Shown: positions 1-64,000 of the stretch, one piece after another | Numbering within the stretch: position 1 is the first letter of the stretch | Layout of the letters: each line of letters begins with the position of its first letter | Source: Escherichia phage vB_EcoP-101114UKE3 | Sequence record: NC_070982.1 | DNA length: 64,000 nt | Strand: one strand, 5' to 3' | Program-made: the position numbers and the translations under genes | Notes under the pieces: model-generated | Seen by the model: only the letters and a program-made list of their open reading frames with translations | What the model was told of the DNA's origin: nothing | Database searches by the model: none

Positions 1-676
1 AAGACCTGACGGCGCTCTTGTTTTTGATACTACTTCACAAGACCAACTTCTTGCTGGACTTGACACTTATGGGCTGTGTGTGTTTAGGAATAACCAACAA
101 ATAGCAGCACCTTGGGACATATGGAACTACTCCTCAAACCTTTTCTTTAGGGCGGGTGACACATATAGTATGATAAGTATTCCGTTTGAGTCTGCCGGTA
201 AGATAAAAGTTTTTGGTGGTGCATCAGGCAGTGGGTGGAAAACCTCAAGGACGGTATATGATACTGTAAATACAACTGTTGACGTCAATGGCTTTATCAA
301 AGCAGCGTCACCAATAGTTAAGGTATTCCATGACGGAAGTTTTGAAACAAACGAACAATCTGATGGAGTTAGTGTTAAGAAAATCTCCACCGGGGTTTAT
401 TTAATTTCAGGGTGTCTTGGTCTTAATTCTGATGCAGGGTGGGGTGGGGTAGATGGAGGTTTTGAAATCCCAATAGACCGAAACAAACAACCTAGAGTTT
501 GGCTTGACTATGAGGTTAAAGAGGATGGTTCTCTTTTAATTAAAACTTATCATAGAACCCATTCAACATCCCCAGCTTTTGCTAGAAACGAGTTGGAAGG
601 TTTTTCTGACGGAGACCCTGTTGACATTCCTAAGGATGCGTTCATTTCGGTTCGTGTTGAAATGCCTTCTAAGTAA
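1..676 (+). CDS. virion structural protein, C-terminal part (5' end outside window)
   Basis: Frame open from nt 2 to stop 674-676; track Met at 80 is an internal GTG; Gly/Ser/Thr-rich; directly precedes tail fibre gene. Confidence 0.45.
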   Translation, partial: RPDGALVFDTTSQDQLLAGLDTYGLCVFRNNQQIAAPWDIWNYSSNLFFRAGDTYSMISIPFESAGKIKVFGGASGSGWKTSRTVYDTVNTTVDVNGFIKAASPIVKVFHDGSFETNEQSDGVSVKKISTGVYLISGCLGLNSDAGWGGVDGGFEIPIDRNKQPRVWLDYEVKEDGSLLIKTYHRTHSTSPAFARNELEGFSDGDPVDIPKDAFISVRVEMPSK

Positions 677-685
677 ATTAACAAT

Positions 686-705
686 GCTCCCTTCGGGGAG
701 CTTTA
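686..705 (+). terminator. GC hairpin with TTCG loop plus T-run
   Basis: gctccc-ttcg-gggagc followed by ttt; sits between stop 676 and SD/ATG 717. Confidence 0.45.
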
Positions 706-716
706 AGGAGATTTTA

Positions 717-2864
717 ATGTCTAGAGAACTAATGCCCAAATCTGGCATAATGATGCCTCATGTAGTTGTAACCAGAGATGCGGCTGTTGTTGGCGTTTCT
801 ACTGTAGATGGGGCCGCTGGTGCTATCAACTTAACAGAAAAATACCTTCAGAAATCTGACGCTGAAGCAACCTATCAAACGAAAGCAGAAGGGGCTACTA
901 AGCAATATGTAACCGACGCTATCAACCCCATTATGACAAATGCTCTTTTTAAAGATGACCCCTTTGTTAATAATGACACACCTATTCGCTCTGGCGGTGG
1001 TAATGGTGTTGAATCGGTAGATATGATTAAAGTCACCCCTGAGAACACCATCAAACTAGGGAGCTATGCTTCTTCTGTTCAGGGGGTTGAGATTCATTCT
1101 GCTGGTCGTCTTCAGGTTGTTGATCAGAATGATAGTGGTGTAGAAACTAAATACCCTGTGTATTCTAAGCGCTATCGTCCTGAGATTGAAGATTTACCTT
1201 TTGCTGCAATCGGTTCTTATGTTAAGGATTCAAAAGGTCGTACTGTTGGTGTAACCCGTACCGGTATCAACTCTGATATCAAACAACTTACACAGAAAGT
1301 CACTTTTACTCAACCTGTAACCGTAGCCGATGCTGTAGGCGATTATGATGCAGTGACACTGAGACAGCTTCGTAACAGTGGTGGTGGTTCTGGAGGTCCT
1401 ACCATGAGTGGTATCTCGAACTTTGGTATCGGTGATTTCCACTTACGCGATAGTCGTGCTTTTATCCCAGCTTTTGAAGTAGTGTCTGATGGTCAGCTTT
1501 TGAATCGTGCTGATTATCCAGATTTGTGGGCTTATGCTCAACTGCTATCTCCAATCGAGGATTCTCTTTGGTTATCTAACATCTACCAGAGGGGTAAATA
1601 CTCTACGGGTAACGGTACAACGACTTTCCGTGTTCCTGACCGAAATGGTATTCAAGAAGGGTCTCTGAAAGCTCTGTATGGTCGTGGTGATGGTGGAGCT
1701 TCGGCTGCTAATGGTCAAATATTTGATTCTGCTGCTCCTAACATTTATGGAGATATTGGTGGTGTTGTTGCTTATGGCCAGACTGGAGCTATTCTACGAG
1801 GTCAAGAGGAACAACCTCTCGCCCCTCAACCTTCAACTGGAAATGGTGTCTTGAGAGTTAGTTTAGACGCCTCAAAAGCAAGTCCTGTATATGGTCGTTC
1901 CACCGATGAAATCCTAACCCGTAACTTTGTTGGTGTTTGGACTATTCGTGCTCATGGTGGTTTTACTGCTGCTAATACTTCTTGGTCTGTTGTTAACAGT
2001 GACACAAATCGTCCTCCTAAAGGAACTAAAGCTTCTAGCGGTTCTGTTGTTGCTGAATATAAAATTGGTTCAGAAGTAGAGGCTTCTACTACGCTCCAAA
2101 CTGATGCTTATATCGACGGAGCTTATTATGGGATTATCAATGTTTATAATAAAACCAAAGGAGTTACCAAGCAATTAGCTTTTGACGATTCTGGAACCCT
2201 GAACTCTGATAGATATGTTGCTCGGTTTGGGACATTGATGTCTTGGAGTGAAACAGGAAGTCGCAGAGGGACGTTTTCTACAGACAACCAAGGGATCGGT
2301 GCTAACTACTCTTTTAACTCTATACTGAGTGCTTCCCAAGCATCCCAAGGTGGATACAAAACTACTACCCATGTAGGGATGATTCACAATGATGCTGGAA
2401 CTTTTGCTGATTCTTGTTGGCACGTAGCTGGGGATGAAGATAACAAGTATGGTTGTCGTTTAACTCTTCGACCAAACAGAAATGAGATTTATTACTACAC
2501 TTGGCAGCCAAGTTCAACCGGAACTTATACTCTTGCTATGAATCCTGTATCTGATGAAAAGTTGAAACATAACATCCAAGATATCTCTCCTGATGAAGCA
2601 ATTCGTGCGATAAAAGGTTTGGATTTCAAATCGTTTGTGTACAACAATGATAATCAAGGAAGAACTCGTCGTGGTATCATTGCACAGCAGGCAGAGAAAG
2701 TTGAACCTCTTTATGTTAAAACTCGTAAATTCCATGACAACGATGGGGTAGAGCAGGAACAGAAAGAGTTGGATGCAACTCCAATGCTTTTAGATACCAT
2801 GCAGGTTGTTCAAGATCTGCTGAAGCGTATTGAAGTTCTAGAAGCGAAGTTAGCAGAGAAGTGA
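717..2864 (+). CDS. tail fibre/tailspike with C-terminal intramolecular chaperone (peptidase S74-like) domain
   Basis: ATG 717 with AAGGAG SD (track start 579 lies upstream of hairpin); C-terminus VSDEKLKHNIQDISPDEAIRAIKGLDFKSF matches the S-D-x-x-L-K-x-N-I autocleavage motif of endosialidase/L-shaped fibre chaperone domains. Confidence 0.8.
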   Translation: MSRELMPKSGIMMPHVVVTRDAAVVGVSTVDGAAGAINLTEKYLQKSDAEATYQTKAEGATKQYVTDAINPIMTNALFKDDPFVNNDTPIRSGGGNGVESVDMIKVTPENTIKLGSYASSVQGVEIHSAGRLQVVDQNDSGVETKYPVYSKRYRPEIEDLPFAAIGSYVKDSKGRTVGVTRTGINSDIKQLTQKVTFTQPVTVADAVGDYDAVTLRQLRNSGGGSGGPTMSGISNFGIGDFHLRDSRAFIPAFEVVSDGQLLNRADYPDLWAYAQLLSPIEDSLWLSNIYQRGKYSTGNGTTTFRVPDRNGIQEGSLKALYGRGDGGASAANGQIFDSAAPNIYGDIGGVVAYGQTGAILRGQEEQPLAPQPSTGNGVLRVSLDASKASPVYGRSTDEILTRNFVGVWTIRAHGGFTAANTSWSVVNSDTNRPPKGTKASSGSVVAEYKIGSEVEASTTLQTDAYIDGAYYGIINVYNKTKGVTKQLAFDDSGTLNSDRYVARFGTLMSWSETGSRRGTFSTDNQGIGANYSFNSILSASQASQGGYKTTTHVGMIHNDAGTFADSCWHVAGDEDNKYGCRLTLRPNRNEIYYYTWQPSSTGTYTLAMNPVSDEKLKHNIQDISPDEAIRAIKGLDFKSFVYNNDNQGRTRRGIIAQQAEKVEPLYVKTRKFHDNDGVEQEQKELDATPMLLDTMQVVQDLLKRIEVLEAKLAEK

Positions 2865-2869
2865 GATAA

Positions 2870-2887
2870 GCCCCTTCGGGGGCTTTT
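2870..2887 (+). terminator. GC hairpin with TTCG loop plus T-run
   Basis: gcccc-ttcg-ggggc then tttt immediately after fibre stop. Confidence 0.45.
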
Positions 2888-2953
2888 AGGAGTGAAACTG
2901 GTGAATAAGTAATGAAACTACTATATCCAAAAGGAAAATGAAAGGAGAAGAAA

Positions 2954-3172
2954 ATGAAAATGATGAAACAGGTAACTTATGGTCTAGCTTGCTTAGGGAC
3001 AGGTTTTGTGATTTCCACAGCAGTACCTGTAAATGCAGTAGGCTCTCATTCTATTATAGAAGCTCCTGTAGAGAAGCTTAGTTCTCAATGTAAACAAAGG
3101 ACCATTCAAAATAATTTGGTTGTTATTTGCCCAGACGCTCAATCTTCAGCTCTGAGAAAAATTCTTCCTTAA
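2954..3172 (+). CDS. small membrane/secreted protein (holin candidate)
   Basis: SD aaaggag; N-terminal hydrophobic segment VTYGLACLGTGFVISTAVPV; immediately upstream of lysozyme. Confidence 0.35.
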   Translation: MKMMKQVTYGLACLGTGFVISTAVPVNAVGSHSIIEAPVEKLSSQCKQRTIQNNLVVICPDAQSSALRKILP

Positions 3173-3205
3173 TTGACCTAAAATAACAACAAAAGGAGGT
3201 CAAAG

Positions 3206-3697
3206 ATGGACGCTATCGCATTGCCGCCTATACAGATGAGCCTAAGTCCGGCTGGTATGGAGTTTATCATGAAGCATGAAGGCATGAGAACTAAAGCCTA
3301 TAAAGACTCCGCTGGAATCTGGACTATATGTGTAGGGGCTACGCGCGATATGAATGGGTATCCAGTAAGACAAGGATTAACGTATTCTATAGAGGATTGT
3401 CTAGCTCTGCTAGATAGAGACACACAAGACTCTGTTCGTGCTACTCAGAAAAACATAAGAGTTCCTATGCTAGCTCATGAATTTGATGCTGTCACTTCTT
3501 TCAACTTTAATGTTGGTGGTGGTGCTTTGTCAGCTTCAAAACTTAGGAAAGTGATCAACGGAGATGTGAAGGGTGATGTTTACTCAGAGTTCTTACGTTG
3601 GGATAAGATAACTGTTAAAGGTGTAAAGCAGCGGAGTCCGGGACTTCACAATCGCAGGGTTGCAGAAGCAAATCTATACACTACAGGAAAATATTAA
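3206..3697 (+). CDS. lysozyme (GH24 muramidase, endolysin)
   Basis: HEGMRTKAYKDSAGIWTICVGAT motif typical of T4/lambda-type lysozymes; SD aaggagg. Confidence 0.8.
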   Translation: MDAIALPPIQMSLSPAGMEFIMKHEGMRTKAYKDSAGIWTICVGATRDMNGYPVRQGLTYSIEDCLALLDRDTQDSVRATQKNIRVPMLAHEFDAVTSFNFNVGGGALSASKLRKVINGDVKGDVYSEFLRWDKITVKGVKQRSPGLHNRRVAEANLYTTGKY

Positions 3698-3709
3698 TGG
3701 AGGTGCCTT

Positions 3710-4513
3710 TTGGCTATCGAAACAACTGCGGTAGTTACTACCGATTTAAACCCCCTATACCCACGGGACAGGGATTATCTTTATGAAGGGGCTGCCCAGA
3801 TACGACTGGTCAAACAAGTATTAATTAACACCTTTCCTAACATCACAGAGCCAGTTCAACTTGACTCAGATTCTTTCAACATCTTAGCAAACAAGGTTTC
3901 CTTTACTGGAGATTCTATGGATGTTGGAGGTTTGATGATCAAAAACTTAACTCCGGGAACTGGTGATAAAGATGCTGTAACCAAAGGTCAGATGGAAGCT
4001 TTCATGTTAAACTGGATGCAGAATAAACTCTATCGTATTGGGGCTTACTATATCACTGAAGAAGATATCAACCCCGGAGATTCTAGCTCTCTTGGTTTTG
4101 GTTCTTGGGCTAAAGTAACTGGTGTTGTTATGGGTACTGGTGTTGTTAACCCTGATGGCTCTGTTCCTAATGCTCAGCGTGTAGAGTTCCAAGCAGGTGG
4201 TACTGGTGGTCGTGTATTTAACACAATTCGTGCTGACAACATGCCTCTGACTACAATCAATGGTTCTAGTTTTCAAGTTAGTTCTTATTCTCACTCACAT
4301 AATATCACAATGGGTCGTGGAGATGCTAGTGGTCACAACAGCAGTCCTAATTGGTATAGTCCGGGTGGTGGTTATACTCAGGTAACTGACACTAACACCC
4401 ACTCTCACTCAATTACAGGTTCTGTTAGTTTTGGACGTGATGATGTATCGAGACAACCCATCAACACTTTGCCGCCTTTCAGAGCAGCGCATATCTGGAG
4501 ACGTATTAGCTAA
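3710..4513 (+). CDS. tail fibre protein with HxH repeats; probable TTG start
   Basis: In-frame stop at 3695-3697 leaves TTG 3710 as only start, GGAGG SD 6 nt upstream; SHSHNIT and THSHSIT motifs resemble metal-binding HxH repeats of fibre tips. Confidence 0.5.
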   Translation: MAIETTAVVTTDLNPLYPRDRDYLYEGAAQIRLVKQVLINTFPNITEPVQLDSDSFNILANKVSFTGDSMDVGGLMIKNLTPGTGDKDAVTKGQMEAFMLNWMQNKLYRIGAYYITEEDINPGDSSSLGFGSWAKVTGVVMGTGVVNPDGSVPNAQRVEFQAGGTGGRVFNTIRADNMPLTTINGSSFQVSSYSHSHNITMGRGDASGHNSSPNWYSPGGGYTQVTDTNTHSHSITGSVSFGRDDVSRQPINTLPPFRAAHIWRRIS

Positions 4514-4522
4514 GGAGGAACT

Positions 4523-7500
4523 ATGGCGCTTTATCCAATAAAATCTTTAGGGGCTGTAGGGGTTATTGCTGACCAAGCTCCGACTGATTTAGCACCTAAT
4601 GCTTTCACTAATGCTATCAATGCCCGCTTTGTAGAGCAAAGAGTTTTTAAGACGGGGGGCAATGCCCCTCTTTCTTATGTAGAAGAAGATAAAGAGATTA
4701 CACCACTTTCTTTTATATCAATGCCTTTTGACTACTATAGTGCAGGTAATAGCTTTCTGATTGTTGGTACAGACAAAAAGCTATACAAGCTAACAGATGA
4801 AAGTTTGACAGATATTAGCCGAAAGGTTGCTACTGTCACAAAAAGAGCTTCCGCTTCTATTAAGATATATCCGGTTGTTTCTCAGATTGTTCCTAAAGAA
4901 ACTTCTATTTCAATGAATTTCAATCAAACTAAAACCTTGGAAGTTTCTATTCTTCCTGAAGATGCTAATAACACAGCTTTAGTTTGGGAGGTTAGTAATT
5001 CTTCTTATGGTAAAGTAGAAGCTGACACCGAGAACCCTAAAACTGCAACCTTGACGTCTTATGAAAAAGAAGGGAATTTAGTAGTTACTGTATCAACAGC
5101 TGATAAATCTATTAGTGCTCAGATTGCAGTAAACATCATAGATGGTGATTCTGGTATCTTCTTAAGTCAGGATACAATAACTGTCCGCAAAGGTGGTAAC
5201 ACAACACTAACTGCTGTTACTGGAAAAACTCCTGTAACTTGGGTCTCTAGTAATGCTTCTGTTGTGTCTGTAACACCTAATGCTAATACACTGACAGCTA
5301 CTTTGTCTGCTAATGGTGAGGGTACTGTAACAATAACTGCTGATAACGGAACTAAGAGTGCTTCTTGTCAAATTACTGTTATACCTCAGATAGACAGTAT
5401 CACTCTGAGTCAGACAAGCGTTCAAATGAGCAGGGGTACTCAGTATGTTTTAACTGCTACGGTTAATCCTTCAGATGCTCCCAATAAAAGCATAACTTGG
5501 ACTTCCTCTAATCCTGCCATTGCCACAGTTTCTGGAAATAGTACAGAAGCGGTAATAACAGGGTTACTAGCTGGGTTTACTGAAATCACAGCTGTTACTC
5601 AAGAGGGTGATAGATCAGCAACCTGTACAGTGAGAGTTGATTTAGCTGGGAGAATGATGCGAACTTCTGCAATGGCTTTATCAGAACCTGTTGTAGATTC
5701 TATACAAGAAGAAGAAACCAATAATACTCCTATCGAATCAGAAGAGGTTTTATATTTTGTTAATGAGCCATCTGGAGTTGATACCTCAGGGATGTATGAA
5801 GGTAACAACTTCTATGATTACTCAAACGTCAATGATATGGAAGGTTTTGCACGAGCTGCACTTATGTCCAGCGATACTCCGTTGCAATCTTTATCACTAG
5901 ATATCATCGATGCCTCTCTTGATGTTGGGGAAGATATTGTAATTACAGCCAATGCTTTGCCTGAGGGAGAGTATTTCTATCAGTGGACAGTGGACAAAGC
6001 AGGATATGTTTCAACCACATCTACTACCGGGAAATCTCTAAAACTGACAGCTATTCGTAAAGGTGAGATCAAAGTTACTTGTACTGCTAGTCAAATGACT
6101 CAGAAAGATTATGATGCTTTTGACGACTATCCTTGGTATCACACCATAATCTCTAACTGTGCAGTGGCTACCACTCACTATGAAACACCACAGGTCAAAG
6201 AATTTGAATCTGAGTATTTCGTAGATCTTCCGGGATGGGGTGAGCAAACAGTCGTTGATAATGATGGCAACCCTTCTGTTAAGAAATTTAACTGGAAGTG
6301 TGAGCGTATTCGTGCATTCAACAACAGACTTTTTGCTCTGAATATGAGGGAATCTAATGCATCTGGTGTAACTACTCACTACCCTCTAAGACTTCGGTGG
6401 TCGAATTTCGCTAACGAAAACAAAGCTCCATCTCTTTGGGATGATTATGCTTATGATCGTTTAACAACTTCAGACCTATCAGCAAACATTGTTGGTCAAA
6501 CTGAGGCTTTGGAAAATGGGTACGCTGGGTATATAGATTTAGCAGATTCTAACGGAAGCTTGATTGATGTACTTCCTCTGAAAGATTACCTTTTTGTTTA
6601 CACGGAGTTCGAAACCTACATTGGTTCTCCAACCAATAACACATATCAGCCTCTTATGTTTAAGAAGCTGTTTAATGACTCTGGCATACTTGCTCCTGAG
6701 TGTGCAGTTGAAGTCGAAGGTGGACACTTCGTAGTAACTCAAAATGATGTGATCTTACACAATGGTGCATCTAAAAAATCTATAGCATCTAACCGAGTCA
6801 AGAATCTTCTCATTAATGAGATCTGTCTAGTAAACCCTCTAGCTACTAGAGTTCACCTACACCAAGACAAGAAAGAGGTTTGGGTTTTATATGTAGGTCC
6901 GGGAGAGCCTAAAGAGAGTTTTGCTTGTAATAAAGCCGCTGTTTGGAATTATGAGTTTGACACTTGGTCTTTCCGTACAATACCATATGCTCAGTGTATT
7001 GGGTTAGTCGATCCACCAGTTCTTGAGAGAGGTCCAATCTGGGCAGATTTTCAAGAGATCACTTGGGATGATCCCTCTATTAACCAATTAGTCTGGAGAA
7101 AGGATGCTAATAACTTCCGTCAAAGGATTACAATAGTTGGCTCTTTCCTGAAAGGATTCTATCAAGTGGATGTTGGTGCTCTGGATTACATCTATGATAG
7201 AACCAACGATAGGATTATAGAAAAACCTTTAGAAATGAGGCTAGAAAGAACTGGTATTGATTTTGATAGTGTCACTAACGAGTGGAATCAAAAACATATT
7301 AATAGATTTAGACCTCAAGTCACTGGTACGGGTACCTATACTTTTGAAGTCGGTGGAAGTCAATTCTCAAACGAGTATGGACATAATCACTCAACTAAAG
7401 AGTTTAGGGTAGGCTCAGATCGTCATGTATCCGTGAGACTGAACCATCCATACCTATTCTATAATGTTATAGATAATGATGTTAACAGTAATGCTTCTAT

Positions 7501-7543
7501 GAATGGTTTAACTATAGAGTTTAGTGTTGGCGGTCGAAGATAA
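4523..7543 (+). CDS. large structural protein with tandem bacterial Ig-like (Big_2-type) repeats
   Basis: 1006 aa; repeated approx 80-aa T/S/V-rich segments (TLTA..TVTITA..) in N-terminal third; SD aaggagg. Confidence 0.6.
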   Translation: MALYPIKSLGAVGVIADQAPTDLAPNAFTNAINARFVEQRVFKTGGNAPLSYVEEDKEITPLSFISMPFDYYSAGNSFLIVGTDKKLYKLTDESLTDISRKVATVTKRASASIKIYPVVSQIVPKETSISMNFNQTKTLEVSILPEDANNTALVWEVSNSSYGKVEADTENPKTATLTSYEKEGNLVVTVSTADKSISAQIAVNIIDGDSGIFLSQDTITVRKGGNTTLTAVTGKTPVTWVSSNASVVSVTPNANTLTATLSANGEGTVTITADNGTKSASCQITVIPQIDSITLSQTSVQMSRGTQYVLTATVNPSDAPNKSITWTSSNPAIATVSGNSTEAVITGLLAGFTEITAVTQEGDRSATCTVRVDLAGRMMRTSAMALSEPVVDSIQEEETNNTPIESEEVLYFVNEPSGVDTSGMYEGNNFYDYSNVNDMEGFARAALMSSDTPLQSLSLDIIDASLDVGEDIVITANALPEGEYFYQWTVDKAGYVSTTSTTGKSLKLTAIRKGEIKVTCTASQMTQKDYDAFDDYPWYHTIISNCAVATTHYETPQVKEFESEYFVDLPGWGEQTVVDNDGNPSVKKFNWKCERIRAFNNRLFALNMRESNASGVTTHYPLRLRWSNFANENKAPSLWDDYAYDRLTTSDLSANIVGQTEALENGYAGYIDLADSNGSLIDVLPLKDYLFVYTEFETYIGSPTNNTYQPLMFKKLFNDSGILAPECAVEVEGGHFVVTQNDVILHNGASKKSIASNRVKNLLINEICLVNPLATRVHLHQDKKEVWVLYVGPGEPKESFACNKAAVWNYEFDTWSFRTIPYAQCIGLVDPPVLERGPIWADFQEITWDDPSINQLVWRKDANNFRQRITIVGSFLKGFYQVDVGALDYIYDRTNDRIIEKPLEMRLERTGIDFDSVTNEWNQKHINRFRPQVTGTGTYTFEVGGSQFSNEYGHNHSTKEFRVGSDRHVSVRLNHPYLFYNVIDNDVNSNASMNGLTIEFSVGGRR

Positions 7544-7549
7544 CAAATA

Positions 7550-7575
7550 GGGGCTTCGGCCCCTTTTATTGTTTT
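7550..7575 (+). terminator. GC hairpin with TTCG loop plus T-run
   Basis: ggggc-ttcg-gcccc then ttttattgttttt. Confidence 0.5.
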
Positions 7576-7590
7576 TAATTGGAGGTACTT

Positions 7591-8559
7591 ATGGGTGCTG
7601 GAGGTTTTCGAAAGAATACTGGTAGAAACAACACCACACTTCCGTACAATGTTGGTTTTCTAAACAATGTGCAGGATACAGAAACTTACAACGTTGCCGT
7701 CTATGATGAACTACAAAAAGTTAGTACAGCAACTAATCAGATGTTTCAAGCCATTGATGAAATACATGAAGAAATTGATGTTAGGATTAAAGCTCTTAAT
7801 GCAATGAATCTTCAATTTGATGAACTTGAAAACAGAATTACTACAGAGATCGAAACAGCTATTGCTGATATTCAAACACAGATGGGCAATCTGTCCACTG
7901 AAGATATTTGGGATAATTCAGTACAACCGCCAGTTAAGCTAGAAAGTTCTATGGCAGGGTTTAAAACTTCTATAGAAGGTAATGAGGTTAAGATACAATC
8001 TGTTGAGGGAATCGTAAACCAGCAGGGAGAGGAAATTGGCTTAGTTCAAACAGAGATCTCTAATATCAATAGCAGCCTATCTTCTTATATGAAGCTATCT
8101 GACTACGAGGCTACGTGGGGGGTTAACTCAAATGTCAACGGTAGGTATGCTGGTGTCAAACTAACTAACAATGGCACGAACAGTCAGTTCCAAGTTACGG
8201 CTGATAAGTTTGTTGTGGGTGACGGTAACTCAGGTAATACACCTTTTGTGTTTGAAGGAGGTCGAGCTAAGATAGAGTTTGCTGATATTAAGAATGTCAA
8301 TATCACAACTGCTCAGATTGCTAATGCTCGTATCCAGTTTGCTCAGATAGATAACGTGTGGATTACTGATGGTCAGATTGCCAATCTTACAGCTAACAAG
8401 ATCACTGCTGGCTCTATGTCCGGTTCTAACTGGAGACTTACAGTAGGTGGAGATTTTGTAATGGGTGGTACAGGCGGTTCTCAGTTATGGATGAACGGTA
8501 ATAGAATAGATTTTTATGATGGGAGTGGAACTCTTCGCATAAGAATAGGGAGTTGGTAA
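7591..8559 (+). CDS. tail fibre-like structural protein
   Basis: ATG 7591 with GGAGG SD (track start 7579 is TTG); coiled-coil N-terminus, Gly-rich beta C-terminus. Confidence 0.5.
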   Translation: MGAGGFRKNTGRNNTTLPYNVGFLNNVQDTETYNVAVYDELQKVSTATNQMFQAIDEIHEEIDVRIKALNAMNLQFDELENRITTEIETAIADIQTQMGNLSTEDIWDNSVQPPVKLESSMAGFKTSIEGNEVKIQSVEGIVNQQGEEIGLVQTEISNINSSLSSYMKLSDYEATWGVNSNVNGRYAGVKLTNNGTNSQFQVTADKFVVGDGNSGNTPFVFEGGRAKIEFADIKNVNITTAQIANARIQFAQIDNVWITDGQIANLTANKITAGSMSGSNWRLTVGGDFVMGGTGGSQLWMNGNRIDFYDGSGTLRIRIGSW

Positions 8560-8560
8560 T

Positions 8561-9595
8561 ATGGCATATGGAATATGGACAAGACCTGTTGGTCCGGGTC
8601 CGGCGGCACCTGCTGACATTTACATTGATAGTGGTAGCACGTTTCCTCAACTCAAGAATAGAGTTAGCGGTAACTTTGCATTTAGTGGAAACATTTGTGA
8701 CCTCCCTATAAACGGGTGGGATGGAAGTGGTCAAATAGTTATTGTCCCAACAGGCTCTGTGGTATGGGAAAGATACATACCGCCTAATGTGACCTCTGAC
8801 GTATACTGGATAAATAACATCTCAGTTATTAATAACTCTACTTTTCGAGTTACTATGGATTATAATGTTAATGGGTGGATATTTGATATGGCTTTTAATG
8901 TGTATCAGATATGGCCTAGAGCTAATAGAAACTACGGAATTACTTTTTCTAACACAGCTGATTACTTCTCTATTTCTGACTCTGGTACTGTTGGTCAGTG
9001 TATCTGGGCTTGGGAAGGTGACATAAACGGCTCTCTTCAGATACCAGATATTGGAGGTTTTGATATGAGCCGGGCAACTGTTTATGCAAACTGGAGTCAC
9101 GGAGGGGCTGGGTTGTTATATAACCCGTCTAACAGGGTTGTTTATGTGTACCAAAACAGGTCTCACGATAACAGTAACACAAACCAAACAGGATATATTG
9201 GTGGTGTTAGGATTGCTGTTTTCTGCGATGGTTCTGTGGTACCAACTCACAACGGTGGCCTAAATATCTTTTCCCCAAATGGGTCTCAGTGCGTATTCTC
9301 TACCTACAGAACCCCTTTTAGTGTTGAGGGGTTTATGCCTATGAGTGGAGGTAATACATCTCTGGCCTATCCAATGATACCACTGTCTTATGGGGCTGGG
9401 GCTATACGAGGAAGTGCTAGTGGTTGGTACTTTCAACACACAAGATCTCATATGATGAATGGATCTTCTTTTGGGACAGGGTATGGAAGAATGATATACT
9501 CTTGGTCAAATCAGTATGATCTCGGTGGTGGGGGTGCTCTAGGATTAAGTATTCCGGTATTAGACGCCAAGAAGATTTTTAGAAGCATACAATAA
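8561..9595 (+). CDS. virion structural protein
   Basis: 344 aa, N/G/S/Y-rich, start overlaps upstream stop, in late operon. Confidence 0.4.
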   Translation: MAYGIWTRPVGPGPAAPADIYIDSGSTFPQLKNRVSGNFAFSGNICDLPINGWDGSGQIVIVPTGSVVWERYIPPNVTSDVYWINNISVINNSTFRVTMDYNVNGWIFDMAFNVYQIWPRANRNYGITFSNTADYFSISDSGTVGQCIWAWEGDINGSLQIPDIGGFDMSRATVYANWSHGGAGLLYNPSNRVVYVYQNRSHDNSNTNQTGYIGGVRIAVFCDGSVVPTHNGGLNIFSPNGSQCVFSTYRTPFSVEGFMPMSGGNTSLAYPMIPLSYGAGAIRGSASGWYFQHTRSHMMNGSSFGTGYGRMIYSWSNQYDLGGGGALGLSIPVLDAKKIFRSIQ

Positions 9596-9604
9596 GGAGA
9601 GGAT

Positions 9605-10402
9605 ATGGATAGGATTTTAGGAGTTTCAGAACTAGACCCACTGGTTCAACAAGCTGCTAAGAAGTATGGTATTCCTGCTGCTCTTGTTCATGCGGTGATT
9701 CAGAGGGAGTCTAGTGGTAAACCCTCTGCCGCTTCAGGAACAGGGCCAGTAGGATTGATGCAGATTAGTAAAGGCTTGGCTAAAGATTATGGATATAAAC
9801 TTGAAGATAGGTTAGACCCTGCAAAGAATATTGACATGGGTGCTAGATATTTAAGAGATAACCTGAAAGCTTTTGACGGCGATGTGAGGAAGGCTTTGGT
9901 GGGGTATTCAGAAGGGACTGGTGGTGCTAAGCAAATGTTTGCTGGTAAGAAAGGGTTTACACCTCAAGCTTTAGATTCAATGAATAATAAGCTGTTCCTA
10001 CCATTCTTTGATAAGAACACAGCAGCGGCACAAGTGGCTAATCCTGTAGGTGCTTTGAAAGCAGTACAGCCTGTGGACCAGTTTGATTCTAATACGCTGA
10101 CTAGAGAAGGTGCTGCAAATGCTCCCACTCAAGCAGAGATGGCTGCAAGCAAGGCTGGGGCTTTGGGTGGTCGTCCTGTAGAGTTTTACTCTGATGAACA
10201 ACAGTCTGGAGAAGATCAAAAACCTCAACAGAACTTTGGTAATGCTGTGTTGGCAGCTGCTTCTATGCTTGCAGGAAAACAGCCTAACTCTCAAACTGTA
10301 CAGAGAGCACACGCCCCTACTCAAGCAGGTTCTCGATATAGTCCACAAACACAAGCTGTGCTGAGACGTCTGTCTAGCATAGGTACTGACATTTACAGAT
10401 AA
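9605..10402 (+). CDS. virion-associated lytic transglycosylase (SLT domain)
   Basis: IQRESSGKPSAASGTGPVGLMQI matches SLT catalytic E-S...GLMQ motif. Confidence 0.75.
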   Translation: MDRILGVSELDPLVQQAAKKYGIPAALVHAVIQRESSGKPSAASGTGPVGLMQISKGLAKDYGYKLEDRLDPAKNIDMGARYLRDNLKAFDGDVRKALVGYSEGTGGAKQMFAGKKGFTPQALDSMNNKLFLPFFDKNTAAAQVANPVGALKAVQPVDQFDSNTLTREGAANAPTQAEMAASKAGALGGRPVEFYSDEQQSGEDQKPQQNFGNAVLAAASMLAGKQPNSQTVQRAHAPTQAGSRYSPQTQAVLRRLSSIGTDIYR

Positions 10403-10411
10403 GGAGGACTT

Positions 10412-11464
10412 ATGTCTCTTTTCGGTTCTGCTCCTAAATCTAAGACTACGGTAGCTCCGTCTTCTCAGGTTGATGCTCTTCTGAAACAGATTGTAGCAAA
10501 TGCTCAGGCTATGAATCAAAACGATCAAGGTTTTATTAATCGTAACATAGCAGGTTTTAATGAAAATCAAACAGCAGCTCTTTCTAATTTAGCAAATTCT
10601 AACACACTCAACCAACTCAGTCAGATGTACACCCCTAGAACTCAACAAGGGTTGGACCAGATGAATGAGTTGGCTCAGAAATATCAAAACCTAGTTAATA
10701 AGGGTGGTATCTCCGCTCAAGATGTTAATAATTTTAGCTCTGGACTGAATAACTCTGCACTAGCTAAGTCTACAGGTAAAGCTGCTGCTAATATATCTCT
10801 TGGTAATGGCTCTGATTCAGGTTCTCTGAGACGTGCTGCTGCTCAAGGTGCTGCTCTCTCTTCAGCGAATACAAATCTTTCTCGTTCTATTCAAGGTAAG
10901 AATATGGGTGTTAACACTCTTCTGAATAACAACTCCTATCAGCAAGGTTTGCTCAATGCTCAGTCTGGTTTAGCAAATCAGAACCTGAATCTAGGAGCTG
11001 CTGGGGTACAAGCTGGTCAACAGGCAATACATAATCAGCTCACTGCCGGGAATCTTCAACAGCAGCAAGATCAACTCCAAGCTAACAACAATTGGGAGAA
11101 TGCTATTGGCAATCAGCAGTATGGTTGGAATCAGCTTAACAATCAGCTTAATGTATTAAACTCAGTAAGTCCAATGGCTGGGTACACTATTACTAATAGA
11201 GGTGCTGCCCCTAATGCTTCACAACAAATCCTTGGTGCTGGGGTTACTGGTCTTGGTATTGCTGGTCGTCTAGGTGCTTTTACCCCTAACCAGCAAACTA
11301 CTAATGCTTGGAATTCGTACAATGCTTCTGGAGGTCAAGCTGGGATGGCTGGTCCTATGATTGGTGGCTCAAACCTGTCTCAACAGAACGGTCAGAGCAA
11401 CTGGTTATCTACCGCAGGGAGTAATATCTTAGGTGGTGTTCTAGGAGCCTTTGGAGCAAATTAA
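10412..11464 (+). CDS. internal virion protein, Q/N/S-rich
   Basis: low-complexity Q/N/G/S composition typical of podovirus internal core proteins; SD aaggagg. Confidence 0.45.
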   Translation: MSLFGSAPKSKTTVAPSSQVDALLKQIVANAQAMNQNDQGFINRNIAGFNENQTAALSNLANSNTLNQLSQMYTPRTQQGLDQMNELAQKYQNLVNKGGISAQDVNNFSSGLNNSALAKSTGKAAANISLGNGSDSGSLRRAAAQGAALSSANTNLSRSIQGKNMGVNTLLNNNSYQQGLLNAQSGLANQNLNLGAAGVQAGQQAIHNQLTAGNLQQQQDQLQANNNWENAIGNQQYGWNQLNNQLNVLNSVSPMAGYTITNRGAAPNASQQILGAGVTGLGIAGRLGAFTPNQQTTNAWNSYNASGGQAGMAGPMIGGSNLSQQNGQSNWLSTAGSNILGGVLGAFGAN

Positions 11465-11473
11465 GGAGGAGCT

Positions 11474-12442
11474 ATGGCTTTATTTGGTGGTGGGAGTAGC
11501 AAGACTACTTCTAAAATGACAAGACCTGACTACATTCAATCCTATATTGATCAGTTGGTCAATCAGGTTAATAACACTAGTTCAGGCGATTATGTGTATC
11601 GAGAAAATGTTGGACTTAATCAAAACCAGCAAGAAGCTCTGAATAATCTATCACAATCTGGTGCATTAGGTGCACTTTCTTCTCAGTATATGGATGCTGC
11701 TCAATCTGGCTTAGGTTATCTAGATAATGCATACTCTGGATATAACAACCTGTCTAACTCTGGTCAAATCACTGGGGAACAGATTGGTGCTCTTGCAGGC
11801 CAGCTCTATGACGATGAGGCTGTGCAAGCAGCTATTGCAGCGAATAATGAACAAACCCAACAGAGTTTGGCTAGGAATGCACTTCCTCAAATCTCTCAGC
11901 AGTTTGCTGGTCAGCAAGGTTCTGGTGCACGTATGGCTAAATCTTTTGCTCAGGGTGATGCTCTGAACCAGATGCAGAACACAGCAACTAATATTACTAA
12001 TAGTGCCTATGACTCCGCTCTAACTCAAGCACAGAACATTCTTTCTGGTAATAGACAAACACAAGCATCTGCTTTAGGTGGTTTATCTAACATTGGCTCC
12101 AATCTTGCTAATCTAGGAAACCAAGCTGGTCAGTTATCACAACAGCAAATGATGAATCAGTGGAATGCAGGACTGCAACAGCAGCAACAACAGCAGTCTG
12201 ATTTGAACAATGCTTATGAGAATGCTCAGAATGCTGCTAATTGGGGTTGGCAGGATATTAACAATCAACTAGGTGCTGCCGGGGTTCTTAATGGAGCTTT
12301 AGGGACAACCACAACTACTAAAACATCTGGTGGTAGTGGAGGCTTCCTAGGTGGTGCTGCGAGTGGTGCTGCTGCTGGTTCAGCTTTTGGCCCTTGGGGT
12401 GCTTTAGCTGGCGGTGTTATCGGTGGATTAGCTAGCTCTTAA
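11474..12442 (+). CDS. internal virion protein, Q/N-rich with Gly-rich C-terminus
   Basis: composition and operon position. Confidence 0.45.
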   Translation: MALFGGGSSKTTSKMTRPDYIQSYIDQLVNQVNNTSSGDYVYRENVGLNQNQQEALNNLSQSGALGALSSQYMDAAQSGLGYLDNAYSGYNNLSNSGQITGEQIGALAGQLYDDEAVQAAIAANNEQTQQSLARNALPQISQQFAGQQGSGARMAKSFAQGDALNQMQNTATNITNSAYDSALTQAQNILSGNRQTQASALGGLSNIGSNLANLGNQAGQLSQQQMMNQWNAGLQQQQQQQSDLNNAYENAQNAANWGWQDINNQLGAAGVLNGALGTTTTTKTSGGSGGFLGGAASGAAAGSAFGPWGALAGGVIGGLASS

Positions 12443-12456
12443 TTAGGAGAATAATT

Positions 12457-14124
12457 ATGCAACAAACTTCTTATGCGTATCTTCGCAGTCAAGACCCAAG
12501 AAATCAGATTTATGGTGTTAAACAAGGGGCCGCTTCGGCCTCTCCATACATGGCAAGACCTGCTTATCCAGCTGCTGATGTTTCTATGTATAACCGGAGA
12601 CCTCCTGCTTCTCCTGTAGGTTTGTCTTCTCTTGTTGCCAATGCTCAAGAAGACCAAGAAGCTATGTTAAATCCGGGATTTAGACAGCGCCTTATGGAAG
12701 CAGAGAATCAAGGAACTCCTACAAGCCTTCAGGGTATTGATATTGGTGAACCAGCTCCTGCTATGAATAACCCAGATCTATCCTCTGATGAGGGTCTACA
12801 AGCTGCTGGGTTGATGCCTAGTGACCCACTTCCTGTTACTCCTCCTCGTAAACCTCTGGAAGAAACAGATAAAGAGTTCTCTCCAGTTCAGGTGGAACAG
12901 GCTCAGAATGTTATTAACACTTTAGCTAATAGTAATCCAGCTCCTGAAGGTATGGCTGGTGCAACTCGTGCTAAAGATCAAGAACGTATTAATAATGATA
13001 TTATGGAAGTAGCTAAAGCTAAAGACCCAGCACAAGCTTGGAATGAGCTTCAGAAGCAACCGTTCTATCAGAAGTCTAGTTTCTACACTGGCTTAATGGG
13101 TGTTGGTCTTTCTATCATGTCAGGTAAATCCCCTATTGAAGCTTTCCAGATTGGTTCTGGCTTAGCTGCTCAGGATGAAACTAAACAACAACTAGAAGCC
13201 AATCGCGATGCTCTGTTAGAACAAGGCTACTCTCAAGATTCAGTTGCTGCTGCAATTGCTTCGGGAGATCCTTCTCTTCTCAAGATGCGTCAGATGAGTC
13301 CTCAGGAGAAAATGGCTCTTGCTGCTCAGGATGAAGAACGTGCCAATCGTGAGTGGGATAGACGTCAACAGATTCAAGAGAATTCGATGCGGGAACGTGC
13401 TGCTGAAACTCGTCGTGCTGCTGAAGAACGTGCTAATGCTCAGTTCGAGAAACAGAAAGAACTTATTGGATATCGTGATCAAGTTAAAGCAGAGCGTGCA
13501 GAGAAAGCTGCTCAGAGCTTTACTTTCAACCCTAAAGAAGTTCGTCTGGCTCAGAATACAGCAGAAGGTACTGTTGCTAAACAGTGGGCAGAAAAAGCAG
13601 GTCTGTTTAATCAGTCTCACAAAGACTTGGATTTAGCTGACAAAGCTATTAAAGATAAGGATTATCAAACTGCTCGTTCTGCTTACATGCAGGCTATCAT
13701 GAACTCCGCAAGGGCAGAAATTGGTGCTAACCGCTCTCTCCAAGCTGATGACTTGGCTCACTTTGCAGAAGACCCGTCAATCTTTGTTAAGGTTGGTAAT
13801 ACTTGGTCCCTTAAAGCAGGCTATCGTCCTTCTGATGCTGCTCTGTCATATGCTCGTAAGCAGGCAACTGTTGGTGCTACTTCCGCTGAGAAAGGTGTGA
13901 AGGATGCTAAGAAAGCAACAATTGAGGCATATATCGGTTCTGGTATGGATAAGAAACGAGCGACAGCTCTTGTCAACCGTGCTATTCCTTCTGCTGGTTT
14001 CTATGACCCATTCGGTACGTTTGAGAGTGAAGCTGAAGCAGCTGTTGGTGGAGATGCTACAAATCCTCGATTAACAGGTGCTCTTTCTTCTTCAGCGGCA
14101 GATACGAGTTGGATGTTCCAGTAA
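12457..14124 (+). CDS. internal virion/ejection protein
   Basis: 555 aa, Pro/Ala-rich N-terminus, E/K/R-rich helical centre; SD aggag. Confidence 0.45.
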   Translation: MQQTSYAYLRSQDPRNQIYGVKQGAASASPYMARPAYPAADVSMYNRRPPASPVGLSSLVANAQEDQEAMLNPGFRQRLMEAENQGTPTSLQGIDIGEPAPAMNNPDLSSDEGLQAAGLMPSDPLPVTPPRKPLEETDKEFSPVQVEQAQNVINTLANSNPAPEGMAGATRAKDQERINNDIMEVAKAKDPAQAWNELQKQPFYQKSSFYTGLMGVGLSIMSGKSPIEAFQIGSGLAAQDETKQQLEANRDALLEQGYSQDSVAAAIASGDPSLLKMRQMSPQEKMALAAQDEERANREWDRRQQIQENSMRERAAETRRAAEERANAQFEKQKELIGYRDQVKAERAEKAAQSFTFNPKEVRLAQNTAEGTVAKQWAEKAGLFNQSHKDLDLADKAIKDKDYQTARSAYMQAIMNSARAEIGANRSLQADDLAHFAEDPSIFVKVGNTWSLKAGYRPSDAALSYARKQATVGATSAEKGVKDAKKATIEAYIGSGMDKKRATALVNRAIPSAGFYDPFGTFESEAEAAVGGDATNPRLTGALSSSAADTSWMFQ

Positions 14125-14148
14125 TCTAAGACCTAAGTCCTATCTCTT

Positions 14149-14159
14149 ATAATGTATAT
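14149..14159 (+). promoter_or_regulatory. phage-specific promoter-like motif TAATGTATATA
   Basis: motif 36 nt upstream of ATG 14195; near-identical copies upstream of three minus-strand genes. Confidence 0.5.
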
Positions 14160-14194
14160 AGGAGGTAGGACATTTTTATTTATAAGGAGACGTT

Positions 14195-17100
14195 ATGGCT
14201 AATTTAAAATCGTGGGAAGAAGCTTCCAAAGCTCCTGCGTATCTGAACGCCTCTCCAGAGCAACAGGCTCAAATGAGAGAACAATACAAGGCAGCAGGGG
14301 GCACTATTCCTGAGACTCAACCACAAGAGCAACCACAACAAGAAGAACGAGGTGCTATTGGGGAGTTTGCTCAAGGTGTGTCTAACGCTCTTCAATCAGG
14401 TGGTGCTAACATTGCAGCTAGTGCTGCTAAAGGTTTAGGTGGGCTGGTAGAGATTGGTGAAAACTTAACTGGTTCGGAAACAAGCTATGGTAAGCGCATT
14501 CAAGAGAACTCTAAACAGTTGCTGGAAGAACGCTTATCTAAGATAGAAGATGGTTTTGGTAAAACAGCTGGTCAGTATGCTGGTGTTGCTGCTGATATTG
14601 GTTTGACAGTTGCAAACCCTGCTGTTGCTGCTGCTGTTATCGCAGCTCGTGAAACAGGTCGTGCTTATGCTGATCAAACTCCTAAAGAAGATGAAGATAA
14701 ATCAGTCTTAGATGCTGCTCTTGTTGGTGGTGCTAACTACGCTGCTCAGAAGATCCTTCCGGGCATGACTGGTACAGCTTCTACTACTCTTGGTCGTGTA
14801 GGACAAAGCGTAGCCTCTAACGCAGTTGCTGGTGCTAAGGGTGGTGCTATTGTTGGTGCTGCTGAAGCTCAGAACAAATATGGGGATGACACTACTCTAG
14901 CTAACGTATTAGAAGGGGCTATTGAAGAGGGTGCACTCGGTGCTGCTTATGGTGGGGCGATTGGTGGGGTTCATGGGTTAATAAGCCGTCCTAGCCCTCA
15001 AGTGTTTGATCGTACTCCTGAGCATGTTAAGACTGACATTGCTGCTGAAGATGAGGCTATTCGTAAAGCTGCTAACGCTGATGAACTTCGTGAAGCCTAT
15101 GCTAAAGCTGAGAATGCTAATGCTGCCTCTGCTTTAAACCTTCTGGATGAAAATGGTTTCCGAATCACAGATGCAGTTGCTATGGACTCTCCTGCTGTTC
15201 AGCGTATATTAAATACAGACCAAAGTCGTGCAGAGAAAGCTGCTACGGTTCAGAAAGATAGCTCTAATGTTCCCGGTCTCAATCCTCTCGCTTCTCCTAA
15301 GAAGACTCAAGGTAAAGCTTTTGCTGACAATGAGTACAACCAGAAACAAGCTGTGGCAATGAAAGATGCAATGGCTGACTACACTAAAGATAACACCAAA
15401 GCCCTTACTGATGTTCTAGACAACCTAGACCGAGAGTTAGTAGCTCTGAGAGCAAGTGGTGATTTTACTGGTAGTGCTATTGACATTAAAAACCGTACTC
15501 AAGCTGATCGTGATTTTATTGATGCTTATAAAACTTTTTACAGTGAAGCTAATCGTTTCAAAGCTCGTGATGGTGAAGACCTAAACAACTTCATTGATAA
15601 AGCTACTCAGTTGCAGAAGCTATCTGAAAATGTTTCTCCAGAAATGAAGAAGGCCATTGGTGGATTAAAGAAACTAAAAGGTATGCCTGAAGGTTTTAAC
15701 CCTATCCAAGATGCTTTCACTCTGAATAATACAGCTAAGTTCATGAGTAACCAAGACCGTGGTTGGACCTCTCTGACTGATGACGGTTTTCGTGAAGCTC
15801 CGGCTCCTGTGTTAGTTAAGAATCCTCTCGGTGCAGCCAAGTATGTACTTAACCGCTTTACTTCCGATCGTGCTCGTGCTCAACGTGAGAAGCAACAGTC
15901 AGCTAATAGTGAAGCTATCCGCTCTTTGGCTAGGGCTGATTTAGAAGTACAACGAGCTAGGACTCAGGCTGAAGAAGCAAGAGCAAAAATGGAAGAAGAA
16001 CCAACCACAGAAGACATCAAATTCCGTACTCAAAATGATGCACCTTCCGAACCGGTTCGTGAGGAGCCTTCTGCTACTACTGTGACGGAAGAAATTCCGT
16101 CCTCTCCAGCTCCAACTGAAACACCTCTTACTGCGAGGGATTTGGTTGCTCAAAGACGTGCTCTCCAACAAGCAGAGCTTAGACGTCAAGAAGCTGAAGC
16201 TGCTCAGGCTCAAGAAAGTGCTACACCAGAACCTGAACCACAGCAAGAAGCTCTTACAGCTAGAGAATTAGTAGCTCAGCGTAGGGCTGTAGCAGAGGCT
16301 AAGAAACGTCAAGAGGCAGAAGAAGCAGAACGTGCTAAAGAAGCTCCTGAGGAAGCCGTAGAAGAGCCTAAAGAGAAACCTGAGCCATTACCTGCTCGTG
16401 CTCCTAAAGCTCCTGAGAAGGCTCCTGAGCCTGTTAAACCGTCACTTGGTGTAGAGCGTCTAGCTTCTATGTCAACTGCTGCTCGTCAAGCAACGAAAGA
16501 CCGTGCTGATCGATTTGCTCGTTCTTTGTATTCGGCTGCTGCTAAAGCTAAAGCCACTGCGGAAAATTTCCTTTCTTACAAGGGAGATCCTAAAGAGCTT
16601 ATGCGTCGTATCCGTCAGGAAGACCAAGCAAACAACACACAGCGTCATGAAGAGATGGCTAGAAACCAACTAGCTTCACAGCAAGGCATTGCTTCTGCTA
16701 AATCTCAACATGTTCGTGCTTCTTTTGCTGATTGGGTGAAAGAACGTGGGTTGCCTTCTGATATTGCTACTAAGGCTTTACGGGCTGAAGAGAAAGGTTT
16801 AGGTGGGAACGTCACAAGTCTAGATTCACTGAAGCGAAGAGCTGAGCGTTTATATCAGAAACAAAGAGATGATGAGTTTGACCGTCTCTATCGAGAGGCT
16901 CTGGAAGAGAATAAAGCTTTTGATAAGAGAGATGCTCCTAAACTGGTAGACCAGAAGAAAGAGCTTCAGGATGAAATTGGTGCGTTGCTTGATGCTGAAC
17001 CGTTACGTCCTGCTCAGAAAGATGCTATGCGTAGGATTATGGAAGACTTCGTGGAGAGTAAGTTTAAATCTTCAGAGAAAGCTGGAAGGGTTGAGGCTTT

Positions 17101-18640
17101 GGAAGTTGGTCAGATGAAGGATGTGTGGGATGGGTTTATTAATACCTATAACCGAGAAGTTAACATGTTCAACAAGGCTAACAAGAATTCTCAATACGAA
17201 GCAGCAGCTAAACACTTGCAAGCACGTCAAGAACGTCTTGAGACGCTCCGTAACAGAGCTAAAGCTCGCAGTGATGCTAAGGCAGCCATGGAGGCTGAGA
17301 AGCAGTCCTTGGAGGCTATAGCGGCTCAGAAATCAGAGATAGAGAAGATGTTCAAAGAATTGCCTGAAAGTGTCAGAGAGGCTCAGGAAGGGCGTACTTT
17401 GAAACAGCTTGCTGCTCACCATGATAAGAACTCTCCAGTACCACCAGAGCGTTTCCGTAGTATCATTGAACGTATTCACAACGCTGAGAGTGATTACCTC
17501 GATCGCAAACGTCGTTTGACCGAAGCAGAGGAAGATGCTCGTGAAGCTAAGTGGAATAGGATGTATGAACAGGCTGAGGAAATGAACCGTAAGTTTGATA
17601 TCGATGCTAGAGTGAAGAGAGATAAGGCTCTGAAGGAAGCTCAAGAACGAGAGAATGACTTAATGGCAGTTCAACGTCAGCGTGACGACATTCATAAGCG
17701 TTTGGTCAATACTCTGGAAGAGAAGGGAGTTTCTAGAGAAGATGCTGAAGCATATGCTGGGTCTTATATGGATAATCGGTATGCTTTGTTAGAGAAACCA
17801 ATGACTCCAGTGGAACATCAGAATGCTCGTGCTCGTATCGAATCTGACGTAGAGAAGTTTGTTAAGAAATACGAAACAGCTACTCCAATCGAAAGAGAGA
17901 TTGCTAAAGCAACTGGTGATGCAGATGGGAAACCTTCTGACTTAGATGCAGAAACATTAAAAGCTATCGAAGATGCTCGTAAAGTTGATTCCGATTTTAA
18001 GAAACTCTTAGATGAAGAGAAGGAAATGGAGAAGATTCGTTCAGCTCTACCTGAAGATGAAAGATCTCAGGCGAACTCTGATATTCTGGAAAGTATTAAG
18101 AAACAGGAAGATGATTTTGCTAGCAAAGCAGAGAAAGCTTTTATTGAAGGGAAGGACTTGCAGGAGTTAGCGAGTGTTGCAGAAGTTCTAGATAGGGTTC
18201 ATGGTGCAGACAAGGCTGGTAACAACCGTCGATTTGTACGTGCTCTACAGACTGCTGCCGAGAACAAGAAACGTTATGGGGATAATCCAGTGGCTTGGTT
18301 TAGTGCTGATGATTACTCTGCTATTGCGAAACTTGGTGCTGCTTCGGCAGGTGGTAACAAATCTCGAGCACTTGAGAAAATCTTTGGTTCTACAGCAGAA
18401 CAAGCTAAAGGGAAACTTTTAGGGCGGGATGATGTAGCTAAGATTAGACGTGTGATTGAAGCGAATCCCAATGTTAAGATTCCTTCTTACAAGACAACTA
18501 CTCGACAAGAGTACATGCAGTTCTTGGAGAAGTATAATGACGAGGGAGAGTTGAAAGTCAAACGTGGTTCTCTGTCTGACAAGTTGGAGAGAGGTAAGCG
18601 TCAAGCTAAACTCCGTGTTAGAGTTCGAGCTAAGGAGTAA
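14195..18640 (+). CDS. very large internal virion/DNA-ejection protein (1481 aa)
   Basis: A/E/K/R-rich with long predicted coiled coils and repeated QRRA..EA segments; last gene of late operon. Confidence 0.55.
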   Translation: MANLKSWEEASKAPAYLNASPEQQAQMREQYKAAGGTIPETQPQEQPQQEERGAIGEFAQGVSNALQSGGANIAASAAKGLGGLVEIGENLTGSETSYGKRIQENSKQLLEERLSKIEDGFGKTAGQYAGVAADIGLTVANPAVAAAVIAARETGRAYADQTPKEDEDKSVLDAALVGGANYAAQKILPGMTGTASTTLGRVGQSVASNAVAGAKGGAIVGAAEAQNKYGDDTTLANVLEGAIEEGALGAAYGGAIGGVHGLISRPSPQVFDRTPEHVKTDIAAEDEAIRKAANADELREAYAKAENANAASALNLLDENGFRITDAVAMDSPAVQRILNTDQSRAEKAATVQKDSSNVPGLNPLASPKKTQGKAFADNEYNQKQAVAMKDAMADYTKDNTKALTDVLDNLDRELVALRASGDFTGSAIDIKNRTQADRDFIDAYKTFYSEANRFKARDGEDLNNFIDKATQLQKLSENVSPEMKKAIGGLKKLKGMPEGFNPIQDAFTLNNTAKFMSNQDRGWTSLTDDGFREAPAPVLVKNPLGAAKYVLNRFTSDRARAQREKQQSANSEAIRSLARADLEVQRARTQAEEARAKMEEEPTTEDIKFRTQNDAPSEPVREEPSATTVTEEIPSSPAPTETPLTARDLVAQRRALQQAELRRQEAEAAQAQESATPEPEPQQEALTARELVAQRRAVAEAKKRQEAEEAERAKEAPEEAVEEPKEKPEPLPARAPKAPEKAPEPVKPSLGVERLASMSTAARQATKDRADRFARSLYSAAAKAKATAENFLSYKGDPKELMRRIRQEDQANNTQRHEEMARNQLASQQGIASAKSQHVRASFADWVKERGLPSDIATKALRAEEKGLGGNVTSLDSLKRRAERLYQKQRDDEFDRLYREALEENKAFDKRDAPKLVDQKKELQDEIGALLDAEPLRPAQKDAMRRIMEDFVESKFKSSEKAGRVEALEVGQMKDVWDGFINTYNREVNMFNKANKNSQYEAAAKHLQARQERLETLRNRAKARSDAKAAMEAEKQSLEAIAAQKSEIEKMFKELPESVREAQEGRTLKQLAAHHDKNSPVPPERFRSIIERIHNAESDYLDRKRRLTEAEEDAREAKWNRMYEQAEEMNRKFDIDARVKRDKALKEAQERENDLMAVQRQRDDIHKRLVNTLEEKGVSREDAEAYAGSYMDNRYALLEKPMTPVEHQNARARIESDVEKFVKKYETATPIEREIAKATGDADGKPSDLDAETLKAIEDARKVDSDFKKLLDEEKEMEKIRSALPEDERSQANSDILESIKKQEDDFASKAEKAFIEGKDLQELASVAEVLDRVHGADKAGNNRRFVRALQTAAENKKRYGDNPVAWFSADDYSAIAKLGAASAGGNKSRALEKIFGSTAEQAKGKLLGRDDVAKIRRVIEANPNVKIPSYKTTTRQEYMQFLEKYNDEGELKVKRGSLSDKLERGKRQAKLRVRVRAKE

Positions 18641-18648
18641 ACAAGAAA

Positions 18649-18690
18649 AGCCCCCAACCTGTAAAAAGGAAGGGGGCTTCTTTATTTCTA
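18649..18690. terminator. bidirectional terminator at convergence of plus and minus transcription
   Basis: gccccc...gggggc hairpin flanked by T-run on plus strand and gcttttcttg on minus strand. Confidence 0.5.
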
Positions 18691-18757
18691 GATGTTAGAA
18701 TCCATCAAATTCATCATACATCCCAATTTTCTTCTTCAAAGTCAATCATAAAACCTC

Positions 18758-19057
18758 CTAGATTAAATCGTAATACTTAATAATATCAGAGAGCTTAAAC
18801 TCTCTAATGTCATTCTTGTCATTATCCCAAGCAGTCATTATCCAACAAGGTTTGCCCCCATTATGATAAGGGGAAGAAGCAACTGAGGTTCGTATAGGAA
18901 TAACGGAGCGGTCTGCAATCTCGCCTCTCCAATTACGATAGCTAAAGCGAAGAATTTGTTTCGTAGATACTTGATCATTTGTGCTTTCCTTGTTCATTGA
19001 TTCAAAGACTTCTTTTTCTTCAGGAGTCTCTAGATTTTTTAAATTCACGTCTTGCAT
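18758..19057 (-). CDS. hypothetical protein
   Basis: ATG 19057 (MQDVNL) with AGAGGA SD; track start 19180 would overlap HNH gene by 160 nt. Confidence 0.4.
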   Translation of the reverse strand: MQDVNLKNLETPEEKEVFESMNKESTNDQVSTKQILRFSYRNWRGEIADRSVIPIRTSVASSPYHNGGKPCWIMTAWDNDKNDIREFKLSDIIKYYDLI

Positions 19058-19424
19058 CGTTTTCCTCTTTAGTTTTAATCTTATGGCATGGTTCTTTACA
19101 TAAGACCTGAAAGCCATCTTTCTCAACCAAAGCTCTCTCAATAATCTCATCCCAAGTAGCTTCATGGTCCACTGGAACAATAGGCTCGATGTGGTCGACA
19201 GCCACCTCTTTCAGAGGAGAGTCATTACCGCACATGGCACACTTGTAGTGCATTGCCAGCTTGCCAGTCTTAGGATTGATTTTACGTTCTGTCTGAGCTT
19301 CTTTGAGAGCATCAAACATAGGCTTCCACTTTCTAGTCAGAGAACGAATCCCTGACTTAATGAAGGAGTTGTAACGTGCTTCAGTCCACTGATTTGAACA
19401 TCTTGTCTTCTCAGCCTTCGCCAT
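19020..19424 (-). CDS. HNH endonuclease
   Basis: CAMCG...VDHIEPI...CKEPCH zinc/HNH motifs. Confidence 0.6.
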   Translation of the reverse strand: MAKAEKTRCSNQWTEARYNSFIKSGIRSLTRKWKPMFDALKEAQTERKINPKTGKLAMHYKCAMCGNDSPLKEVAVDHIEPIVPVDHEATWDEIIERALVEKDGFQVLCKEPCHKIKTKEENDARREFKKSRDS

Positions 19425-19602
19425 AACCTACATCCATATCAGCGTCTTCCCAAATGCGTTTATTGACTCGGTGTGATTCTTTATCAGCACGAGGGATACG
19501 ACCTGTGCGACGATCAAATGCTTGGTGCTTAATCTTTTGATCTTTACGAGATTCACGAGTAGAGAAGTTTTCATCATACGAACGATAGTCAAATTTACCC
19601 AT
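19411..19602 (-). CDS. hypothetical basic protein
   Basis: ORF with coupled start/stop. Confidence 0.3.
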   Translation of the reverse strand: MGKFDYRSYDENFSTRESRKDQKIKHQAFDRRTGRIPRADKESHRVNKRIWEDADMDVGYGEG

Positions 19603-19612
19603 TATAATATCC

Positions 19613-20461
19613 TTATTCCCAAGTTTTATCTAACCATGACCAATCAAAGAGGTCACCTTCAGCTTGTCCAACGAAGAGCAATCGAGCGTTTTCTAACATC
19701 TTATCTTCTGCTTCTTCCTCGAACCTCTTATAGTATTCCATTCGTATAATATGATAAAGAGTCCACTTATCGAATACCTTCTCAATAAGTTTGATTGCAG
19801 CCTTGCTACCAATGCCTTTACGGCGCATAACCAAGTTGCCACCCCACATCATTTCAACCTTCTCACCACAACCGGGAATATTATCTGTATTATCCCCAAT
19901 CAACATTTGGTAGAAGAAATTCTGCCATGCTACTTCTTCTGATACATAATGAGGAGGTACTTCTTTCTGTCTTTCTCCACAAGCCCAACGATAATGCCAT
20001 CCGGGAGTGATTAACAAATCTTTATCACGAGTACAGATAATCGTATTCTTATCTCGTCTCTGTCTTTCAGCTAGGGCATCATCTGCCTCTCTCCCAAAGA
20101 CTTCTACATACTCGTAATTTTCTTTAATATAATCACTAACGTTCTGCCAGTGGTGGGGTCTTTCTCCCGGTGGGCGATTAGCTTTGTAGCCTTGCTGTTT
20201 AGCAATGTTAAATCGAAAGTTACCACCTTCACTGAAGTAAAAGATTGTTTTCTCACAACCTGACCTTGCAATGATTACATCAATTTTGTGTTGAAGTCGT
20301 TCAATCAAGAATCCATAATCAACTGGAACACGACCTGTGTCTAGAAAAGGATGCTCTTGTGTAAGAGCACCGACTTCATATCGCAGAACATCTGCATCCA
20401 CAATTGCTACTTCAGGATAGATTACATCAGACATAGAGTTCTCTCCGTGTCCGTACAACAA
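19613..20461 (-). CDS. 5'-3' exonuclease/flap endonuclease
   Basis: N-terminal VAIVDADVL and H3TH-like GIGSKAAIKLIEKV motifs. Confidence 0.7.
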   Translation of the reverse strand: MLYGHGENSMSDVIYPEVAIVDADVLRYEVGALTQEHPFLDTGRVPVDYGFLIERLQHKIDVIIARSGCEKTIFYFSEGGNFRFNIAKQQGYKANRPPGERPHHWQNVSDYIKENYEYVEVFGREADDALAERQRRDKNTIICTRDKDLLITPGWHYRWACGERQKEVPPHYVSEEVAWQNFFYQMLIGDNTDNIPGCGEKVEMMWGGNLVMRRKGIGSKAAIKLIEKVFDKWTLYHIIRMEYYKRFEEEAEDKMLENARLLFVGQAEGDLFDWSWLDKTWE

Positions 20462-21023
20462 TCCAGTTTAAATAATCTACTGCATCTTCTACAGTAGAAT
20501 TATTCGCTAGGTAGTATGTATTTCTCTGACTACCTTCAATGTAGGAACGAGAATCTCCTTTAAAATCACAACCTTCACGAATCACCTGAATTACCTGAAC
20601 ATGGAAATGTTTCTCTAGTTCTTCAACTTCGGCTTTGAACCCACCATCAGAGAAGACGATAACATCATTCTGTGATGGGATACGTTGTTGAATACTGCTA
20701 ACAGCAAGTTTACCCATGCAGGTCTCACCAAACATAGGCTTCAGGTAATTCTCGCTAGTTGCAATCATCAAGTCTCGAACTGACTTACCGTCCCATTCAG
20801 GACGGCTATGTTCTTTCCACTCACGATCGTTGTACAGCTCCATGAACTCATAAAGAGGTAGACCTAATGCAGCAGCAGCCACTCGATACATAGGCTCCTT
20901 AAAAGCCTTTACATGAGGCCTAAACTCGGTGTTACCAAGTGTTTTCTCTAACCAAGAATTAGCGATTGTATCTTTACCACAACCCGGTGGTCCATTCAGA
21001 ATTACTACTAATGGTTTACTCAT
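20427..21023 (-). CDS. P-loop deoxynucleoside monophosphate kinase
   Basis: Walker A GPPGCGKDT; size and context. Confidence 0.55.
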   Translation of the reverse strand: MSKPLVVILNGPPGCGKDTIANSWLEKTLGNTEFRPHVKAFKEPMYRVAAAALGLPLYEFMELYNDREWKEHSRPEWDGKSVRDLMIATSENYLKPMFGETCMGKLAVSSIQQRIPSQNDVIVFSDGGFKAEVEELEKHFHVQVIQVIREGCDFKGDSRSYIEGSQRNTYYLANNSTVEDAVDYLNWIVVRTRRELYV

Positions 21024-21673
21024 TATTGAATCATCCCTTGAAGATCTTCTTTATCAAAGTGCTTCTCTACTACCGCTTCATACAGATCACGATTCTCTGA
21101 ATAACGACGATAGAAGGTTCCGTGTGAAATTCCCAACTCTTGCTGGATGTGATCATGTGGGATGCCGAGAAAGAGCATTGAGAACATGCTTGCCATCTTA
21201 CGGTTTTCCATAATGTCACTCAGGTCTTGGAAGAAGAAAAAGATTCTAGATTCCAAGAACGGGTCTCCAGTAGAATCATGCTTATCCATCGCAATCTCTA
21301 AAGGACTTTCCCATGAATTCATCTCAGGAGGTCTAAACATATCAGCCTCTGGAATAGAGTAGATACGTCGGTCTCCAACTGTCTGGCGATTAGAACGAAT
21401 CGACCAGATGATATTCTTGACACGATAAGTCATGTGCTCAATATCTTTTTCATCAGTGAGCAGAAGTTCTTCTTGCTTTGCAAACACAAAACGCCAAGCG
21501 TTCAGTAATACTTCCTGAGCAACATCCTCTGCCTCGTGATAGTCTTTAATGTCATACATAAAATACTTATGCACAACTTTCCAATTCTCTCGATAGAATT
21601 CATCGAAGGTTGGGTAGTACTTAATAGGTATGCCATGAATACGATAGCGTGTGGGTGTTGTCTTTTTCTTCAT
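21023..21673 (-). CDS. phage ECF-like sigma factor
   Basis: region-2-like [16 protein letters not shown] and C-terminal [24 protein letters not shown]. Confidence 0.65.
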
Positions 21674-21697
21674 AAGTCATCCTTAACTTACTTTACA

Positions 21698-21922
21698 TTA
21701 AACTACACAGAATAAATACATTGCTGTTTCAGGGGAAGGTATGTGGTCACTAGGATATCTAACCCTAATCCACTCATCATCTTCTGCTACATAATAAGCC
21801 CAATAAGACCCATTTTCATTAATAAAGAACTTGAAGGTACAACCAAAGATTTGGTTATTGTGTTCCCATACTGCATGAAACTGAGTAACACCTTCTGGTA
21901 TTGTAAGTTCCGCTCTGATCAT
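21698..21922 (-). CDS. hypothetical protein
   Basis: 74-aa ORF coupled to sigma gene. Confidence 0.35.
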   Translation of the reverse strand: MIRAELTIPEGVTQFHAVWEHNNQIFGCTFKFFINENGSYWAYYVAEDDEWIRVRYPSDHIPSPETAMYLFCVV

Positions 21923-22179
21923 TGTATTCCTCTCTCCTTTAGAGCTTTAAGCAAACCGTTGTGGTTAGCGGCACAGGTTGTATAAGTGTCCTGATACCAC
22001 TCGAGTGTTGTTGCAAGTGCTACTCCCTGTCCACTCTGAAGTAAAGGGAGGTCTACATCACATTCAGCTTTTAGGTTTGTTGGTAAGGGCATTAGCTGCC
22101 TGCTGTTGTCGCTCGTTGAACAAGCTGACATACTCATCACTAGCACACACATTGTAAAAAACTGGCTTAGTCTTTTCAT
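21919..22179 (-). CDS. o-spanin candidate (secreted/lipoprotein, Rz1-like)
   Basis: signal peptide ending SMSACS; overlaps 3' end of i-spanin gene in another frame. Confidence 0.55.
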   Translation of the reverse strand: MKRLSQFFTMCVLVMSMSACSTSDNSRQLMPLPTNLKAECDVDLPLLQSGQGVALATTLEWYQDTYTTCAANHNGLLKALKERGIQ

Positions 22180-22411
22180 AATGCATCTCTTTGTAAATAG
22201 TTTCCGTGTTCTTCTTCCAGTTAGATAAACCAGTCAGAACTTTCTGAGCCACTTCATCAGCAGCCTTAGCTCTCTCAACCTCAATCTCTTGCTGTTTCTT
22301 CTCATGGTCAAGAGCATTACTATCACTTCTGTATTGCTCAAACTTGACACCACCAAAGAAAATAATAGCTGTGAAAATAAGAAAGCCTATATTGTTTTGA
22401 AGCTTTTCCAT
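22064..22411 (-). CDS. i-spanin candidate (Rz-like)
   Basis: start MEKLQ at 22411 after terminator hairpin; N-terminal TM IGFLIFTAIIFFGGV then coiled coil. Confidence 0.55.
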   Translation of the reverse strand: MEKLQNNIGFLIFTAIIFFGGVKFEQYRSDSNALDHEKKQQEIEVERAKAADEVAQKVLTGLSNWKKNTETIYKEMHYEKTKPVFYNVCASDEYVSLFNERQQQAANALTNKPKS

Positions 22412-22423
22412 TTTAACTCCAAC

Positions 22424-22446
22424 GAAAAAAGCCACCCGAAGGTGGC
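22424..22446 (-). terminator. intrinsic terminator (TTCG hairpin plus U-run)
   Basis: minus-strand gccacc-ttcg-ggtggc followed by tttttt. Confidence 0.5.
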
Positions 22447-22470
22447 TAAGCTATTACAAGGAGAGATTCA

Positions 22471-23211
22471 TTAGAAAGGGCTGTCATCTTCTTCAAAGGT
22501 AGACTGCGGCTCTTCGTTAATAGTAGGGATACTTGGAGTAGCATCTTTCTGTTCAGTATCAGAAGCTTTAGTAACTTCACGACCAGCCAGAGGGATGTTC
22601 TTAGCATCATTAGCTTGGGTCAGAAGATTACGTTGGAATGGGAAGATTGCTTGATAAGCAGCCAAGTTAGCATCAGTCTCAGCATACGGTTCGAAGAAGA
22701 TCAACTCACTACGAGGGGCACCTACAGCATCACGATATTTGGTAGGGATTGGAGTGATACTCTTAATGGAGTTTTTCTTCTCACCAGCTTTGTTTACATA
22801 GGAATTAACCAGAATGTTAACAGGCTGACCTAGCAGCATATCTTTAAACCAACCCAAATCACCTTTCAGTGCTTGAACACTTGGGTCGATCATTTTAATC
22901 AGATTCAGAATACCAGAGTTCTTAGCTCGTGGGTTTACGTCGAAAGTTTTAAACTGGCAAGCAGGACGAGGGTCCAGAGGTTTGCCTTCATTATCAGTCC
23001 CTGTTGCATCTACGCCAATCAGCTCAAAAGCTAAGTCCATACGGAAAGCTGGGTTCTTAGGGGTAACTGCTTTGGTCTTAGGGTCAATCCAAGGGTCACG
23101 ATTGTGAACACCTAAACCTACAACACGAACAATACGTGCTTCGTACTCACCATCAGGGATTACATCGTAGTTGGATTTACGGGATACAGACAGTTCAGGG
23201 ATCATAGACAT
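22471..23211 (-). CDS. ssDNA-binding protein candidate
   Basis: acidic C-terminal tail ending EEDDSPF, as in SSB and T7 gp2.5. Confidence 0.5.
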   Translation of the reverse strand: MSMIPELSVSRKSNYDVIPDGEYEARIVRVVGLGVHNRDPWIDPKTKAVTPKNPAFRMDLAFELIGVDATGTDNEGKPLDPRPACQFKTFDVNPRAKNSGILNLIKMIDPSVQALKGDLGWFKDMLLGQPVNILVNSYVNKAGEKKNSIKSITPIPTKYRDAVGAPRSELIFFEPYAETDANLAAYQAIFPFQRNLLTQANDAKNIPLAGREVTKASDTEQKDATPSIPTINEEPQSTFEEDDSPF

Positions 23212-23268
23212 ATTAATATTTCCTTATATAAATTTAAGATTGTTGCTCTCTTTGAGCGGTTTGTATAC

Positions 23269-23279
23269 TATATACATTA
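23269..23279 (-). promoter_or_regulatory. promoter-like motif TAATGTATATA (minus)
   Basis: about 60 nt upstream of SSB start. Confidence 0.45.
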
Positions 23280-23341
23280 CACTTATACAGATAAGGTTCT
23301 ATTATACTATAACCTTTTTGGTAGTAGATAATGACAAGTAG

Positions 23342-23352
23342 TAATGTATATA
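23342..23352 (+). promoter_or_regulatory. promoter-like motif TAATGTATATA (plus, divergent)
   Basis: exact motif on plus strand in 410-bp ORF-free region; no downstream plus-strand gene. Confidence 0.35.
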
Positions 23353-23625
23353 TGGTATAGCTAGTAAAGCTATTGCAGGCTTGTATATTGGGCAATCATT
23401 GTAACCCTTGCAAGTACCGAAGGGCAGGAGACACCTGCGAGATAAAATAGAGAATTAAGGAAATCCTTGATTTAGGTTGTAGGGACTCCTAGGGACTTTG
23501 ATTCTCTATTTAAAAGAATATTAATTACTTACTACCTAAATAATTAACTAACTTACTTAAACCAAACTCAAGAATAATAGATAAAAAGATTATTCCTAAG
23601 AAAGCTAAAAAGTAAAGGATATAAG

Positions 23626-24246
23626 TTACCATTCAAGTAAACCTTTAAAGTTAGTTTGTTCTACTATCCTCTGATAAGGTAAGTTAGATTCTGCTTGTTT
23701 GCTTAACACCTCTTGTACTTTATCAGTAATTGAATAATCTTTTTGTAATAAAGAAGCTACCCACTCTTTCCTACTTTCCAGTTCTTTTCTAATCTCTTGC
23801 AGAGACACAGCTCTGTAATCAATTTGTTCCATAGAAGTACAGAAGTATCTCCAATCTCTGATAGTAGAATTATGAGTATGAGCATAGATATTATACTTTC
23901 CTCTCATTTCATCAGAGTGAATAGGAATATGAGTTACCCAAAACTCTTTGTACTTATAATCACCACTGATGTGTCTAAAGACTTTCATCATATCAGGGAG
24001 AAGTTCTAATCTGTCATGGTTTCCTAAGACAAGATGTTTCTCTCCTTTTACTTCAGCGATAATATCAAGTGCATATTTCTCAAACACCCAATCACCTGTA
24101 AAGAAAGTTTTATCACGTTTAGTAACATGGTCAAACGCTGCTAAGATAGCTTTGTCGTGTTCTTCAATACTACTAAACTTCTTCCTAAAGTTACAGATGT
24201 TACGATGGCCTAGGTGACCATCACCTGCAAAATAAACTTCAGCCAT
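23626..24246 (-). CDS. calcineurin-like metallophosphoesterase
   Basis: GDGHLGH ... GNHD motifs. Confidence 0.65.
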   Translation of the reverse strand: MAEVYFAGDGHLGHRNICNFRKKFSSIEEHDKAILAAFDHVTKRDKTFFTGDWVFEKYALDIIAEVKGEKHLVLGNHDRLELLPDMMKVFRHISGDYKYKEFWVTHIPIHSDEMRGKYNIYAHTHNSTIRDWRYFCTSMEQIDYRAVSLQEIRKELESRKEWVASLLQKDYSITDKVQEVLSKQAESNLPYQRIVEQTNFKGLLEW

Positions 24247-24457
24247 TCTCGTATGTGTCCTCGTAATATGAGTAGTTGAAGGATTCAGCTTTCGTTTCAG
24301 CCTCCTCCCTATCGTCTGTTTCTAAAATAACTCTCCAGCCAAAACCCTCAGGATACTCAGCCCCTTCGTCTAGCCAGACTTTATATCGTTTAGATAGTGC
24401 AACCATCGCAGATGTAATCTCCACTGAGTGACTCTTGTAGGAGGCGAGATTGTTCAT
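24239..24457 (-). CDS. small hypothetical protein (paralog of 24974..25153)
   Basis: shared KRYKVWLDEG...GWRVILETDD pattern; start uncertain. Confidence 0.35.
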   Translation of the reverse strand: MNNLASYKSHSVEITSAMVALSKRYKVWLDEGAEYPEGFGWRVILETDDREEAETKAESFNYSYYEDTYENG

Positions 24458-24593
24458 CTGACACCAGTTTGTCAACCTCCTCTTTCAGAGCCATAAGGTC
24501 AACAAAGGTTAGTAGCTCATGCCGGTCAGCAATTATTTGGTATTTGTAATCACTGATGTGCCCTACGGTTTGTGCGACGTAAATATTAGACAT
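24390..24593 (-). CDS. small hypothetical protein
   Basis: 67-aa ORF. Confidence 0.35.
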   Translation of the reverse strand: MSNIYVAQTVGHISDYKYQIIADRHELLTFVDLMALKEEVDKLVSDEQSRLLQESLSGDYICDGCTI

Positions 24594-24817
24594 TATAAGA
24601 TCTCCCTTTGTTTAGCGTTAATGACTGACATTGCTGTGATTGGATTATTTGTTCCGAGATACTCTAGAACAGGTGGACTGCTAACTGGTTTATCAGCCTC
24701 CACATAATTCTTAACCTTGCCACCAAGAACCGCTAGAGAAGCCTGAGCTTCCGCTTCATCATAGTGAATTCGGTCAACTGTTTTCTTTCCAATCCTATAA
24801 GTGTGAACGTAAATCAT
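24593..24817 (-). CDS. small hypothetical protein
   Basis: 74-aa ORF with coupled start/stop. Confidence 0.35.
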   Translation of the reverse strand: MIYVHTYRIGKKTVDRIHYDEAEAQASLAVLGGKVKNYVEADKPVSSPPVLEYLGTNNPITAMSVINAKQREIL

Positions 24818-25020
24818 TTAACTTCCTCAATATCAACTAATTCAAAACTTCCTATTTCTTCAAGCTTAATAATCTCTTTAACTTTCTCAACAGCTTTAAT
24901 AGGGTTTTCTTCTTCTACAACTTTACACCCTGATACTTCAAGACTGCCTGTTCCACGAAGGTATAAATTCAACTTATAAACTACTTTGTAGTATCTCATC
25001 GTGCTCCCAATTTCTTTCAT
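24814..25020 (-). CDS. small hypothetical protein
   Basis: 68-aa ORF. Confidence 0.35.
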   Translation of the reverse strand: MKEIGSTMRYYKVVYKLNLYLRGTGSLEVSGCKVVEEENPIKAVEKVKEIIKLEEIGSFELVDIEEVK

Positions 25021-25153
25021 AATATCCAGAGTTGTAGTTTAGGGCGCATTTCTCGGCCTCTTCTATGTCGTCTGTGTTTAGGATATTAACCCAACCACCA
25101 ACTTCATCAAAACCCTCTTCTACCTCATTGAACCACACGCTGTATTTCTTCAT
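24974..25153 (-). CDS. small hypothetical protein (paralog of 24239..24457)
   Basis: start MKKYSVW at 25153 overlaps upstream stop (ATGA). Confidence 0.4.
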   Translation of the reverse strand: MKKYSVWFNEVEEGFDEVGGWVNILNTDDIEEAEKCALNYNSGYYERNWEHDEILQSSL

Positions 25154-25329
25154 CTTGATAAGACCCTTCCCCAATCCTTGATGTAACATCGACCATCAAC
25201 CCACTTGGTCTCTGATTTAAACTTTTGAGAGATTCTTGTTTCACAGTCTTCTTTACTGTAATCACCAAGAGCATCCATCACCCAAAGAAACAGAGCAATT
25301 ACAATAGACCAGATTAGAAACTTCTTCAT
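25150..25329 (-). CDS. small membrane protein (59 aa), not in ORF track
   Basis: MKKFLIWSIVIALFLWV...; ATGA overlaps with both neighbours. Confidence 0.35.
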   Translation of the reverse strand: MKKFLIWSIVIALFLWVMDALGDYSKEDCETRISQKFKSETKWVDGRCYIKDWGRVLSR

Positions 25330-25718
25330 CGTATCACCAGAGGCTCTTCAGAGTACACAGGAGAGGTTATTTCTACCGGAGGTGCTGCTCTAAGGTCATT
25401 AAGCCTTACGCCCTTCAGCATACCATCTAGGTGGTCCATTTTAGGGATACCTACAGGGAAGTCATCAATCCAAACATCCACAAAGAAACCCAAGCTCTGA
25501 GTGACGGAATCCTTCTGAACACCATTGCAAAAGATAACAGGAATATCTAGACTTGCTGCATCTGCTAGAAGCTCCTCATTTGAATACCCATTAGGTTGAG
25601 CAAAACGATAGGTGACAATACGTACATCATGTCCACGAGATTTCATAAGACCTACAATGTGGGTCCACATCTCTTTGTCCACTGTAAAAGTGTCATCATA
25701 ATCTAAACCAATATTCAT
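25326..25718 (-). CDS. HAD-superfamily phosphatase (5'-nucleotidase-like)
   Basis: N-terminal DYDDT (DxDxT) motif. Confidence 0.5.
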   Translation of the reverse strand: MNIGLDYDDTFTVDKEMWTHIVGLMKSRGHDVRIVTYRFAQPNGYSNEELLADAASLDIPVIFCNGVQKDSVTQSLGFFVDVWIDDFPVGIPKMDHLDGMLKGVRLNDLRAAPPVEITSPVYSEEPLVIR

Positions 25719-25734
25719 ATTAGCCTCTTAGACA

Positions 25735-25756
25735 AGAAAAGCCACCCGAAGGTAGC
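25735..25756 (-). terminator. intrinsic terminator (TTCG hairpin plus U-run)
   Basis: minus-strand gcuacc-uucg-gguggc with G-U pair only on this strand, then uuuucuug. Confidence 0.45.
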
Positions 25757-26002
25757 TTATTTATTCTGTGTTTCCAGTTCGCTGATACGAACTTTCAAAC
25801 CGTTAATCTCAGCCTGAGCAGCTTCTAGTTTAATTAGAGCTTCTTCAGCGTCAGCTTCTGTTTGAAGAACCGCAGTGGTTAGTTCGTATAAAGCTTGGCG
25901 GAGAGAATCTTTTCCCATAGCATGAATCTGTGCAACAAAGAATTGCTTACCTTCCGTGGTTTCCAAAGTCTCTTTTAATTCTTTAGATGTTAAAGTCATC
26001 AT
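25757..26002 (-). CDS. hypothetical coiled-coil protein
   Basis: 81-aa helical ORF. Confidence 0.4.
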   Translation of the reverse strand: MMTLTSKELKETLETTEGKQFFVAQIHAMGKDSLRQALYELTTAVLQTEADAEEALIKLEAAQAEINGLKVRISELETQNK

Positions 26003-26381
26003 TACTCCCTTTCATAAATTTTAAGAACTGTACCGCCATCTGCTTCAATCTGAGCAACTACTTCATCGCGCTCTTCATCAGAATAAACCAGTTGGTTGTG
26101 AAATTTGCCTGTACTATCTTGGAAATACACATTCCATTTTGGAGCAGGTTTACGAATCAAATCCATCATTGATCTTTCTCCTCTCGTTCAACCCATGTAT
26201 GGAAAAGCTCCCCATACACTTTGGCATCATCAAAACGTCCTTCTTCCTGTGCGAGTTTTTGTTGCTTCAAGCACCATTCAGAACTTTTTACTTCTTCCAC
26301 TTCCTTGTCTCCTTAAAAAGAACTAATCAATAAGACTAGTTCATTTCATAATACGATTCAGCTCTTCCACTGAACTAATCA

Positions 26382-26693
26382 CTACTTCTCCACCACAAAG
26401 AGGTTAACTTCAATGAAAGTTTCGTATTGTGTTGACTCCTGCTTACGGGTGTAGTAGAAATGACGACCTTCTAATGCACCTCCGTACTGAGTGGCACATC
26501 TTTTAACCATCTCTTTTATCACATCTACAACTGATTCGCCTTTCCACGGACGTAACCCCTGAGTTGGGACTTTTGCTGTACAGGTTACTTGTGTGTAACC
26601 TACATCTTGTAGAGATATCTCAAGAATCAGCTTTGCCCAAGCATCAAAATTAAGCTTGGGGTTATATTTAACTTCAGTTTTGATATCAATCAT
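26382..26693 (-). CDS. hypothetical protein
   Basis: 103-aa ORF coupled downstream of DNA polymerase. Confidence 0.4.
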   Translation of the reverse strand: MIDIKTEVKYNPKLNFDAWAKLILEISLQDVGYTQVTCTAKVPTQGLRPWKGESVVDVIKEMVKRCATQYGGALEGRHFYYTRKQESTQYETFIEVNLFVVEK

Positions 26694-28537
26694 TAGTGAG
26701 TATGATTCCAGTTTAATCCAATCTTACAATCTGATGCAAGAGGACATTCCATCTTGAGGTATTCCCCTGCTTTACGAACACATTCTTCAGTGAGGGTACG
26801 AAGTTTGTTAACATCATCACGATGTACAGTGAACTGTCCTTCATCATGCATGTCAATAACCTTCGCACAACGAACACCATCCCGCTCAATCCATTTATTG
26901 AGGAATAGCATTGCATACTTCATAACAATCGCCCCAGCGCTCTGTAAGAGTGTATTTAAGGCTTTATGGACCATAACCTTTCCAGTTGCATCTCTTCTCA
27001 TTGTAATACGACGTCCATCCACACCGTAGATATATCCACTTTGCGCTTTCTCTGTCATACGTTCAATAAGGATTGCAATACAAGGGTTCTCTGCTAAGAA
27101 TCTTGCTCTCATGATAGCCCCTTCGTCAGAGCCACCACCTACAATACTTCCTAACTTAGCGTCACCTGCCCCATAGTTAAAGGCATAGATAAACGTTTTA
27201 GCATTATCACGAGTAGGAAGGCCAGCAAGTTTTTGGTTATGTGAGTGAATATCTCCTTCTAAAAGAATATCTCTATACATAACAGCAGAAGCTAGACCAC
27301 GTTCAGCTTCTCGTTTCTTAGCCGGGTTGTTTTCTCGCTCTGCTTCAGCGAGCATCTCACGACATTCTTTAATAAGGTAGTGAGCTAGCATCCTCAGCTC
27401 AAGACCAGAGCCATCGTAACCTAAGAAGATTTCACGACCAGCAGGAACATAGAACTTATAGGCACCTACGGGTTTGTCTTTCTTGCCCGGTTTTCCCACT
27501 TCGTAGATAATGTTAGTACCCTTTCGTACGTAACACCCATCAGGGATATGGTTGGTAATGATGAAAGGATGGTTATGACTATCGTCTGAGGAATAGTCAG
27601 ATTGAAAAAGACTGCGGCACTCGTGACCAAACAAACCGCGAGAAGGAATATTAACAACAATGCGATGTTTAAAACGAAATGTCGGAGTAGCGCAGCTATT
27701 AGCTTCGGCGGACAACTTACCATCTTTACGTTCCTTGTCGATAAGCCCGCTAATCAAACCTAGCCTGTGAGCCGCTACAACGCGTCTCTTAAGCAAACTT
27801 CCTACACCCCCTAGCTCACCCCCAAGCCCCTCTTCAAGAGTCTCCTCAAGGTTTGTAGGGGCTGTGGGCCACTTGTTTGATGTAGCCAAAGCTTTTTTGA
27901 TTTCATCAAAGGTTACAGGTTTCTTCCTATTCGGATTAAGACCTAAACCACTGACGTAGGCTTTCATGTAGTTGACAGTGTGATAACGGAAATGTTTATC
28001 CAAAAATCTTCGGATATCAGCATCTATCATCTCCGCTGTCTGTTTCTCTTTAGCATTACCTCGAATCCAAGCAGAATACCATGCAGAGTATGTACCATAC
28101 TTCTTCATAGCTCTACGGATTTCAAATGTATTCCAAGGTTTCTTAGAATAATTCCACTCTGGAGGTATGAAGCCCTCATCCATCAAGGCTTCTTTAATAC
28201 GTGCATCTTTCGATGGGTCGAAGTCTACATACTCAACGCAAGTAAACGCCCCACCGATATCTTCTCTTTTAAGACCAACCCTATCGCAATAGAGCTGAGG
28301 CCACTTCTGTAAAGCACCTGATTTCTTAAAAGGCTTAGCATAAGTTGAACCATCCACCCGCATTTTAGGGAGGAGAGGAATCAGTTCTTTATCAATATTG
28401 ACAATAATCTCTTTGAGAAGGTGAACAAACCACCGAGCGTTTCTTCTGTTGAAGTTGACTCCATGCTTCGCTTGTTTTGAGATTATATCAGCGACTGTCA
28501 TCTCCGTTATGAAAGGTAACTTATCAGGGTTATCCAT
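26693..28537 (-). CDS. DNA polymerase, family A (polymerase domain only)
   Basis: motif A FLGYDGSGLELRMLAHY, motif B RDNAKTFIYAFNYGAG, motif C VHDE; ATG 28537 with AAGGAG SD (track start 28540 is GTG). Confidence 0.85.
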   Translation of the reverse strand: MDNPDKLPFITEMTVADIISKQAKHGVNFNRRNARWFVHLLKEIIVNIDKELIPLLPKMRVDGSTYAKPFKKSGALQKWPQLYCDRVGLKREDIGGAFTCVEYVDFDPSKDARIKEALMDEGFIPPEWNYSKKPWNTFEIRRAMKKYGTYSAWYSAWIRGNAKEKQTAEMIDADIRRFLDKHFRYHTVNYMKAYVSGLGLNPNRKKPVTFDEIKKALATSNKWPTAPTNLEETLEEGLGGELGGVGSLLKRRVVAAHRLGLISGLIDKERKDGKLSAEANSCATPTFRFKHRIVVNIPSRGLFGHECRSLFQSDYSSDDSHNHPFIITNHIPDGCYVRKGTNIIYEVGKPGKKDKPVGAYKFYVPAGREIFLGYDGSGLELRMLAHYLIKECREMLAEAERENNPAKKREAERGLASAVMYRDILLEGDIHSHNQKLAGLPTRDNAKTFIYAFNYGAGDAKLGSIVGGGSDEGAIMRARFLAENPCIAILIERMTEKAQSGYIYGVDGRRITMRRDATGKVMVHKALNTLLQSAGAIVMKYAMLFLNKWIERDGVRCAKVIDMHDEGQFTVHRDDVNKLRTLTEECVRKAGEYLKMECPLASDCKIGLNWNHTH

Positions 28538-28553
28538 CACCCACTCCTTATAG

Positions 28554-28907
28554 TTATTGGTATATTAAGTCTGTGAATGCTTGGTTGTCTTCAACAATAT
28601 CTAAAGCTTCATATGAATCAGACAATTCATCCACATAAAAGACTGCTGGAATATCTTCTGCTCGCTGTCTACGAGATTCCCTTTGTTCATTGATATTTCT
28701 TTGAACCTGTGCAAGTTTCATACCCCACACCTGCTCATACAACTCTGGATATTTGTCACTAACCACTACATAATTTCGAGCTGGTTGGTTTCTATTAATC
28801 TTCGCTGTCAACTCAATAAACTGGCGAAACTCTTGAATAGAGAGGTTGTCATGAATATTATCCCATTTGAGAACGCAGTGACGTTCTAGGCATTGAGGTA
28901 CTGGCAT
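28554..28907 (-). CDS. hypothetical protein
   Basis: 117-aa ORF. Confidence 0.4.
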   Translation of the reverse strand: MPVPQCLERHCVLKWDNIHDNLSIQEFRQFIELTAKINRNQPARNYVVVSDKYPELYEQVWGMKLAQVQRNINEQRESRRQRAEDIPAVFYVDELSDSYEALDIVEDNQAFTDLIYQ

Positions 28908-28910
28908 AAC

Positions 28911-29180
28911 TTACTCCACTGTCGGGAATGGTTTTAGGTTGTTCATGGCTGTACGAACATCAGCACAGATTTCAGGATCACGATAAGAGAGGAATTTACC
29001 ATCCTTACCACGAATCATTACATTAGTCCGTGATGTTTTATTAGGCAATAAAGAAATCCCTCCAATAAGATGGTTGGTAGGGTGTTGTCCTTGATTAACC
29101 TTGTAGTCATGAGTCTGAGCGTCACCATTAAAGAGATGATCACGAATTTGGATTAAGCTAATCTTCATATTATGCACCAA
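28911..29180 (-). CDS. small protein, tandem paralog
   Basis: shares TxRTNVxxRGxDGKFxSxRD...NLKPFP with next gene. Confidence 0.4.
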   Translation of the reverse strand: MVHNMKISLIQIRDHLFNGDAQTHDYKVNQGQHPTNHLIGGISLLPNKTSRTNVMIRGKDGKFLSYRDPEICADVRTAMNNLKPFPTVE

Positions 29181-29421
29181 AGTTAGGGAAAGGTTTCAGA
29201 TTTTCAATAGACTTAGCAATACGCTTAGGAACAGCCTTATCACGGAAGGAGATGAACTTTCCATCAGGACCACGAAGGGCTACATTAGTACGAGCTGTTG
29301 TTTTGTTAAACTGAATCATCTCAACAGAGCTTGTAACATTTTCTACAGGAAAAGTATAGCTCTCAGTTGTGTTCAGAGAAGGGAGGAAATCAGTTACAGT
29401 GATGTAAGTTACTTTAGACAT
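29170..29421 (-). CDS. small protein, tandem paralog
   Basis: start MSKVTYI at 29421 after terminator hairpin. Confidence 0.4.
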   Translation of the reverse strand: MSKVTYITVTDFLPSLNTTESYTFPVENVTSSVEMIQFNKTTARTNVALRGPDGKFISFRDKAVPKRIAKSIENLKPFPNFGA

Positions 29422-29442
29422 ATTTATTACCTTAGGTTCTAT

Positions 29443-29472
29443 AAAAGAAAAGGCCACCCGAAATGGGTAGCC
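29443..29472 (-). terminator. intrinsic terminator
   Basis: minus-strand ggcuaccc-auuuc-ggguggcc (G-U on this strand) then uuuucuuuu. Confidence 0.5.
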
Positions 29473-29477
29473 TTATA

Positions 29478-29792
29478 TCAACTTGAGCTTAAAGCTCCTT
29501 TGCGACCGCCTGCTGATTTTCCAGCACGATCTCCACTTTTGCCGCCGTTCGAGCGATTTCGAGAGACTGATTCAACACGTAAGTTACTTGACGCATTAGA
29601 ACCTCCCGACTTGATTGATCGTTTGTGTCCAACATCTTTACCTCGGACAGCAGCTTTTCCATCGCGCTTTTCAACGATGCGACGTGCACGGTGGCGCTGA
29701 GCATCTCCGCTCTTGCTACCAACGCCGGTCTCACCCCTTGCGATTGCAGTTCTTCGTTCTTGTGCATAATCACGTTTCGCCTTATCGGTCAT
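29478..29792 (-). CDS. basic low-complexity protein
   Basis: strong AAGGAG SD before MTDKAK; K/R/G/S-rich; overlapping alternative frame 29489..29773 has weak start context. Confidence 0.3.
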   Translation of the reverse strand: MTDKAKRDYAQERRTAIARGETGVGSKSGDAQRHRARRIVEKRDGKAAVRGKDVGHKRSIKSGGSNASSNLRVESVSRNRSNGGKSGDRAGKSAGGRKGALSSS

Positions 29793-29826
29793 CATAACTC
29801 CTTAATATATCAGTGTACACTAAGGA

Positions 29827-29836
29827 GTATACATTA
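29827..29836 (-). promoter_or_regulatory. promoter-like motif TAATGTATAC
   Basis: variant of TAATGTATATA about 35 nt upstream of start at 29792. Confidence 0.35.
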
Positions 29837-29839
29837 TGT

Positions 29840-30577
29840 TTATGATTTTTCAGATTCCATTGCTTTAACAATAGCTTTACAGAAACCTGAACGAACAATA
29901 TCATCCGATTCGCCATCTACTAGAGCGGCAAATTCAAATAACTGGTGACGGTAGATGAAATCAGTAGCCCAATCAAGACCGCTCTCACCACGCATGTCGT
30001 GCTGGTTAGTGTCCCCCATGCAGAACATCTGAGAGGTTTCACCAAGACGTGTCATGATTGAATATGCTTCATCAGGAGTAGTGTTCTGGAACTCATCAAC
30101 AATCACGATAGCATCGTTGAACGAGCGACCACGTAGATATTCCAGAGGTACGAACTCAATATTACCATTACCTACTTGACATTCGTAGAAACCTTTACCG
30201 TAGCGCTGAGTAATAACATCAACGATTGGCATTAGGTATGGTTCAAACTTCTCACGAAGCCCACCGGGAAGTAATCCAAGACTATTACCCATACCAACAG
30301 CAGGTCGGCTTAGGATAATCTTCTCAATCTTCCCACTCTTCAGAGCATCAATCACTGTAGAAGTGATTACGAAGGTCTTACCACAACCAGCAGGAGCATC
30401 TGTGAATACAACCTGTTTGGTTTTAATTGCATCAAGCAGCTCACTCTGGAATTGGTTCTGAGGTACTACCGGCTTAGCAAGAACTACTTCTTCAAATTCC
30501 CGCTTTCCTTTCTTGGTGACGAGAGCTTCACGACGTAATTCTCTCCGTGATGCTTTCCGAGATTCTCTACGACTCAT
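29840..30577 (-). CDS. phoH: PhoH-like ATPase
   Basis: Walker A APAGCGKT and PhoH-like core. Confidence 0.8.
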   Translation of the reverse strand: MSRRESRKASRRELRREALVTKKGKREFEEVVLAKPVVPQNQFQSELLDAIKTKQVVFTDAPAGCGKTFVITSTVIDALKSGKIEKIILSRPAVGMGNSLGLLPGGLREKFEPYLMPIVDVITQRYGKGFYECQVGNGNIEFVPLEYLRGRSFNDAIVIVDEFQNTTPDEAYSIMTRLGETSQMFCMGDTNQHDMRGESGLDWATDFIYRHQLFEFAALVDGESDDIVRSGFCKAIVKAMESEKS

Positions 30578-30755
30578 TTCCTACCTCCGTGTTCTTCATA
30601 TAAGAAGCTACAGGATTTACACTCTGAGCAATGGATACCTATAACCTTAATTTCGACAAACTTCTTATTCTTCCCTTTAGTCGGGGAGCCTTTGGCAAGC
30701 TCCCGTATTACTTTCGAGTCCAAATGGAGAAGAGTTGATTCACATTTAAAACATT

Positions 30756-31076
30756 TCAGATTGATTTGTCCTTATGTAAACGGTATACTTCAGTAGCCAT
30801 ACAAGCTATACGCTCGTCATGTGGGAGATGCATACCAGTAGAGCCGTTCCATCCTTCGAACTCTGAATCAAAGAATCCAATAGGCTCGGGATACATCTCT
30901 TGCAAGGTGGTTAAGTCATCAGCCACTTGTTGCCACTTATCGTCAGACCAGATTGGGTCATCCAACCAATAATACAAATAGGAGTGGATAAGCATCTGTG
31001 TTCTATGTCGTTTAATCACTTCAGCAGGACTGATTTCATTTCCGTTACCAGTCCTAAATGTATTATTGTTGATCAT
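30756..31076 (-). CDS. NAD-dependent DNA ligase domain-Ia-like small protein
   Basis: HSYLYYWLDDPIWSDDKWQQVADDLTTLQEMYPE matches LigA N-terminal H-x-YLY-x-D-P-x-I-D-EYD-L-LE-HPE pattern; no adenylation domain. Confidence 0.45.
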   Translation of the reverse strand: MINNNTFRTGNGNEISPAEVIKRHRTQMLIHSYLYYWLDDPIWSDDKWQQVADDLTTLQEMYPEPIGFFDSEFEGWNGSTGMHLPHDERIACMATEVYRLHKDKSI

Positions 31077-31552
31077 TCCAAAACCCTTTCTTCTAAATCA
31101 TAAAAGATTTGATTTGTCCCATTATTCTCAACAAGCACTGTTCCATTATCTAGCAGGGTAGCAACTTGGGAATAAGGAATGTTCTTTAACATCAGAGCAT
31201 TAATGGTCGGCTTGTTTTTGAAGTAAGCGACAGGCTCAACATAGAAGGAAATCCCACGACTTCCTTTAATTGGGGTGCTTGAAGATAGAACCCAAATTGT
31301 TTCTGGCTTGTCTATTTCCTTTTCAACACCAACCTCAACAAGAGAGTCAGCAGCGAAACCTACAGGACGCCTAGAAGAACCAAGCAACCGAACATATCCC
31401 GGTAATTTTGACATATTAGACCAACTACCAGTGTTTTCATTAAACACAGGTCTTACATCACCATATGCCCAAACCAGATTATCATAGTCACGGGCTATGT
31501 ATTTAACCCAATCAGGAACATCATACTCCCTTCCTTCAAAAATAGCTTTCAT
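31073..31552 (-). CDS. hypothetical protein
   Basis: 159-aa ORF. Confidence 0.4.
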   Translation of the reverse strand: MKAIFEGREYDVPDWVKYIARDYDNLVWAYGDVRPVFNENTGSWSNMSKLPGYVRLLGSSRRPVGFAADSLVEVGVEKEIDKPETIWVLSSSTPIKGSRGISFYVEPVAYFKNKPTINALMLKNIPYSQVATLLDNGTVLVENNGTNQIFYDLEERVLE

Positions 31553-31747
31553 TTAGATAACCTTGTGCTTATAGATGTTAGGGTTGTAGTAATGCAACCA
31601 GTTTATGTATTGTTTCTGTTCAAGGTAGTGTCTGCAATCATGACAAAAAGCATGACCCAAACCTGTTTCCTCGTTCAGCTTGAAGTTGATAAGAAGCTTC
31701 TGCTTTTGACAGAAGCTACATGCTTTAGTGGGCTTCACGTAATGCAT
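31553..31747 (-). CDS. small zinc-ribbon protein
   Basis: CSFC...CHDC cysteine pairs; start chosen to minimise overlap with ThyX. Confidence 0.35.
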   Translation of the reverse strand: MHYVKPTKACSFCQKQKLLINFKLNEETGLGHAFCHDCRHYLEQKQYINWLHYYNPNIYKHKVI

Positions 31748-32375
31748 CCCATGAGATTGGGAAAAGTTTACGAAGCTCTTCATCAACAGTTGATGCGAAC
31801 ACTCGTACTTCATACTGAGCATGGTCGGACAGTCGCTGACGACATAACTCTGACCAGCCATATAAAGAACCTGTCCACACCCACTCAGTGATCATACCTT
31901 GAGGTAGAACGAATCGGGCTTGCTCTGGAGCAATAAACTTAATCAACTCATCATATGACTCAAGAGCTGTTTCATATGCCCGATTAATCAGAACTAGTGC
32001 AGAGTTTTGCGCTCCCGTGGTGAGGAGATTCCCCGCACCTGCATGGAGGTCCGAAGGTCTTTCAAAAATCTCTTTAGGGATGAAGAGTTCAACTGCTCCA
32101 TCTTTATACCGCCGGGACATTTCGTTCCACGAGAATCCAACTTGATGCTTGCCCAGCTGTCTCGCAATTGCGATTGGCGCTTTGCATCGGAAGCTAATTG
32201 TCGGATGGCGGAATGGTGTGACATGCTTTTCTCTGGCAAGGAACTTGATAAGGCGTTCATCTCGTTCATTTAACTCTCCTTCACGAGTAACCCCAAAGGA
32301 AACTCGAGCTGCATTAACAACAGATTTATCAGAACCCATTGCTTCAATTAGTGTTGCTTGTAATTGTTCGTTCAT
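31725..32375 (-). CDS. thyX: flavin-dependent thymidylate synthase-like (ThyX)
   Basis: PFRHPTISFRCKAPIAIARQLGKHQVGFSWNEMSRRY aligns to ThyX signature region, with K-H-Q in place of R-H-R. Confidence 0.7.
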   Translation of the reverse strand: MNEQLQATLIEAMGSDKSVVNAARVSFGVTREGELNERDERLIKFLAREKHVTPFRHPTISFRCKAPIAIARQLGKHQVGFSWNEMSRRYKDGAVELFIPKEIFERPSDLHAGAGNLLTTGAQNSALVLINRAYETALESYDELIKFIAPEQARFVLPQGMITEWVWTGSLYGWSELCRQRLSDHAQYEVRVFASTVDEELRKLFPISWDALREAH

Positions 32376-32389
32376 CCTTGAATTCTTCC

Positions 32390-32605
32390 TTAGTAATGAA
32401 TCTTTTTATAAATCAGGTTGCTTCCACTTTCTGTTTCAATCCCTTTCTGGATTGTAATCTTAGAAGCACCGGTATTAGCAATTTTTAAAGCTCGTTTAAA
32501 GCGGCGAGCCTCTCTCCGTGTTGTGTATGAGGAGAAGCTAGGGATTGTACTATCAAAATTAAACCACTTAACTACCCAAAAAGTAATCCAAGGTTTCTTT
32601 TCCAT
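32390..32605 (-). CDS. small protein, TR(Q/R)EAR family paralog
   Basis: TRREARRFKRAL ... KKIHY shared with 34470..34685 and 34685..34897. Confidence 0.4.
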   Translation of the reverse strand: MEKKPWITFWVVKWFNFDSTIPSFSSYTTRREARRFKRALKIANTGASKITIQKGIETESGSNLIYKKIHY

Positions 32606-32606
32606 A

Positions 32607-32882
32607 TTAAATACCTTTCAGAGCTGTATCTAAAAACGCACGGAGGTTTGATTCAGTTTGCATACCGGACAAGCTGTAGTGAGCACCACTGTTCATGTTA
32701 GGAACCACAAAGGCTGGGATACTGCGAACACCATATTCAATGGCTCGCTCTCGACCATTACCTTCAGAGATATTTACTTCTTCAACTTCTACGTTGTAAT
32801 CAGCTACAACTTTCTTAAACACAGGAGCCATAGCTGCACACGGAGCACAGGAATTACTATAAAACTTAATTACTTTACTCAT
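32607..32882 (-). CDS. thioredoxin/glutaredoxin-like protein
   Basis: start MSKVIKF; CAPC active-site motif. Confidence 0.65.
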   Translation of the reverse strand: MSKVIKFYSNSCAPCAAMAPVFKKVVADYNVEVEEVNISEGNGRERAIEYGVRSIPAFVVPNMNSGAHYSLSGMQTESNLRAFLDTALKGI

Positions 32883-33072
32883 TTTATTCCTTGTTAATAA
32901 ACAGATTGATATGACGTTGGGTAGCAGGAACAACAATAAAAGATTTATACTGACCTTTTGCTAAGTCATGAGCAATCTTCTTTGTCTGACTAAGACCCAT
33001 TACACAGCCACTAACAATAATAGCATGTGCTTGTAGCTCTTCAGGTAGGTTTAGTTTCACTCTTTGGGTTCC

Positions 33073-33258
33073 TTATAGCATACAAAGAATAATAACAAGA
33101 GGTAGTGTTATAGCAAAATGTACCAGAACAACACTACCTAGCTTGATAGCTTTAACATCCTCTTCTGCTGGGTTTTCTTTAATTGCTAAATTTCGAGCTT
33201 TATATATAACAGTACCAACTATTAACGACCACACGGCCCACACAATCAGTGAAATCAT
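33073..33258 (-). CDS. small membrane protein (tandem paralog)
   Basis: two TM segments; similar to 33268..33489. Confidence 0.45.
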   Translation of the reverse strand: MISLIVWAVWSLIVGTVIYKARNLAIKENPAEEDVKAIKLGSVVLVHFAITLPLVIILCML

Positions 33259-33267
33259 ATCAAACCC

Positions 33268-33489
33268 TTATGCAGTCAACAGGTGGAGAAGGAAAGGAAT
33301 GACAACAGAGAAGACTACCAGAGCAATGCTGCCATGTTTAATGGGTTTAGCGTCATTCGGGTTCTCTTTAAGCATCTGTTTCTGAGCTACATAAACGATA
33401 CCGCCAACAAAAATTGCCCATACAGACCATACGATTGCTGAAAACATACTCATATCCTTATAAAGAAGTTCGCCCCACCTCTTGAACAA
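33268..33489 (-). CDS. small membrane protein (tandem paralog)
   Basis: two TM segments. Confidence 0.45.
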   Translation of the reverse strand: MFKRWGELLYKDMSMFSAIVWSVWAIFVGGIVYVAQKQMLKENPNDAKPIKHGSIALVVFSVVIPFLLHLLTA

Positions 33490-33510
33490 AGAGACAGGGC
33501 GGAGGTTTGA

Positions 33511-34086
33511 TTAGTAAGACACATCACCACTGGAGTGGGACATGTTGCTCTTGACGAAGTAACAGAACTTGCCAAGACCTTCATTAATTTCTTGAAGCAT
33601 ACTCTGGTCCACTGGATAGGTGCACAAGTCTGAATCAAACTCATCCATCTTCTCAATGATACACATAAGAGTCATGCACATGTCGGAAAGCATACCGTCC
33701 ATGTCAAGATCAGCGTTACCTTCTCGGAACCAAGCATGACCTAAATAATTACTAGCAGTAGCATCCACTTTAACACAATGAAAGCGCATACGCTCTGCTA
33801 TTCGGTCGCCTGCCTCACGAGCATAATCTTCTAGTTCATCGAACATACCATGAACACCTTGGAAACCAGCTCCAGAGACGTTCCAGTGGTAGTTCTTTGC
33901 TTTGATGTGTAGAAGTTCAAGGTTAGCTTGCACACCACACAAGATGTGTTCTAAGCTGTTACCGCTAATCAGTTTATTCATTCCCTCAAGACGAGAGATA
34001 GAAGAGTCAGTAGCAGAGAATGGGTTGCTAGAACCCACTCGTGTTAGTTCTGGTAAGTCGAAGACATTATTATGCATTAGGTGCAT
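33511..34086 (-). CDS. Dps/ferritin-like protein
   Basis: YHWNVSGAGFQGVHGMFDELEDYAREAGDRIAER matches Dps ferroxidase-site region. Confidence 0.55.
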   Translation of the reverse strand: MHLMHNNVFDLPELTRVGSSNPFSATDSSISRLEGMNKLISGNSLEHILCGVQANLELLHIKAKNYHWNVSGAGFQGVHGMFDELEDYAREAGDRIAERMRFHCVKVDATASNYLGHAWFREGNADLDMDGMLSDMCMTLMCIIEKMDEFDSDLCTYPVDQSMLQEINEGLGKFCYFVKSNMSHSSGDVSY

Positions 34087-34399
34087 CCCCTTCTAAGTTA
34101 GTTGAATTAGCTACATTACGAGCAATGTTATCCATGACCTGCTGTGTAATAACAATGCAATTCTGAGGGTCTACTGATTTAGAACGCCCCATCTCAGGGT
34201 CATAGACTTTGACTCGCTTGGCTGTTGAGCCAGTAACTTGCAACACTTTGAGAAGATAGCCTTGGTTTCCAATAGACCATGCAACAACATCACGATTCTT
34301 GATATAACGACCAAGCATGTCACGATGATAGAACTGCTGCATAACTTTAGCTTTGCTAATCTCTTCAGATGGCGGGGCCACTTTACTCAAATCTAACAT
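34070..34399 (-). CDS. hypothetical protein
   Basis: second ATG (MLDLSKV, 34399) has AGGAG SD; promoter motif just upstream. Confidence 0.4.
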   Translation of the reverse strand: MLDLSKVAPPSEEISKAKVMQQFYHRDMLGRYIKNRDVVAWSIGNQGYLLKVLQVTGSTAKRVKVYDPEMGRSKSVDPQNCIVITQQVMDNIARNVANSTNLEGDAPNA

Positions 34400-34435
34400 A
34401 ACTCTCTCCTGTTTCATACAATATTCTTATACTGT

Positions 34436-34446
34436 ATATACATTTG
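34436..34446 (-). promoter_or_regulatory. promoter-like motif AAATGTATATA
   Basis: about 37 nt upstream of start at 34399. Confidence 0.45.
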
Positions 34447-34469
34447 AGAGTTATCATATCTACTACCAA

Positions 34470-34685
34470 CTAGTAATAAACCTTGCTGGATATGAATCCA
34501 GCACTGTTATGGATATTTTCAATCCAACGATGAATCTCCACCTTTTCAGCGATTCCTAAAGCTTTTGTAGCTTTTATAGTTTTCTTAGCAAGACGAGCCT
34601 CTTGTCTTGTGTTGAATAATTGAATACAATCACCACCAAGAGCTTTGTTAGCCCATTTAGTACGAACTGCCCATAATTTATCCAT
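34470..34685 (-). CDS. small protein, TR(Q/R)EAR family paralog
   Basis: NTRQEARLAKK. Confidence 0.4.
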   Translation of the reverse strand: MDKLWAVRTKWANKALGGDCIQLFNTRQEARLAKKTIKATKALGIAEKVEIHRWIENIHNSAGFISSKVYY

Positions 34686-34897
34686 TAGTAATGTACCTTT
34701 CCGCTGATATAGAAACGACCTGATTTAAAGTCTTGAGCTTTGTGGATAGTGATCTTATTAATTGTGCTTTCACAACTTAATAAGAACTTCTTATGAGCGC
34801 GAGCTTCTTGACGGGTATTCCTAATACCCATTGACTCTGTACCACTGCTCCAGTGAATACGAACTACCCAACGTCTTTTCATTGTTCCAAACTCCAC
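34685..34897 (-). CDS. small protein, TR(Q/R)EAR family paralog
   Basis: NTRQEARAHKK. Confidence 0.4.
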   Translation of the reverse strand: MEFGTMKRRWVVRIHWSSGTESMGIRNTRQEARAHKKFLLSCESTINKITIHKAQDFKSGRFYISGKVHY

Positions 34898-35088
34898 TAT
34901 CTGTCAACCGATTTAGGGACAAACTGCATTACACAGACCTGACTACGAGGGAGATTTATTTCACAAGCGGCTCTTCTCGTCTCAATCTTAACGCTAGAAT
35001 CTGGACCAACGTTAGATATAAATACTCCCATAGCAAATGCCCCAACTACAAAACCTATAGCTAAGTAAGTAGCTTTTTCTTCTTTCAT
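34897..35088 (-). CDS. small membrane protein
   Basis: TM segment LAIGFVVGAFAMGVFI. Confidence 0.35.
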   Translation of the reverse strand: MKEEKATYLAIGFVVGAFAMGVFISNVGPDSSVKIETRRAACEINLPRSQVCVMQFVPKSVDR

Positions 35089-35093
35089 CTTGG

Positions 35094-35627
35094 TTATACA
35101 CCCTTAGATGCAACTACACCATTACTGCCGTTGTATCGACCCTTCACTGCATAAGAGTCATCACCAGCGTGAGAGTGTTCGAACATAACCATTTGACCAA
35201 CACGCATCCCAGCACGAACTCGTAAGCTATGATTATGGGTAACGTTATGAAATTCAAAGGTTAGTTTACTGCTGTTAAACCCTGCATCAGCCCAACCAGC
35301 ATGGAGGTGGTTTAAACCACAACGAGCCATTGAGGAGCGAAGTACAAACAGGCTTGAGATGTTATCTGGAAGGTTAAACTCTTCCATTGAGTGCGCTAAG
35401 AAGAATTGCCCCGGAGTGATAACAATACCATCTTCAGGGATTTTTACTTCTTTCCACTTGAGGTTTTCTTTAGCATCAATGTCAACAATTCCGTCAGCCT
35501 GTTCTTCAACAAGGATAGTATCACCAATACGGATATCCACGCTAGCAGCGTTAACATATTTATGCTCCGCATCTAAAAAGCCATTATCAATAACGCTGTG
35601 TAATTCTTGAGAACCTAAAAGACTCAT
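35094..35627 (-). CDS. dcd: dCTP deaminase (dUTPase-fold)
   Basis: HAGWADAGFNSSKLTFEFHN motif. Confidence 0.7.
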   Translation of the reverse strand: MSLLGSQELHSVIDNGFLDAEHKYVNAASVDIRIGDTILVEEQADGIVDIDAKENLKWKEVKIPEDGIVITPGQFFLAHSMEEFNLPDNISSLFVLRSSMARCGLNHLHAGWADAGFNSSKLTFEFHNVTHNHSLRVRAGMRVGQMVMFEHSHAGDDSYAVKGRYNGSNGVVASKGV

Positions 35628-37087
35628 GAGTTTCTGTTTCCTTGTACAGATGATGCCAAATTATTAATCATGTTACGAGCTGTTTCACGAGATAGTGTAA
35701 CACCTGCTAAGTTGTTATGAAGCTCACCAGATAGCTCACGAGCAGCAGCTCGAAGTTCTGTACCAAGTGTAGTATCGGAGTGAGCCAAACCATTACGACG
35801 ACTATAAGGTCGAGGAGCTTCGTTAGCGTCATTAGCCAATGATGCAAAACCAATATGAGCAGCTTCACGAGACGCTATAGTTGACACTCGATCTTCCGTA
35901 GGGGTTGGCAAATCACCAACTTCTACACGTTCTATATCACCAGCACGTAGACCCTGAACGACTGAGCTTACTGTTTCCCATGAACGACGAGAACGCTGTA
36001 AATCACCCATTGACGGAGAAGAAGCAGGTCGAACAGTTACTCCACCTGTATCATGAGTGACATGCCATGTACGAGTATCCATTCCAGAAGAGCGTGCACT
36101 ACCAAAACTGCCAGTGAAAGTGTCACGAGGTGCCATTGTAGGAGGAACTGCGAATCTTTCCTGTTGCCAAGAATCGCGTCTGTTAGTTCCCGGAGTCCAA
36201 GGCTGCGTGATTGCTTCAGCACCTATAGTGGTTAATCCGCTAGACCATTCTGTCTGTAGGTTAACTTCCTCGTCCAGATAACTACGACCCCTTTCCTGAG
36301 GAATGTTTAATATAGTTTCCATCATCTTCAGGGTATAATGACGACGCTGATTCTGATATAAATTTACACCAGCCATAGGTCCAACTAAATCACTAATCAG
36401 GTGAACTTCTGGCTCACCGAAAGCTCCCATTGCAAGGTGCATATATTCGGTAGAACTGCTATAAACTGCAACAGTTGCTTCAGGCCACTTCTTGTGAACA
36501 TACTTCATTTCACGACCAGATACCACAGGAATGTCACGAGTGTATGACATTGCAAACAAACCTTCGTTTGACACATACATGTCATCAAGAGACATGAACC
36601 CCTGACAGATCATAGGAAAGCGACGGCTTAAAGTATCCATATCCAAAGGTAGATTAATCATCATCTGGATTTTAACTTGATCAATCTCAATTTCCAGAAT
36701 CTCTTGGAAAGTGAAAAGTGCTTCAGCGTAAGTTGTCCCACTAACAGGCTGAACTAGGCGAGATGTAGTTTGAAGCCCTTTACTCTCTGTCCAAGACAAG
36801 AAGTTGTCAAGGAACAGTGCAGCATTCATCACGTTAGCAGGGTTGTTTTCCTGACGGGTGTTCCAACGAAACCCTCCTTGGACTAGGAAGATATCCACAT
36901 CATTCGGAGTTCGGTTCTGGAAGAACGTATCACGGATAGCACCACCTGCAATAACAGGGTAGATACCATCAGGAACTACGTTGTCTCTGATCAGATTGCG
37001 AATCAGATCAAGCCCTACGCTGAGGGCTTCTCCTTCTTGAAGGTTTAATTCAGACAATGGAATCTTAATCATTTCTACATTTTCCAA
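35624..37087 (-). CDS. nucleotidyltransferase (CCA-adding/poly(A)-polymerase-type head) with low-complexity C-terminal half
   Basis: [10 protein letters not shown]...DVDIFLV polymerase-beta-type NTase motifs; C-terminal 230 aa S/T/R/A-rich. Confidence 0.5.
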
Positions 37088-37623
37088 TTTAGAGATGGGG
37101 GATTCTTATAATCAAATCCAGCCATTTGGCAAAGACACATGTAAACCTTAACTGTCAAGTTAACGTCTTGCTCACAATACGTGAACATGTCTTCAGTGAA
37201 TGCATCCCATGCTTCTTCCTGTTCACCATAATCACCCTTCAGCTCTCCCAGAAATTCGCCCCATTGCTTGAGGCCATGACCGCGAGGGCCATGTCTAGGG
37301 TCGCCTTTGGGGTATTCTGGACTATCACCAATACGGTCAGGCTTGAGATATCTACTCAGGCACAAAGTATCGAAGACGTTAAAGCGAAAAGGTATCACAT
37401 GAGAATAAAACTTAAACAAAGCAGGAAGGTCAAAATCAATAATATTGTGACCTATTACTACATCAGCTTCTTTCAGTTTGTGTAGTGCTTCTTCAATTTG
37501 GTGAGGGCGATACCCCCACCGCTCTCCAGATAATACATCAAATATCCAGATACACCAGACATTCTGAATACCATCATAGAGATTATCACCCTCGATATCA
37601 AACGCATACAGTTTCTTTACCAC
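37075..37623 (-). CDS. DnaQ-like 3'-5' exonuclease (stand-alone)
   Basis: Exo I YAFDIEGD, Exo II HNIIDFD, Exo III YCEQD. Confidence 0.6.
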
Positions 37624-39407
37624 GGACGTGCCTCCCCTTCCTGTGCAAGTAAGGAAGCTGCATCCTCTCCATTGGTAACGGTAAAAGGATGCTCTTCATC
37701 AACTTCATGATCTTCTCGTTCTACAAGACGACCTGTTTCGTTAATGTATTTGGTATAGCAAACCCCTGTCTGTCCATAGTTACGCTCTTTGAGCAGTCGT
37801 ATGATTGACAAGTTTTTACCTAACCCATCCGCTTGTTTGTTACGTTCAAAACCAATAATACACTGACACCAGCGCATCAATGAACGTGAACCAGTAAACT
37901 GTACTTCTTTAACCTGACCACCTTCTTCGTGAGGTGCACCACCTGCCGGAGCGTTCAAGTGAGATAATACAAAAGCAGTGAAGTCTAATTCCTTACACAT
38001 ACCAGCAAGCTCTGAAGCAATCTTGCTGATTTCTGTGTTTACCTCAGATGGGGTTAAGTGAGATACCAATGCAGTGATGTTATCAAGAATGATAAATTTA
38101 CACTGATTCTCAACTACCCAAAAGCGAATACACTGCTTAATGTCTTCCCACTCGTTCTGCCCAAAGTTGTCATACAAGAAAAACTTATCAGCGTATCGAA
38201 GTGCTTCATCTCGTAGCTGGCTTTCTTCGTACTCAACATCTGGTCGGTGGAATGGAATAGATGCAGATTTACCTGCAATGTTCTTAACAGACATGCCTAC
38301 CTTCTCTTCCAAGAAGAAGCCACCACCATTAAAACCATGCTCAAGGCAAAGCCATGCTACTAGTTCGTGTGCGATTAAGGTTTTACCTGAACCAACACCA
38401 CCGCCGATTGCAACCATCTCTCCCCAACGAATACCAAAGGTCATGTCGTTAAGAGTTTTCCACGGATAAGGAATACCCCATTCCGCTTTCTTCAGAGCAT
38501 CTTCGAGGCAATCAAAAACTGTAACAGCTCCAGCAGGAGATTCCCGCTTAGCTGAATATTTCAGATTGTTGAAAAGCTCTTGACCTCTCCCTGCAAGTAA
38601 CATGTCGTTTGCATCTTTGATTTCCTTTTCTTGTCCGTTATAAGTGAACGTACCTTTTGGAATCCTTGCAAACTTAACATGCGGGTACAGAGAACGACCC
38701 TTAGTTAAAGCAATCTCACCTGCATCATCATTGTCCATGCAGAGTACAATCTCCTCGAAACCATTAATAAAATCACGGTTTCTTGATAATACAGAAGAGA
38801 TTGAACCTGCACCGAACGGAAGAGAGACGCAAGCAGGTTTGATGTTAGTTGCGTTTGTAAACGCGGTAAGTACGTGGAACCCAGACATACAAGAGAGAGG
38901 ATCTTCAAAGATGAAGAGTTTCTTGTTGTATACGTCACCACGTTGTGCTTGAGCCATACCAAACAAGTCGGCTTCTTTCACATTACCTACATAATAGAAC
39001 TTCTTGCTGTCTAGAAGTTTTACTTCATATCCAACAATGTTCCCATCACGTTCACGAGGGAAGAAGTAGCTGTCAGGAGTTTGACCATCTGTTTGGCTTA
39101 AACCGATACGGCATCCATAACGTTCAGATACAGCTTTAGGAATTAAGCGACGAGTCAACTCTCCCTGAGGAAGCTCTAAGCAATCGTCTAAGACTTCTCG
39201 GAGTTCTTCAGGGGACAGCTCTTTCTTTTCATTAGGAGTGGGCGTCGTTCCTTTCTCGAAGATTTCATACGCACCACATCTGTTACATGAACCCCACTCC
39301 TCACCGGACTCTTCATTTCGGAAGAGAATCATGTGATTGCGGGTCTTATCACGACCATGAGAGATACACTCTTTACAGCCTGTGTCTCCCAAAATGATCT
39401 TTGACAT
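37617..39407 (-). CDS. primase-helicase
   Basis: N-terminal Cys4 zinc ribbon, [13 protein letters not shown], Walker [10 protein letters not shown]. Confidence 0.85.
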
Positions 39408-39442
39408 GCTCTATCCTCCTTGGAATTCCTTGAGCAATCTTC

Positions 39443-39650
39443 TTAGTAAAACGATCGTATTTCTTCCCACACATCATCTTGCAAGTTTCTAAAACCCTGC
39501 AAGGTTTGCTTTGTTCTGTGAATAAATTCTTCAGAGTGCTTATCAGGTGTGAGCATACTGACAAACTTTTCATAGCGATTAATCTTCCACCGCATCTTCA
39601 AGTAGTCAGATTCCAGCTTTCTTAACTTCTGCCTGTCAGTTACTGTCATC
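39443..39650 (-). CDS. hypothetical protein
   Basis: start MTVTDRQ at 39650; track start 39745 would overlap GGCT gene. Confidence 0.3.
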
Positions 39651-40067
39651 CTTCTCACCTGCCAGATATGCTGTCCAGTCACCAGATTCAACCAGAACAT
39701 CTTGTTCTTCGTCGATGTGATAAATCCACGCTTCCACAGTTTCACCGCTGTCCAATAATACTGGAATCAGTGTACGCTTGTAAAAGGTGTATGGGTTATC
39801 ATTACCACGATGACCTTCCAGACCGTCATACGGACCTTCCAGACCAGCTTGGGTTGTTTCAAAGACTTCTACACGAACAGGCTTACCATTGCTGTCATGC
39901 TCCAAAGATACACTTGGGAAGTATGCTGTGCAATACTGATACAGGTTACAGTTGTTTACTGTCCACCCTTCACCAATAGACACACCACCTGCACGAGCAT
40001 TGATAGCGTGGTTGTGTTGACCTTTACGAAGAGAACCATACGTTGCAACTAATACTTTATCAGACAT
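39636..40067 (-). CDS. gamma-glutamyl cyclotransferase-like (AIG2/GGCT fold)
   Basis: N-terminal VATYGSLRKG motif. Confidence 0.6.
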   Translation of the reverse strand: MSDKVLVATYGSLRKGQHNHAINARAGGVSIGEGWTVNNCNLYQYCTAYFPSVSLEHDSNGKPVRVEVFETTQAGLEGPYDGLEGHRGNDNPYTFYKRTLIPVLLDSGETVEAWIYHIDEEQDVLVESGDWTAYLAGEKDDSN

Positions 40068-40071
40068 TACA

Positions 40072-40269
40072 TTACCTTTTGTTTAAAATTTCTTTTGTAC
40101 AAGAAGTCCCGTTACACACGAGAACTGTTTGAGTTATAGAATCGACAACTGTTACATGGCTGCCGCATTGAGTTATGATTTGACCTCTCCCTGAATCTTT
40201 AGAGATGCATTCATCAGCGGCGATCGCTGACACACTGAATAAGGAGAGGAAAAATAGAATCTTTTTCAT
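40072..40269 (-). CDS. small secreted Cys-rich protein
   Basis: signal peptide MKKILFFLSLFSVSAIAA; 6 Cys in mature part. Confidence 0.4.
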   Translation of the reverse strand: MKKILFFLSLFSVSAIAADECISKDSGRGQIITQCGSHVTVVDSITQTVLVCNGTSCTKEILNKR

Positions 40270-40275
40270 GGCTGC

Positions 40276-40692
40276 TTACCAATCATGTTGGAAACCAGAA
40301 TATCCAGAGAAGATGATTGATCGGATTGGCTTTTCAGGGAATCCTTCAAAACATCCCTTAATGGCTTTCTTGGTTTCATCAGAAATTGACTCTTTTTCAC
40401 CAAACCAATATTCTTCAAAAATATCAGAGAAGATATAAGTTCGGTATCTTTCCAAGTCATAAAAACCTTCCACTGCACTTGTAACAGCTCTACTAATTAC
40501 ACTTGAAGCTACAGGAAATAAGTCACCGTGTTCCAGAAACAAGCACCAACGATCAAAGAGAGGAATCTCTTCATCTTTCAGAAGACTTTCTAACTCTTCC
40601 TTTGCCTCTTTCTTGTGCTTCTCAAAGAGGTTTTTGGAATACTCTACATCTAAGATACGACTTTTAAACATATCCAGTTTATTATTAACCAT
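40276..40692 (-). CDS. hypothetical protein
   Basis: 138-aa ORF. Confidence 0.4.
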   Translation of the reverse strand: MVNNKLDMFKSRILDVEYSKNLFEKHKKEAKEELESLLKDEEIPLFDRWCLFLEHGDLFPVASSVISRAVTSAVEGFYDLERYRTYIFSDIFEEYWFGEKESISDETKKAIKGCFEGFPEKPIRSIIFSGYSGFQHDW

Positions 40693-40718
40693 TTTACAAC
40701 CTCTAGTTAAATTCGAAC

Positions 40719-40742
40719 TAGCCTCCTCTTTCGAAGAGGCTA
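40719..40742 (-). promoter_or_regulatory. intergenic RNA hairpin with GAAA tetraloop
   Basis: perfect 10-bp stem on minus strand (C-A mismatch on plus strand); no U-run. Confidence 0.35.
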
Positions 40743-40749
40743 AAGCAAA

Positions 40750-40935
40750 TTATTCTACTTCGAAGTGTTTGATCACACCAGTCAGTACATCAGATTGGAA
40801 TGTACCCACTAGCTCTGTACCTCGGAAAAAGTTAACACTTGTTCCAAGTGATTCAAAGCGATCTGCTTGAATGTCCAGAGATTGAATATTTCCTTCTGCT
40901 GACATTGTACGAAACATGATTGTGTATTTATTCAC
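40750..40935 (-). CDS. small hypothetical protein
   Basis: 61-aa ORF. Confidence 0.35.
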   Translation of the reverse strand: MNKYTIMFRTMSAEGNIQSLDIQADRFESLGTSVNFFRGTELVGTFQSDVLTGVIKHFEVE

Positions 40936-41174
40936 AGACTCGTTACTCCCTTATCTGCTTGTGCAATTGCGATGATACGCTCAGCACATTCCATTGAATA
41001 CTTATCACCTCGTTTGAGGAAGGTGATGATTGCAGAGAACTGATTACCAATCATTCTCTTATTTGTGATACCAAACTCTTCACAGAGTTGGTTGATAGCT
41101 TTACGAGAGCCTACAATCAGAGGCTCTTTTTCTTCGGTCATTCCACGGCTGATCAAATCTTCGATAGACAACAT
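40932..41174 (-). CDS. small hypothetical protein
   Basis: 80-aa ORF. Confidence 0.35.
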   Translation of the reverse strand: MLSIEDLISRGMTEEKEPLIVGSRKAINQLCEEFGITNKRMIGNQFSAIITFLKRGDKYSMECAERIIAIAQADKGVTSL

Positions 41175-41200
41175 TACAAATTCCTTTTTGTTTAATTTAA

Positions 41201-42436
41201 TTACAGAGTTACTGCTACTTCGCTACCTTCAACATTGACAGACTCTAACTTGCGAGGGTTATGAATCTGGACTGGATTGACCGGAACGTTCCAACCACTG
41301 CGGTAGAAGTTACGACCATCACAGAACAAAATGACATTGGCAGACATTGCATTCGGTTGAAGGTTGTTGTGGACGTGACGGATATCTGCAATCCAGTAAC
41401 CACGAGACAAAGTGTAACCAGTAGGTGCATTACGAATAGTTTGAGTATTCATCTGACCTTCTAGCTGCATTTCTTCAGGAACTACATCTACCGAATCAAC
41501 CGGCTGTGCTACTTGTCCTTCCAGTGCAAAGTTTTCATCATCAGCACTTTCAATATCATCCACTAACTCACCGTCTCCATCTTCAATCGGAGTCTGGTAA
41601 ACCACTTTATACTGAGGAGTATAGAGAGGGTTCTGAGCTTTAACAAACTCAAGAATGTTATGACGGTAGGTATCCAGAGTTGTACCAGTCAGGCCCGGTG
41701 CTGTATTAACTTCCAGTACCCACGCTTCTTGACCTTTGGTGATAATATCAACTGCACCGAAATCCAGACCCATTGATTCAACAGCTTTCACTGCATTGAT
41801 CAGAGAGGCGTCATTCGGAGCATCTGTGAAGGAGCTTGAGTAAACCCAGCCAGTGTGGTGATTACGAATATCTTCACGATAGTTAGGGTCTTCGCGATAA
41901 CCATTGCGACGAATCTTCTTCTGAACATAGGTGATTACACCTTTGAACACATGGACACGCCACTCACGACGTGGGCCTTGAATGCCTTTAGTGTACAGTT
42001 CAGCTCGACCAAGACCATCACCCGGTTCTACAACAACAATGCCCGAACCAGAGTGACCAGTCAGCTCATGGCGCTCATACACAATATTACCAGTGTTTGA
42101 CCACTCTTGAGCAGTCTCTTGAACATCTGTGTATTCCACAGTTTTAACACCTGCTTGGTCCATCACGCTGAAAGCACGACGTTTGTTCGCTGCCATATGT
42201 AAGGCTGCGGTACGGTTAAGGACGGTTGCAGAACCAAAGAATGATTCAGGATAGCGACGGTTCCCGTAGTTAACAACCACATCACCTTCACGAGAACGCC
42301 AGCGGCTATTCTCTGAAAGAAGACCCATCACGTTAGCATTGATGCGTTCATCACGGATAGTATCACTGATAGCAGATACTAGAGCGTTAACAGAATCAGA
42401 CGGGCCATACGGAAGAACACGGATACGAGTAGTCAT
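41201..42436 (-). CDS. ATP-grasp amidoligase
   Basis: C-terminal WVLEVNTAPGLTG ATP-grasp signature. Confidence 0.75.
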   Translation of the reverse strand: MTTRIRVLPYGPSDSVNALVSAISDTIRDERINANVMGLLSENSRWRSREGDVVVNYGNRRYPESFFGSATVLNRTAALHMAANKRRAFSVMDQAGVKTVEYTDVQETAQEWSNTGNIVYERHELTGHSGSGIVVVEPGDGLGRAELYTKGIQGPRREWRVHVFKGVITYVQKKIRRNGYREDPNYREDIRNHHTGWVYSSSFTDAPNDASLINAVKAVESMGLDFGAVDIITKGQEAWVLEVNTAPGLTGTTLDTYRHNILEFVKAQNPLYTPQYKVVYQTPIEDGDGELVDDIESADDENFALEGQVAQPVDSVDVVPEEMQLEGQMNTQTIRNAPTGYTLSRGYWIADIRHVHNNLQPNAMSANVILFCDGRNFYRSGWNVPVNPVQIHNPRKLESVNVEGSEVAVTL

Positions 42437-42438
42437 TT

Positions 42439-42669
42439 TTAGATACCTTTTAGTTTAAGAATTTCGTTACGACAGGATTGAATTTTAGCTTCGATTGCCC
42501 AATACTCAGCGAACATTTCGTCTTCTTGGGCATCGCTTGGAGAGTCGATTAAGTTAAAAGCAAACGGATACAGCTTTCGCTGCTCCGTTACCAGTTGTTG
42601 AAGTCGGAGTTGTTGATACTCCAGCATTGTCAGGTGAGGCTTAGCTCCCTTGCTTGACATGAGGCTCAA
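42439..42669 (-). CDS. small hypothetical protein
   Basis: 76-aa ORF. Confidence 0.35.
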   Translation of the reverse strand: MSLMSSKGAKPHLTMLEYQQLRLQQLVTEQRKLYPFAFNLIDSPSDAQEDEMFAEYWAIEAKIQSCRNEILKLKGI

Positions 42670-42874
42670 CTTTAATCCCCTTCATTTTAACATAGTCAGC
42701 CAACACGTTATTGATAACGGTTGGAAAAGGGATTTCTACTGGAGAGTCAACCAGCTTCCCAATACCTTCTTGCATCCACTTCTGGATTGCTCGGAGGTTA
42801 TCACATCCTGTGCTTGTCATCGGAATACGGCGGGTAGTTACCACGTTATCCAACATCAGTTTACGAACTTCCAT
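42641..42874 (-). CDS. small hypothetical protein
   Basis: 77-aa ORF overlapping previous by 29 nt. Confidence 0.35.
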   Translation of the reverse strand: MEVRKLMLDNVVTTRRIPMTSTGCDNLRAIQKWMQEGIGKLVDSPVEIPFPTVINNVLADYVKMKGIKVEPHVKQGS

Positions 42875-42885
42875 AACTATACCTC

Positions 42886-44919
42886 TTAGTGTTTACCTTT
42901 ACAGTAATCTGAATTACAGATCACCCTGTTTTCTTTGTTCAGTGAGCAAGTTTCTGCATCACGCCACGGAATTTGTTTATAACAGACTGCACAAAACCCA
43001 ATTGAAGTCCAGAGGGCTTTTGTAAACTCAGCTGTTCGTTGTCCATCGTAACTGACAACTGTTTTTCGGAGAGAGGTTGACTTTTCTGGAAATGTCTCCG
43101 CTTTCTCAGCGGGTACCTCCTTTGGGGCATTCTTTGGACCATAAACAGAGATGGCATAAGTATCACCACCACGTTTTTCCAAATACGAATTAGGAACATC
43201 TGCAAGTGTGATGTCCCCTGAACGTTTTGCTGAGCTGACCATTACAATCATACGGCTAAGCATACGTTCATCAACACGAACAGCTACTTCAGGACGACGT
43301 GGGTTGGTTGTGTCTACTGCTTTAGTCCAAATATAACCTTCAGATAGAGTAACATTCTTTACTTTATCTTTGATTTCTTTGGAGCAGATATAACAAACGT
43401 CTTCACCACGAAGTTTACTCATTTCGTTGTCAAACTCGAAATCAGTCTTGACTTCACCACAGATAGCACATACACCCAAAGGCACATCTTCTTCCTCTTC
43501 AGAGGTTTTAGATAACGCTTCGAAGCATTCTGGATGCCAGTATGCCTGATAAGCAAACACAGCCTTACGAGCATCTTTCCAGTCAATGTGCTTATCACAA
43601 CCACCACAGTCACCATGAGAGTGAGATTCCCAGAACTTACGAGTGACTTCTACACCATTCTTAGTGATGAAGGAGTCCTCTGCATCAAAAGGGATATCAT
43701 CATCAAAATCAGCAGTAGTGCTTTGAGGCTCCTTATCTGTAGCATCAACAAACAGCCCTGAAGTTAGTACGAGGCGAATCATACTGTCCACTTCGGAGAT
43801 ACAAGCAATCGTCCCGCGATATACTACCTTTGGGTTTTCAAGAGCCTTAAGATATTCATCTTTGGCTACGTTGTGAACATCCCCTTCGACATACTCTTGA
43901 GCTTTATCATCGTAGATGTAACCAACCATCTTACCACGATCTGTGTTGTTATAAGCATGGAACTCGTGAGGAATAATATCCACACGACCATCACGACGAT
44001 AAGGAAGACCGCGATCGGCAGCCAGTTTGTTCTGGTCTTCAATCGCTTTACGACGACGAATGTCTCCGCTTGTCACGCCGGGCTTGTCGTCTTTGTTTCC
44101 GTAAATGTCGCTTGTGCTGCTGCTTGATTTGTTTGTCTGTTGGTTCTGATAAAGAGAGGAGTTCGAGTAATAGCCGCCCCAGCGACTCGTTACCGTAAAA
44201 ACCGGAAGCGTGTGCTCCACCTCTTGAACCAGAGTCATACGACTGTTAGACACATCAAAGATATACTCAGTTCCCACTTTACATTCGAAGTGGTCATTGA
44301 TATGGTTCTTATGGGACTTAGAACGCTCTAAAATCCACATAAGCATAGCTTCTTCAGAAGCTCCAAACCAATCCAAACCACAGCGGGCTAGGTGGAAAGG
44401 ACGCTCATCATTACGGATAATGTGAAGTGTGTTGTCTTTAGCATCATGCCAAATCAAAGTGAATGCACCATCCAGTTTTTGGATAGTCTCTGCTGCTCCA
44501 ATGGTGTTAATTGAGTGGCAGATGTTTTCACTATCAACTTCGAAACGCTTACTGTCAGGAAGGAGATCTTGATCTAACAGGGTTCCATTATGAACCAGAG
44601 TAATATCCCCGTGAGTAAATGGGTGAGCATTTCGAGCATTGACAGCCCCACGAGTGGCATGTCGGCTGTGACCAACAATCCACGAAGGAGGAACTACGTA
44701 GTTCGTAAGCCCTTTGGTAATATTTGTATATTCTGTCTGGAGCATAAAAGCATAAGAAGGAAGAGCTTCTTTATAAGAGAAGACTTGCTTTTCACCTTTA
44801 CGCTGACCAAACACACCAGTTGAGTGCTGTCCACGGAAAACACCAGCATACAGAAGTTGGTTGAAAATGTCCAAATCTGCTGAGGTCATGTTGCCGCCAG
44901 CTAATACGATACCACAAAT
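42886..44919 (-). CDS. class-II (Ntn) glutamine amidotransferase fused to Cys-rich Zn-ribbon region; proposed AUU start
   Basis: CGIVLAGGN...YAGVFRGQHSTGVFG and HSRHATRGAVNARNAHPF...LVHNGTL match PurF/AsnB-type domain; catalytic Cys lies 9 codons upstream of track ATG (44889), preceded only by ATT then AAA then TAG, with AGGTGG SD 8 nt before ATT. Confidence 0.65.
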   Translation of the reverse strand: MCGIVLAGGNMTSADLDIFNQLLYAGVFRGQHSTGVFGQRKGEKQVFSYKEALPSYAFMLQTEYTNITKGLTNYVVPPSWIVGHSRHATRGAVNARNAHPFTHGDITLVHNGTLLDQDLLPDSKRFEVDSENICHSINTIGAAETIQKLDGAFTLIWHDAKDNTLHIIRNDERPFHLARCGLDWFGASEEAMLMWILERSKSHKNHINDHFECKVGTEYIFDVSNSRMTLVQEVEHTLPVFTVTSRWGGYYSNSSLYQNQQTNKSSSSTSDIYGNKDDKPGVTSGDIRRRKAIEDQNKLAADRGLPYRRDGRVDIIPHEFHAYNNTDRGKMVGYIYDDKAQEYVEGDVHNVAKDEYLKALENPKVVYRGTIACISEVDSMIRLVLTSGLFVDATDKEPQSTTADFDDDIPFDAEDSFITKNGVEVTRKFWESHSHGDCGGCDKHIDWKDARKAVFAYQAYWHPECFEALSKTSEEEEDVPLGVCAICGEVKTDFEFDNEMSKLRGEDVCYICSKEIKDKVKNVTLSEGYIWTKAVDTTNPRRPEVAVRVDERMLSRMIVMVSSAKRSGDITLADVPNSYLEKRGGDTYAISVYGPKNAPKEVPAEKAETFPEKSTSLRKTVVSYDGQRTAEFTKALWTSIGFCAVCYKQIPWRDAETCSLNKENRVICNSDYCKGKH

Positions 44920-44996
44920 TTTCTAATCCACCTGAAGGGTAAACCCTTTCATCTAATTAACCTTTAAATGCGCCCTGTATAAGAGCGCCCGTTGTG

Positions 44997-46097
44997 TTAC
45001 AGCAGTCGTTCTAATTGCATTTCCAGATGGTCTGGAATATAACCAGTGACGTTATCATCACTGCTACCTGATTCACGCATCAATGCAAACATGTGACGAA
45101 TTTCACGAACCGTTGCGATTCGAGTGCTTTCAATCTGAGGGGTGTAGTAGGTCATGATCTCTTCGTAGACACTGTTGGCATTACCGCGCACATATCCCAA
45201 GAAACCATAGAAGTCATTCATATCACGTAAGTTGATAAGGACTTCACCATCAGGGCCAGTCTGTTGCACACGAACACGACCAACCAAAGTTACAGATTGC
45301 TCACGACAGAAGAGAATATCACGAGCAAGACGATACCCTTCAGTGAGATCACTGTCTCTTGGAGTATAGTCTAGGGGTAGATGTTGAATCATAGGAGCGA
45401 AGCGCAGCTCATTCAACTTCTCAACATAAGCTTCATTGTCTAAATCTGCATATTCAACAGCCAGTTTCTTGAGAACCAAGAAGCGGTTGACCAGATTCAG
45501 AAGTTGGCTCTTTTTCCACTTCGGCTCTGAGATACGGAACTCAACAGAACCAAATTGAGATAGAGGCAAAAGATTAAGGGAGGTGTATTTATCCCAGCTA
45601 TTAACAAGAGAGTGGAAGAAAGCTTCCCCGTCTCGGTTGAACGCTGACGAAGCATTCATAACTTGTGCTTGAACGACAGCAAAAGCTGGACAGAAGTTGC
45701 TACGATAGCGATGGTATCCAGAACATTTGAACATCATCTTTTCATAGAACGTCCATCCAAGAATAACTTTCTTAAGGATATTACTATCAGCGTCACGCAT
45801 ATCCATATGAACGTGAGTGGAGCAGCGCCAAGTTCCCTCGGCTCCAGAATCCTGTACTGCTTCACTCAGATTGTTAATAGCACGAAGTAATTCTTCACCG
45901 TTGTAAGGTCGTGCACATACTAATTCACAACCATCACGAAGAGAGCCATCTTCAGTACAAACCCACATATCAGCGTCAATGTCAGTTGTACCTTCGACTT
46001 CTAACTCAATACCAACACCACACTGAAAAGCAATACTTGGATGCGGTTCAGATAAGCGAGGGTTACGGTATCCAAAAACTTGTGCTACGGTTGTCAT
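44997..46097 (-). CDS. amidoligase (glutamine synthetase/GCS-like fold)
   Basis: GIELEVEG ... CSTHVH motif pattern. Confidence 0.5.
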   Translation of the reverse strand: MTTVAQVFGYRNPRLSEPHPSIAFQCGVGIELEVEGTTDIDADMWVCTEDGSLRDGCELVCARPYNGEELLRAINNLSEAVQDSGAEGTWRCSTHVHMDMRDADSNILKKVILGWTFYEKMMFKCSGYHRYRSNFCPAFAVVQAQVMNASSAFNRDGEAFFHSLVNSWDKYTSLNLLPLSQFGSVEFRISEPKWKKSQLLNLVNRFLVLKKLAVEYADLDNEAYVEKLNELRFAPMIQHLPLDYTPRDSDLTEGYRLARDILFCREQSVTLVGRVRVQQTGPDGEVLINLRDMNDFYGFLGYVRGNANSVYEEIMTYYTPQIESTRIATVREIRHMFALMRESGSSDDNVTGYIPDHLEMQLERLL

Positions 46098-46720
46098 AAT
46101 GATTCCACCAACTCTACATTATATGATGACAGGTCTGAAGAAATATGCTTGAACTTCTCCAGAAGGTTTAAAGATTGACGACCATTGTCGCCATAACCAG
46201 CTTCAAGAAGCACGTTTCCAACGTAAGCCCCTTTGTAATAAACTTTTCCATCGACAGGATTGATATAGATGAAACGAGTAACCAACCCTTCAAACTCTGG
46301 ATTAAACAGGTTATACACCAAATCACCCGGAATCGAACGTCCGAGAGAAGGTGGAGTACCACGAAGTTTATTCCCCATCAAGCCTTTAGCTCGCTGACGA
46401 ACAGGGTTGATATGGGTCCAGCTCACCACGTTATTACCATGCTGAAGGTATCCTACATCTGGAGACTCCAGAATGAGGCTGTGATCAAACACTGGGATAT
46501 TACTAACAATCTGACGTTCAAACTGACCTTCGGAGTTTTTAGTCCAGCGTTCCGCCTCAAACACTAAAGACATTTCAGCGTCGTGTGAGTAGTCGTCGAT
46601 ATCAAAGTTACCTTGCTGACGAACATCAAGCACATATAGAGGGAGGTTTTTACCATCAGGTGATCGCTGAGCAATCCATGTTCCACAATAATAGTGTTGA
46701 AAATCTCTTAACAAGCTCAC
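46094..46720 (-). CDS. hypothetical protein (cassette member)
   Basis: 208-aa ORF translationally coupled within cassette. Confidence 0.4.
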   Translation of the reverse strand: MSLLRDFQHYYCGTWIAQRSPDGKNLPLYVLDVRQQGNFDIDDYSHDAEMSLVFEAERWTKNSEGQFERQIVSNIPVFDHSLILESPDVGYLQHGNNVVSWTHINPVRQRAKGLMGNKLRGTPPSLGRSIPGDLVYNLFNPEFEGLVTRFIYINPVDGKVYYKGAYVGNVLLEAGYGDNGRQSLNLLEKFKHISSDLSSYNVELVESL

Positions 46721-46729
46721 AATATCACC

Positions 46730-47536
46730 TTATACAATCTGGAGTTTAGAGGAGAATTTATCTGCTTCTTTAACATCGTTACTGTTGATGATGTTGTGAA
46801 GCTTTTCAATTGGAAGGCGAGAGTGAAGTGACATCAATACTTCCATATCACAGCCTTGAACAACCTTATCAACTTGCTCATAAACAAACTTGCGGGTTGA
46901 CTTCTCGCCAATCCAGAAGTTAGAAAGAGAACGATATTCAATACCGTAATCCTTGTAACGAATGGCAGAAGCCTTTCCGTATAACTCTTTACGACGAGTG
47001 TCTTTATCCATGATTACAGCTGGCAAGGACAGGAAATAATCACACAACACACCCAACATCATTTGAGTTTGTCGAGTAATCTCTAAAGTCCCGGAGACAC
47101 CAAGGTGCACATGACCCCCAGCAGTACGCAAACCCTTATTAGTTGCGACCGGTGAAGGGTTCTTTTGTCCAGTGAAGGCATTGAAATCAGGAGTACAACC
47201 AAATACAAAGGCTGACGGATGGAAAGATTCAAGCTCTTCTGAAGTGAACACATGAGAGCTAATCCCAAGTGCTGCCTCCATGCCACGTTCATTGAGAACT
47301 TTGTTAGTCAGATCAATACCACGCTGAATGTTATCATCAAACGCTTCAAACCCTTCCTGTGGGTTAATATCAAACTCGGCCAGAACGTTGTCTTCTTGAA
47401 GACGAACATCAGGAGCCAGATCAATTTTATTGTCTTTAGAACAGCCCAGCTTACCAGCCACAGAGGTGATAATACCGGAAGCAGTACGAACAAACATTTC
47501 AGGGTCAGAGCCAATAAGGAAAGCGCGCTTAGTCAT
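46730..47536 (-). CDS. COOH-NH2 ligase-like protein (second amidoligase)
   Basis: start MTKRAF at 47536 with GGAG SD; GSDPEMF ... GCTPDF ... GGHVHLG motifs. Confidence 0.5.
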   Translation of the reverse strand: MTKRAFLIGSDPEMFVRTASGIITSVAGKLGCSKDNKIDLAPDVRLQEDNVLAEFDINPQEGFEAFDDNIQRGIDLTNKVLNERGMEAALGISSHVFTSEELESFHPSAFVFGCTPDFNAFTGQKNPSPVATNKGLRTAGGHVHLGVSGTLEITRQTQMMLGVLCDYFLSLPAVIMDKDTRRKELYGKASAIRYKDYGIEYRSLSNFWIGEKSTRKFVYEQVDKVVQGCDMEVLMSLHSRLPIEKLHNIINSNDVKEADKFSSKLQIV

Positions 47537-48479
47537 TGTAATACTCCACGAGTTCATCAAAAAGGGAAACAACACGAGCACCAGCTTCTTCTGGTGTCAT
47601 TGAGGAAGGTACTGCTTGCATCAGACGTTCGATAAAACTTTGAACAGTAATTCTGTCCATACGCTGATCTAATACTTCTCGCTTGTGACCTGCACAAGTT
47701 GACCAGAGACGTAACCACTCACTCATACTCTCATAATGGTCAGGGTCTTGGTCACGACGACGTGCCATACGACGGAGAACTCCATCATTATGGTTTCGTA
47801 CATAACCATCTCGGTTGTCATCAACACCGAATACATTCTGAACCCATACGTTTTCAGAAAATTCATCAGTGGTGCAAATTAATGGCAGAAATGCAATTGC
47901 ACTCATGTCGCCATCAAAATAAGTCGCTGCTGACTCATCGGTTGAGTCTACGTCATTACTATAACACCAGCGACCAAAGAAGTTACGACTTAAACCAGCT
48001 AAGCGTAGAGCTAAACCGATTCGTTGTCGCTTAAGCAACTCTTCCTTGTCTTGTACGCCTTCCTGAAGGAACTCCATTCCATTAAAATCACCATCCAAAT
48101 AGCTACGGATGGTCATTAGTCCAGTAAACACCTTGTCTGCTGGATGGTTTCGAAGGTTCACGGCAATAGAGTTCACCGAAGTGACAGAGAACATATCTTT
48201 ATAGCAAGACATTGAGTTAAAAATGTCTGTTGCTTCAACTAAAGCTCTTTCGATATCTTTAGCTGGTACGCCATAAAAATTGTGAGGCCAGAAGTTAATA
48301 ACTTCAATTTCTGAAGTTCTGTCACGAAGGCTTGTTCGGTTACGACTTTCACCGTTAATGTCTGTAACAGAATACATGTGCATACAGTTAAAAGTACCAA
48401 AGCAAGCTCTTCCTTTGAACACTGACTCACCGAAATCCTCTGCCGGTGTTACCGGAGCAATCGATGCGGAGATTGACAT
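47529..48479 (-). CDS. hypothetical protein (cassette member)
   Basis: 316-aa ORF. Confidence 0.45.
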   Translation of the reverse strand: MSISASIAPVTPAEDFGESVFKGRACFGTFNCMHMYSVTDINGESRNRTSLRDRTSEIEVINFWPHNFYGVPAKDIERALVEATDIFNSMSCYKDMFSVTSVNSIAVNLRNHPADKVFTGLMTIRSYLDGDFNGMEFLQEGVQDKEELLKRQRIGLALRLAGLSRNFFGRWCYSNDVDSTDESAATYFDGDMSAIAFLPLICTTDEFSENVWVQNVFGVDDNRDGYVRNHNDGVLRRMARRRDQDPDHYESMSEWLRLWSTCAGHKREVLDQRMDRITVQSFIERLMQAVPSSMTPEEAGARVVSLFDELVEYYND

Positions 48480-48487
48480 ATTCGCCT

Positions 48488-49705
48488 CTATTTATTAAAG
48501 AATAATTTTTCCATAATGGTTTCCCACTCTTCTGAGGGGAGGGTTGAGAACCCGTTTCCGTGAAGCCTGTTTGTCATGCAACTAATAATATTGTACATGT
48601 TGTAGCTTCGGGTGGATTCTGTTCCATTGTTCCAGTTATAACCGAAAACAATTTTATCGAAGGAGGTTTTATCCGTAGTTACTTCTCGGATGAACTCAAC
48701 CAAGAGCGATTTCTCTGTGATGACCGCACGTTCACCATCTGGCAGATTACAATACTGAGGAAGAAGAATTGGTAAGAACATCGAATTGTTCACTCGACAA
48801 TCACGAACATCTTCACTGCGATAGATTAGGCTTGAGAAGTCTTCATCACGCAGGTGTCCTTCACCTTCAGTGTATTCACACTGTCGCCATTTGGTCTGAC
48901 GAGGTTCAATCATTGTACTACCAACGCCTACTGTATACAGAGACGCTTGGAAGATACACGAGTCGTAATCATTCCCTGTTAAAGCAACTTGCTCATTGCC
49001 GAACACATCCACTGAAGAGTTAATCAGTCGGCTGAATGCAAGAGAGGCTAGTGGAGACCAACCTTTCTTATACATCTTGTTCAGCATTTCATACACAGCA
49101 GATTTTTCATCATCTGTATAGAATGTACGATTCAGCATCAGATAGAACAGAGCGCGATCAGCAGGACAACCATCAGTACAAACACCCATGAATCCTACTT
49201 CATGCCATACCAGACATGAGTCAGAATCTTTATCCATGAATGCTTCAAAGGCTTCCATTACAGCCCTGTCAGTAACATCAGGACGGTTGTTTTCTTCTGC
49301 CCATGTTTCTACATGAGAAGGAGGACGAGGGTCTCCATTCTCCACCCCTTCGCGGAAATATTGAGTGGTAATAGGCTTTTTATCACCATAACGTTTTACA
49401 CCATAAGCGGGAAGGTGTGTACCAGAGTTCCAGATGTACTTAATTTCGGACATAGGCATCATGTTTTCGAGAACGTTCTCTTCAGCAGTGCCTTGACGAA
49501 CCATCATATTTTCACTCCACACCTTAATGCGGATATTCCAGCCGTAGTTGCTGTCATACGTGTTATAATAATCAGGATCACCATCTTCATCTTCATCATA
49601 ATCACCACCCTGATAGTAACCTGCTTTCAGGAAACCATAACAAGGAGGCCAGACGGTTACAACATCATCTGATTCTTTCCAGCTTTGAAGTGTTACAGGG
49701 AACAT
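48488..49705 (-). CDS. hypothetical protein (cassette member)
   Basis: 405-aa ORF, acidic N-terminus. Confidence 0.45.
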   Translation of the reverse strand: MFPVTLQSWKESDDVVTVWPPCYGFLKAGYYQGGDYDEDEDGDPDYYNTYDSNYGWNIRIKVWSENMMVRQGTAEENVLENMMPMSEIKYIWNSGTHLPAYGVKRYGDKKPITTQYFREGVENGDPRPPSHVETWAEENNRPDVTDRAVMEAFEAFMDKDSDSCLVWHEVGFMGVCTDGCPADRALFYLMLNRTFYTDDEKSAVYEMLNKMYKKGWSPLASLAFSRLINSSVDVFGNEQVALTGNDYDSCIFQASLYTVGVGSTMIEPRQTKWRQCEYTEGEGHLRDEDFSSLIYRSEDVRDCRVNNSMFLPILLPQYCNLPDGERAVITEKSLLVEFIREVTTDKTSFDKIVFGYNWNNGTESTRSYNMYNIISCMTNRLHGNGFSTLPSEEWETIMEKLFFNK

Positions 49706-49716
49706 CTTTTACCTCT

Positions 49717-50079
49717 TTACTCTGCTACCAAAAGGCTCAGAGATTTGCGAATGTAGTCAATACTACGGAAGTTTCGATAGTTCTCTTGGAAGCGCATTTT
49801 TTCAAACTCTGCTTCCTGAAGCTCTACCTCTGCTGCTTTATATCCTGATAAAGCTAAACTTACCACATCCTGAGGTAAGGTATTACGACGGCGAATAAGA
49901 TATTTATTCGCTTTTAGTTTACCTTGTGCACGAGCCATTTTGGCCTTTGCCGCCTTGATACCATGAGAAATCCAAAGCAGTTGCTGTTTCAGATCTTCCT
50001 CATCCATACCACCTAAATCATTTGCTACTTTATGCAGCGTAGACAGGTTCACATGGCCTTTAATGGGGCGTAGGTTCAT
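49717..50079 (-). CDS. hypothetical protein
   Basis: 120-aa basic helical ORF. Confidence 0.4.
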   Translation of the reverse strand: MNLRPIKGHVNLSTLHKVANDLGGMDEEDLKQQLLWISHGIKAAKAKMARAQGKLKANKYLIRRRNTLPQDVVSLALSGYKAAEVELQEAEFEKMRFQENYRNFRSIDYIRKSLSLLVAE

Positions 50080-50243
50080 AACTTCTCCTGTTTGTCACAT
50101 TGATTGGTTAGCCAGTTGTAAGACCCACTGTTGTTCTTGCTTAACTCGCAAGATGCAAAAGAGTACATCCTGACAAACCCCACAGTGGCTAAGCAAATAA
50201 AGATTGCTGCCAATAAGAATTTAGCTTTCAACTTATTATCCAT
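50076..50243 (-). CDS. small membrane/secreted protein (55 aa), not in ORF track
   Basis: MDNKLKAKFLLAAIFICLATVGFV...; GAGG SD; stop overlaps next ATG. Confidence 0.35.
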   Translation of the reverse strand: MDNKLKAKFLLAAIFICLATVGFVRMYSFASCELSKNNSGSYNWLTNQCDKQEKL

Positions 50244-50446
50244 ACAACCTCTTCTTTGAGCTTAAAAAAGGACTCTCCTAAGAGAGCCAAGCTTTAAGGC
50301 CAATTAAATAGATATCACCCAATATCTGTGGATAACCTGCTCTTAAAATATTCTATCCGACGGATGTTCGAGGATTATTCCTCTCCCTAGCATCGGCCCC
50401 ATACGGGAAAGATTAAATTAAGTTTAGGTTAGTTGAGCCAGAATAG

Positions 50447-50489
50447 CTCACATAGCCCTCTGATACTCACAAGGGCTATAGATGTTACT
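50447..50489 (-). repeat. conserved hairpin element, copy A
   Basis: CACATAGCCCTCTGATACTCACAAGGGCTATAG directly after stop codon; 8-bp stem, 12-nt loop; near-identical copy at 56084-56130. Confidence 0.5.
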
Positions 50490-50733
50490 CTGTGGCTCCG
50501 TCGAATCGGAGGATTGCTGCTGGAACAGGGTATGCTTCCAGATCTTCATCCAGTCGGTATAGATGCCCTGTACTTAAATTTACAGCTGTTACTGGCTTAG
50601 AGTGGCCTCCAGCCTGTATGGAAGGAACTCTGATAAAGAACTCTTCTGGATATTCAACAGAGTGGAACACACTTCCTGAATAAAGATCTTTTATTTTAGA
50701 AGTTTGTTTAGGAGTTTTATCAGCAATTTTCAT
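50485..50733 (-). CDS. small protein, five-member paralog family
   Basis: L-x-x-G-[DS]-x-F ... V-x-L-S-x-G pattern shared with 51854, 52124, 54939, 56130 ORFs. Confidence 0.45.
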   Translation of the reverse strand: MKIADKTPKQTSKIKDLYSGSVFHSVEYPEEFFIRVPSIQAGGHSKPVTAVNLSTGHLYRLDEDLEAYPVPAAILRFDGATE

Positions 50734-50966
50734 TACAGACCTTTCTTAGCACGATCTTTGGCAGTTTTGCCAGTGCGGATACGATGGGAAACATTAACCA
50801 GCTCGCCACCTTCGACGATGGTTACGCTTTTGTTTTTCGCAATATCAAACACAGTTTTCTCTGTGCCGCCCAGACGAATCTGTTTAGGCTCACTGTGGGT
50901 CTGAGTTGATTTAGACTGGAACTGGAACGGCTGACGGATGGCATCAATTGCGCTAACTTTAGACAT
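50733..50966 (-). CDS. small hypothetical protein
   Basis: 77-aa ORF. Confidence 0.4.
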   Translation of the reverse strand: MSKVSAIDAIRQPFQFQSKSTQTHSEPKQIRLGGTEKTVFDIAKNKSVTIVEGGELVNVSHRIRTGKTAKDRAKKGL

Positions 50967-50994
50967 GTTTTTATTACCTTACATTAAAGAGAGA

Positions 50995-51408
50995 TTAAAC
51001 AACGAATTGGAACGCTTCGTATCCAAACTTGTATAAGAAATCGTGTTTGAACTTTACTACACGACCACGATCGCGGAAAGCTTTCAGGCGACTGCTGAAC
51101 CCAACCATTGGCTCAGGGTCAATAGGGCTACGAATCTTCATAGCTACAGAGTGCAGCTTGAAGCGTTTACCAGTGCTACAGGCCATCATCACATACTCCA
51201 TACGAGTAGTCCAGATGTTGAGCACCATGCTTGTTTTCTCCGCTGACCAACCAGTCTTGCGGGCGATTTCTTTATGGACATTAAGCTCCAAAGGAAGAGG
51301 GAATTGCTTGTTGAATGAAGCCGGATATAGCTTGACCAGAAGGTCAATGTTTTCTTTATACGTTAAGTAAGCCAATTTCTTGCTTACGTTAGGGAATTTC
51401 CCAGACAT
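50995..51408 (-). CDS. ProQ/FinO-domain-like RNA-binding protein
   Basis: KENIDLLVKLYPASF..PLPLELNVHKEIARKTGWSAEKTSMVLNIWTTRMEYV...GKRFKLHS aligns by pattern to E. coli ProQ N-terminal domain. Confidence 0.45.
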   Translation of the reverse strand: MSGKFPNVSKKLAYLTYKENIDLLVKLYPASFNKQFPLPLELNVHKEIARKTGWSAEKTSMVLNIWTTRMEYVMMACSTGKRFKLHSVAMKIRSPIDPEPMVGFSSRLKAFRDRGRVVKFKHDFLYKFGYEAFQFVV

Positions 51409-51606
51409 TTTTGAAGCTCCAAAACAGCGCCGAAAAGAGAGGCGTCATAGTAGCTAAAAGGAGGAGAGAAGAGGGCTTATTTACTTGCCTTTTTCTGTCC
51501 GTTAATGTACCAGATAACTGAACCGTCAGGCTGTCGTTGACCGAAGCCTTTCAAGTTAACCATTTCTTCTTCAGAGTAGGCACGTTTTCTCACTGATTTT
51601 CTCCTG

Positions 51607-51864
51607 TCAGTAGAAGGTGTGTGTAGAGTCGTCGTTCATAGATAACCAAACGAAGAAGACAATCACACAGAAAGCAATAATACCGAGAGTTGCAAGGATT
51701 ATAGTGTTAGCTAATGTGATATCTAACACGCTTTGCAGATATATAAAGAACTGTACGACACCACATACCATCAGCACAACCCCAACGACAATGAGGAGCC
51801 AATATGTGCAGAGAAGGACTGCATCTAATAGTGATACATACTTTGGATGATCTTTATGTCTCAC
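51607..51864 (-). CDS. small membrane protein
   Basis: two or three TM segments. Confidence 0.4.
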   Translation of the reverse strand: MRHKDHPKYVSLLDAVLLCTYWLLIVVGVVLMVCGVVQFFIYLQSVLDITLANTIILATLGIIAFCVIVFFVWLSMNDDSTHTFY

Positions 51865-52120
51865 TGATCTTTTCCACTAAATCCAGAGTTGCTGATTCAA
51901 ATACAACACCAACTACCATATTAGGTGCCATATTACGAACGTATCCGCTCTGCATAGACACGGCCCGAGAGTATTCAGAACCGTTAGAACTTTTGTTTAC
52001 CTTCATGTAAAGGGTTTGCTCTTTATCTTCTTTCAGAGTAAAGAAAGAGCCGGGAAGAAGCCTCTGAACAGTCAGAGGGATATCTGCAACATGAGTCTTA
52101 TTGATAGTAAGAACTGTCAT
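51854..52120 (-). CDS. small protein, five-member paralog family
   Basis: LLPGSFFTLKEDKEQTLYMKV. Confidence 0.45.
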   Translation of the reverse strand: MTVLTINKTHVADIPLTVQRLLPGSFFTLKEDKEQTLYMKVNKSSNGSEYSRAVSMQSGYVRNMAPNMVVGVVFESATLDLVEKISET

Positions 52121-52123
52121 TGC

Positions 52124-52378
52124 TTATTCCTTAATAGTTGCTTCAGCTTTAATAGGAATAACAGCAACATCTTTACGAGGTGCTGTCGCTCGACCTGTGT
52201 TAAGGCAGGCTACAAGTCTATGCTCGTCCGCACCCTTGATGCAGAGTCGAGTTGAGAACTCAGTAGACAGCAAGATGTACAAATCATCATCTTCACTGTT
52301 AGGGTACATGAAGCAATCCCCAAGTCGTAAAGCACTGAGAGGTATTGCACTCTTACCTGCTGGTTTATTAACTTTCAT
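52124..52378 (-). CDS. small protein, five-member paralog family
   Basis: LRLGDCFMYPNSEDDDLYILLS. Confidence 0.45.
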   Translation of the reverse strand: MKVNKPAGKSAIPLSALRLGDCFMYPNSEDDDLYILLSTEFSTRLCIKGADEHRLVACLNTGRATAPRKDVAVIPIKAEATIKE

Positions 52379-52654
52379 TTTACCACCTTTAGTTATGGAC
52401 CAATTTATGAGAGAACTCTCGGAAGAATGCTTTCATAAATAGGGGGAGGGGACGAATCCTCCCATATCCTATTAATTAATATTGCATGTAAGATCTAACA
52501 ATTCGATGCTGTAGTGGATAGCGTAAAACGCTTACCGGCATTAAACCCAGCCCATGAGGGGCTTATGTGAATAAAATGCTCAACATTGAGCGGTTAGTTG
52601 ATAGGAGATCTGAAGTCCTATCTCAAAGGACTCTCGTAAGAATCCTTCACGATA

Positions 52655-52909
52655 TCACTTAGTAAGAAAGATTATCAACTTATCCGCTACCCAGCCTATT
52701 AACATAAGGACAGGTAAGAAGAAGATAAAGATCAGCATAAAAGGCCAGAAGAATATCACCGTCCAAATAGAAAGTATATCAGGCTGACCACTCCATGAGC
52801 AGTGGAAGAAGTTGTAGAGTGTATTGGTTTTGAAGCACCATTTAACTACAATGGCTGCTAACCACCAACCAATAACATAAATCAGGAGGACATACGCTGC
52901 TGTAACCAT
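52655..52909 (-). CDS. small membrane protein
   Basis: multiple TM segments. Confidence 0.4.
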   Translation of the reverse strand: MVTAAYVLLIYVIGWWLAAIVVKWCFKTNTLYNFFHCSWSGQPDILSIWTVIFFWPFMLIFIFFLPVLMLIGWVADKLIIFLTK

Positions 52910-53136
52910 TCACCGTTCCATTGATAGTTGCGAGTTACCACGTTTCCGTGGATAAGGAAGTGCTGGCGGCGAAGGATATCTTTAACGTTGTAGTAGGCAG
53001 CGTTACCGAGATGACCTTCTTTAATAAGCCAACGAAGATTACGGATATCAACCAACAGCATTTTTACTTGCTGTTGGCATGAAGTTTGAGCTGCTGTTTC
53101 AAGTAGAGCTTTCGTATCAGAATAATGACCGGACAT
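52882..53136 (-). CDS. hypothetical protein
   Basis: 84-aa ORF. Confidence 0.35.
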   Translation of the reverse strand: MSGHYSDTKALLETAAQTSCQQQVKMLLVDIRNLRWLIKEGHLGNAAYYNVKDILRRQHFLIHGNVVTRNYQWNGEWLQQRMSS

Positions 53137-53137
53137 A

Positions 53138-53464
53138 TCACCACTCCTTACCCTTTGTTGTTACAGAGCCACTACACTGTACACCACGGGAGATAAAGTC
53201 ATAACGCGACCAATCACCTTGTGTCTCCATATCACGCCCTACATAAGCCTTCTCATCAACAGCACCGCCGTTGGAACAAGAAGCACCAGCATAACGCATA
53301 TCAATTTCACCACTAGGAATCTTCTCCCCGCTGTGCCAACGGGAAACACAGACACCTTCTACCGATAATGCACACCATCCATCAGGACGATGCTGTACGC
53401 AGCCTGTAAGAGCTACACAGGCGATAAAGATACAGGTTAAGGTAATTACACCACCCCAGCTCAT
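53138..53464 (-). CDS. secreted protein/lipoprotein candidate
   Basis: signal peptide with LTGC lipobox-like motif. Confidence 0.5.
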   Translation of the reverse strand: MSWGGVITLTCIFIACVALTGCVQHRPDGWCALSVEGVCVSRWHSGEKIPSGEIDMRYAGASCSNGGAVDEKAYVGRDMETQGDWSRYDFISRGVQCSGSVTTKGKEW

Positions 53465-53601
53465 AATCCCTCCTGAAGCGCCTTACGGCGGCTATCTCGC
53501 CAAGCCATCCATAGGTAGGTTTTAAGTTCTTCTCTTTCTTCTTCGCTGAACAAAGGAGAAGTAAAGATATCATCGAACCACTCATTAAACTCAGGGGTCA
53601 T
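53461..53601 (-). CDS. small acidic protein (46 aa), replaces track ORF 53382..53585
   Basis: AGGAGG SD 4 nt before ATG 53601; TGA overlaps ATG of downstream gene. Confidence 0.35.
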   Translation of the reverse strand: MTPEFNEWFDDIFTSPLFSEEEREELKTYLWMAWRDSRRKALQEGL

Positions 53602-53740
53602 AAACCCTCCTATTTGATTTGGTGGACTATCTGGAATCGAACCAGAAGCTCACTAAGAAAGCAATTCCCACTGTTATAAAAGCACTTGCCTCAACAGGGA
53701 TACACTAACTTTGGTGCCGCACCCATACTAGCCCTAAATG

Positions 53741-53816
53741 TGGTGCGCCCTACAGGACTCGAACCTGTAACCAATAGCTTAGAAGGCTACTGCTCTATCC
53801 GTTGAGCTAAGAGCGC
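53741..53816 (-). tRNA. tRNA-Arg(UCU): tRNA-Arg (anticodon UCU), CCA encoded
   Basis: hand-folded cloverleaf: 7-bp acceptor, D arm GCTC/GAGC, anticodon loop CTTCTAA, T arm ACAGG-TTCGAGT-CCTGT, discriminator A plus CCA. Confidence 0.85.
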
Positions 53817-53824
53817 GGAATTGT

Positions 53825-54034
53825 TTAACTGAAGATACGCAAGGCCACATCATGACCAATATGACCGGGAACTTTATGCTGCTCTATTTTCAAGCAGCGC
53901 TTACAGATACGAGATACACGAGACTCTTTTCTCTCTACTGGAGTGTCTTTAGCGTGAGTGATGTGTAGGTTTTCAGTGATCACCCACTCGTGTTTACATC
54001 CAGAATCTTCGGGCTTTTTCTTACGAAAGAACAT
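53825..54034 (-). CDS. small zinc-ribbon protein (triplet member)
   Basis: start MFFRKKK; CKHEW ... CKRC. Confidence 0.4.
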   Translation of the reverse strand: MFFRKKKPEDSGCKHEWVITENLHITHAKDTPVERKESRVSRICKRCLKIEQHKVPGHIGHDVALRIFS

Positions 54035-54042
54035 AACACCTC

Positions 54043-54207
54043 TTAGATCAGATCTGTTTTCTTGTGCAGACCACACACTTTACAGCGAGAGTAGATACGC
54101 AACCCTTGTCGCTCTCTGTCAGTAAGTTTATTTGTGATCGTCAGTTCATAAGTATGAAGATCTTCCCACTCATGGAAATGAAATAGACGTTTGAACCATT
54201 TGATCAT
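54043..54207 (-). CDS. small zinc-ribbon protein (triplet member), not in ORF track
   Basis: 54 aa MIKWFKRLFHFHEW...CKVCG; near-duplicate N-terminus of 54217..54402. Confidence 0.4.
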   Translation of the reverse strand: MIKWFKRLFHFHEWEDLHTYELTITNKLTDRERQGLRIYSRCKVCGLHKKTDLI

Positions 54208-54216
54208 AATGATTCC

Positions 54217-54402
54217 TTAGATTACATCACGATGACTAATATCACCACACACCTTACACTGAATAATGTAACGTGTGCCCTTGTCATTGTTCCCATCTGA
54301 ATCCGTATAGACCAGAGGACGGGTGTTAATAATCTTCCAATCATGACAATGGAAGACACGCTTTAGCCACTTAATCATATTAAGCACACGCCGGTAATTC
54401 AA
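54217..54402 (-). CDS. small zinc-ribbon protein (triplet member)
   Basis: MIKWLKRVFHCHDW...CKVCG. Confidence 0.4.
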   Translation of the reverse strand: MNYRRVLNMIKWLKRVFHCHDWKIINTRPLVYTDSDGNNDKGTRYIIQCKVCGDISHRDVI

Positions 54403-54637
54403 TTAACTGAGGAGTACGACAAGGGCCATCCTCATACACACCTACCAGTGTTGGCATGTAAGGCCCAGCGCACTGGTATTCATCGAACAGTTCATTGTAA
54501 GTAGGCTTCCACTTCCAAGCCCACACATAACCCATTCGATCAATGGCAATGTAACGAGTGTTCAGAGGAACCTGCATCATCACATCACCAACTGCTATTA
54601 CTTTCGTAATAACTGCTGCTCGGAAGTTTGTCTTCAT
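54380..54637 (-). CDS. hypothetical protein
   Basis: 85-aa ORF. Confidence 0.35.
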   Translation of the reverse strand: MKTNFRAAVITKVIAVGDVMMQVPLNTRYIAIDRMGYVWAWKWKPTYNELFDEYQCAGPYMPTLVGVYEDGPCRTPQLIELPACA

Positions 54638-54942
54638 GACTTTGCAGCCTCCATCATTTTATTCATTTTAGCCACACCTTTACGGATAAGAGGCATAAAT
54701 TCATCAGCCAGTTCAGTGGATAAAAGTTTAAGCCCGCCTGATTTAATACCGTTCACCGCCTTCTCAACTTCATCCGACAGCAATGTCATTGTTAACCACG
54801 GGGATTTTATTACCACAGTAAAGCCCGGTTCATACCGCGAGTGACTGTAGGTGAACTCTAAATGAGTAACACCGGGCATCTTAGACATTTGAGCACGGAT
54901 ATCTACATTAGGGTTGCAGCGAGTTGAAGATGAAATTGTCAT
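54634..54942 (-). CDS. hypothetical protein
   Basis: 102-aa ORF. Confidence 0.35.
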   Translation of the reverse strand: MTISSSTRCNPNVDIRAQMSKMPGVTHLEFTYSHSRYEPGFTVVIKSPWLTMTLLSDEVEKAVNGIKSGGLKLLSTELADEFMPLIRKGVAKMNKMMEAAKS

Positions 54943-55190
54943 GGCGCTTTAATCTCAATCTGAACGTTGACGACGAATACAGTATGGTTTGCACTGTACA
55001 CTGAAGTGCCTATGATTGGCTTATCATCACTGAGGATTTCAACAGCGTGCTCAAGGTTAATCTTCAGATGAAGACGCCCTGATTCCATGAAGAAATCACC
55101 AGCACGTATCTCACCGAACTTAGCTGGCACACCGATAGAGGGTATCAGTATGTCAGTGCGACCTTTACGGTCAAATAAACGATTGAACAT
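54939..55190 (-). CDS. small protein, five-member paralog family
   Basis: IRAGDFFMESGRLHLKIN. Confidence 0.45.
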   Translation of the reverse strand: MFNRLFDRKGRTDILIPSIGVPAKFGEIRAGDFFMESGRLHLKINLEHAVEILSDDKPIIGTSVYSANHTVFVVNVQIEIKAP

Positions 55191-55199
55191 ATCACCCCC

Positions 55200-55409
55200 T
55201 TATGTAATATCAACCTCAAACCAACAGGTAAGAGCTTTTTCATTGTTGCGTTTTGGCTCAAAGGATTTAACAACCGATAACACTCGGCGCTGTTCTCCAT
55301 CAAACCAGATAGTTTCATCTTTTTCAGGGAGTAGGTTGTGTGCAGCACAAACAATCTCACCTAGTACAACCTGTCTGCCATCTTGCTTACGAACTAAACG
55401 AATGTTCAT
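55200..55409 (-). CDS. small hypothetical protein
   Basis: start MNIRLV after terminator hairpin. Confidence 0.35.
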   Translation of the reverse strand: MNIRLVRKQDGRQVVLGEIVCAAHNLLPEKDETIWFDGEQRRVLSVVKSFEPKRNNEKALTCWFEVDIT

Positions 55410-55452
55410 AACAACCTCTCTTGTTAGTTTAAGTAAGAGTTGTCCCTTAATT

Positions 55453-55483
55453 AAAACAACAAAGGCCACCCCTAAGGGCAGCC
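55453..55483 (-). terminator. intrinsic terminator
   Basis: minus-strand ggcugccc-uuag-ggguggcc with two G-U pairs (C-A on plus strand), then U-rich run. Confidence 0.5.
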
Positions 55484-55489
55484 TCTTAT

Positions 55490-55693
55490 TTAAGCGCAAG
55501 CACTACGCAGTTTGTTATTCAAGAAGCGATCTTCTGCATTATACAGGAATGCATAGAACAACTCTTTTGCTACATCCCGATCGCAATTGAGACATTTAGA
55601 GATCTGTAACAACAAACCATCACGACTATTAGGATGGTCAATTATCGCAAGACGAATAATCTCACGAATACCAATGTCATGCTCAGCCGCCAT
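55490..55693 (-). CDS. small hypothetical protein
   Basis: 67-aa ORF. Confidence 0.35.
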   Translation of the reverse strand: MAAEHDIGIREIIRLAIIDHPNSRDGLLLQISKCLNCDRDVAKELFYAFLYNAEDRFLNNKLRSACA

Positions 55694-56083
55694 AGAACCA
55701 ATCACCCTGACGTTTACGAATGTTAGTTGTCAGACGAAGCATGGCAGACTCAATCTTCAGAGCACCATTTGCTACTGCATCCATACGTTCAGGACGGTTC
55801 ATACGTTTGGTTGTCTTTTTCATAATGTTCTCTCTTTATTGATGGAGGCAGGATTGCCAGTTAATATAAAGGGAAGCCCTACACGTTAAGACTTCCGCTT
55901 GTACAAACTGTCGAGAACTCTCTACCCCTAGATTGTTCTCTATCCCAAACCGATACATACCCCTACATATCGGAAAGCTGTTCGAAAATTAACAGGTTTT
56001 AGTCTATCACCGGATGTTTGAGACAAGTCTCGCCCTAGCGGTGAGCCATATGGCGTTGAGATTATAGTTAATTGAGGAACACC

Positions 56084-56130
56084 CTCACATAGCCCTCTGA
56101 TAAACACAAGGGCTATAAGTCGATGTTACT
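56084..56130 (-). repeat. conserved hairpin element, copy B
   Basis: CACATAGCCCTCTGATAAACACAAGGGCTATAAG directly after stop of 56130..56360. Confidence 0.5.
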
Positions 56131-56360
56131 TAACCATTAATATGAGTTACTTGAACATCAGGTACAGGGATAACTTCATGGTCTTCCTGTAATTGGAACA
56201 GTGTCCCCTGACTAAGACCAACCACACGATGCATATCGTTAAGTCTAGTGTCTGTCTTTAGGTAGACATTTTCAGAGTTAGTTGGTAAACGGAACACATC
56301 GCCCGGACGTAACTCACTGAGCTTTTTAGTAACAACTACAGAGAAGAGATTAATTTTCAT
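56130..56360 (-). CDS. small protein, five-member paralog family
   Basis: LRPGDVFRLPTNSENVYLKT ... VVGLSQGTLFQLQED. Confidence 0.45.
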   Translation of the reverse strand: MKINLFSVVVTKKLSELRPGDVFRLPTNSENVYLKTDTRLNDMHRVVGLSQGTLFQLQEDHEVIPVPDVQVTHING

Positions 56361-56533
56361 TTGATTAACACCAAATCAGTACGACGTTCGAAGGAAGGGG
56401 AGGATTCACCATTCCACTGAACAAGATAACAGAGAACACCATCAATCGTTGTTCTCCGACGAATAACACCTGTAACAGTTCCACCAACAAGACGAACGGT
56501 GTCGCCAACGGTAAATTTAACCTTTGAGCGCAT
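56357..56533 (-). CDS. small hypothetical protein
   Basis: start MRSKVKF with AGGAG SD. Confidence 0.35.
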   Translation of the reverse strand: MRSKVKFTVGDTVRLVGGTVTGVIRRRTTIDGVLCYLVQWNGESSPSFERRTDLVLIK

Positions 56534-56822
56534 CTCCTGTTTCCTCATTCTGGCGTTTAATTTCTTCAGTGAGTTGCTTATTAAGATCTTGAATACGCTT
56601 AATCTCCCAACCCAAAGAAGCCAAACGATCGTTACGTGCTTCGATTTGTTCCTGCATTTTAAGTAATTTGGAACGAACATCAGCATTAAAAACTTCTTCT
56701 TGCTTAAGAAGGAACTCGTAACGACGCTTCCAGCTTGCTGATTTATTTCTTAAAATAATAAACCCTAGAGTAGAAACCGTTACAGTGAGTACGAAAAGGA
56801 ACTTATAAACCTCTAAAGACAT
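56517..56822 (-). CDS. membrane-anchored coiled-coil protein
   Basis: N-terminal TM then helical E/K-rich region. Confidence 0.4.
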   Translation of the reverse strand: MSLEVYKFLFVLTVTVSTLGFIILRNKSASWKRRYEFLLKQEEVFNADVRSKLLKMQEQIEARNDRLASLGWEIKRIQDLNKQLTEEIKRQNEETGDALKG

Positions 56823-57023
56823 ATCTTTATCCTCTTAAAGTAAGATATTATAAGAAATATTATTTAGAATTTATTATTTCTAAACTTAATTCCTATCAAT
56901 AATTTTCAGAGGTCTATATACAGTCATTACCTCTGGTCCCAAATCACTTCCACTTTTTACAGAGAAAATCATAAGTGTGTGATTTATAAGGAAATTTAGT
57001 TTGTCAATATTGGCACTTATGAA

Positions 57024-57410
57024 TCAGTCACGGGAGCTGTTATTGAACACTAAATCACCACAATACATCGGATTGGTATACCACTTTGGCACCCCTTCGC
57101 TCTTACTCTGAAAGTATGTACCGCTGTACAAAGGCACATAACCTTTCTTCAGTGCACGCCTTGCAAGCCGCTCGCTCTCTCTGATTGATTTCTTTATCAG
57201 AGGGTTATCATCACGAATTAGCTTTACATAACGCTTAAAAGGTTTCTCCTTCTTTAATAGGACGGGTATCCACTCGAACTGGTTTCGTTGATTTATAACC
57301 TGCTCGGCAGTCAGTTTTCGTTGTGACATTCTGTTTATTACGGTATCCGCTACTAATGCTTTGCAAGCGGTTGGCTGATTCCCTGCCTCATAATAAATAG
57401 TCAATGTCAA
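57024..57410 (-). CDS. SleB/CwlJ-like cell-wall hydrolase domain protein
   Basis: IYYEAGNQPTACKALVADTVINR matches IYAEARGEP..AV..V.NR core motif. Confidence 0.5.
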   Translation of the reverse strand: MTLTIYYEAGNQPTACKALVADTVINRMSQRKLTAEQVINQRNQFEWIPVLLKKEKPFKRYVKLIRDDNPLIKKSIRESERLARRALKKGYVPLYSGTYFQSKSEGVPKWYTNPMYCGDLVFNNSSRD

Positions 57411-57462
57411 AAGTAGCTGGGCTGTCGTTATCAGAACTTACTACCCCCTTGTTTTACGGGCA

Positions 57463-57489
57463 TAAAAAAGCCCCATCCGAAGACGGGGC
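57463..57489 (-). terminator. intrinsic terminator (TTCG hairpin plus U6)
   Basis: minus-strand gccccguc-uucg-gauggggc (G-U only on this strand) then uuuuuu. Confidence 0.55.
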
Positions 57490-57727
57490 GACCTGAAAGA
57501 GTGAACATGACCTCACTCATTTAAGAATCCTCGTAAAGACTCTTAAAAAAGAGGCCTCGTTAAAGGCCCGGTCAAATGACCATCCAATAGGGATTGAACC
57601 ATGCCAATGATTCACAAAGGGAGTTCCCTTTAGGTATCACTAGCTACGCAAAAAGCCGCACAAAGGCGGCAGACAAAGACGCTCAAGAAGAGCGTCATAG
57701 TAGTTGACCACTGGTCCAGAAGAGGGC

Positions 57728-58171
57728 TTACTTAACTCTTGCTGTTTTGAGTGGGTCAATATATTTTTCAACTCCCCACTTATGTTTACTATCAGCGTAG
57801 AAAACATCTGGTGCACATTGGCTAGTAGTAGGAAATGCTTTCGGTGGCTTAGTGCTACCTTTATTCTTCTGCTTACCTTTAGTGCGACCATTACAAAAGA
57901 TTTCTAAACGTTTTTCTTGTTCTGTTTTTGCTGCACCATTGGTTAACAGAGAACGCTTGTGATCAGCAAGAAGAAGCGCATCAGCACGATGAACACGACG
58001 ACCTAACACCTTCGCTACGGTAGAAGGTTTATGTTCTTGAGCGGCTTGTTTGATAGCTCTTCGTTTAAGGCTACGTTTGCTAATATGGTTAACAGCGGCT
58101 GGCTTTTCTTTTTCCAGCTCATTCATAGAGAACACTCGTCCGCCTTTCATGCTGATTTTAGATTTAGCCAT
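57728..58171 (-). CDS. hypothetical basic protein
   Basis: 147-aa K/R-rich ORF. Confidence 0.4.
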   Translation of the reverse strand: MAKSKISMKGGRVFSMNELEKEKPAAVNHISKRSLKRRAIKQAAQEHKPSTVAKVLGRRVHRADALLLADHKRSLLTNGAAKTEQEKRLEIFCNGRTKGKQKNKGSTKPPKAFPTTSQCAPDVFYADSKHKWGVEKYIDPLKTARVK

Positions 58172-58241
58172 TGTTTTATTCCTTTCGCTGATAAATTATA
58201 TCATGCAAGCCTTACCACATAGCAAGGCTTAACCAAATAAC

Positions 58242-58451
58242 TTAATCAATTAAACTAAACGATTTCCAACTACGTGTAATTGCTACCTTTTCGCCATCAA
58301 AGAGAACACTTACAGAGATCAGTTTACCGCGACAACTGGATACCGTGGTAATACGTCCGGTTAATGCCTTACCTTTATTCAGGTAGTGATAGCGGACACG
58401 ACGTCCTAACAAACGAGTAGCTTTCTTCTCTAACGTGCTTAAGCTGGTCAT
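58242..58451 (-). CDS. small hypothetical protein
   Basis: 69-aa ORF. Confidence 0.35.
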   Translation of the reverse strand: MTSLSTLEKKATRLLGRRVRYHYLNKGKALTGRITTVSSCRGKLISVSVLFDGEKVAITRSWKSFSLID

Positions 58452-58672
58452 TAAATAGCCCCTTTATGTTGGAGTGATCTTACACGACGATACATAACAG
58501 TTGATGCACTAATCGCCGCTTGTTTTCTTTCGTGCTCATGCTGATTCTTTCGAATCTTATCCATCTCGGCATCATTACGACGACGTTGTAAGATTCTGCT
58601 ACATTTGCGATGGTTGTTATTAGCACGTGCTTTCTTACAGATAGGGCAAAGGTGGGATTGAGTTAAAATCAT
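58451..58672 (-). CDS. small basic zinc-finger protein
   Basis: CPIC...C motif. Confidence 0.35.
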   Translation of the reverse strand: MILTQSHLCPICKKARANNNHRKCSRILQRRRNDAEMDKIRKNQHEHERKQAAISASTVMYRRVRSLQHKGAI

Positions 58673-58893
58673 TTGCGAAGCCCTAACTTACGAAGGAATC
58701 GGCCTAGCTTAGTTTCCTGCGTGATAGTGTAAGTAACAGAGTTTTCAATCAATGCTTGTTCTTGAATCGGCGACGGATACCACTCGCCAGTAAGAATGCA
58801 TTTGCATTCGATTCCGTATTTATCGGTTTTACGATATGTCATGTTGTTGAGAATGTTACGATACATCTTAACTTCTGTTTTCAGTTTTGGCAT
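58669..58893 (-). CDS. small hypothetical protein
   Basis: 74-aa ORF. Confidence 0.35.
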   Translation of the reverse strand: MPKLKTEVKMYRNILNNMTYRKTDKYGIECKCILTGEWYPSPIQEQALIENSVTYTITQETKLGRFLRKLGLRK

Positions 58894-59001
58894 GGTGTTT
58901 ATCTCTTTTTAGTTTCTTTGATTAGTACACTGAATCAATGCACTAGTAAAAGAAAAGGCGCTACCCTTTCGAATAGCGCCTTATGTGTTCTTTATTGTTG
59001 G

Positions 59002-59904
59002 TTATGCTGCCTGTTGGCGTGCTGCCATGATTTCGGCAGCTTTGCGCAACACTTCTTCTTCTTCCTGCGCAGCTTTCTCGTTCGCTTTGATAGTTGAAGC
59101 ATTTGAGATGCGACCACGAAGGTTAGACAATTTTTCAGTCATTTCGTTGATCGCTTTTTCCATTTCATCAGCGTATGAGTCCAGAGATTCAAGCTCTTTA
59201 GTCGAGGCATTAATCAGGTAGTCGTCGCTGATAGATACAGTTGATGCGGTCACTTTCTTAAGGAGTGAATCGAAAGTTTTCTTAACTTTGCCTACTTCTT
59301 CACTCAATGCGATAGTATTGTCAGAAGATGCGCCGTTGCGTTCATCTGCCAGTAGTGCCGCTTCAATACGGATTGCAGCCAGACGGTCAACCAGTGCATA
59401 AATATCCTGATTAAAGTTTTCGTTAACCTTCTGGTTGATTTGATTTGCTACCGGAACATTGTCGTTGCAACCTTTGTAGAATGCTGGGTTATCAACCTGC
59501 ACGTCTTCACCTTTAGCAAAGCGTTCAAAGGAATTAGACCAGCGGGCGCGGTTTTGTTCCATTTTGGCCTTAACTTGTTCCGGTTTAGCATCCTCTTTCG
59601 CTTTCGCTTCACCTTCCAGATTAATCCATTTCTTTTTACCGTTCGCCCCGTCAGTGTTATATTTGATAGGAGTAAGGAAAGAGATTGCAACCGAAATTAC
59701 ATCTAAATCACGATAACGCTCAGTTAACAAGAAATCAACCGCCGCCTGCAATACATCCAGTTTCTTACCGTTGGTGCGGAAGTGCTGCAAATGGCCTAAC
59801 AGGAAGTTAGAAACATCTTGTTTGATTGCCGCGTTGTTGCTACGAATGTTGTTAGCCAGTGCATTAAAGCCGGATTCGTTAACCAGATTAAAAACTTTAG
59901 CCAT
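59002..59904 (-). CDS. hypothetical early protein
   Basis: ATG 59904 (MAKVFNL) with AAGGTG SD; helical with E/K-rich C-terminus. Confidence 0.45.
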   Translation of the reverse strand: MAKVFNLVNESGFNALANNIRSNNAAIKQDVSNFLLGHLQHFRTNGKKLDVLQAAVDFLLTERYRDLDVISVAISFLTPIKYNTDGANGKKKWINLEGEAKAKEDAKPEQVKAKMEQNRARWSNSFERFAKGEDVQVDNPAFYKGCNDNVPVANQINQKVNENFNQDIYALVDRLAAIRIEAALLADERNGASSDNTIALSEEVGKVKKTFDSLLKKVTASTVSISDDYLINASTKELESLDSYADEMEKAINEMTEKLSNLRGRISNASTIKANEKAAQEEEEVLRKAAEIMAARQQAA

Positions 59905-59971
59905 GATATTCACCTTTCAATTGTAAGGGCACTATGCCCCGCTCTCTATGAGCTTTTTAAGTCACTATTGA

Positions 59972-60007
59972 CTTATCAATAATCACTCAATATCAAGTAA
60001 TTATTGA
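59972..60007. promoter_or_regulatory. perfect 11-bp inverted repeat TTATCAATAAT / ATTATTGATAA
   Basis: arms separated by about 15 bp, 70 nt upstream of first early gene. Confidence 0.4.
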
Positions 60008-60720
60008 TAAGCGAGGCGGTCTTATCAGGAGTTAACCTTGCCGCCTCCTTATCCGTGATGTTTCATCTGGTATCTTTAATTAGTCGCTATAAATAAAGCC
60101 GACCTGATAGCGATGATCAATCATCACAATAAGGCAGTGCGTCCGACTCTATTTAATTACTTTATCGTAACCGTCGGCAATATCGTCTACTTTGCTTTCG
60201 CTCCCGCCTATCCTTTTGTACTAACTCTCAATCGCTAACCATCGCCCACTACGGGAGGTTATTGCGAAAGAGTCATTAGCCGTCTAATACATTGACGTTT
60301 TATATCTTTCAGCAGGTTTACTACATAAACTGATTATGTACGCCATCAATAGTGGCCTCAAATCATTCACATCGTAAACGTTCACACTAAACCTTATTGT
60401 TAAATAGCAATTTGCCACTTTTTAACCATTCACCGCCGCCCCCAATTGGGCGTTAATTCGTCGGATTTGCCTACCCTGATAAACTTCTTTCACTGTAGCA
60501 CCTTGTTAGCGATGGCCGCCGCTACCCTTTAACCGTGGGCGATTAGTTTAGGCCGTTGCGTGTACTCAATGAATCCGTTTTATCAGTGGTGACGTTTCCA
60601 GTTAAGGGATTGTAAAAACTGTTTACCCTGATAATTTAGGGAGTCTTACGCCGTTTTATCTGGTATGTTTTCCGATGGTTATTATCATCCAACATATTCA
60701 ACCGATATAGGAGAATGTTT

Positions 60721-60737
60721 AAATTGTTAAAGAGCGG
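60721..60737. repeat. 17-bp repeat AAATTGTTAAAGAGCGG (copy 1)
   Basis: exact copy at 61088-61104; core TTAAAGAGCGG also near 60958 and partial near 61498. Confidence 0.5.
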
Positions 60738-60823
60738 TAAATCTATCAGTGTGCTTTCTCACACTATGCAACTGTTAGCCGTTGTTACGCTTTTCTTAAG
60801 CGGTGAATTGCTTAAGTGTGCTC

Positions 60824-60852
60824 ATTATGAATCATGCTGTTTTAGCTGTCAA
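60824..60852 (-). promoter_or_regulatory. sigma70-type early promoter P1
   Basis: minus-strand TTGACA, 17-nt spacer, CATAAT. Confidence 0.5.
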
Positions 60853-60990
60853 CCGCTTTTTTAATCTTTTTCGTCGTTCCCTTTATTGGGAGGATATATC
60901 AATCAGCTATATTTGATTGAAGATTAAGCGGTAAGGCTTAACTCACGATTCATATTTTTAAAGAGCGGTGTTTCTTACTGCTTGGTGAAC

Positions 60991-61018
60991 ATTCTATCAG
61001 AGTATTTCACCTTGTCAA
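60991..61018 (-). promoter_or_regulatory. sigma70-type early promoter P2
   Basis: minus-strand TTGACA, 16-nt spacer, extended -10 TGATAGAAT. Confidence 0.5.
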
Positions 61019-61087
61019 CTCTTTTTATCATCTTCTTTTATTCTATTCCCTTATCTCGCTTGAATCTATGCGAAAGGGCAAGATGAT

Positions 61088-61104
61088 AAATTGTTAAAGA
61101 GCGG
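61088..61104. repeat. 17-bp repeat AAATTGTTAAAGAGCGG (copy 2)
   Basis: exact repeat of 60721-60737. Confidence 0.5.
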
Positions 61105-61149
61105 GGCACTAAGTGCCGGATGTTTCAAGTCATCGCTGACCGTGTGAAC

Positions 61150-61177
61150 ATCTTATCATAATGATTCGATGTGTCAA
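61150..61177 (-). promoter_or_regulatory. sigma70-type early promoter P3
   Basis: minus-strand TTGACA, 16-nt spacer, extended -10 TGATAAGAT. Confidence 0.45.
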
Positions 61178-61239
61178 CAACTATTTTTCGATTAATGCAT
61201 CTTGATAAACTAGCGACCGTTAAGGCCGCTAACCTTACC

Positions 61240-61440
61240 TTAGTTCATACGTTTAAAGGTTAAATCTTTATCTGTACTTACCAGCGATAACACCGCAATA
61301 GCTTTGCCTTTATCGGCATCGGCTACCATCTCTTTTGCCTGCTGTAATGTACTACCGACTATTCTCATAATCATGTTAGTAACGTTAATGCTAGTGCAAG
61401 TGATTTGCGTGTCTTTGCTTGAGAAGGTGTAGATGTTCAT
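61240..61440 (-). CDS. small hypothetical protein
   Basis: start MNIYTF with GAGGA SD. Confidence 0.35.
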   Translation of the reverse strand: MNIYTFSSKDTQITCTSINVTNMIMRIVGSTLQQAKEMVADADKGKAIAVLSLVSTDKDLTFKRMN

Positions 61441-61799
61441 TGATAAATCCTCGTTATGGCATGGTTGAGAGTTTATCAAGATACACTAATCGAATTATTA
61501 AAGAGCAAGGCTAAACATCTAGCCTATCAGGAGGTAACTTACTGCATCACGTCCTGATAAGATTCAATATACACTATCCTAAAACCGTTGCAAGTCTTTT
61601 TCTAAAATAATTTCACTTTCTTTTAGGCATAAAGGAACGAACACACGAATAACATCAAGGGAGGAAGAAAACAAGCTCTATAATCGAAATCTAGGCACAT
61701 AGGAAGCATCCTAGCGAGCTAAACAGGGGCAAGATGTGCAATCACCTTAGAAATGAAAAAAGCGCCTCAAAAGGGCGCTTAGAGAGTCTTACGGATTGG

Positions 61800-62126
61800 T
61801 TACGGATTGGTGCAAGTGCCGTTACCGGATGATATTTCGTTCATCGACTCATCGAACAACGTCATGCTAGACCGCATCATGTGATCTATAGTGATTTGCT
61901 TTCCGGTAATTTCGTTAACAAGCATTGCAGACTTACTATCAACTATCTTGCTGTCGTAGTCGTTCAGGTCAATCAATACTACCTTGCTGGACTTCTTGCC
62001 AGTGTCGTAGTTTTCCATAAGATAGGTGCATTGCAGACCATCTAAACTAGCCTCGTTGAATACGGCAGCATAGGACACGGAAGAAATAGCGAACAAAGCA
62101 GAACATACAGCTAATTTAATTTTCAT
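61800..62126 (-). CDS. small secreted protein
   Basis: signal peptide MKIKLAVCSALFAISSVSYAA. Confidence 0.45.
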   Translation of the reverse strand: MKIKLAVCSALFAISSVSYAAVFNEASLDGLQCTYLMENYDTGKKSSKVVLIDLNDYDSKIVDSKSAMLVNEITGKQITIDHMMRSSMTLFDESMNEISSGNGTCTNP

Positions 62127-62218
62127 GATCCAACCCTTAAGCGGAACGTGCAACAAAGAAAAACAAGTCATAGATAAATGCTATGATACAGAGAACTAAC
62201 AGACAATGCAAAAAATAC

Positions 62219-62491
62219 TTATGTAACATTACTCACCACTTTATCTAGATGATCATCGAACGTTTCACAAATGGATTGCACTTCGTCAATATCTAGTAAC
62301 AGACCGTGACGGGCAAAGAATTGAGCTAACTCAAGATAATCCGCACCAATAAGCATGACACCATTGAAAGGGGCGATCTTAACATCTTGAGATGTTACCA
62401 ATAATAAATTACCAATATCAGCAATAGCGTCATAATTCAGCGTAACGCCTACACCGTAATTGTGTGTTTCAATAATGGCAATAGTTTCCAT
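62219..62491 (-). CDS. hypothetical acidic protein
   Basis: 90-aa ORF coupled to upstream gene. Confidence 0.4.
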   Translation of the reverse strand: METIAIIETHNYGVGVTLNYDAIADIGNLLLVTSQDVKIAPFNGVMLIGADYLELAQFFARHGLLLDIDEVQSICETFDDHLDKVVSNVT

Positions 62492-62493
62492 CG

Positions 62494-62742
62494 TTAATTA
62501 TCCTCGACGGTTAGTAGTTCTTCCAGTGACAAACCGGATTTAACCAGCAAATCACGATATTCGTTAGCATCCATCGGATCGAGGCCGGATAATCGGGCAA
62601 CGGTCATGCGTGCATGTGCTGAAGACAAGGAAGCTAAAGCACGGATAGGGATCAATACAAGCCCATATTTACCGCTGATAACTAAATCACCGTGCTGGAT
62701 GCACATATGAGCATTTACTACGATTGCAAATGATTCATTCAC
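62494..62742 (-). CDS. hypothetical protein
   Basis: 82-aa ORF, start overlaps upstream stop. Confidence 0.4.
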   Translation of the reverse strand: MNESFAIVVNAHMCIQHGDLVISGKYGLVLIPIRALASLSSAHARMTVARLSGLDPMDANEYRDLLVKSGLSLEELLTVEDN

Positions 62743-63239
62743 TGGATAGCCTCACAATTAGCAAAGTTAATAAAGGTTGTATAAACTGCTACACCGTCAT
62801 GATATGCAGTCGTAGCGAGTATGGTTTCACTTACATCACCATAGCTAACGAGATTAGTTACAAACTGTAATTTCTCTTTCTCAACCTTCTGATACAGAGA
62901 ATACGTCACCATATCGTGATCACTATCAGCACGTTTCAATTTAATGACTGACTGAGTGCCGGATTTCTCGCCCAATGGGGTAAGAGTGACACGCACATTA
63001 GCGGTAGTGACTTCATTGAAGTGAACACGCCAGAATGCATCATTGCCATCACTTCCAACGTCACGGCAAGCCATATCAGGAGCGTTCTTAAATGTGCTAA
63101 CAAAAGATTGCAGACCAGTAGGAGCGGATAACCTCTTATCATCTTTAGCCTGCACATTGGTAGCGATAGCACTAACACCGATAGCTGCAACCAGTGCATA
63201 AGACGCTAGATTGATAGCCTGCATTGCTTTGATAGCCAT
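62739..63239 (-). CDS. secreted/periplasmic protein
   Basis: start MAIKAMQ with AGGAG SD; signal peptide ending ATNVQA. Confidence 0.45.
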   Translation of the reverse strand: MAIKAMQAINLASYALVAAIGVSAIATNVQAKDDKRLSAPTGLQSFVSTFKNAPDMACRDVGSDGNDAFWRVHFNEVTTANVRVTLTPLGEKSGTQSVIKLKRADSDHDMVTYSLYQKVEKEKLQFVTNLVSYGDVSETILATTAYHDGVAVYTTFINFANCEAIQ

Positions 63240-63520
63240 TATTACTACTCCTGATAGATGAAAGATTGTTTGTCGTGTGTAGTTACTTAGGCTGATCAAC
63301 CTTCACTACTCACTATCACCGCTAACTACTTTACATCACTGCTTCATTAACGATAATTCAAACTACGATTGCAACTATATATTAAAGGAAAAACATGTCA
63401 ACCACTTATTTTCAAACTCTTTCATAACTCACTGAATATAAAAGGAATTTAATTTACTAAACTTTCTTACTCAGAGATACAGCTTACCAAATAGATGTTA
63501 TTTTATAACACTTACAGAAC

Positions 63521-63615
63521 GGGTAGCAGACCAACGGGATAGATAGATGGGTAAGACGTGCCGCATAGGTTAGCCAATGGGTAAGAAGCCTAACGAGGAA
63601 GGGGAAACGGGTAGG
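63521..63615. repeat. cluster of five GGGTA(A/G)G-type short repeats
   Basis: GGGTAG, GGGATAG, GGGTAAG, GGGTAAG, GGGTAGG at 13-30 bp spacing in ORF-free DNA. Confidence 0.45.
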
Positions 63616-63688
63616 ATATAATGTAAGTTAGTTACAGGTAACAGGTCAGACCATGCGGTAATAAATTACCAGTCAAATTCCTACTCAT

Positions 63689-63760
63689 CAAAAGAAAAAA
63701 GAAACGCTGAAAAAAGAAAAGAATAAAAGAAAGAATAAAAATAATAACTAAAGTAAACAA
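63689..63760. repeat. 70-bp purine (A/G) tract on plus strand
   Basis: aaaagaaaaaagaaacgctgaaaaaagaaaagaataaaagaaagaataaaaataataa. Confidence 0.5.
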
Positions 63761-63848
63761 CTACCAGTCTAATGATACATACATCAATAATCCACTCATG
63801 AAACATTAACATAGGTTATTACTATTAAACTTGGGGTAGTGTGAGGAT

Positions 63849-63857
63849 TGTTATAAT
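63849..63857 (+). promoter_or_regulatory. extended -10 element TGtTATAAT (rightward)
   Basis: perfect TGnTATAAT; weak -35; target lies beyond window. Confidence 0.3.
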
Positions 63858-64000
63858 TGCATGGTGTTACCATTACTAACCTCACTATGATAGCCCTTAC
63901 TATTAGCCCTCTTATTATCACCCCTTAACAGTACATCAGAGTCTAGCCTTTCATCCTTCCTTAACATGAGTAGAAGAAATACGGGTGGGATATTACTGGT

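Follow-up and report, generated by a model that had tools for sequence, protein, structure and literature searches.

The non-coding element that precedes the phi32_112 homologue of a phiEco32-like (Kuravirus/Suseptimavirus-type) podophage of E. coli is, with a probability of roughly 0.9, a conserved domain of structured RNA rather than a promoter. The original prediction had placed at 55950-56130 of the window (the whole stretch of DNA that was analysed, 64 kb) the second copy of a conserved non-coding element, with a hairpin after the stop codon of the ORF 56130..56360(-) and a perfect TATAAT hexamer that might mark a transcription start. It was confirmed that this is a real second copy (copy B; the other one, copy A, occupies ~50262-50490 on the minus strand), that the hairpin string CACATAGCCCTCTGATAAACACAAGGGCTATAAG is found at 56086-56119 on the plus strand and that the hairpin follows this stop codon; likewise both the hexamer (56061-56066) and the GCTAGGG...ATAGA block GCTAGGGCGAGACTTGTCTCAAACATCCGGTGATAGA (56003-56039) are present on the minus strand. 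The proposed borders turned out to be too short, since the conserved structure extends from ~56130 down to ~55845, where it adjoins the RBS of the next gene, and the role of the hexamer as a transcription start found no support.

Over the region 55000-57500 the window shows 100% identity with Escherichia phage vB_EcoP-101114BS3, which is related to phiEco32, and 92-98% identity with the Suseptimavirus-type phages SU7, EK010, IME267 and ECBP2. All genes around copy B are located on the minus strand, which is the functional strand of the element as well. Copy B (~55845-56130, minus strand, ~290 nt) begins at the stop codon of the upstream ORF, and the size of the element ranges between ~230 and ~330 nt. 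When copy B was compared with the window by BLAST, the hairpin alone was matched (E 1e-10, with 87% identity over 47 nt). The window contains exactly two instances of the pattern GCTAGGG-N8-22-AACATCCG, whereas 100 shuffles gave an expectation of 0.00. The parts of the two copies are listed in Table 1.

Table 1. Positions of the parts of copy B and copy A in the window.
Feature	Position	Strand	Sequence and remarks
Copy B, stop codon TAA of the upstream ORF 56130..56360	56130..56132	-	conserved G-UAA-C starts directly 3'
Copy B, P1, interrupted 19-pair hairpin over 50 nt	56078..56127	-	from the alignment fold; base AACAUC/GGUGUU; upper stem UAUAGCCCUUG/...AGGGCUAUG
Copy B, AU-rich linker with TATAAT (56061-56066)	56055..56077	-	hexamer not conserved
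Copy B, P2a mini-hairpin	56045..56054	-	GCC-AUAU-GGC; compensatory changes
Copy B, core with P3, 7x7 loop and P4	56007..56044	-	P3 UCACCG/CGGUGA around loop CUAGGGC / AAACAUC; P4 GAGA-CUUG-UCUC
Copy B, conserved UAGA	56003..56006	-	directly 3' of P3
Copy B, small hairpin	55978..55995	-	CUGUU-AAUUUUCG-AACAG; poorly conserved
Copy B, P5 hairpin, G-rich loop	55950..55973	-	CCGAUAUGU-AGGGGU-AUGUAUCGG
Copy B, P6 hairpin, G-rich loop	55913..55940	-	UAGGGGUA; helix 9, 10 pairs, 3 compensatory
Copy B, P7 long hairpin	55858..55910	-	closed by CAGUU/AACUG; helices 10 and 11, 6 compensatory pairs
Copy B, P8 mini-hairpin	55847..55858	-	GGCA-AUCC-UGCC; helix 12, invariant
RBS and ATG of the gene after copy B	55821..55837	-	AAAGAGAG; phi32_112 homologue, 46 aa, basic
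Copy A, P1 hairpin	50441..50490	-	stop of the upstream ORF is the UAA within GAGUAAC
Copy A, core	50352..50407	-	CCC-GUAU-GGG; P3 CCGAUG/CGUCGG; loop CUAGGGA / GAACAUC; P4 GAGGA-AUAA-UCCUC
Copy A, intrinsic terminator	50264..50288	-	GGCUCUC-UUAG-GAGAGUCC then U6
ATG of the gene after copy A	50241-50243	-	20 nt past the U-run

The RNA nature of the element is seen in the fold of 17 copy-B sequences, which were folded with RNAalifold on an unfitted MAFFT alignment. The resulting fold contains 78 pairs in about 12 helices, with 99.6% of the cells in standard pairs and compensatory changes in 13 pairs; the observed covariation was reached in 0 of 500 shuffles, and in a control where the partners were slid by 1-3 columns the pairing dropped to 38-47%. 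The minus-strand RNA of copy B folds at -90 kcal/mol (z -3.0) and the plus strand at -77.7 kcal/mol, an advantage of ~12 kcal/mol for the minus strand over its complement that would be expected if G-U pairs matter. Additionally, tetraloops of the UUCG, UACG, CUUG and GAAA types recur among the copies. This strand asymmetry with G-U pairs, together with the recurrence of RNA-specific tetraloops, argues for a structure formed by RNA and not by DNA.

Among the individual helices P1 (helix 1) is paired in 99.7% over its 19 pairs, and its pair 9/50 appears as C-G, U-G or U-A. P2a is GGC/GCC in kuraviruses and CCC/GGG in copy A, that is, compensatory in two of its three pairs. The nine pairs of P5 (helix 8) are 100% paired, one of them with compensatory changes and three changed on one side, and P7 shows a 58-nt expansion in kuraviruses. 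The alignment of A-type sequences, three 7-11-like ones included, yielded 58 pairs with 10 compensatory. In copy A the core domain is closed by P2 (UAACCU...CUUAA with UUAAG...AGGUUA), which is conserved into 7-11, and the AU-rich stretch of copy A that matches the linker of copy B is the 5' strand of this helix.

If the hexamer marked a transcription start, a terminator-like hairpin might end the upstream gene here, and a sigma-70 promoter with TATAAT would then start a new transcript. The hexamer is indeed perfect and lies on the coding strand, and copy A has AU-rich sequence with a weak -10-like hexamer at a similar place. However, when 17 genomes were aligned, TATAAT was confined to the Suseptimavirus-type group; the same position is occupied by CATAAT in TH42, and in kuraviruses by TATTAA or TATATC. 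A -35 element is absent at 16-18 bp from the hexamer (the best candidates by eye agree in 1-2 of 6 positions), and the promoter scan found no site on the minus strand in 55830-56135, nor any in copy A. The string TTTAAT, which had been noticed in copy A as the counterpart of the hexamer, does exist, but it sits in a group-specific 3-nt insertion in the 5' strand of P2. P1 was also rejected as an intrinsic terminator: it is followed by GUGAGGGUGUUCC instead of a U-tract, and it was not listed by the terminator scan. Furthermore, conservation and covariation run 200 nt beyond the needs of a promoter. On the whole this explanation is very improbable. As for the linker itself, its AAUUAAC beside TATAAT could pair, as judged by eye, with GUUAAUU (~55984-55990) about 70 nt downstream, and this complementarity is partly conserved. 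The possibility of protein coding was checked as well: the GenBank ORFs 101114BS3_094 and _095 (55 aa and 40 aa) inside copy B are open only in the closest relatives, and elsewhere they are truncated or frame-shifted by 1-, 2- and 58-nt indels.

The core of the element (52-56 nt) consists of P2a (NNN-RUAU-NNN), a 6-bp P3, a 7x7 internal loop, P4 and the conserved UAGA. The internal loop is formed by 5'-CUAGGG(A/C) opposite (G/A)AACAUC-3', and its letters are invariant save for a covarying pair beside P4; P3 and P4 covary, and the apical loop of P4 is variable. P3 has been wholly rewritten between the copies and the lineages: it is CCGAUG/CGUCGG in copy A, NCACCG/CGGUGN in copy B, UCGGUG/CGCCGA in phage 7-11 and AUAGCG/CGCUAU in the distant contig L172. 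The core alignment, which was fitted to the covariance model, has 14 pairs, all of them 100% paired and 6 compensatory, and the core of copy A scores 77 bits with this type of model. A model built from copy A alone recovered all the B copies, with E-values of 1e-5 to 1e-7, in the 268 kb searched, and since it matched no third site there, each kuravirus genome has exactly two copies.

The loop pair that abuts P4 covaries without being of the Watson-Crick type: of the unique cores, 17 have A..G, 11 have C..A and 2 have A..A, and C..G never occurs. Copy A and the 7-11-like phages each include both the A..G and the C..A state, and the two groups of copy B differ in this pair; reading the lineages in this way, the pair closing P4 would have switched at least four times. 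Owing to isostericity, a trans Hoogsteen/sugar-edge (sheared) pair can be formed by A.G, A.A or C.A alike. These three states and the adjacent G.A and G.A juxtapositions suggest that the internal loop is closed by non-canonical pairs, and a surface of such pairs would be typical of specific protein recognition. Several known motifs were considered by eye for the core and its surroundings and dropped: the kink-turn, the sarcin-ricin/loop E consensus, the 11-nt GAAA receptor, the NAD+ (nadA) motif, the ykkC 'CUAGGG' motif, the T-box, a CsrA sponge, a CRISPR-repeat mimic (a mere 7-nt GUGUUCC match) and boxA (GCUCU is confined to the terminator stem).

The same data bear on the idea that the region works at the level of DNA or purely as a processing signal, namely as an origin, a site of single-strand initiation, a palindrome, a recombination linker, an RNase III site or a ribozyme. 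P1 with its ~19 interrupted pairs has the size of an RNase III substrate, the element starts at the boundaries of mosaic genes, GGCATATGCC and GCCATATGGC read as perfect palindromes in DNA, and the G.A-type pairs beside P4 recall, in our reading, the junction of hammerhead stem II. The strand asymmetry and the recurring tetraloops described above speak against a DNA-level function, and in copy A the P2a sequence (CCCGTATGGG) does not form a palindrome at the DNA level. The palindromic sequence changes and the pairing stays. A hammerhead ribozyme was rejected, since the loop is CUAGGGN, the core CUGANGA and stem III are absent and no Rfam hammerhead, or any other ribozyme, was matched. We consider this whole group of explanations improbable.

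Copy B was matched in 97 phage records, all of them kuravirus-like from E. coli or Shigella, and copy A in 101 records, four of which are Salmonella 7-11-like phages. The alignment of the window (64 kb) with the 7-11 genome (90 kb) gave 12 DNA segments, of which ten are coding, one is tRNA-Arg and one is copy A; thus copy A is the sole non-coding, non-tRNA part of the window that can be aligned with 7-11 DNA. With the combined covariance model of A and B a single copy, scoring 69 bits, was detected in Salmonella phage 7-11; it lies between gp112 and the terminator annotated ahead of the endolysin gp111, where the whole A-type element is recognisable, including P1, AACCUAAUCUU, GGUUAUCCACAG and the terminator. 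A second copy was not found in 7-11 near its phi32_112 homologue, even with the filters switched off. In the 30-76.6 kb part of Cronobacter phage GAP52, a relative of 7-11, no core was detected, and the lack of the core in this region indicates that the element is dispensable in that lineage.

Searches of larger collections extended the family by a single distant member. The loose patterns GCTAGGG-N8-22-AACATCCG and TATG-N-CTAGGG-N-AACATC gave at least 120 matches each in IMG/VR; among the matches listed, all but the known kuravirus and 7-11 genomes were rejected by the covariance model and by a base-pairing screen, respectively. A stricter pattern, applied to IMG/VR, metagenomes and GTDB genomes, found kuravirus-like and 7-11-like contigs and also L172, an unrelated phage-like contig of 48.7 kb that was binned as a Flavobacterium MAG. 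The core of L172 (54 bits) is situated in an intergenic gap amid small ORFs, and the hairpin before it is unrelated. The matches of this pattern in soil, archaeal and Pseudomonadales sequences scored 14-22 bits and were regarded as chance. At the gathering thresholds of Rfam 15 the tRNA alone passed in the whole window, and at an E-value limit of 10 copies A and B gave chance-level matches only, the best sRNA match being STnc100 with 21 bits against a threshold of 47. No mention of the element was found in the literature searched; it is unannotated in 12 annotated records inspected, five further loci carry no annotation, and the record identical to the window wrongly lists two small ORFs in its place.

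The position of the element in the early operon gives some hints about its possible function. The stop of the upstream ORF is the UAA inside the conserved GUAAC in 23 of 32 instances across the genomes, and in the rest it lies 3-8 nt upstream of GUAAC (3 nt in copy B of the window). The upstream ORFs have six or more different lengths, yet conservation starts at the stop codon, and owing to this arrangement a terminating ribosome would cover the 5' strand of P1. The genes upstream often, although not always, belong to one family of ~75-aa proteins; those downstream vary, being an endolysin in 7-11, a small membrane protein after copy A and phi32_112 after copy B in the window. Pfam and PHROGs assigned a known function to none of the flanking proteins, phi32_112 included. 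A tRNA-Arg gene is found in the same operon.

PhiEco32 and 7-11 serve as models of how phages switch sigma factors. Their early operons are ~20 kb long and contain several terminators; to our knowledge, no mechanism has been described for the read-through of these. The sigma-70 early promoters of SU10 and phiEco32 are situated kilobases upstream of the element (PMC4281155), and the authors of the 7-11 study regarded an undefined antitermination strategy as likely (PMC8948821). Copy A ends in a stem followed by a U-tract, which corresponds to the definition of an intrinsic terminator; this terminator is conserved in copy A and in 7-11 (7-8 bp then U6), its stem covaries and in copy A its U-tract can pair with the conserved UUUAAAG. 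Both in copy A and in 7-11 this terminator is strong and stands 20 nt before the start codon of the next gene, so that the gene after copy A needs read-through. The inner part of P7 in copy B (55872-55896) was found terminator-like by the scan, yet its U-tract is poor and it is enclosed in a longer helix, so a control of termination is clear only for copy A and 7-11. There is also a strong terminator at 57489-57470, upstream of copy B, and the element cannot explain the read-through at that site.

Our tentative preference, held at somewhat less than even odds, is that the element is a cis-acting module of the early transcript, the invariant loop of which recruits a protein or the polymerase and which thereby sets the processing of the RNA or the read-through into the next cistron. 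According to this model the domain would be transcribed within the leftward early operon by the host RNA polymerase, and the near-invariant loop, probably paired in a non-Watson-Crick manner, would dock a conserved macromolecule, for instance a protein of the host or of the phage, or else RNA polymerase during elongation. P1 and the 3' hairpin might delimit a nuclease-resistant RNA, and the module, acting in cis on the early transcript, could set the amount of transcription or of stable mRNA that enters the next cistron. A point against such a cis-acting role is that no conserved alternative (antiterminator) pairing was found by eye.

A processed, stable, trans-acting ncRNA that is cut by host RNases from the early polycistronic transcript is nearly as likely, although still rather doubtful. 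Here P1 would shield the 5' end and the terminator or P7 the 3' end, excision would take place as it must for tRNA-Arg, and either a protein of host or phage origin would be bound or sequestered by the invariant loop, or conserved single strands such as GGUUAUCCACAG would base-pair. The core is kept while the flanking genes differ between phages, the strong terminator at the end of copy A has a U-tail that can pair with the conserved UUUAAAG, the paralogues combine a common core with different peripheral hairpins, the length of ~230-330 nt is typical of protein-binding RNAs and a tRNA is co-transcribed in the operon; all these agree with an ncRNA. However, the element lacks a conserved promoter of its own, copy B reaches the next RBS without a clear terminator and with invariant sequence there, which resembles an mRNA leader, and no mimicry of host RNA was found when the E. 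coli rrnH operon was searched. A trans-acting stable RNA is just as compatible as the cis-acting module with the independence from neighbouring genes, with the hairpin-capped ends and with two paralogues that differ in their peripheries.

The arrangement of the terminator raised also the question of a riboswitch-like attenuator, in which the core would be the aptamer of a small ligand and control the terminator downstream of copy A. Invariant loop nucleotides between covarying helices and, in copy A and 7-11, an intrinsic terminator directly before the next RBS would be in line with this. On the other hand no Rfam riboswitch scored, even at E-values up to 10, the good terminator is absent from copy B, the downstream genes are mutually unrelated, and no conserved, mutually exclusive pairing was recognized between core and terminator: the candidate AAGAGC/GCUCUU has, by eye, 6 bp in kuraviruses and 5 bp in the window, and it is weak in 7-11-like phages (4 bp or less, or absent). 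An attenuator of this kind seems improbable, and the riboswitch, the promoter and the DNA-level explanations are all minor ones compared with the cis-acting module and the stable ncRNA.

Both the cis-acting module and the ncRNA have parallels among known systems. The put RNAs of HK022 (putL and putR) are cis-acting antiterminators of ~70 nt with two stem-loops, which bind the zinc-binding domain of beta' (PMC9378689). They are, like the two copies described here, structured-RNA paralogues in the early units of a phage that depends on the host polymerase, and their active part, two adjacent stem-loops with bulges or internal loops, resembles our core, the comparison being one of descriptions (PMC9378689). 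Put acts on terminator read-through, and the same may be proposed for our element. The put RNAs stand just downstream of PL and PR, whereas the element is 230-330 nt long and lies kilobases from the early promoters; unlike put, it starts at a stop codon, and its copy A carries its own terminator. The nut sites of lambda are likewise two RNA sites in early operons, and as N is encoded downstream of nutL, a basic 46-aa phi32_112 homologue stands directly downstream of copy B, although this parallel is a positional speculation. In contrast to lambda, boxA/boxB sequence is absent from the element, and in 7-11 the phi32_112 homologue is not beside it.

The RNase III sites of T7 early mRNA are interrupted hairpins between the cistrons of an early mRNA made by the host polymerase, similarly to P1; unlike in T7, P1 is just the first of about 8 helices, and the most conserved part is the separate core with the internal loop. 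The intra-operonic and 3'UTR sRNAs and the stable RNAs C and D of T4 offer a parallel for a promoterless ncRNA with hairpin-protected ends in an operon that yields tRNA, but our element has no similarity to any Rfam sRNA. In T4-type phages the PeSL cassettes consist of an early promoter and a stem-loop between ORFs. They come closest to the picture of the original prediction, since in both cases an intergenic hairpin and an AT-rich hexamer are repeated at mosaic boundaries; the difference is that the element has two copies per genome, its hexamer is not conserved and what is conserved is a large RNA fold with covariation.

The conserved RNA domain is a well-supported candidate for a further family of structured RNAs in phages. 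Its near-invariant loop, set between freely covarying helices, points to a specific partner. By analogy, the core might represent a new class of phage RNA that makes the host RNA polymerase resistant to terminators, alone or together with phi32_112, which we regard as distinctly unlikely; if it were true, such an RNA would be the 'undefined antitermination strategy' that was postulated for phiEco32-like phages in the 7-11 study. The loop provides a concrete handle on early gene control or host takeover in the phiEco32-like phages.

The two annotated ORFs lying on top of copy B, 101114BS3_094 and 101114BS3_095, are found in GenBank record MZ234015, which is identical to the window in sequence. 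Their reading frames are not conserved among relatives, and they are therefore probably spurious calls. A (C/G)UAGGG(G) motif is present three times within copy B: the core loop and the hairpin loops of P5 and P6 hold one each (window 55913-55973 and 56032-56038, minus strand); copy A carries the core motif and one UGGGUG loop, and the distant member on contig L172 has a 3' hairpin with a CAGGGGUG loop.

Features around copies A and B of the element in the window
Feature	Position	Strand	Remarks
ORF	50485-50733	-	82 aa; directly upstream of copy A
tRNA-Arg(UCU)	53741-53816	-	between the two copies, inside their early operon
phi32_112 homologue	55683-55823	-	basic protein, 46 aa; directly after copy B
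101114BS3_094	55836-55958	-	overlies copy B; 'hypothetical protein' in MZ234015
101114BS3_095	55940-56107	-	overlies copy B; 'hypothetical protein' in MZ234015
ORF	56130-56360	-	76 aa; directly upstream of copy B
Non-coding gap	57411-57727		~320 nt; just upstream of cell-wall hydrolase gene (57024-57410)
Strong intrinsic terminator	57489-57470	-	in the gap 57411-57727; GCCCCGUC-UUCG-GAUGGGGC, then U6

The non-coding gap of the table gave no match to the RNA core model, the covariance model of the conserved core. The tRNA-Arg(UCU) gene can still be aligned with that of Salmonella phage 7-11 (86% identity). The phi32_112 homologue, with its motif KRMNRPERM...NGALK, is also kept in this phage as gp135, and might, speculatively, be considered an RNA-binding candidate. 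Downstream of gp135 the 7-11 genome (locus L138) has an unannotated gap of ~710 nt (42134-42844), and upstream of this gap there are three ORF calls, each overlapping the others (43011-43744), one of them labelled 'anti-termination protein Q-like'; the annotation of this region looks unreliable. The distant core copy is located on the phage-like contig L172 (1978-5668; GTDB contig JBOFGJ010000684.1), which also has six or more small ORFs that are paralogues of one another, every one ending in ...(D/E)EENE, and is binned as a Flavobacterium MAG, an assignment that may be wrong.

The ORFs directly upstream of copies A and B are paralogues, with PHROGs 6570, 7832, 7431 and 8365 common to both, and in 7-11 (gp112), phiEco32 (gp113) and Paul, too, a homologue of theirs stands in front of the element; the duplicated unit may thus have been the gene plus the RNA. 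At its base the opening hairpin P1 has a conserved G-UAA-C, whose UAA was compared with the stop codons of upstream ORFs in the window (56128-56130 and 50486-50488) and at loci L001-L018, L138 and L151. In 23 of the 32 instances this UAA is the stop of the preceding ORF, and since the ORFs concerned are unrelated, mosaic gene boundaries lie precisely where the RNA element begins.

Follow-up and report, generated by a model that had tools for sequence, protein, structure and literature searches.

Among described enzymes, SleB and CwlJ of Bacillus share a catalytic domain family with the phage protein considered here. SleB, whose catalytic domain is represented by structures 4F55 and 4FET, carries a signal peptide and a PG_binding_1 domain and is specific for muramic-delta-lactam; CwlJ is a single domain without a peptidoglycan-binding domain. 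The glutamate of the SleB motif YGESRGE, which we take to be the catalytic residue of the lytic transglycosylase family, was reportedly identified as catalytic in the SleB structure papers of 2012. A functional analogy is offered by T7 lysozyme gp3.5, a small leaderless muralytic enzyme that is encoded outside that podophage's late lysis genes and binds T7 RNA polymerase; in T7, too, an SLT-domain protein belongs to the virion, and holin and spanins are encoded at separate places.

Members of the same catalytic family occur in phages of Gram-negative hosts. They include the Chaseviridae endolysins (Erwinia phage Faunus gp75; phiEcoM-GJ1 type), of which that of Faunus is encoded directly after the holin/antiholin gene. 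The SleB-like protein of the Vequintavirinae (CB7_83, CR3_087) has a signal peptide and is linked to lysis through a report that it is toxic when expressed and that a homolog is implicated in lysis (PMC7344957). In both groups the protein has either an N-terminal extension of 50-70 residues or a signal peptide, and its gene lies in or beside a lysis cassette, whereas the hydrolase described below is leaderless and lies in an early cluster. A lysozyme-type endolysin and a second Hydrolase_2 protein have been reported together in other coliphages (PMC10793346, PMC12031403).

The closest relatives outside Kuravirus, at 31-35% identity, are found in phages 7-11 (AEK82026; host Salmonella), GAP52 (gp023; Cronobacter), BUCT695 (gp021; Aeromonas) and Proteus phage Privateer (gp098). 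The Privateer protein is labelled 'hydrolase' and the other three 'endolysin'. All fall in the same length class, begin with a hydrophobic helix, hold the same position in a leftward non-structural cluster and have a hairpin or terminator just upstream, which in 7-11 is annotated as a terminator at the equivalent relative place. They start at a canonical ATG or TTG, unlike the CTG that we propose below for Kuravirus. Phages 7-11 and GAP52 lack the holin and GH24 lysozyme pair of Kuravirus (PMC4281155). Privateer encodes this hydrolase together with a separate endopeptidase, which its authors named the endolysin (PMC7881722); because they assign a different protein, the ortholog is not obviously the lysin even where GH24 is missing. 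Within Kuravirus, the orthologs phiEco32 gp117 and SU10 CDS116 were both published without a function.

The DNA analyzed here is a 64,000-nt stretch of Escherichia phage vB_EcoP-101114UKE3 (NC_070982.1), hereafter the window. Over bases 56000-59000 it matches Escherichia phage vB_EcoP-101114BS3 (MZ234015; Gordonclarkvirinae, Kuravirus) at 100% identity and about 15 further phiEco32-like podophages at 92-98%, a range that also covers the BASEL phages Bas86-88 (Bas86, 98%). Its gene layout follows the phiEco32 plan throughout. A rightward late/structural module occupies approximately the first 18.6 kb and is followed by leftward middle and early clusters (PMC8948821, section 3.1). The genes with a known or predicted relation to the cell wall are as follows.

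2954-3172, plus strand: holin candidate of 72 aa with a single transmembrane segment, equivalent of SU10 CDS14, directly upstream of the lysozyme.
3206-3697, plus strand: GH24 phage lysozyme (PF00959, E=1e-30), equivalent of SU10 CDS15.
9605-10402, plus strand: SLT-domain protein (PF01464, E=8e-26).
22064-22435, minus strand: i-spanin, with an N-terminal transmembrane segment.
21919-22179, minus strand: o-spanin, with a lipobox-like MSMSAC, overlapping the i-spanin.
57024-57410, minus strand: Hydrolase_2 (SleB/CwlJ-type) gene, read as 128 aa from its TTG; its orthologs are phiEco32 gp117 and SU10 CDS116.

A preliminary description of this DNA had counted three peptidoglycan-active domains, and HMM searches matched all three (Hydrolase_2, GH24 and SLT). 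It had also placed a spanin pair about 19 kb from the lysozyme and had called the lysis genes dispersed. We recognize the pair at 21919-22435 from its sequence features, an HMM search for it having given no match, and the lysozyme and the spanins indeed occupy separate loci.

The Hydrolase_2 assignment of the open reading frame at 57024-57410 is sound. The single sequence matches Pfam Hydrolase_2 (PF07486, 'Cell Wall Hydrolase') at E=3e-7 and 31.4 bits, a small margin over the gathering cut-off of 27 bits, and all 31 aligned relatives match the same family, the best at E=4e-25. When a profile of the 31 relatives was compared with the PDB, only two matches were returned, and both were SleB catalytic domains (4F55, E=2e-12; 4FET, E=9e-12); a phmmer search of the PDB with the single hydrolase sequence returned nothing meaningful. 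Thus the SleB-like domain call made from the letters alone is borne out by the HMM search, with PF07486 above its cut-off and SleB structures retrieved by the family profile. An exhaustive HMMER scan yielded 28,888 cluster representatives at E<=1e-3, and orthologs are found in about 97 Kuravirus-like records and in the Grimontviridae. Among the PHROGs, the protein matches family 12974, which has no assigned function, at E=2e-83, and the 'endolysin' family 938 only weakly, at E=4e-6.

The conserved residues of the family include those of the putative active site. The GAG codon at 57387-57389 (minus strand) encodes the predicted catalytic glutamate, which is E8 in the 128-aa reading and E16 in a 136-aa reading discussed below. 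This residue together with A9, R27, V38, Q44 and F45 (numbering of the 128-aa reading) is invariant in the 31 sequences, at identities down to about 23-27%, and Y6, G10, Q41, W47, P93, F100, P108, W110 and F122 are nearly so. E8 aligns with the glutamate of YGESRGE in both 4F55 and 4FET, and the phage protein and SleB/CwlJ have in common a Y-x-E-[AS]-x-G motif with its glutamate in helix 1, as well as NR, QF and C-terminal F/W segments. The Pfam model begins past this glutamate (its profile position 2 corresponds to residue 12), so Pfam coverage fails to flag gene calls that are truncated ahead of it.

The predicted fold is also SleB-like. AlphaFold2 models of the 128-aa and 136-aa forms reached mean pLDDT values of 90.5 and 88.5, respectively. 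In a Foldseek search of the PDB with the 136-aa model, 4FET_B, 4FET_A and 4F55 were the top three matches (probability 1.0, TM 0.58-0.64, E about 5e-3), and the next match had E>2, while the same search with the 128-aa model returned noise only and did not retrieve SleB. Against BFVD, the 128-aa model matched phage SleB-domain proteins at TM 0.55-0.70. Superposition on SleB is predicted at a TM of about 0.6, and the identity is only about 18%. The phage subfamily differs from SleB by about 40 additional, mostly helical residues between two conserved blocks, and it has neither the signal peptide nor the PG_binding_1 domain of SleB. The protein, of about 15-16 kDa and with a pI of about 9.8, appears to be a bare catalytic domain, a Pfam search having found in it no second domain and no peptidoglycan-binding domain; in this it is like CwlJ. 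We recognize the Kuravirus and 7-11-type proteins as one leaderless subfamily with a helical insertion. By analogy with other Hydrolase_2 members, which do so by means of a single catalytic glutamate in the first helix, we infer that the enzyme would cleave peptidoglycan in its glycan strands. SleB's specificity for muramic-delta-lactam cannot apply, because the host is Gram-negative and does not sporulate.

The gene is intact and under strong purifying selection. Relative to phiEco32, its dN/dS is about 0.07 (dS about 0.98, dN about 0.07), values against four other relatives range over 0.07-0.15, and the reading frame is unbroken in every full-coverage Kuravirus-like protein match. Its published annotation in the MZ234015 and SU7 records starts at an internal codon.

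57327-57329, minus strand: ATG inside the gene, taken as its start in the MZ234015 and SU7 records, giving a 101-aa product without the catalytic glutamate.

This start is a miscall, for three reasons. In the 27 codons from TTG 57410 to this ATG, the differences from phiEco32 are 7 synonymous and 0 nonsynonymous; the family's best-conserved motif, LTLTIYYEAGNQP...VADTVINR, is encoded by these codons; and the 101-aa versions carry no recorded Pfam match, and the one for which BFVD has a predicted structure, from phage EP335, fits the full model poorly (TM 0.29). The coordinates 57024-57410 proposed in the preliminary description are therefore better than those in the database, as they retain the region of the catalytic glutamate.

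Where translation does begin is a separate question, to which the following features are relevant.

57411-57434, minus strand: probable N-terminal extension of 8 codons, with a CTG start at 57434-57432, giving a 136-aa protein with the glutamate at residue 16.
57444-57450, minus strand: Shine-Dalgarno sequence AAGGGGG, 9 nt before the CTG and 33 nt before TTG 57410.

A strong Shine-Dalgarno sequence is present in every Kuravirus locus examined, as AGGAGG in most and as AAGGGGG here, and in the phiEco32 clade the same element precedes an ATG one codon ahead of the TTG position. No ATG, GTG or TTG was found at a workable distance from it. The CTG at 57434-57432, on the other hand, is invariant and in frame, with stop codons immediately before it. 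Its reading has a counterpart in a sister lineage: homologs on the metagenomic contigs L044 and L046 (proteins P0010-P0014 and P0045), 65-74% identical and 135-136 aa long, start at a TTG just past AGGAGG. Their first sixteen codons read M-L-T-T-A-A-L-L-L-T-L-T-I-Y-H-E, and the codons of the window from the CTG (CTG-ATA-ACG-ACA-GCC-CAG-CTA-CTT-TTG-ACA-TTG-ACT-ATT-TAT-TAT-GAG) are colinear with this TTG-initiated reading, codon for codon.

The pattern of variation within Kuravirus also points to translation of this segment. In the eight codons from GTT, just 5' of the CTG, to CTA, the variable sites are ACG/ACA, ACA/ACG, GCC/GCA and CTA/CTG, so that all four are synonymous third positions; the chance of this is about (1/3)^4 = 0.012, with the reservation that the events are not all independent. 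The two codons ahead of GTT vary between stop and sense among Kuravirus genomes. Counted from the CTG, the glutamate is residue 16, within the range of 14-19 seen in leaderless relatives; the TTG or ATG calls put it at residue 8 or 9, closer to the N-terminus than in any other member of the family. AlphaFold2 models the extension as added length on helix 1, which in the long form spans residues 4-17 (pLDDT 88 over the first ten residues), and only with this form was SleB retrieved from the PDB.

On these grounds, CTG 57434 is probably the start codon. Initiation at TTG 57410 is a possibility to which we assign rather less than even odds, and we give hardly any credence to a start at any other position. 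The frame and the stop end given in the preliminary description hold; its upstream limit does not, as the coding region is probably 24 nt longer, to CTG 57434. The N-terminal peptide predicted from a CUG start is (M)ITTAQLLLTLTIYYEAGNQPTACK. We considered a hairpin that would bring the Shine-Dalgarno sequence near the TTG or ATG 33 nt away, in the manner of T4 gene 38, and rejected it, the GGGGGUAG/CUACUUUU pairing being absent in the phiEco32 clade. This pairing does exist in the window's own clade. A long-range pairing of the Shine-Dalgarno sequence with a C-rich motif just past the gp120 stop codon is at most suggestive.

The transcription of the gene was approached through its promoters and terminators.

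63401-63374, 61177-61150, 61018-60991 and 60852-60824, minus strand: sigma70-like promoters with a perfect TTGACA.
58982-58955, minus strand: strong terminator between the early promoters and the gene.
57490-57727, minus strand: intergenic leader, dense in hairpins, that separates the gp120 homolog from the hydrolase gene.
57655-57670, 57678-57696 and 57552-57569, minus strand: terminator-like hairpins in the leader.
57470-57489, minus strand: intrinsic terminator with an 8-bp GC-rich stem, a UUCG loop and a U6 tract; the Shine-Dalgarno sequence follows after about 20 nt.
56823-57023, minus strand: AT-rich downstream spacer; a promoter annotated in SU7 for the next genes is equivalent to about 56847-56874.

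The four sigma70-like sites correspond to published early promoters of SU10, which Table S2 of the SU10 paper places upstream of CDS125 (one) and between CDS120 and CDS121 (three). SU10 CDS69-125 were assigned to the early class by their authors after the model of phiEco32, for which the temporal classes are reported to have been measured (PMC4281155, PMC8948821), and CDS116, the ortholog of the hydrolase gene, lies inside this range. The middle/late promoter element of gp36, TAATGTATA, has perfect matches at 14150, 23271, 23342 and 29828, and no such site occurs on the minus strand within several kb of the hydrolase gene. By analogy, then, the gene belongs to the leftward, host-sigma70-driven early cluster; its earlier placement among early genes agrees with the phiEco32/SU10 comparison, the sigma70-like promoters and the lack of a nearby gp36 element. 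Closer to the gene, no sigma70-like site with at least 9 of 12 matches was found in 57440-57727. A TTGACA that overlies TTG 57410 was considered as the gene's own promoter and discarded, having no usable -10 hexamer at 16-18 nt.

Between these promoters and the gene, the DNA is unusually rich in structure. The region holds 9 terminator-like sites against 3.5 +/- 2.2 in shuffled sequences, and the leader at 57435-57730 (296 nt) folds at -121.8 kcal/mol against -84.7 +/- 5.0 in shuffles (z=-7.4). The terminator at 57470-57489 is kept in most Kuravirus loci. A search of 55500-60500 against Rfam gave no family at its gathering score (the best, anti-hemB, reached 20 bits against 49.5), ARAGORN found no tRNA in the hairpin-rich leader, and a search for direct repeats over 54000-64000 gave nothing linked to the gene. 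Downstream, no terminator was found, and the spacer folds like its shuffles (z=-1.0). The claim that the gene is bracketed by strong terminators is thus right on the upstream side, with four terminator-like hairpins, and wrong on the downstream side. Because transcription would have to read through terminators and the start codon is probably a weak one, CUG or UUG, expression is expected to be low; the arrangement suggests a gene that depends on terminator read-through.

The hydrolase is leaderless and, by a crude hydropathy test, has no export signal. Its maximum 19-residue Kyte-Doolittle hydropathy is 0.29 in the 128-aa form and 0.71 in the 136-aa form, while leader-bearing relatives typically reach about 1.4-2.7, with a few lower; there is no basic n-region, and at most 15 uncharged residues precede the glutamate. 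The finding of no signal peptide, made beforehand from the sequence, therefore stands within the limits of this test. The use made of it, as an argument against an endolysin role, does not. Canonical holin-dependent endolysins such as lambda R and T4 E are themselves leaderless, so the lack of a leader is no argument against a role in lysis. Among 172 motif-bearing sequences of the family, the leaderless ones number 75; in the other 97 an N-terminal extension of about 20-90 residues is present, in most cases a clearly hydrophobic leader; the leaderless share of about 44% is only indicative, as the sample consists of the top matches plus earlier matches and includes near-duplicates.

These data bear on whether the enzyme could be exported or tethered to the membrane, reaching the periplasm without a holin by means of a SAR-like N-terminal helix and remodelling the wall before lysis. 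All leaderless relatives have uncharged, hydrophobic residues ahead of the glutamate (MITTAQLLLTLTIYY, MSWFMCWLALTLNIYT), and true N-terminal signal anchors occur in more distant relatives (P0037-P0040; the 97 extended sequences). Against this, just 13-18 residues precede the catalytic glutamate, the basic n-region is absent, and the hydropathy falls far below that of leader-bearing relatives. Moreover, the uncharged residues correspond to helix 1 of the SleB fold, a stretch that in several relatives includes acidic residues at positions 2-5 (MEASMAV, MTGAEIA), so a SAR-type anchor is unlikely. No weakly hydrophobic transmembrane segment of roughly at least 18-20 residues lies ahead of the catalytic residues. 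SAR and lipoprotein signals were accordingly rejected on length, charge and hydropathy, and we regard an exported or tethered enzyme as very doubtful.

We propose, with a probability of about 0.45, that the protein serves as an accessory muralytic enzyme beside the GH24 lysozyme, and that it is weakly expressed, cytoplasmic and dependent on the holin. Small amounts would be made in the cytoplasm by transcription that reads through two to five terminators and translation from a weak CUG or UUG start. Alone, the enzyme could not reach the wall and would be harmless until the late holin (2954-3172) fires; once the inner membrane is opened, it would degrade the wall alongside the GH24 endolysin. 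In 7-11 and GAP52, which have no GH24 lysozyme, the ortholog may bear more of the lysis load. Relatives favor a part in lysis, namely the Faunus and Vequintavirinae proteins and the orthologs of 7-11 and GAP52 annotated as endolysins; the assignment made in Privateer speaks against it. The predicted protein resembles a canonical endolysin in being a soluble member of a muralytic family without a secretion signal, and departs from one in its position and presumed timing, lying 54 kb from the holin and GH24 genes in an early cluster on the opposite strand. The gene also lies outside the structural module, where a virion-associated hydrolase would be sought, and CDS116 does not appear in the available part of the SU10 mass-spectrometry table, in which 28% of the proteins predicted were detected, a weak negative result. 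Several points weigh against an accessory lysin. The distance of 54 kb from the holin-lysozyme pair and the different temporal class make for an atypical arrangement. SleB-type enzymes and GH24 lysozymes cut the same MurNAc-GlcNAc bond, so the second activity appears redundant. The helical insertion of some 40 residues relative to SleB raises, in addition, the question of the substrate cleft.

The main alternative is an early job outside lysis, whether host takeover, moonlighting regulation through binding of a phage or host protein, or the processing of cytoplasmic muropeptide or precursor pools, with the muralytic fold retained partly for another purpose. The gene lies amid early host-takeover genes and far from the holin, its early/middle leftward position is syntenic across Gordonclarkvirinae and Grimontviridae, its neighbors are often Ter-family, SPFH or KilA-N genes, the helical insertion is specific to the subfamily, and the phage already has a full set of holin, endolysin and spanins. 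What speaks for retained enzymology instead is the strict conservation of the catalytic glutamate and the other family-invariant residues, and to our knowledge the cytoplasm contains no polymeric glycan substrate; we consider such a job unlikely, if well worth keeping in mind. A narrower version has all prolate C3 podophages (Gordonclarkvirinae, Grimontviridae) keeping in their early/middle cluster a leaderless SleB-type enzyme that is insulated behind a terminator and, in Kuravirus, CUG-started. The enzyme would then be a tightly dosed early factor with no part in lysis, either a moonlighting regulator like T7 lysozyme or an enzyme with wall precursors or recycling products as its substrates during takeover; we judge this improbable. 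The T7 analogy is a functional one: gp3.5 is an amidase of another fold and chemistry, and it regulates T7 RNA polymerase, whereas Kuraviruses use the host polymerase with the phage sigma factor gp36.

The opposite proposal, with the hydrolase as principal endolysin and some other role for the GH24 protein, could draw on the 'endolysin' labels of the orthologs in 7-11, GAP52, vB_CsaP_009 and BUCT695. These labels were given by similarity only, the Privateer authors assigned a different protein, and in the window the GH24 gene immediately follows the 72-aa holin gene in the late module. Because of this last arrangement the hydrolase is plausibly not the principal endolysin, a part that likely falls to the GH24 lysozyme; the verdict 'unlikely endolysin' of the preliminary description thus remains plausible for the principal enzyme, for this reason and not for its lack of a leader, and we hold the converse to be highly improbable. 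A gene that has lost its canonical start behind terminators might also be catalytically dead or decaying, its product unmade or truncated. No ATG, GTG or TTG stands at normal Shine-Dalgarno spacing, the first ATG falls past the catalytic glutamate, and GenBank annotators called the 101-aa form only. Yet the low dN/dS holds over the whole gene, the codons ahead of ATG 57329 have changed at synonymous sites alone, the Shine-Dalgarno sequence and the extension are conserved with every difference in the extension synonymous, and no full-coverage Kuravirus-like match has a broken frame, so that decay deserves next to no credence. The accessory muralytic enzyme remains our preferred, tentative reading.

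The exact protein and its orthologs are on deposit, and some records already carry the domain assignment: the SU10 and PAS59 orthologs appear in UniProt as 'Cell wall hydrolase SleB domain-containing protein', and in GenBank the orthologs from phages Paul, ShigP1 and EcP-vB are labelled 'cell wall hydrolase'. The present analysis adds a correction to the gene model, a start that is probably CUG, the recognition of a leaderless subfamily and the observation that insulation by a terminator is common to several lineages. The finding is an ordinary one, and its practical value lies in the annotation fix. Several deposited Kuravirus genomes use the internal ATG and thereby lose the catalytic glutamate; with such short gene models and an 'unknown function' entry in PHROGs, lysin mining in therapy-relevant phages would miss or mis-clone this hydrolase. 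The question of why a phage should carry a second or third glycan-cutting enzyme beside a full holin, endolysin and spanin set is shared with rV5-like, Phapecoctavirus and Goslar-type phages. Should initiation at CUG prove right, the gene would provide a clean natural case of near-cognate initiation, in which a near-cognate start codon and terminator read-through together dose a potentially toxic enzyme.

Between the gene upstream, a homolog of gp120, and the SleB/CwlJ-type hydrolase gene lies a leader with strong predicted structure. The leader and a C-rich motif at its edge have these positions.

57435-57730, minus strand: intergenic leader of 296 nt, folding into about ten hairpins in series.
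57728 region, and the equivalent place in other loci: C-rich motif GCCCTCTT/CCCCCTCTTTT, just 3' of the gp120-homolog stop codon.

The leader folds at -121.8 kcal/mol (z=-7.4), and none of 200 shuffles reached equal stability. Searches of this leader for Rfam and tRNA matches found none, and the three ORFs of 29-39 codons annotated within it in MZ234015, the record of phage vB_EcoP-101114BS3 (101114BS3_100 to _102), seem doubtful. Single hairpin modules are shared in mosaic fashion with other Kuraviruses and with L046, a sister-lineage metagenomic contig. The C-rich motif, as GCCCTCTT or CCCCCTCTTTT, directly follows the gp120-homolog stop codon in most Kuraviruses, and the minimum-free-energy structure has it paired to the hydrolase Shine-Dalgarno site 280 nt away. 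This predicted pairing might occlude the ribosome-binding site at long range, or else be a coincidence.

One point in this interval looks like an insertion hot spot, because the inserts found there differ between genomes. In phiEco32 (L003 1590-2523) the insert consists of genes 119 ('agglutinating adhesin') and 118, placed precisely after the conserved terminator and before the hydrolase Shine-Dalgarno site, with gene 118 overlapping the start of gene 117, the hydrolase ortholog; other genomes carry different inserts at that point (loci L051 and L053).

Two points concern how deposited records annotate the hydrolase gene and the ORF downstream.

57024-57329 (short call) versus an upstream end at 57410/57434 (long call), minus strand: hydrolase gene (101114BS3_099 in MZ234015; SU7_108; family protein P0012; EP335 A0A2Z3DJI5).
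56517-56822, minus strand: 101-aa ORF, for which many Kuravirus records give 'DNA helicase'.

Several deposited Kuravirus genomes start the hydrolase gene at an internal ATG, which yields 101 aa and loses the catalytic Glu. No Pfam match is on record for the 101-aa hydrolase products, and the predicted structure of the EP335 product (A0A2Z3DJI5) is a poor match. The downstream ORF, also 101 aa, is far shorter than a helicase and gave no Pfam match at E<=0.01; its label is probably an error carried between records.

Promoter elements, repeats and a tRNA were located elsewhere in the window.

53741-53816, minus strand: one tRNA-Arg (anticodon TCT), within the early cluster.
60720-60737, 60951-60968, 61087-61104: 18-nt direct repeat TAAATTGTTAAAGAGCGG (identity 100%, 83% and 100%).
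14150(+), 23271(-), 23342(+), 29828(-): sites matching perfectly the gp36 middle/late promoter element of phiEco32, TAATGTATA.

Three sigma70-like early promoters stand in tandem at 60824-61177, and the three repeat copies alternate with them. Two of the gp36 elements, at 23271 and 23342, are paired divergently, and no perfect copy occurs beyond ~34.7 kb of the window, which fits the early-cluster boundary.

In more distant relatives, the hydrolase ortholog adjoins TerB, TerD, TerZ or 'tellurite resistance' genes, a KilA-N gene, or an SPFH/band-7 gene (L044 7025-8311; L046 6838-8124; L005 1124-3914; L078 510-2334; L006 1355-2293). Membrane- and stress-type genes are its repeated surroundings there.

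Follow-up and report, generated by a model that had tools for sequence, protein, structure and literature searches.

The ORF-poor region examined here belongs to a Kuravirus-type (phiEco32-like) podophage, where it is the already known "spacer" in front of the homologue of gene 124. In this virulent phage it is probably a transcription unit built like an rRNA operon, in which BoxA/Nus antitermination would carry transcription through a long untranslated RNA into the early genes. Two elements are new: the 17-bp repeat of the region is, by its sequence, BoxA, and the ORF-free DNA is, as modelled, a structured RNA. The observations behind this reading are the identity, strand bias and conservation of BoxA, the interleaving of promoters and BoxA copies, the covariation and strand of the RNA, and the absence of coding potential.

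The window (the whole analysed stretch of 64,000 nucleotides, from NC_070982.1) contains no ORF of at least 60 aa between 59914 and 61240, as originally claimed: the largest ORF inside has 49 aa, and two others, 51 and 54 aa long, extend across the left edge. The tract is indeed non-coding, but its right edge does not lie at 61240; it runs on to about 61800, with a 66-aa ORF (61240-61440) as sole interruption. This ORF is absent from phiEco32 and lies between the arms of a 32-nt inverted repeat (61187-61218 / 61463-61494). The motif CTGATAR is abundant, as had been noticed, with 46 copies in the window versus 21.4 +/- 4.6 expected. Nine of them fall in 60022-61560, and some CTGATA/TATCAG copies sit on opposing arms of one helix.

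BoxA copies behind predicted tandem sigma70 promoters

The three minus-strand sigma70-like promoters with a perfect TTGACA described in the original prediction were found again, all strong and leftward (Table 1). The total number of promoter-like matches is not above that of shuffles (13 versus 9.0 +/- 3.3), but the three TTGACA promoters are the highest scorers, lie on a single strand and recur in relatives. Three sigma70 promoters in the spacer, "like phiEco32", were also reported for phage SU10 (PMC4281155). A first module, made of a weaker promoter and a BoxA, is present as well in SU7, PAS59, TH43 and NC-B. The long untranslated leader expected from the three leftward promoters is likewise what we predict.

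Table 1. Features of the region in the order of leftward transcription
Feature	Coordinates	Strand	Score or remark
Weaker sigma70-like promoter TTGCAA-16-TATATT, first module	61566..61593	-	9/12
boxB-like hairpin AGGCUAgaugUUUAGCCU, abuts BoxA-1	61508..61525	-	
BoxA-1, GCUCUUUAAUA, perfect GYTCTTTAANA match	61496..61506	-	
66-aa ORF, SU7_114 homologue	61240..61440	-	between modules
sigma70 promoter TTGACA-16-TAAGAT, TG extended -10, A-rich upstream tract	61150..61177	-	10/12
boxB-like hairpin GGCACuuaGUGCC, 2 nt upstream of BoxA-2	61105..61117	-	
BoxA-2, GCUCUUUAACA	61092..61102	-	
sigma70 promoter TTGACA-16-TAGAAT, TG extended -10	60991..61018	-	11/12
BoxA-3, GCUCUUUAAAA, ~24 nt past -10 element	60956..60966	-	
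sigma70 promoter TTGACA-17-CATAAT, last before structured RNA	60824..60852	-	11/12
boxB-like hairpin AGUGUG-agaaag-CACACU, before BoxA-4	60748..60765	-	A1 columns 31-49
BoxA-4, GCUCUUUAACA	60725..60735	-	
Domain I, closing helix 60717-60710 / 60434-60427	60427..60717	-	
Invariant hairpin with BoxA-like element UUGCUAUUUAACAAUA, consensus position 4 = A, not C	60399..60426	-	
Domain II, closing helix 60398-60383 / 60141-60128	60128..60398	-	
Domain III, long irregular hairpin, ~25 pairs	60055..60127	-	
Five 3' hairpins: 60051-60008, 60006-59977, 59975-59958, 59953-59941, 59940-59926	59926..60051	-	
phiEco32 gp124 homologue, 300 aa, first downstream gene	59002..59904	-	

The 17-mer AAATTGTTAAAGAGCGG occurs exactly at 60721 and 61088, as stated at the outset. 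Read on the minus, transcribed strand as CCGCUCUUUAACAAUUU, it is by sequence an rrn-type BoxA, that is, a Nus-factor site. This identity had escaped the first description of the repeat. Four perfect minus-strand matches to the gamma-proteobacterial consensus GYTCTTTAANA (Baniulyte et al. 2017, PMC5725501) are present within 0.8 kb, versus 0.54 expected per whole 64 kb. The two further core copies mentioned earlier both exist, one in the announced range (60956-60966) and the other outside it (61496-61506). Each BoxA lies in sense on the strand of a predicted sigma70 promoter, 24-90 nt after its -10 element. A stretch of 19 nt including BoxA-2, GCUCUUUAACAAUUUAUCA (61102-61084), is identical to the E. 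coli rrnB leader, and BoxA-4 sits within the invariant block AGAUUUACCGCUCUUUAA (60744-60727). Three of the four copies are preceded by a boxB-like hairpin, in the order found in rrn, BoxA-3 being the one with no preceding hairpin. In the hairpin 60765-60748, three of six pairs covary and the loop resembles that of the rrnB boxB.

Conservation of the 17-mer in related phages had been proposed as a check, and the BoxA core is invariant in all the relatives examined (19 from GenBank and 7 distant uncultured ones). In each of the 19 GenBank relatives, four to five BoxA copies alternate with TTGACA promoters; all the copies lie on the transcribed strand, and the flanks are mosaic. The uncultured relatives, whose gp124 is 45-69% identical, have two to three copies on the transcribed strand, the last of them 870-936 nt upstream of the gp124 gene. 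The hairpins before BoxA covary within the group of the window and persist in distant relatives with different sequences. No BoxA is present in the early region of Salmonella phage 7-11, which is phiEco32-like but belongs to another family.

A predicted large structured leader RNA

From the last BoxA to the first gene (~60790-59926), about 0.8 kb of ORF-free DNA is, according to our structural model, a large multi-domain folded RNA with ~240-280 conserved pairs. Domain I contains a long arm (60593-60469), and domain II has its core at 60320-60199, where the helix 60316-60311 / 60208-60203 covaries in six of six pairs. The 11-bp perfect inverted repeat reported at 59972-60007 is real but slightly larger than reported: the arms (59972-59987 / 59996-60011) are of 16 nt and 94% complementary. 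It corresponds to the RNA hairpin 60006-59977 with five covarying pairs; that the repeat is a covarying hairpin of the leader RNA had been missed.

The leader RNA presents an MFE z-score of -7.55. When the structure is predicted from nothing but the window sequence, 94.6% of the cells are paired across 20 relatives; since the aligned sequences are akin, counts of cells make independent events look more numerous than they are. Pairs changed on both sides amount to 67, whereas slid controls have 6-11 and shuffles 38 +/- 3, and none of 500 shuffles reaches the observed paired cells, the pairs or cells changed on both sides, or the covariation score; the number of further pair types is not above shuffles. 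The covariation outcome was the same with four different reference sequences, and RNAalifold gives 239 pairs, of which 74 are compensatory. In transcript sense the ratio of G-U to A-C is 586:121: G-U is tolerated and A-C is not, which argues for selection on RNA, the minus-strand transcript, and not on duplex DNA.

In leaders that are just 57-63% identical, 74-80% of the pairs persist, and every such leader shows 52-63 double changes. The covariance model R1 (domain II core) matches three of the seven distant leaders (E = 3e-28 to 3e-8), so that homology of the RNA is unproven for the four that it does not detect; it has no match in Salmonella phage 7-11. The z-scores of all seven distant leaders range from -3.2 to -11.1. 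In most comparisons the leader is conserved above the adjacent gene (for phiEco32, 89.7% versus 74.6% nt), and judged from these alignments the leader RNA is under purifying selection. One contig, L039, has domains II-III, but where domain I would stand its sequence is unrelated; this contig may be a chimera.

Scanning Rfam with 58500-64000 (5.5 kb) at E <= 1 gave no match, and with the 951 bases 59880-60830 at E <= 10 seven matches, all far below gathering thresholds; the families considered were GOLLD, ROOL, OLE, 6S, group I/II introns, RNase P, ribozymes and others. BLAST of the leader RNA against E. coli genomes found no match, so the RNA does not derive from the host, nor does a prophage carry a copy of it. 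Pattern scans of IMG/VR and metagenomes returned close relatives only, and a search for the gp36-type middle/late promoter motif inside the RNA found none. We found no description of the leader RNA in the literature, with the proviso that the original phiEco32 reports (Savalia 2008, Pavlova 2012) might mention one. Neither did we find a paper linking boxA with phiEco32, or boxA with bacteriophage T5 and antitermination, and the region goes unmentioned in the Kuravirus transcript papers.

Proposed mechanism and comparison with known systems

In the scenario that we propose, host sigma70 RNA polymerase would start at three to four tandem near-consensus promoters right upon DNA entry, and each transcript would expose a perfect rrn-type BoxA within ~20-100 nt, usually after a boxB-like hairpin. 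The 5' ends expected from these promoters lie near 60817, 60984, 61143 and 61559 on the minus strand. NusB-NusE(S10) would bind BoxA, by analogy with E. coli rrn and CRISPR-array leaders, and NusA, NusG and SuhB would join to form a fast, Rho-resistant polymerase complex; it is from this analogy that we infer Nus-factor loading and antitermination at the phage BoxA. The modified polymerase would then cross the ~0.8 kb of untranslated RNA, itself presumably a conserved multi-domain structured RNA and not a spacer, and would read into early genes predicted to lack their own sigma70 promoter and to lie behind several terminator-like hairpins. The 3.6 kb downstream contain eight such hairpins on the minus strand and no minus-strand sigma70 promoter-like site. 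Complexes of the rrn type chiefly oppose Rho and have only a modest effect on intrinsic terminators, so these hairpins give weak support to the mechanism. The first gene reached, the gp124 homologue, has no Pfam match and belongs to a PHROG family without functional annotation; comparison of its AlphaFold model (pLDDT 78) with PDB and BFVD yielded no fold match that was informative.

The E. coli rrn leader has tandem promoters P1/P2 followed by boxB-boxA-boxC, and its antitermination complex consists of NusA/B/E/G, SuhB and S4. The phage unit resembles it in its tandem strong sigma70 promoters with A-rich upstream tracts, in the succession of a hairpin and a BoxA that is identical over up to 19 nt, in the long untranslated and highly structured RNA downstream, whose domains are closed by long-range helices, and in a second BoxA-like element between domains, comparable to the BoxA of the rrn spacer. 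It differs by having three to five promoter/BoxA modules, whereas rrn has one BoxA for two promoters, and by promoters without a GC-rich discriminator; it may also differ in the boxC (UGUGUGGG-like), none being obvious on reading the sequence after the BoxA copies. Moreover, the phage RNA has no rRNA similarity and is followed by protein-coding genes, and its Nus dependence is a prediction.

At lambdoid nut sites, too, a phage BoxA and host Nus factors carry early transcription past terminators, as predicted here. A lambda-type nut site was considered and rejected: the order here is hairpin then BoxA, whereas in nut boxA precedes the N-binding boxB. The BoxA of our phage has the full rrn consensus GCUCUUUAA, and that of lambda is the weaker CGCUCUUA. 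Unlike the lambdoid phages, the phage studied here is virulent; since its first transcripts must function before any phage protein, the system would be N-independent, unlike that of lambda.

BoxA is also found upstream of CRISPR arrays, where it guards the array transcripts from Rho (Stringer et al. 2020, PMC7665894). The BoxA of CRISPR arrays and of suhB shares the consensus found here and its position where a long untranslated transcript begins (PMC7665894; PMC5725501), but there host genes with a single BoxA are concerned, and at suhB it acts in repression, so that BoxA can also repress (PMC5725501). The ColE1 RNA II pre-primer is another structured transcript of several hundred nt made from a strong promoter in a non-coding region; unlike it, our RNA is without origin features and precedes genes that need read-through. 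GOLLD and ROOL are located near tRNA genes. Like the phage leader, these RNAs are phage-carried, several hundred nt long, structured with many covarying helices and without assigned function (PMC12286853), but the leader has no Rfam match, and its hosts and context, that of an early leader with BoxA, are different.

Concerning its role, we suggest tentatively that the leader RNA is more than a cis-acting mRNA leader: it could be made in abundance early on and bind or sequester a host factor, or assemble a phage RNP. With similar reserve, a new class of large ornate RNA (0.8-0.9 kb) may possibly exist in phiEco32-like phages and their uncultured relatives. A hijacked machine of the rRNA type, with tandem promoters, BoxA/Nus antitermination and chaperoning, would make this RNA, which would act in trans very early in infection and would not be a passive leader; it could serve as a scaffold, as a catalytic or assembling RNA, or to decoy a host factor or a defence system.

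Alternative explanations and significance

A purely cis-acting 5' UTR, whose structure would stabilise the early mRNA, time or limit gp124 translation, or guard against RNases without any trans role, seems to us unlikely. The leader is contiguous with the gp124 mRNA, its 3' hairpins are near the ribosome-binding site, and in the RNAalifold structure the BoxA region is paired to the Shine-Dalgarno region of gp124 (A1 columns 55-65 / 896-906), a long-range pairing which shows no covariation, however, and is broken in 2 of 20 sequences. Against this explanation, leader and gene recombine independently (the gp124 genes of PAS59, NC-B and TH34 are 90-97% nt identical, their leaders just 74-77%), and an RNA of 0.8 kb with ~240-280 conserved pairs is, to our knowledge, larger by far than known cis-regulators. 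The promoters and BoxA copies might instead act mainly as a sink, pulling polymerase and NusB/S10 off the host rrn operons. Four to five BoxA copies and three to four near-consensus promoters in ~0.9 kb would suit this role, and Friedman and colleagues reportedly found in 1990 that overexpressed BoxA RNA competes for NusB. We regard it as quite improbable: the conserved downstream structure would be left unexplained, each BoxA is what the transcript of its own promoter needs, and distant relatives get by with just two copies. In addition, gp79 of the phage already shuts off sigma70 transcription (PMC12276001).

The original prediction had also offered regulatory RNAs, RNAP decoys or an origin region as possible roles, and the regulatory RNA came nearest, given that the leader RNA is structured, conserved and covarying. 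The RNAP decoy found no support and is not needed as an explanation. A replication origin or primer RNA, in which strong transcription into non-coding DNA opens the duplex or makes a structured pre-primer as in ColE1 RNA II or the transcription-activated origins of T7 and T4, found no support and appears very improbable. Non-coding DNA does lie directly downstream of strong promoters, and a folded RNA is compatible with an RNA II-like pre-primer. But searches of the region found no DnaA boxes, the GC skew shows no turn across 59.9-61.2 kb, and BoxA, on the minus strand only, is the sole repeat family present more than three times. About 800 nt in three closed domains far exceed the structural need of a primer, and the tolerance of G-U but not A-C again points to RNA and not duplex DNA. 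There is next to no chance that the region encodes hidden short peptides: record MZ234015 annotates seven "hypothetical protein" CDS of 30-49 aa here, on both strands, but no ORF is conserved (2 of 19 relatives have the sense 44-aa ORF intact, and 10 of 19 the best antisense one), phiEco32, SU7 and other records annotate nothing, and the substitutions are pairwise-compensatory.

If the BoxA/Nus reading is true, a virulent phage takes over the host rRNA antitermination without any phage protein; a study of the relative 7-11 noted that its antitermination strategy "remains to be defined" (PMC8948821). The "hypothetical protein" annotations that fill the region are wrong, and the predicted large structured RNA family, which is outside Rfam, occurs in phages growing on E. 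coli K-12 derivatives (BASEL collection, Bas86-94), which makes genetics, nus/rho mutants, probing and cryo-EM directly available. Bas86 is 99.6% identical in this region. The same arrangement of promoter and BoxA was observed in the pre-early region of T5-like phages, the T5 element lying at NC_005859 4988-4978, so that Nus hijacking by lytic phages may be widespread and overlooked.

BoxA modules upstream of the gp124 gene

The 17-mer repeated ahead of the gp124 gene (59002..59904, minus strand; homologue of phiEco32 gp124) is, judged from its sequence, a BoxA, the rrn-type site for Nus factors. On the transcribed minus strand it reads CCGCUCUUUAACAAUUU, for comparison with ...GCGGCACUGCUCUUUAACAAUUUAUCAGACAAUCUGUGUGGG... 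in the E. coli rrnB leader, and the copy at 61102-61084 has 19 consecutive nucleotides in common with that leader. Perfect matches to GYTCTTTAANA, the gamma-proteobacterial BoxA consensus (Baniulyte et al. 2017, PMC5725501), number four in 60725-61506, on the minus strand only, and one stray elsewhere in the window, where 0.54 would be expected overall. Every copy lies 24-90 nt downstream of the -10 element of its predicted sigma70 promoter, and three of the four directly follow a hairpin (e.g., GGCACuuaGUGCC-cc-GCUCUUUAACA). This boxB-then-boxA order is that of rrn leaders, whereas lambda nut has boxA-then-boxB; a lambda-type nut site was rejected because of the reversed order. The unit has the sequence features of an rrn-type BoxA and would work like the rrn leader. 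Reading the sequence after the BoxA copies revealed no obvious boxC.

The features listed in the original prediction are present: ORFs of at least 60 aa are absent from the region, the three TTGACA promoters lie on the minus strand with scores of 10-11 of 12 and two of them have a TG extended -10, the exact 17-mers stand at 60721 and 61088 with additional core copies at 60956-66 and 61496-506, the CTGATAR motif is abundant (46 in the window vs 21.4 +/- 4.6 expected, nine within 1.5 kb here) and the inverted repeat spans 59972-59987 / 59996-60011. The promoters were already known, since the SU10 genome paper reports three sigma70 promoters in the spacer, "like phage phiEco32" (PMC4281155). A database search matched 59900-61250 to Escherichia phage vB_EcoP-101114BS3 at 100% identity and to 95 other phage records, most of them at 81-99.6%; almost all come from E. 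coli phages, with phiEco32, SU7, SU10 and the BASEL phages Bas86-94 among them. The phiEco32 counterpart is an unannotated gap of ~1.95 kb between genes 124 and 125.

The search for the 17-mer in related phages, proposed as a check, found the core GCTCTTTAA invariant in 19/19 GenBank relatives. Each has 4-5 perfect BoxA copies, on the transcribed strand only and alternating with TTGACA promoters, while the number of promoter-BoxA modules and their flanks vary. Seven uncultured relatives, found via gp124 homologues of 45-69% identity and taken from 22-100-kb contigs, show 2-3 perfect copies, again on this strand and alternating with strong promoters; the hairpin before the last BoxA is kept, with a stem that differs in sequence and a loop that is rich in purines and resembles the rrnB boxB loop. 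Their last BoxA stands 870-936 nt upstream of the gp124-homologue gene (831 nt in the window), and six of the seven have no called gene in between; the other contig, L042, has one called 71-aa ORF, missing in its close relative L050. The early region of Salmonella phage 7-11 has no BoxA.

An rrn-type BoxA also occurs in T5-like phages, where it lies in the left terminal repeat (pre-early region). A search with the rrnB leader hit 128 records, including many T5-like phages in which 18-19 nt of the BoxA are matched exactly. In chee130_1 (MF431736), 2440-2520 holds an A-tract and a TTGACA-17-TAAGAT promoter with CUGCUCUUUAACAAUUU 14 nt past the -10 element, ahead of genes A2 and A1; in T5 (NC_005859), a hairpin GGCGG...CCGCC precedes GCUCUUUAAAA (minus strand, 4978-4988). 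A literature search for boxA, T5 and antitermination found no paper linking them.

A predicted structured RNA in the leader

The ORF-free leader that runs from the last BoxA to the gp124 gene is predicted to encode a large structured RNA. The minus strand of 60790-59905 (886 nt) has a folding energy of -262.4 kcal/mol; relative to dinucleotide shuffles, z is -7.55. Against circularity, the structure was predicted from the window sequence alone; its pairs were then counted in 20 relatives aligned with plain MAFFT, phages whose identity had been 76-96% in a preceding MAFFT alignment. Of its 276 pairs, with 94.6% of cells paired, 67 showed changes on both sides (283 cells), versus just 6-11 pairs (10-28 cells) when the 3' partner was slid by 1-3 columns and 38.1 +/- 3.3 pairs in column shuffles, 0/500 of which reached the observed value. 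The result was unchanged with PAS59, TH34 or IMEP8 as reference sequence, and RNAalifold gave 239 consensus pairs, 74 with compensatory change. G-U cells exceeded A-C cells at the structure's pairs (586 vs 121) and the opposite strand folded more poorly (-247 vs -274 kcal/mol; 58 vs 71 compensatory pairs); selection therefore appears to act on the minus-strand RNA and not on duplex DNA.

The leader has no conserved ORF, the best sense ORF being intact in 2/19 relatives. The record MZ234015, identical to the window, places seven "hypothetical proteins" of 30-49 aa on both strands across the RNA; these are probably over-annotation because none is conserved in relatives. The RNA matches no Rfam family, and no homologue was found in E. 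coli genomes.

Predicted architecture of the leader RNA, from 5' to 3'
Feature	Position	Strand	Remarks
Two small hairpins, then BoxA	5' end of RNA	-	predicted fold and RNAalifold
Domain I	60717-60427	-	closing helix 8 bp
Invariant hairpin with BoxA-like UUGCUAUUUAACAAUA	60399-60426	-	between domains I and II
Domain II	60398-60128	-	closing helix 14 bp
Helix inside domain II	60316-11 / 60208-03	-	covariation in 6/6 pairs
Hairpin of ~25 pairs	60127-60055	-	predicted fold
Five 3' hairpins	last ends 9 nt before ribosome-binding site region	-	one is the inverted repeat of the original prediction

At least one CUGAUAA/UUAUCAG pair forms opposite helix arms (60586-80 with 60482-76). UUGCUAUUUAACAAUA is a BoxA in which A replaces C at consensus position 4; the mutations used to inactivate the suhB BoxA hit this position and one other. 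Its hairpin is one of the RNA's most conserved blocks, and the element, lying between domains, recalls the second BoxA of the rrn 16S-23S spacer. RNAalifold also pairs the last BoxA region (60725-60745) with the gp124 Shine-Dalgarno region (59905-59918; alignment columns 55-65 / 896-906) in a leader-trailer-like helix around the entire RNA, which lacks covariation because both sides are nearly invariant and is disrupted in 2/20 sequences. Two motifs occur twice, UUAUCAGGGUA at 60472-60482 and 60624-60634, and AUACCAGAU(A/G)AAAC at 60060-60077 and 60653-60670, the latter overlapping the invariant block CCAGAUAAAACG; a duplication within the RNA or a binding site present twice may account for them. 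Further upstream, a 32-nt inverted repeat (61187-61218 / 61463-61494, 84% complementary) brackets a 66-aa ORF (61240-61440) found in the window, SU7 and PAS59 but not in phiEco32. The repeat may form a long-range RNA stem, as a processing stalk, or may delimit an inserted cassette.

Distant relatives and recombination

All seven distant leaders fold far better than shuffles (z -3.2 to -11.1). Three of them (L045, L048 and L049), with 57-63% identity to the window, retain 74-80% of the consensus pairs (slid controls, 39-49%), show 52-63 double changes apiece and are matched by a covariance model built on the core of domain II (E = 3e-28, 5e-21 and 3e-8). The model matched neither the four most distant leaders nor the rest of the window, phage 7-11 or T5-like loci.

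In most comparisons, conservation is higher in the leader than in the gene next to it (e.g., phiEco32, 89.7% vs 74.6% nt); in phiEco32-type phages, leaders are 86-91% identical to the window and gp124 genes about 75%. The pattern is reversed in PAS59, NC-B and TH34, whose gp124 genes are 90-97% identical at the nucleotide level and leaders only 74-77%, so leader and gene recombine as separate modules, with the boundary between them. A 2567-bp metagenome contig (CYGL01003862) has domains II-III nearly identical to phiEco32 and domain I replaced by unrelated AT-rich sequence, through a natural swap of domains or a chimeric assembly.

Proposed read-through and the possible role of the RNA

In this layout, tandem strong promoters (predicted), each giving a transcript with a BoxA, are followed by the long structured RNA, which is untranslated, and then by genes. 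Downstream, the 3.6-kb early gene block (55500-59100) holds eight minus-strand terminator-like hairpins (total 9 vs 2.5 +/- 1.7 expected), the strongest directly 3' of the gp124 gene (58982-58955), and no minus-strand sigma70 promoter-like site (total 1 vs 7.5 +/- 2.7 expected); the downstream early genes would therefore depend on read-through. No BoxA accompanies the other early promoter (near 63401), whose operon is translated. By analogy with rrn operons (PMC4807359, PMC6614797 and PMC10250234) and CRISPR arrays (PMC7665894), NusB-NusE would bind BoxA, and a Nus/SuhB complex would form around them; this complex would suppress Rho on the untranslated RNA, speed elongation and chaperone long-range RNA folding. 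Such a system would serve the very first transcripts, because it needs host factors alone.

We rank first a putative trans-acting early RNA, serving as decoy, scaffold or RNP. Below it we place a purely cis-acting leader, a sink for Nus factors or RNAP, and a primer or origin RNA; against the last, which the original prediction had raised as an origin region, GC-skew and DnaA-box checks gave no origin features. Analyses of the gp124 protein gave no clue. The closest kind to the leader RNA are GOLLD and ROOL, large ornate phage-associated RNAs (PMC12286853) with no detectable homology to it. The literature searched, which excluded the two primary phiEco32 papers, mentions neither the identity of the repeat, nor an RNA in this region, nor a BoxA joined to a large RNA. 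Antitermination through BoxA and large structured RNAs of phages are each known kinds; their combination, in a tractable coliphage, would be the new part.
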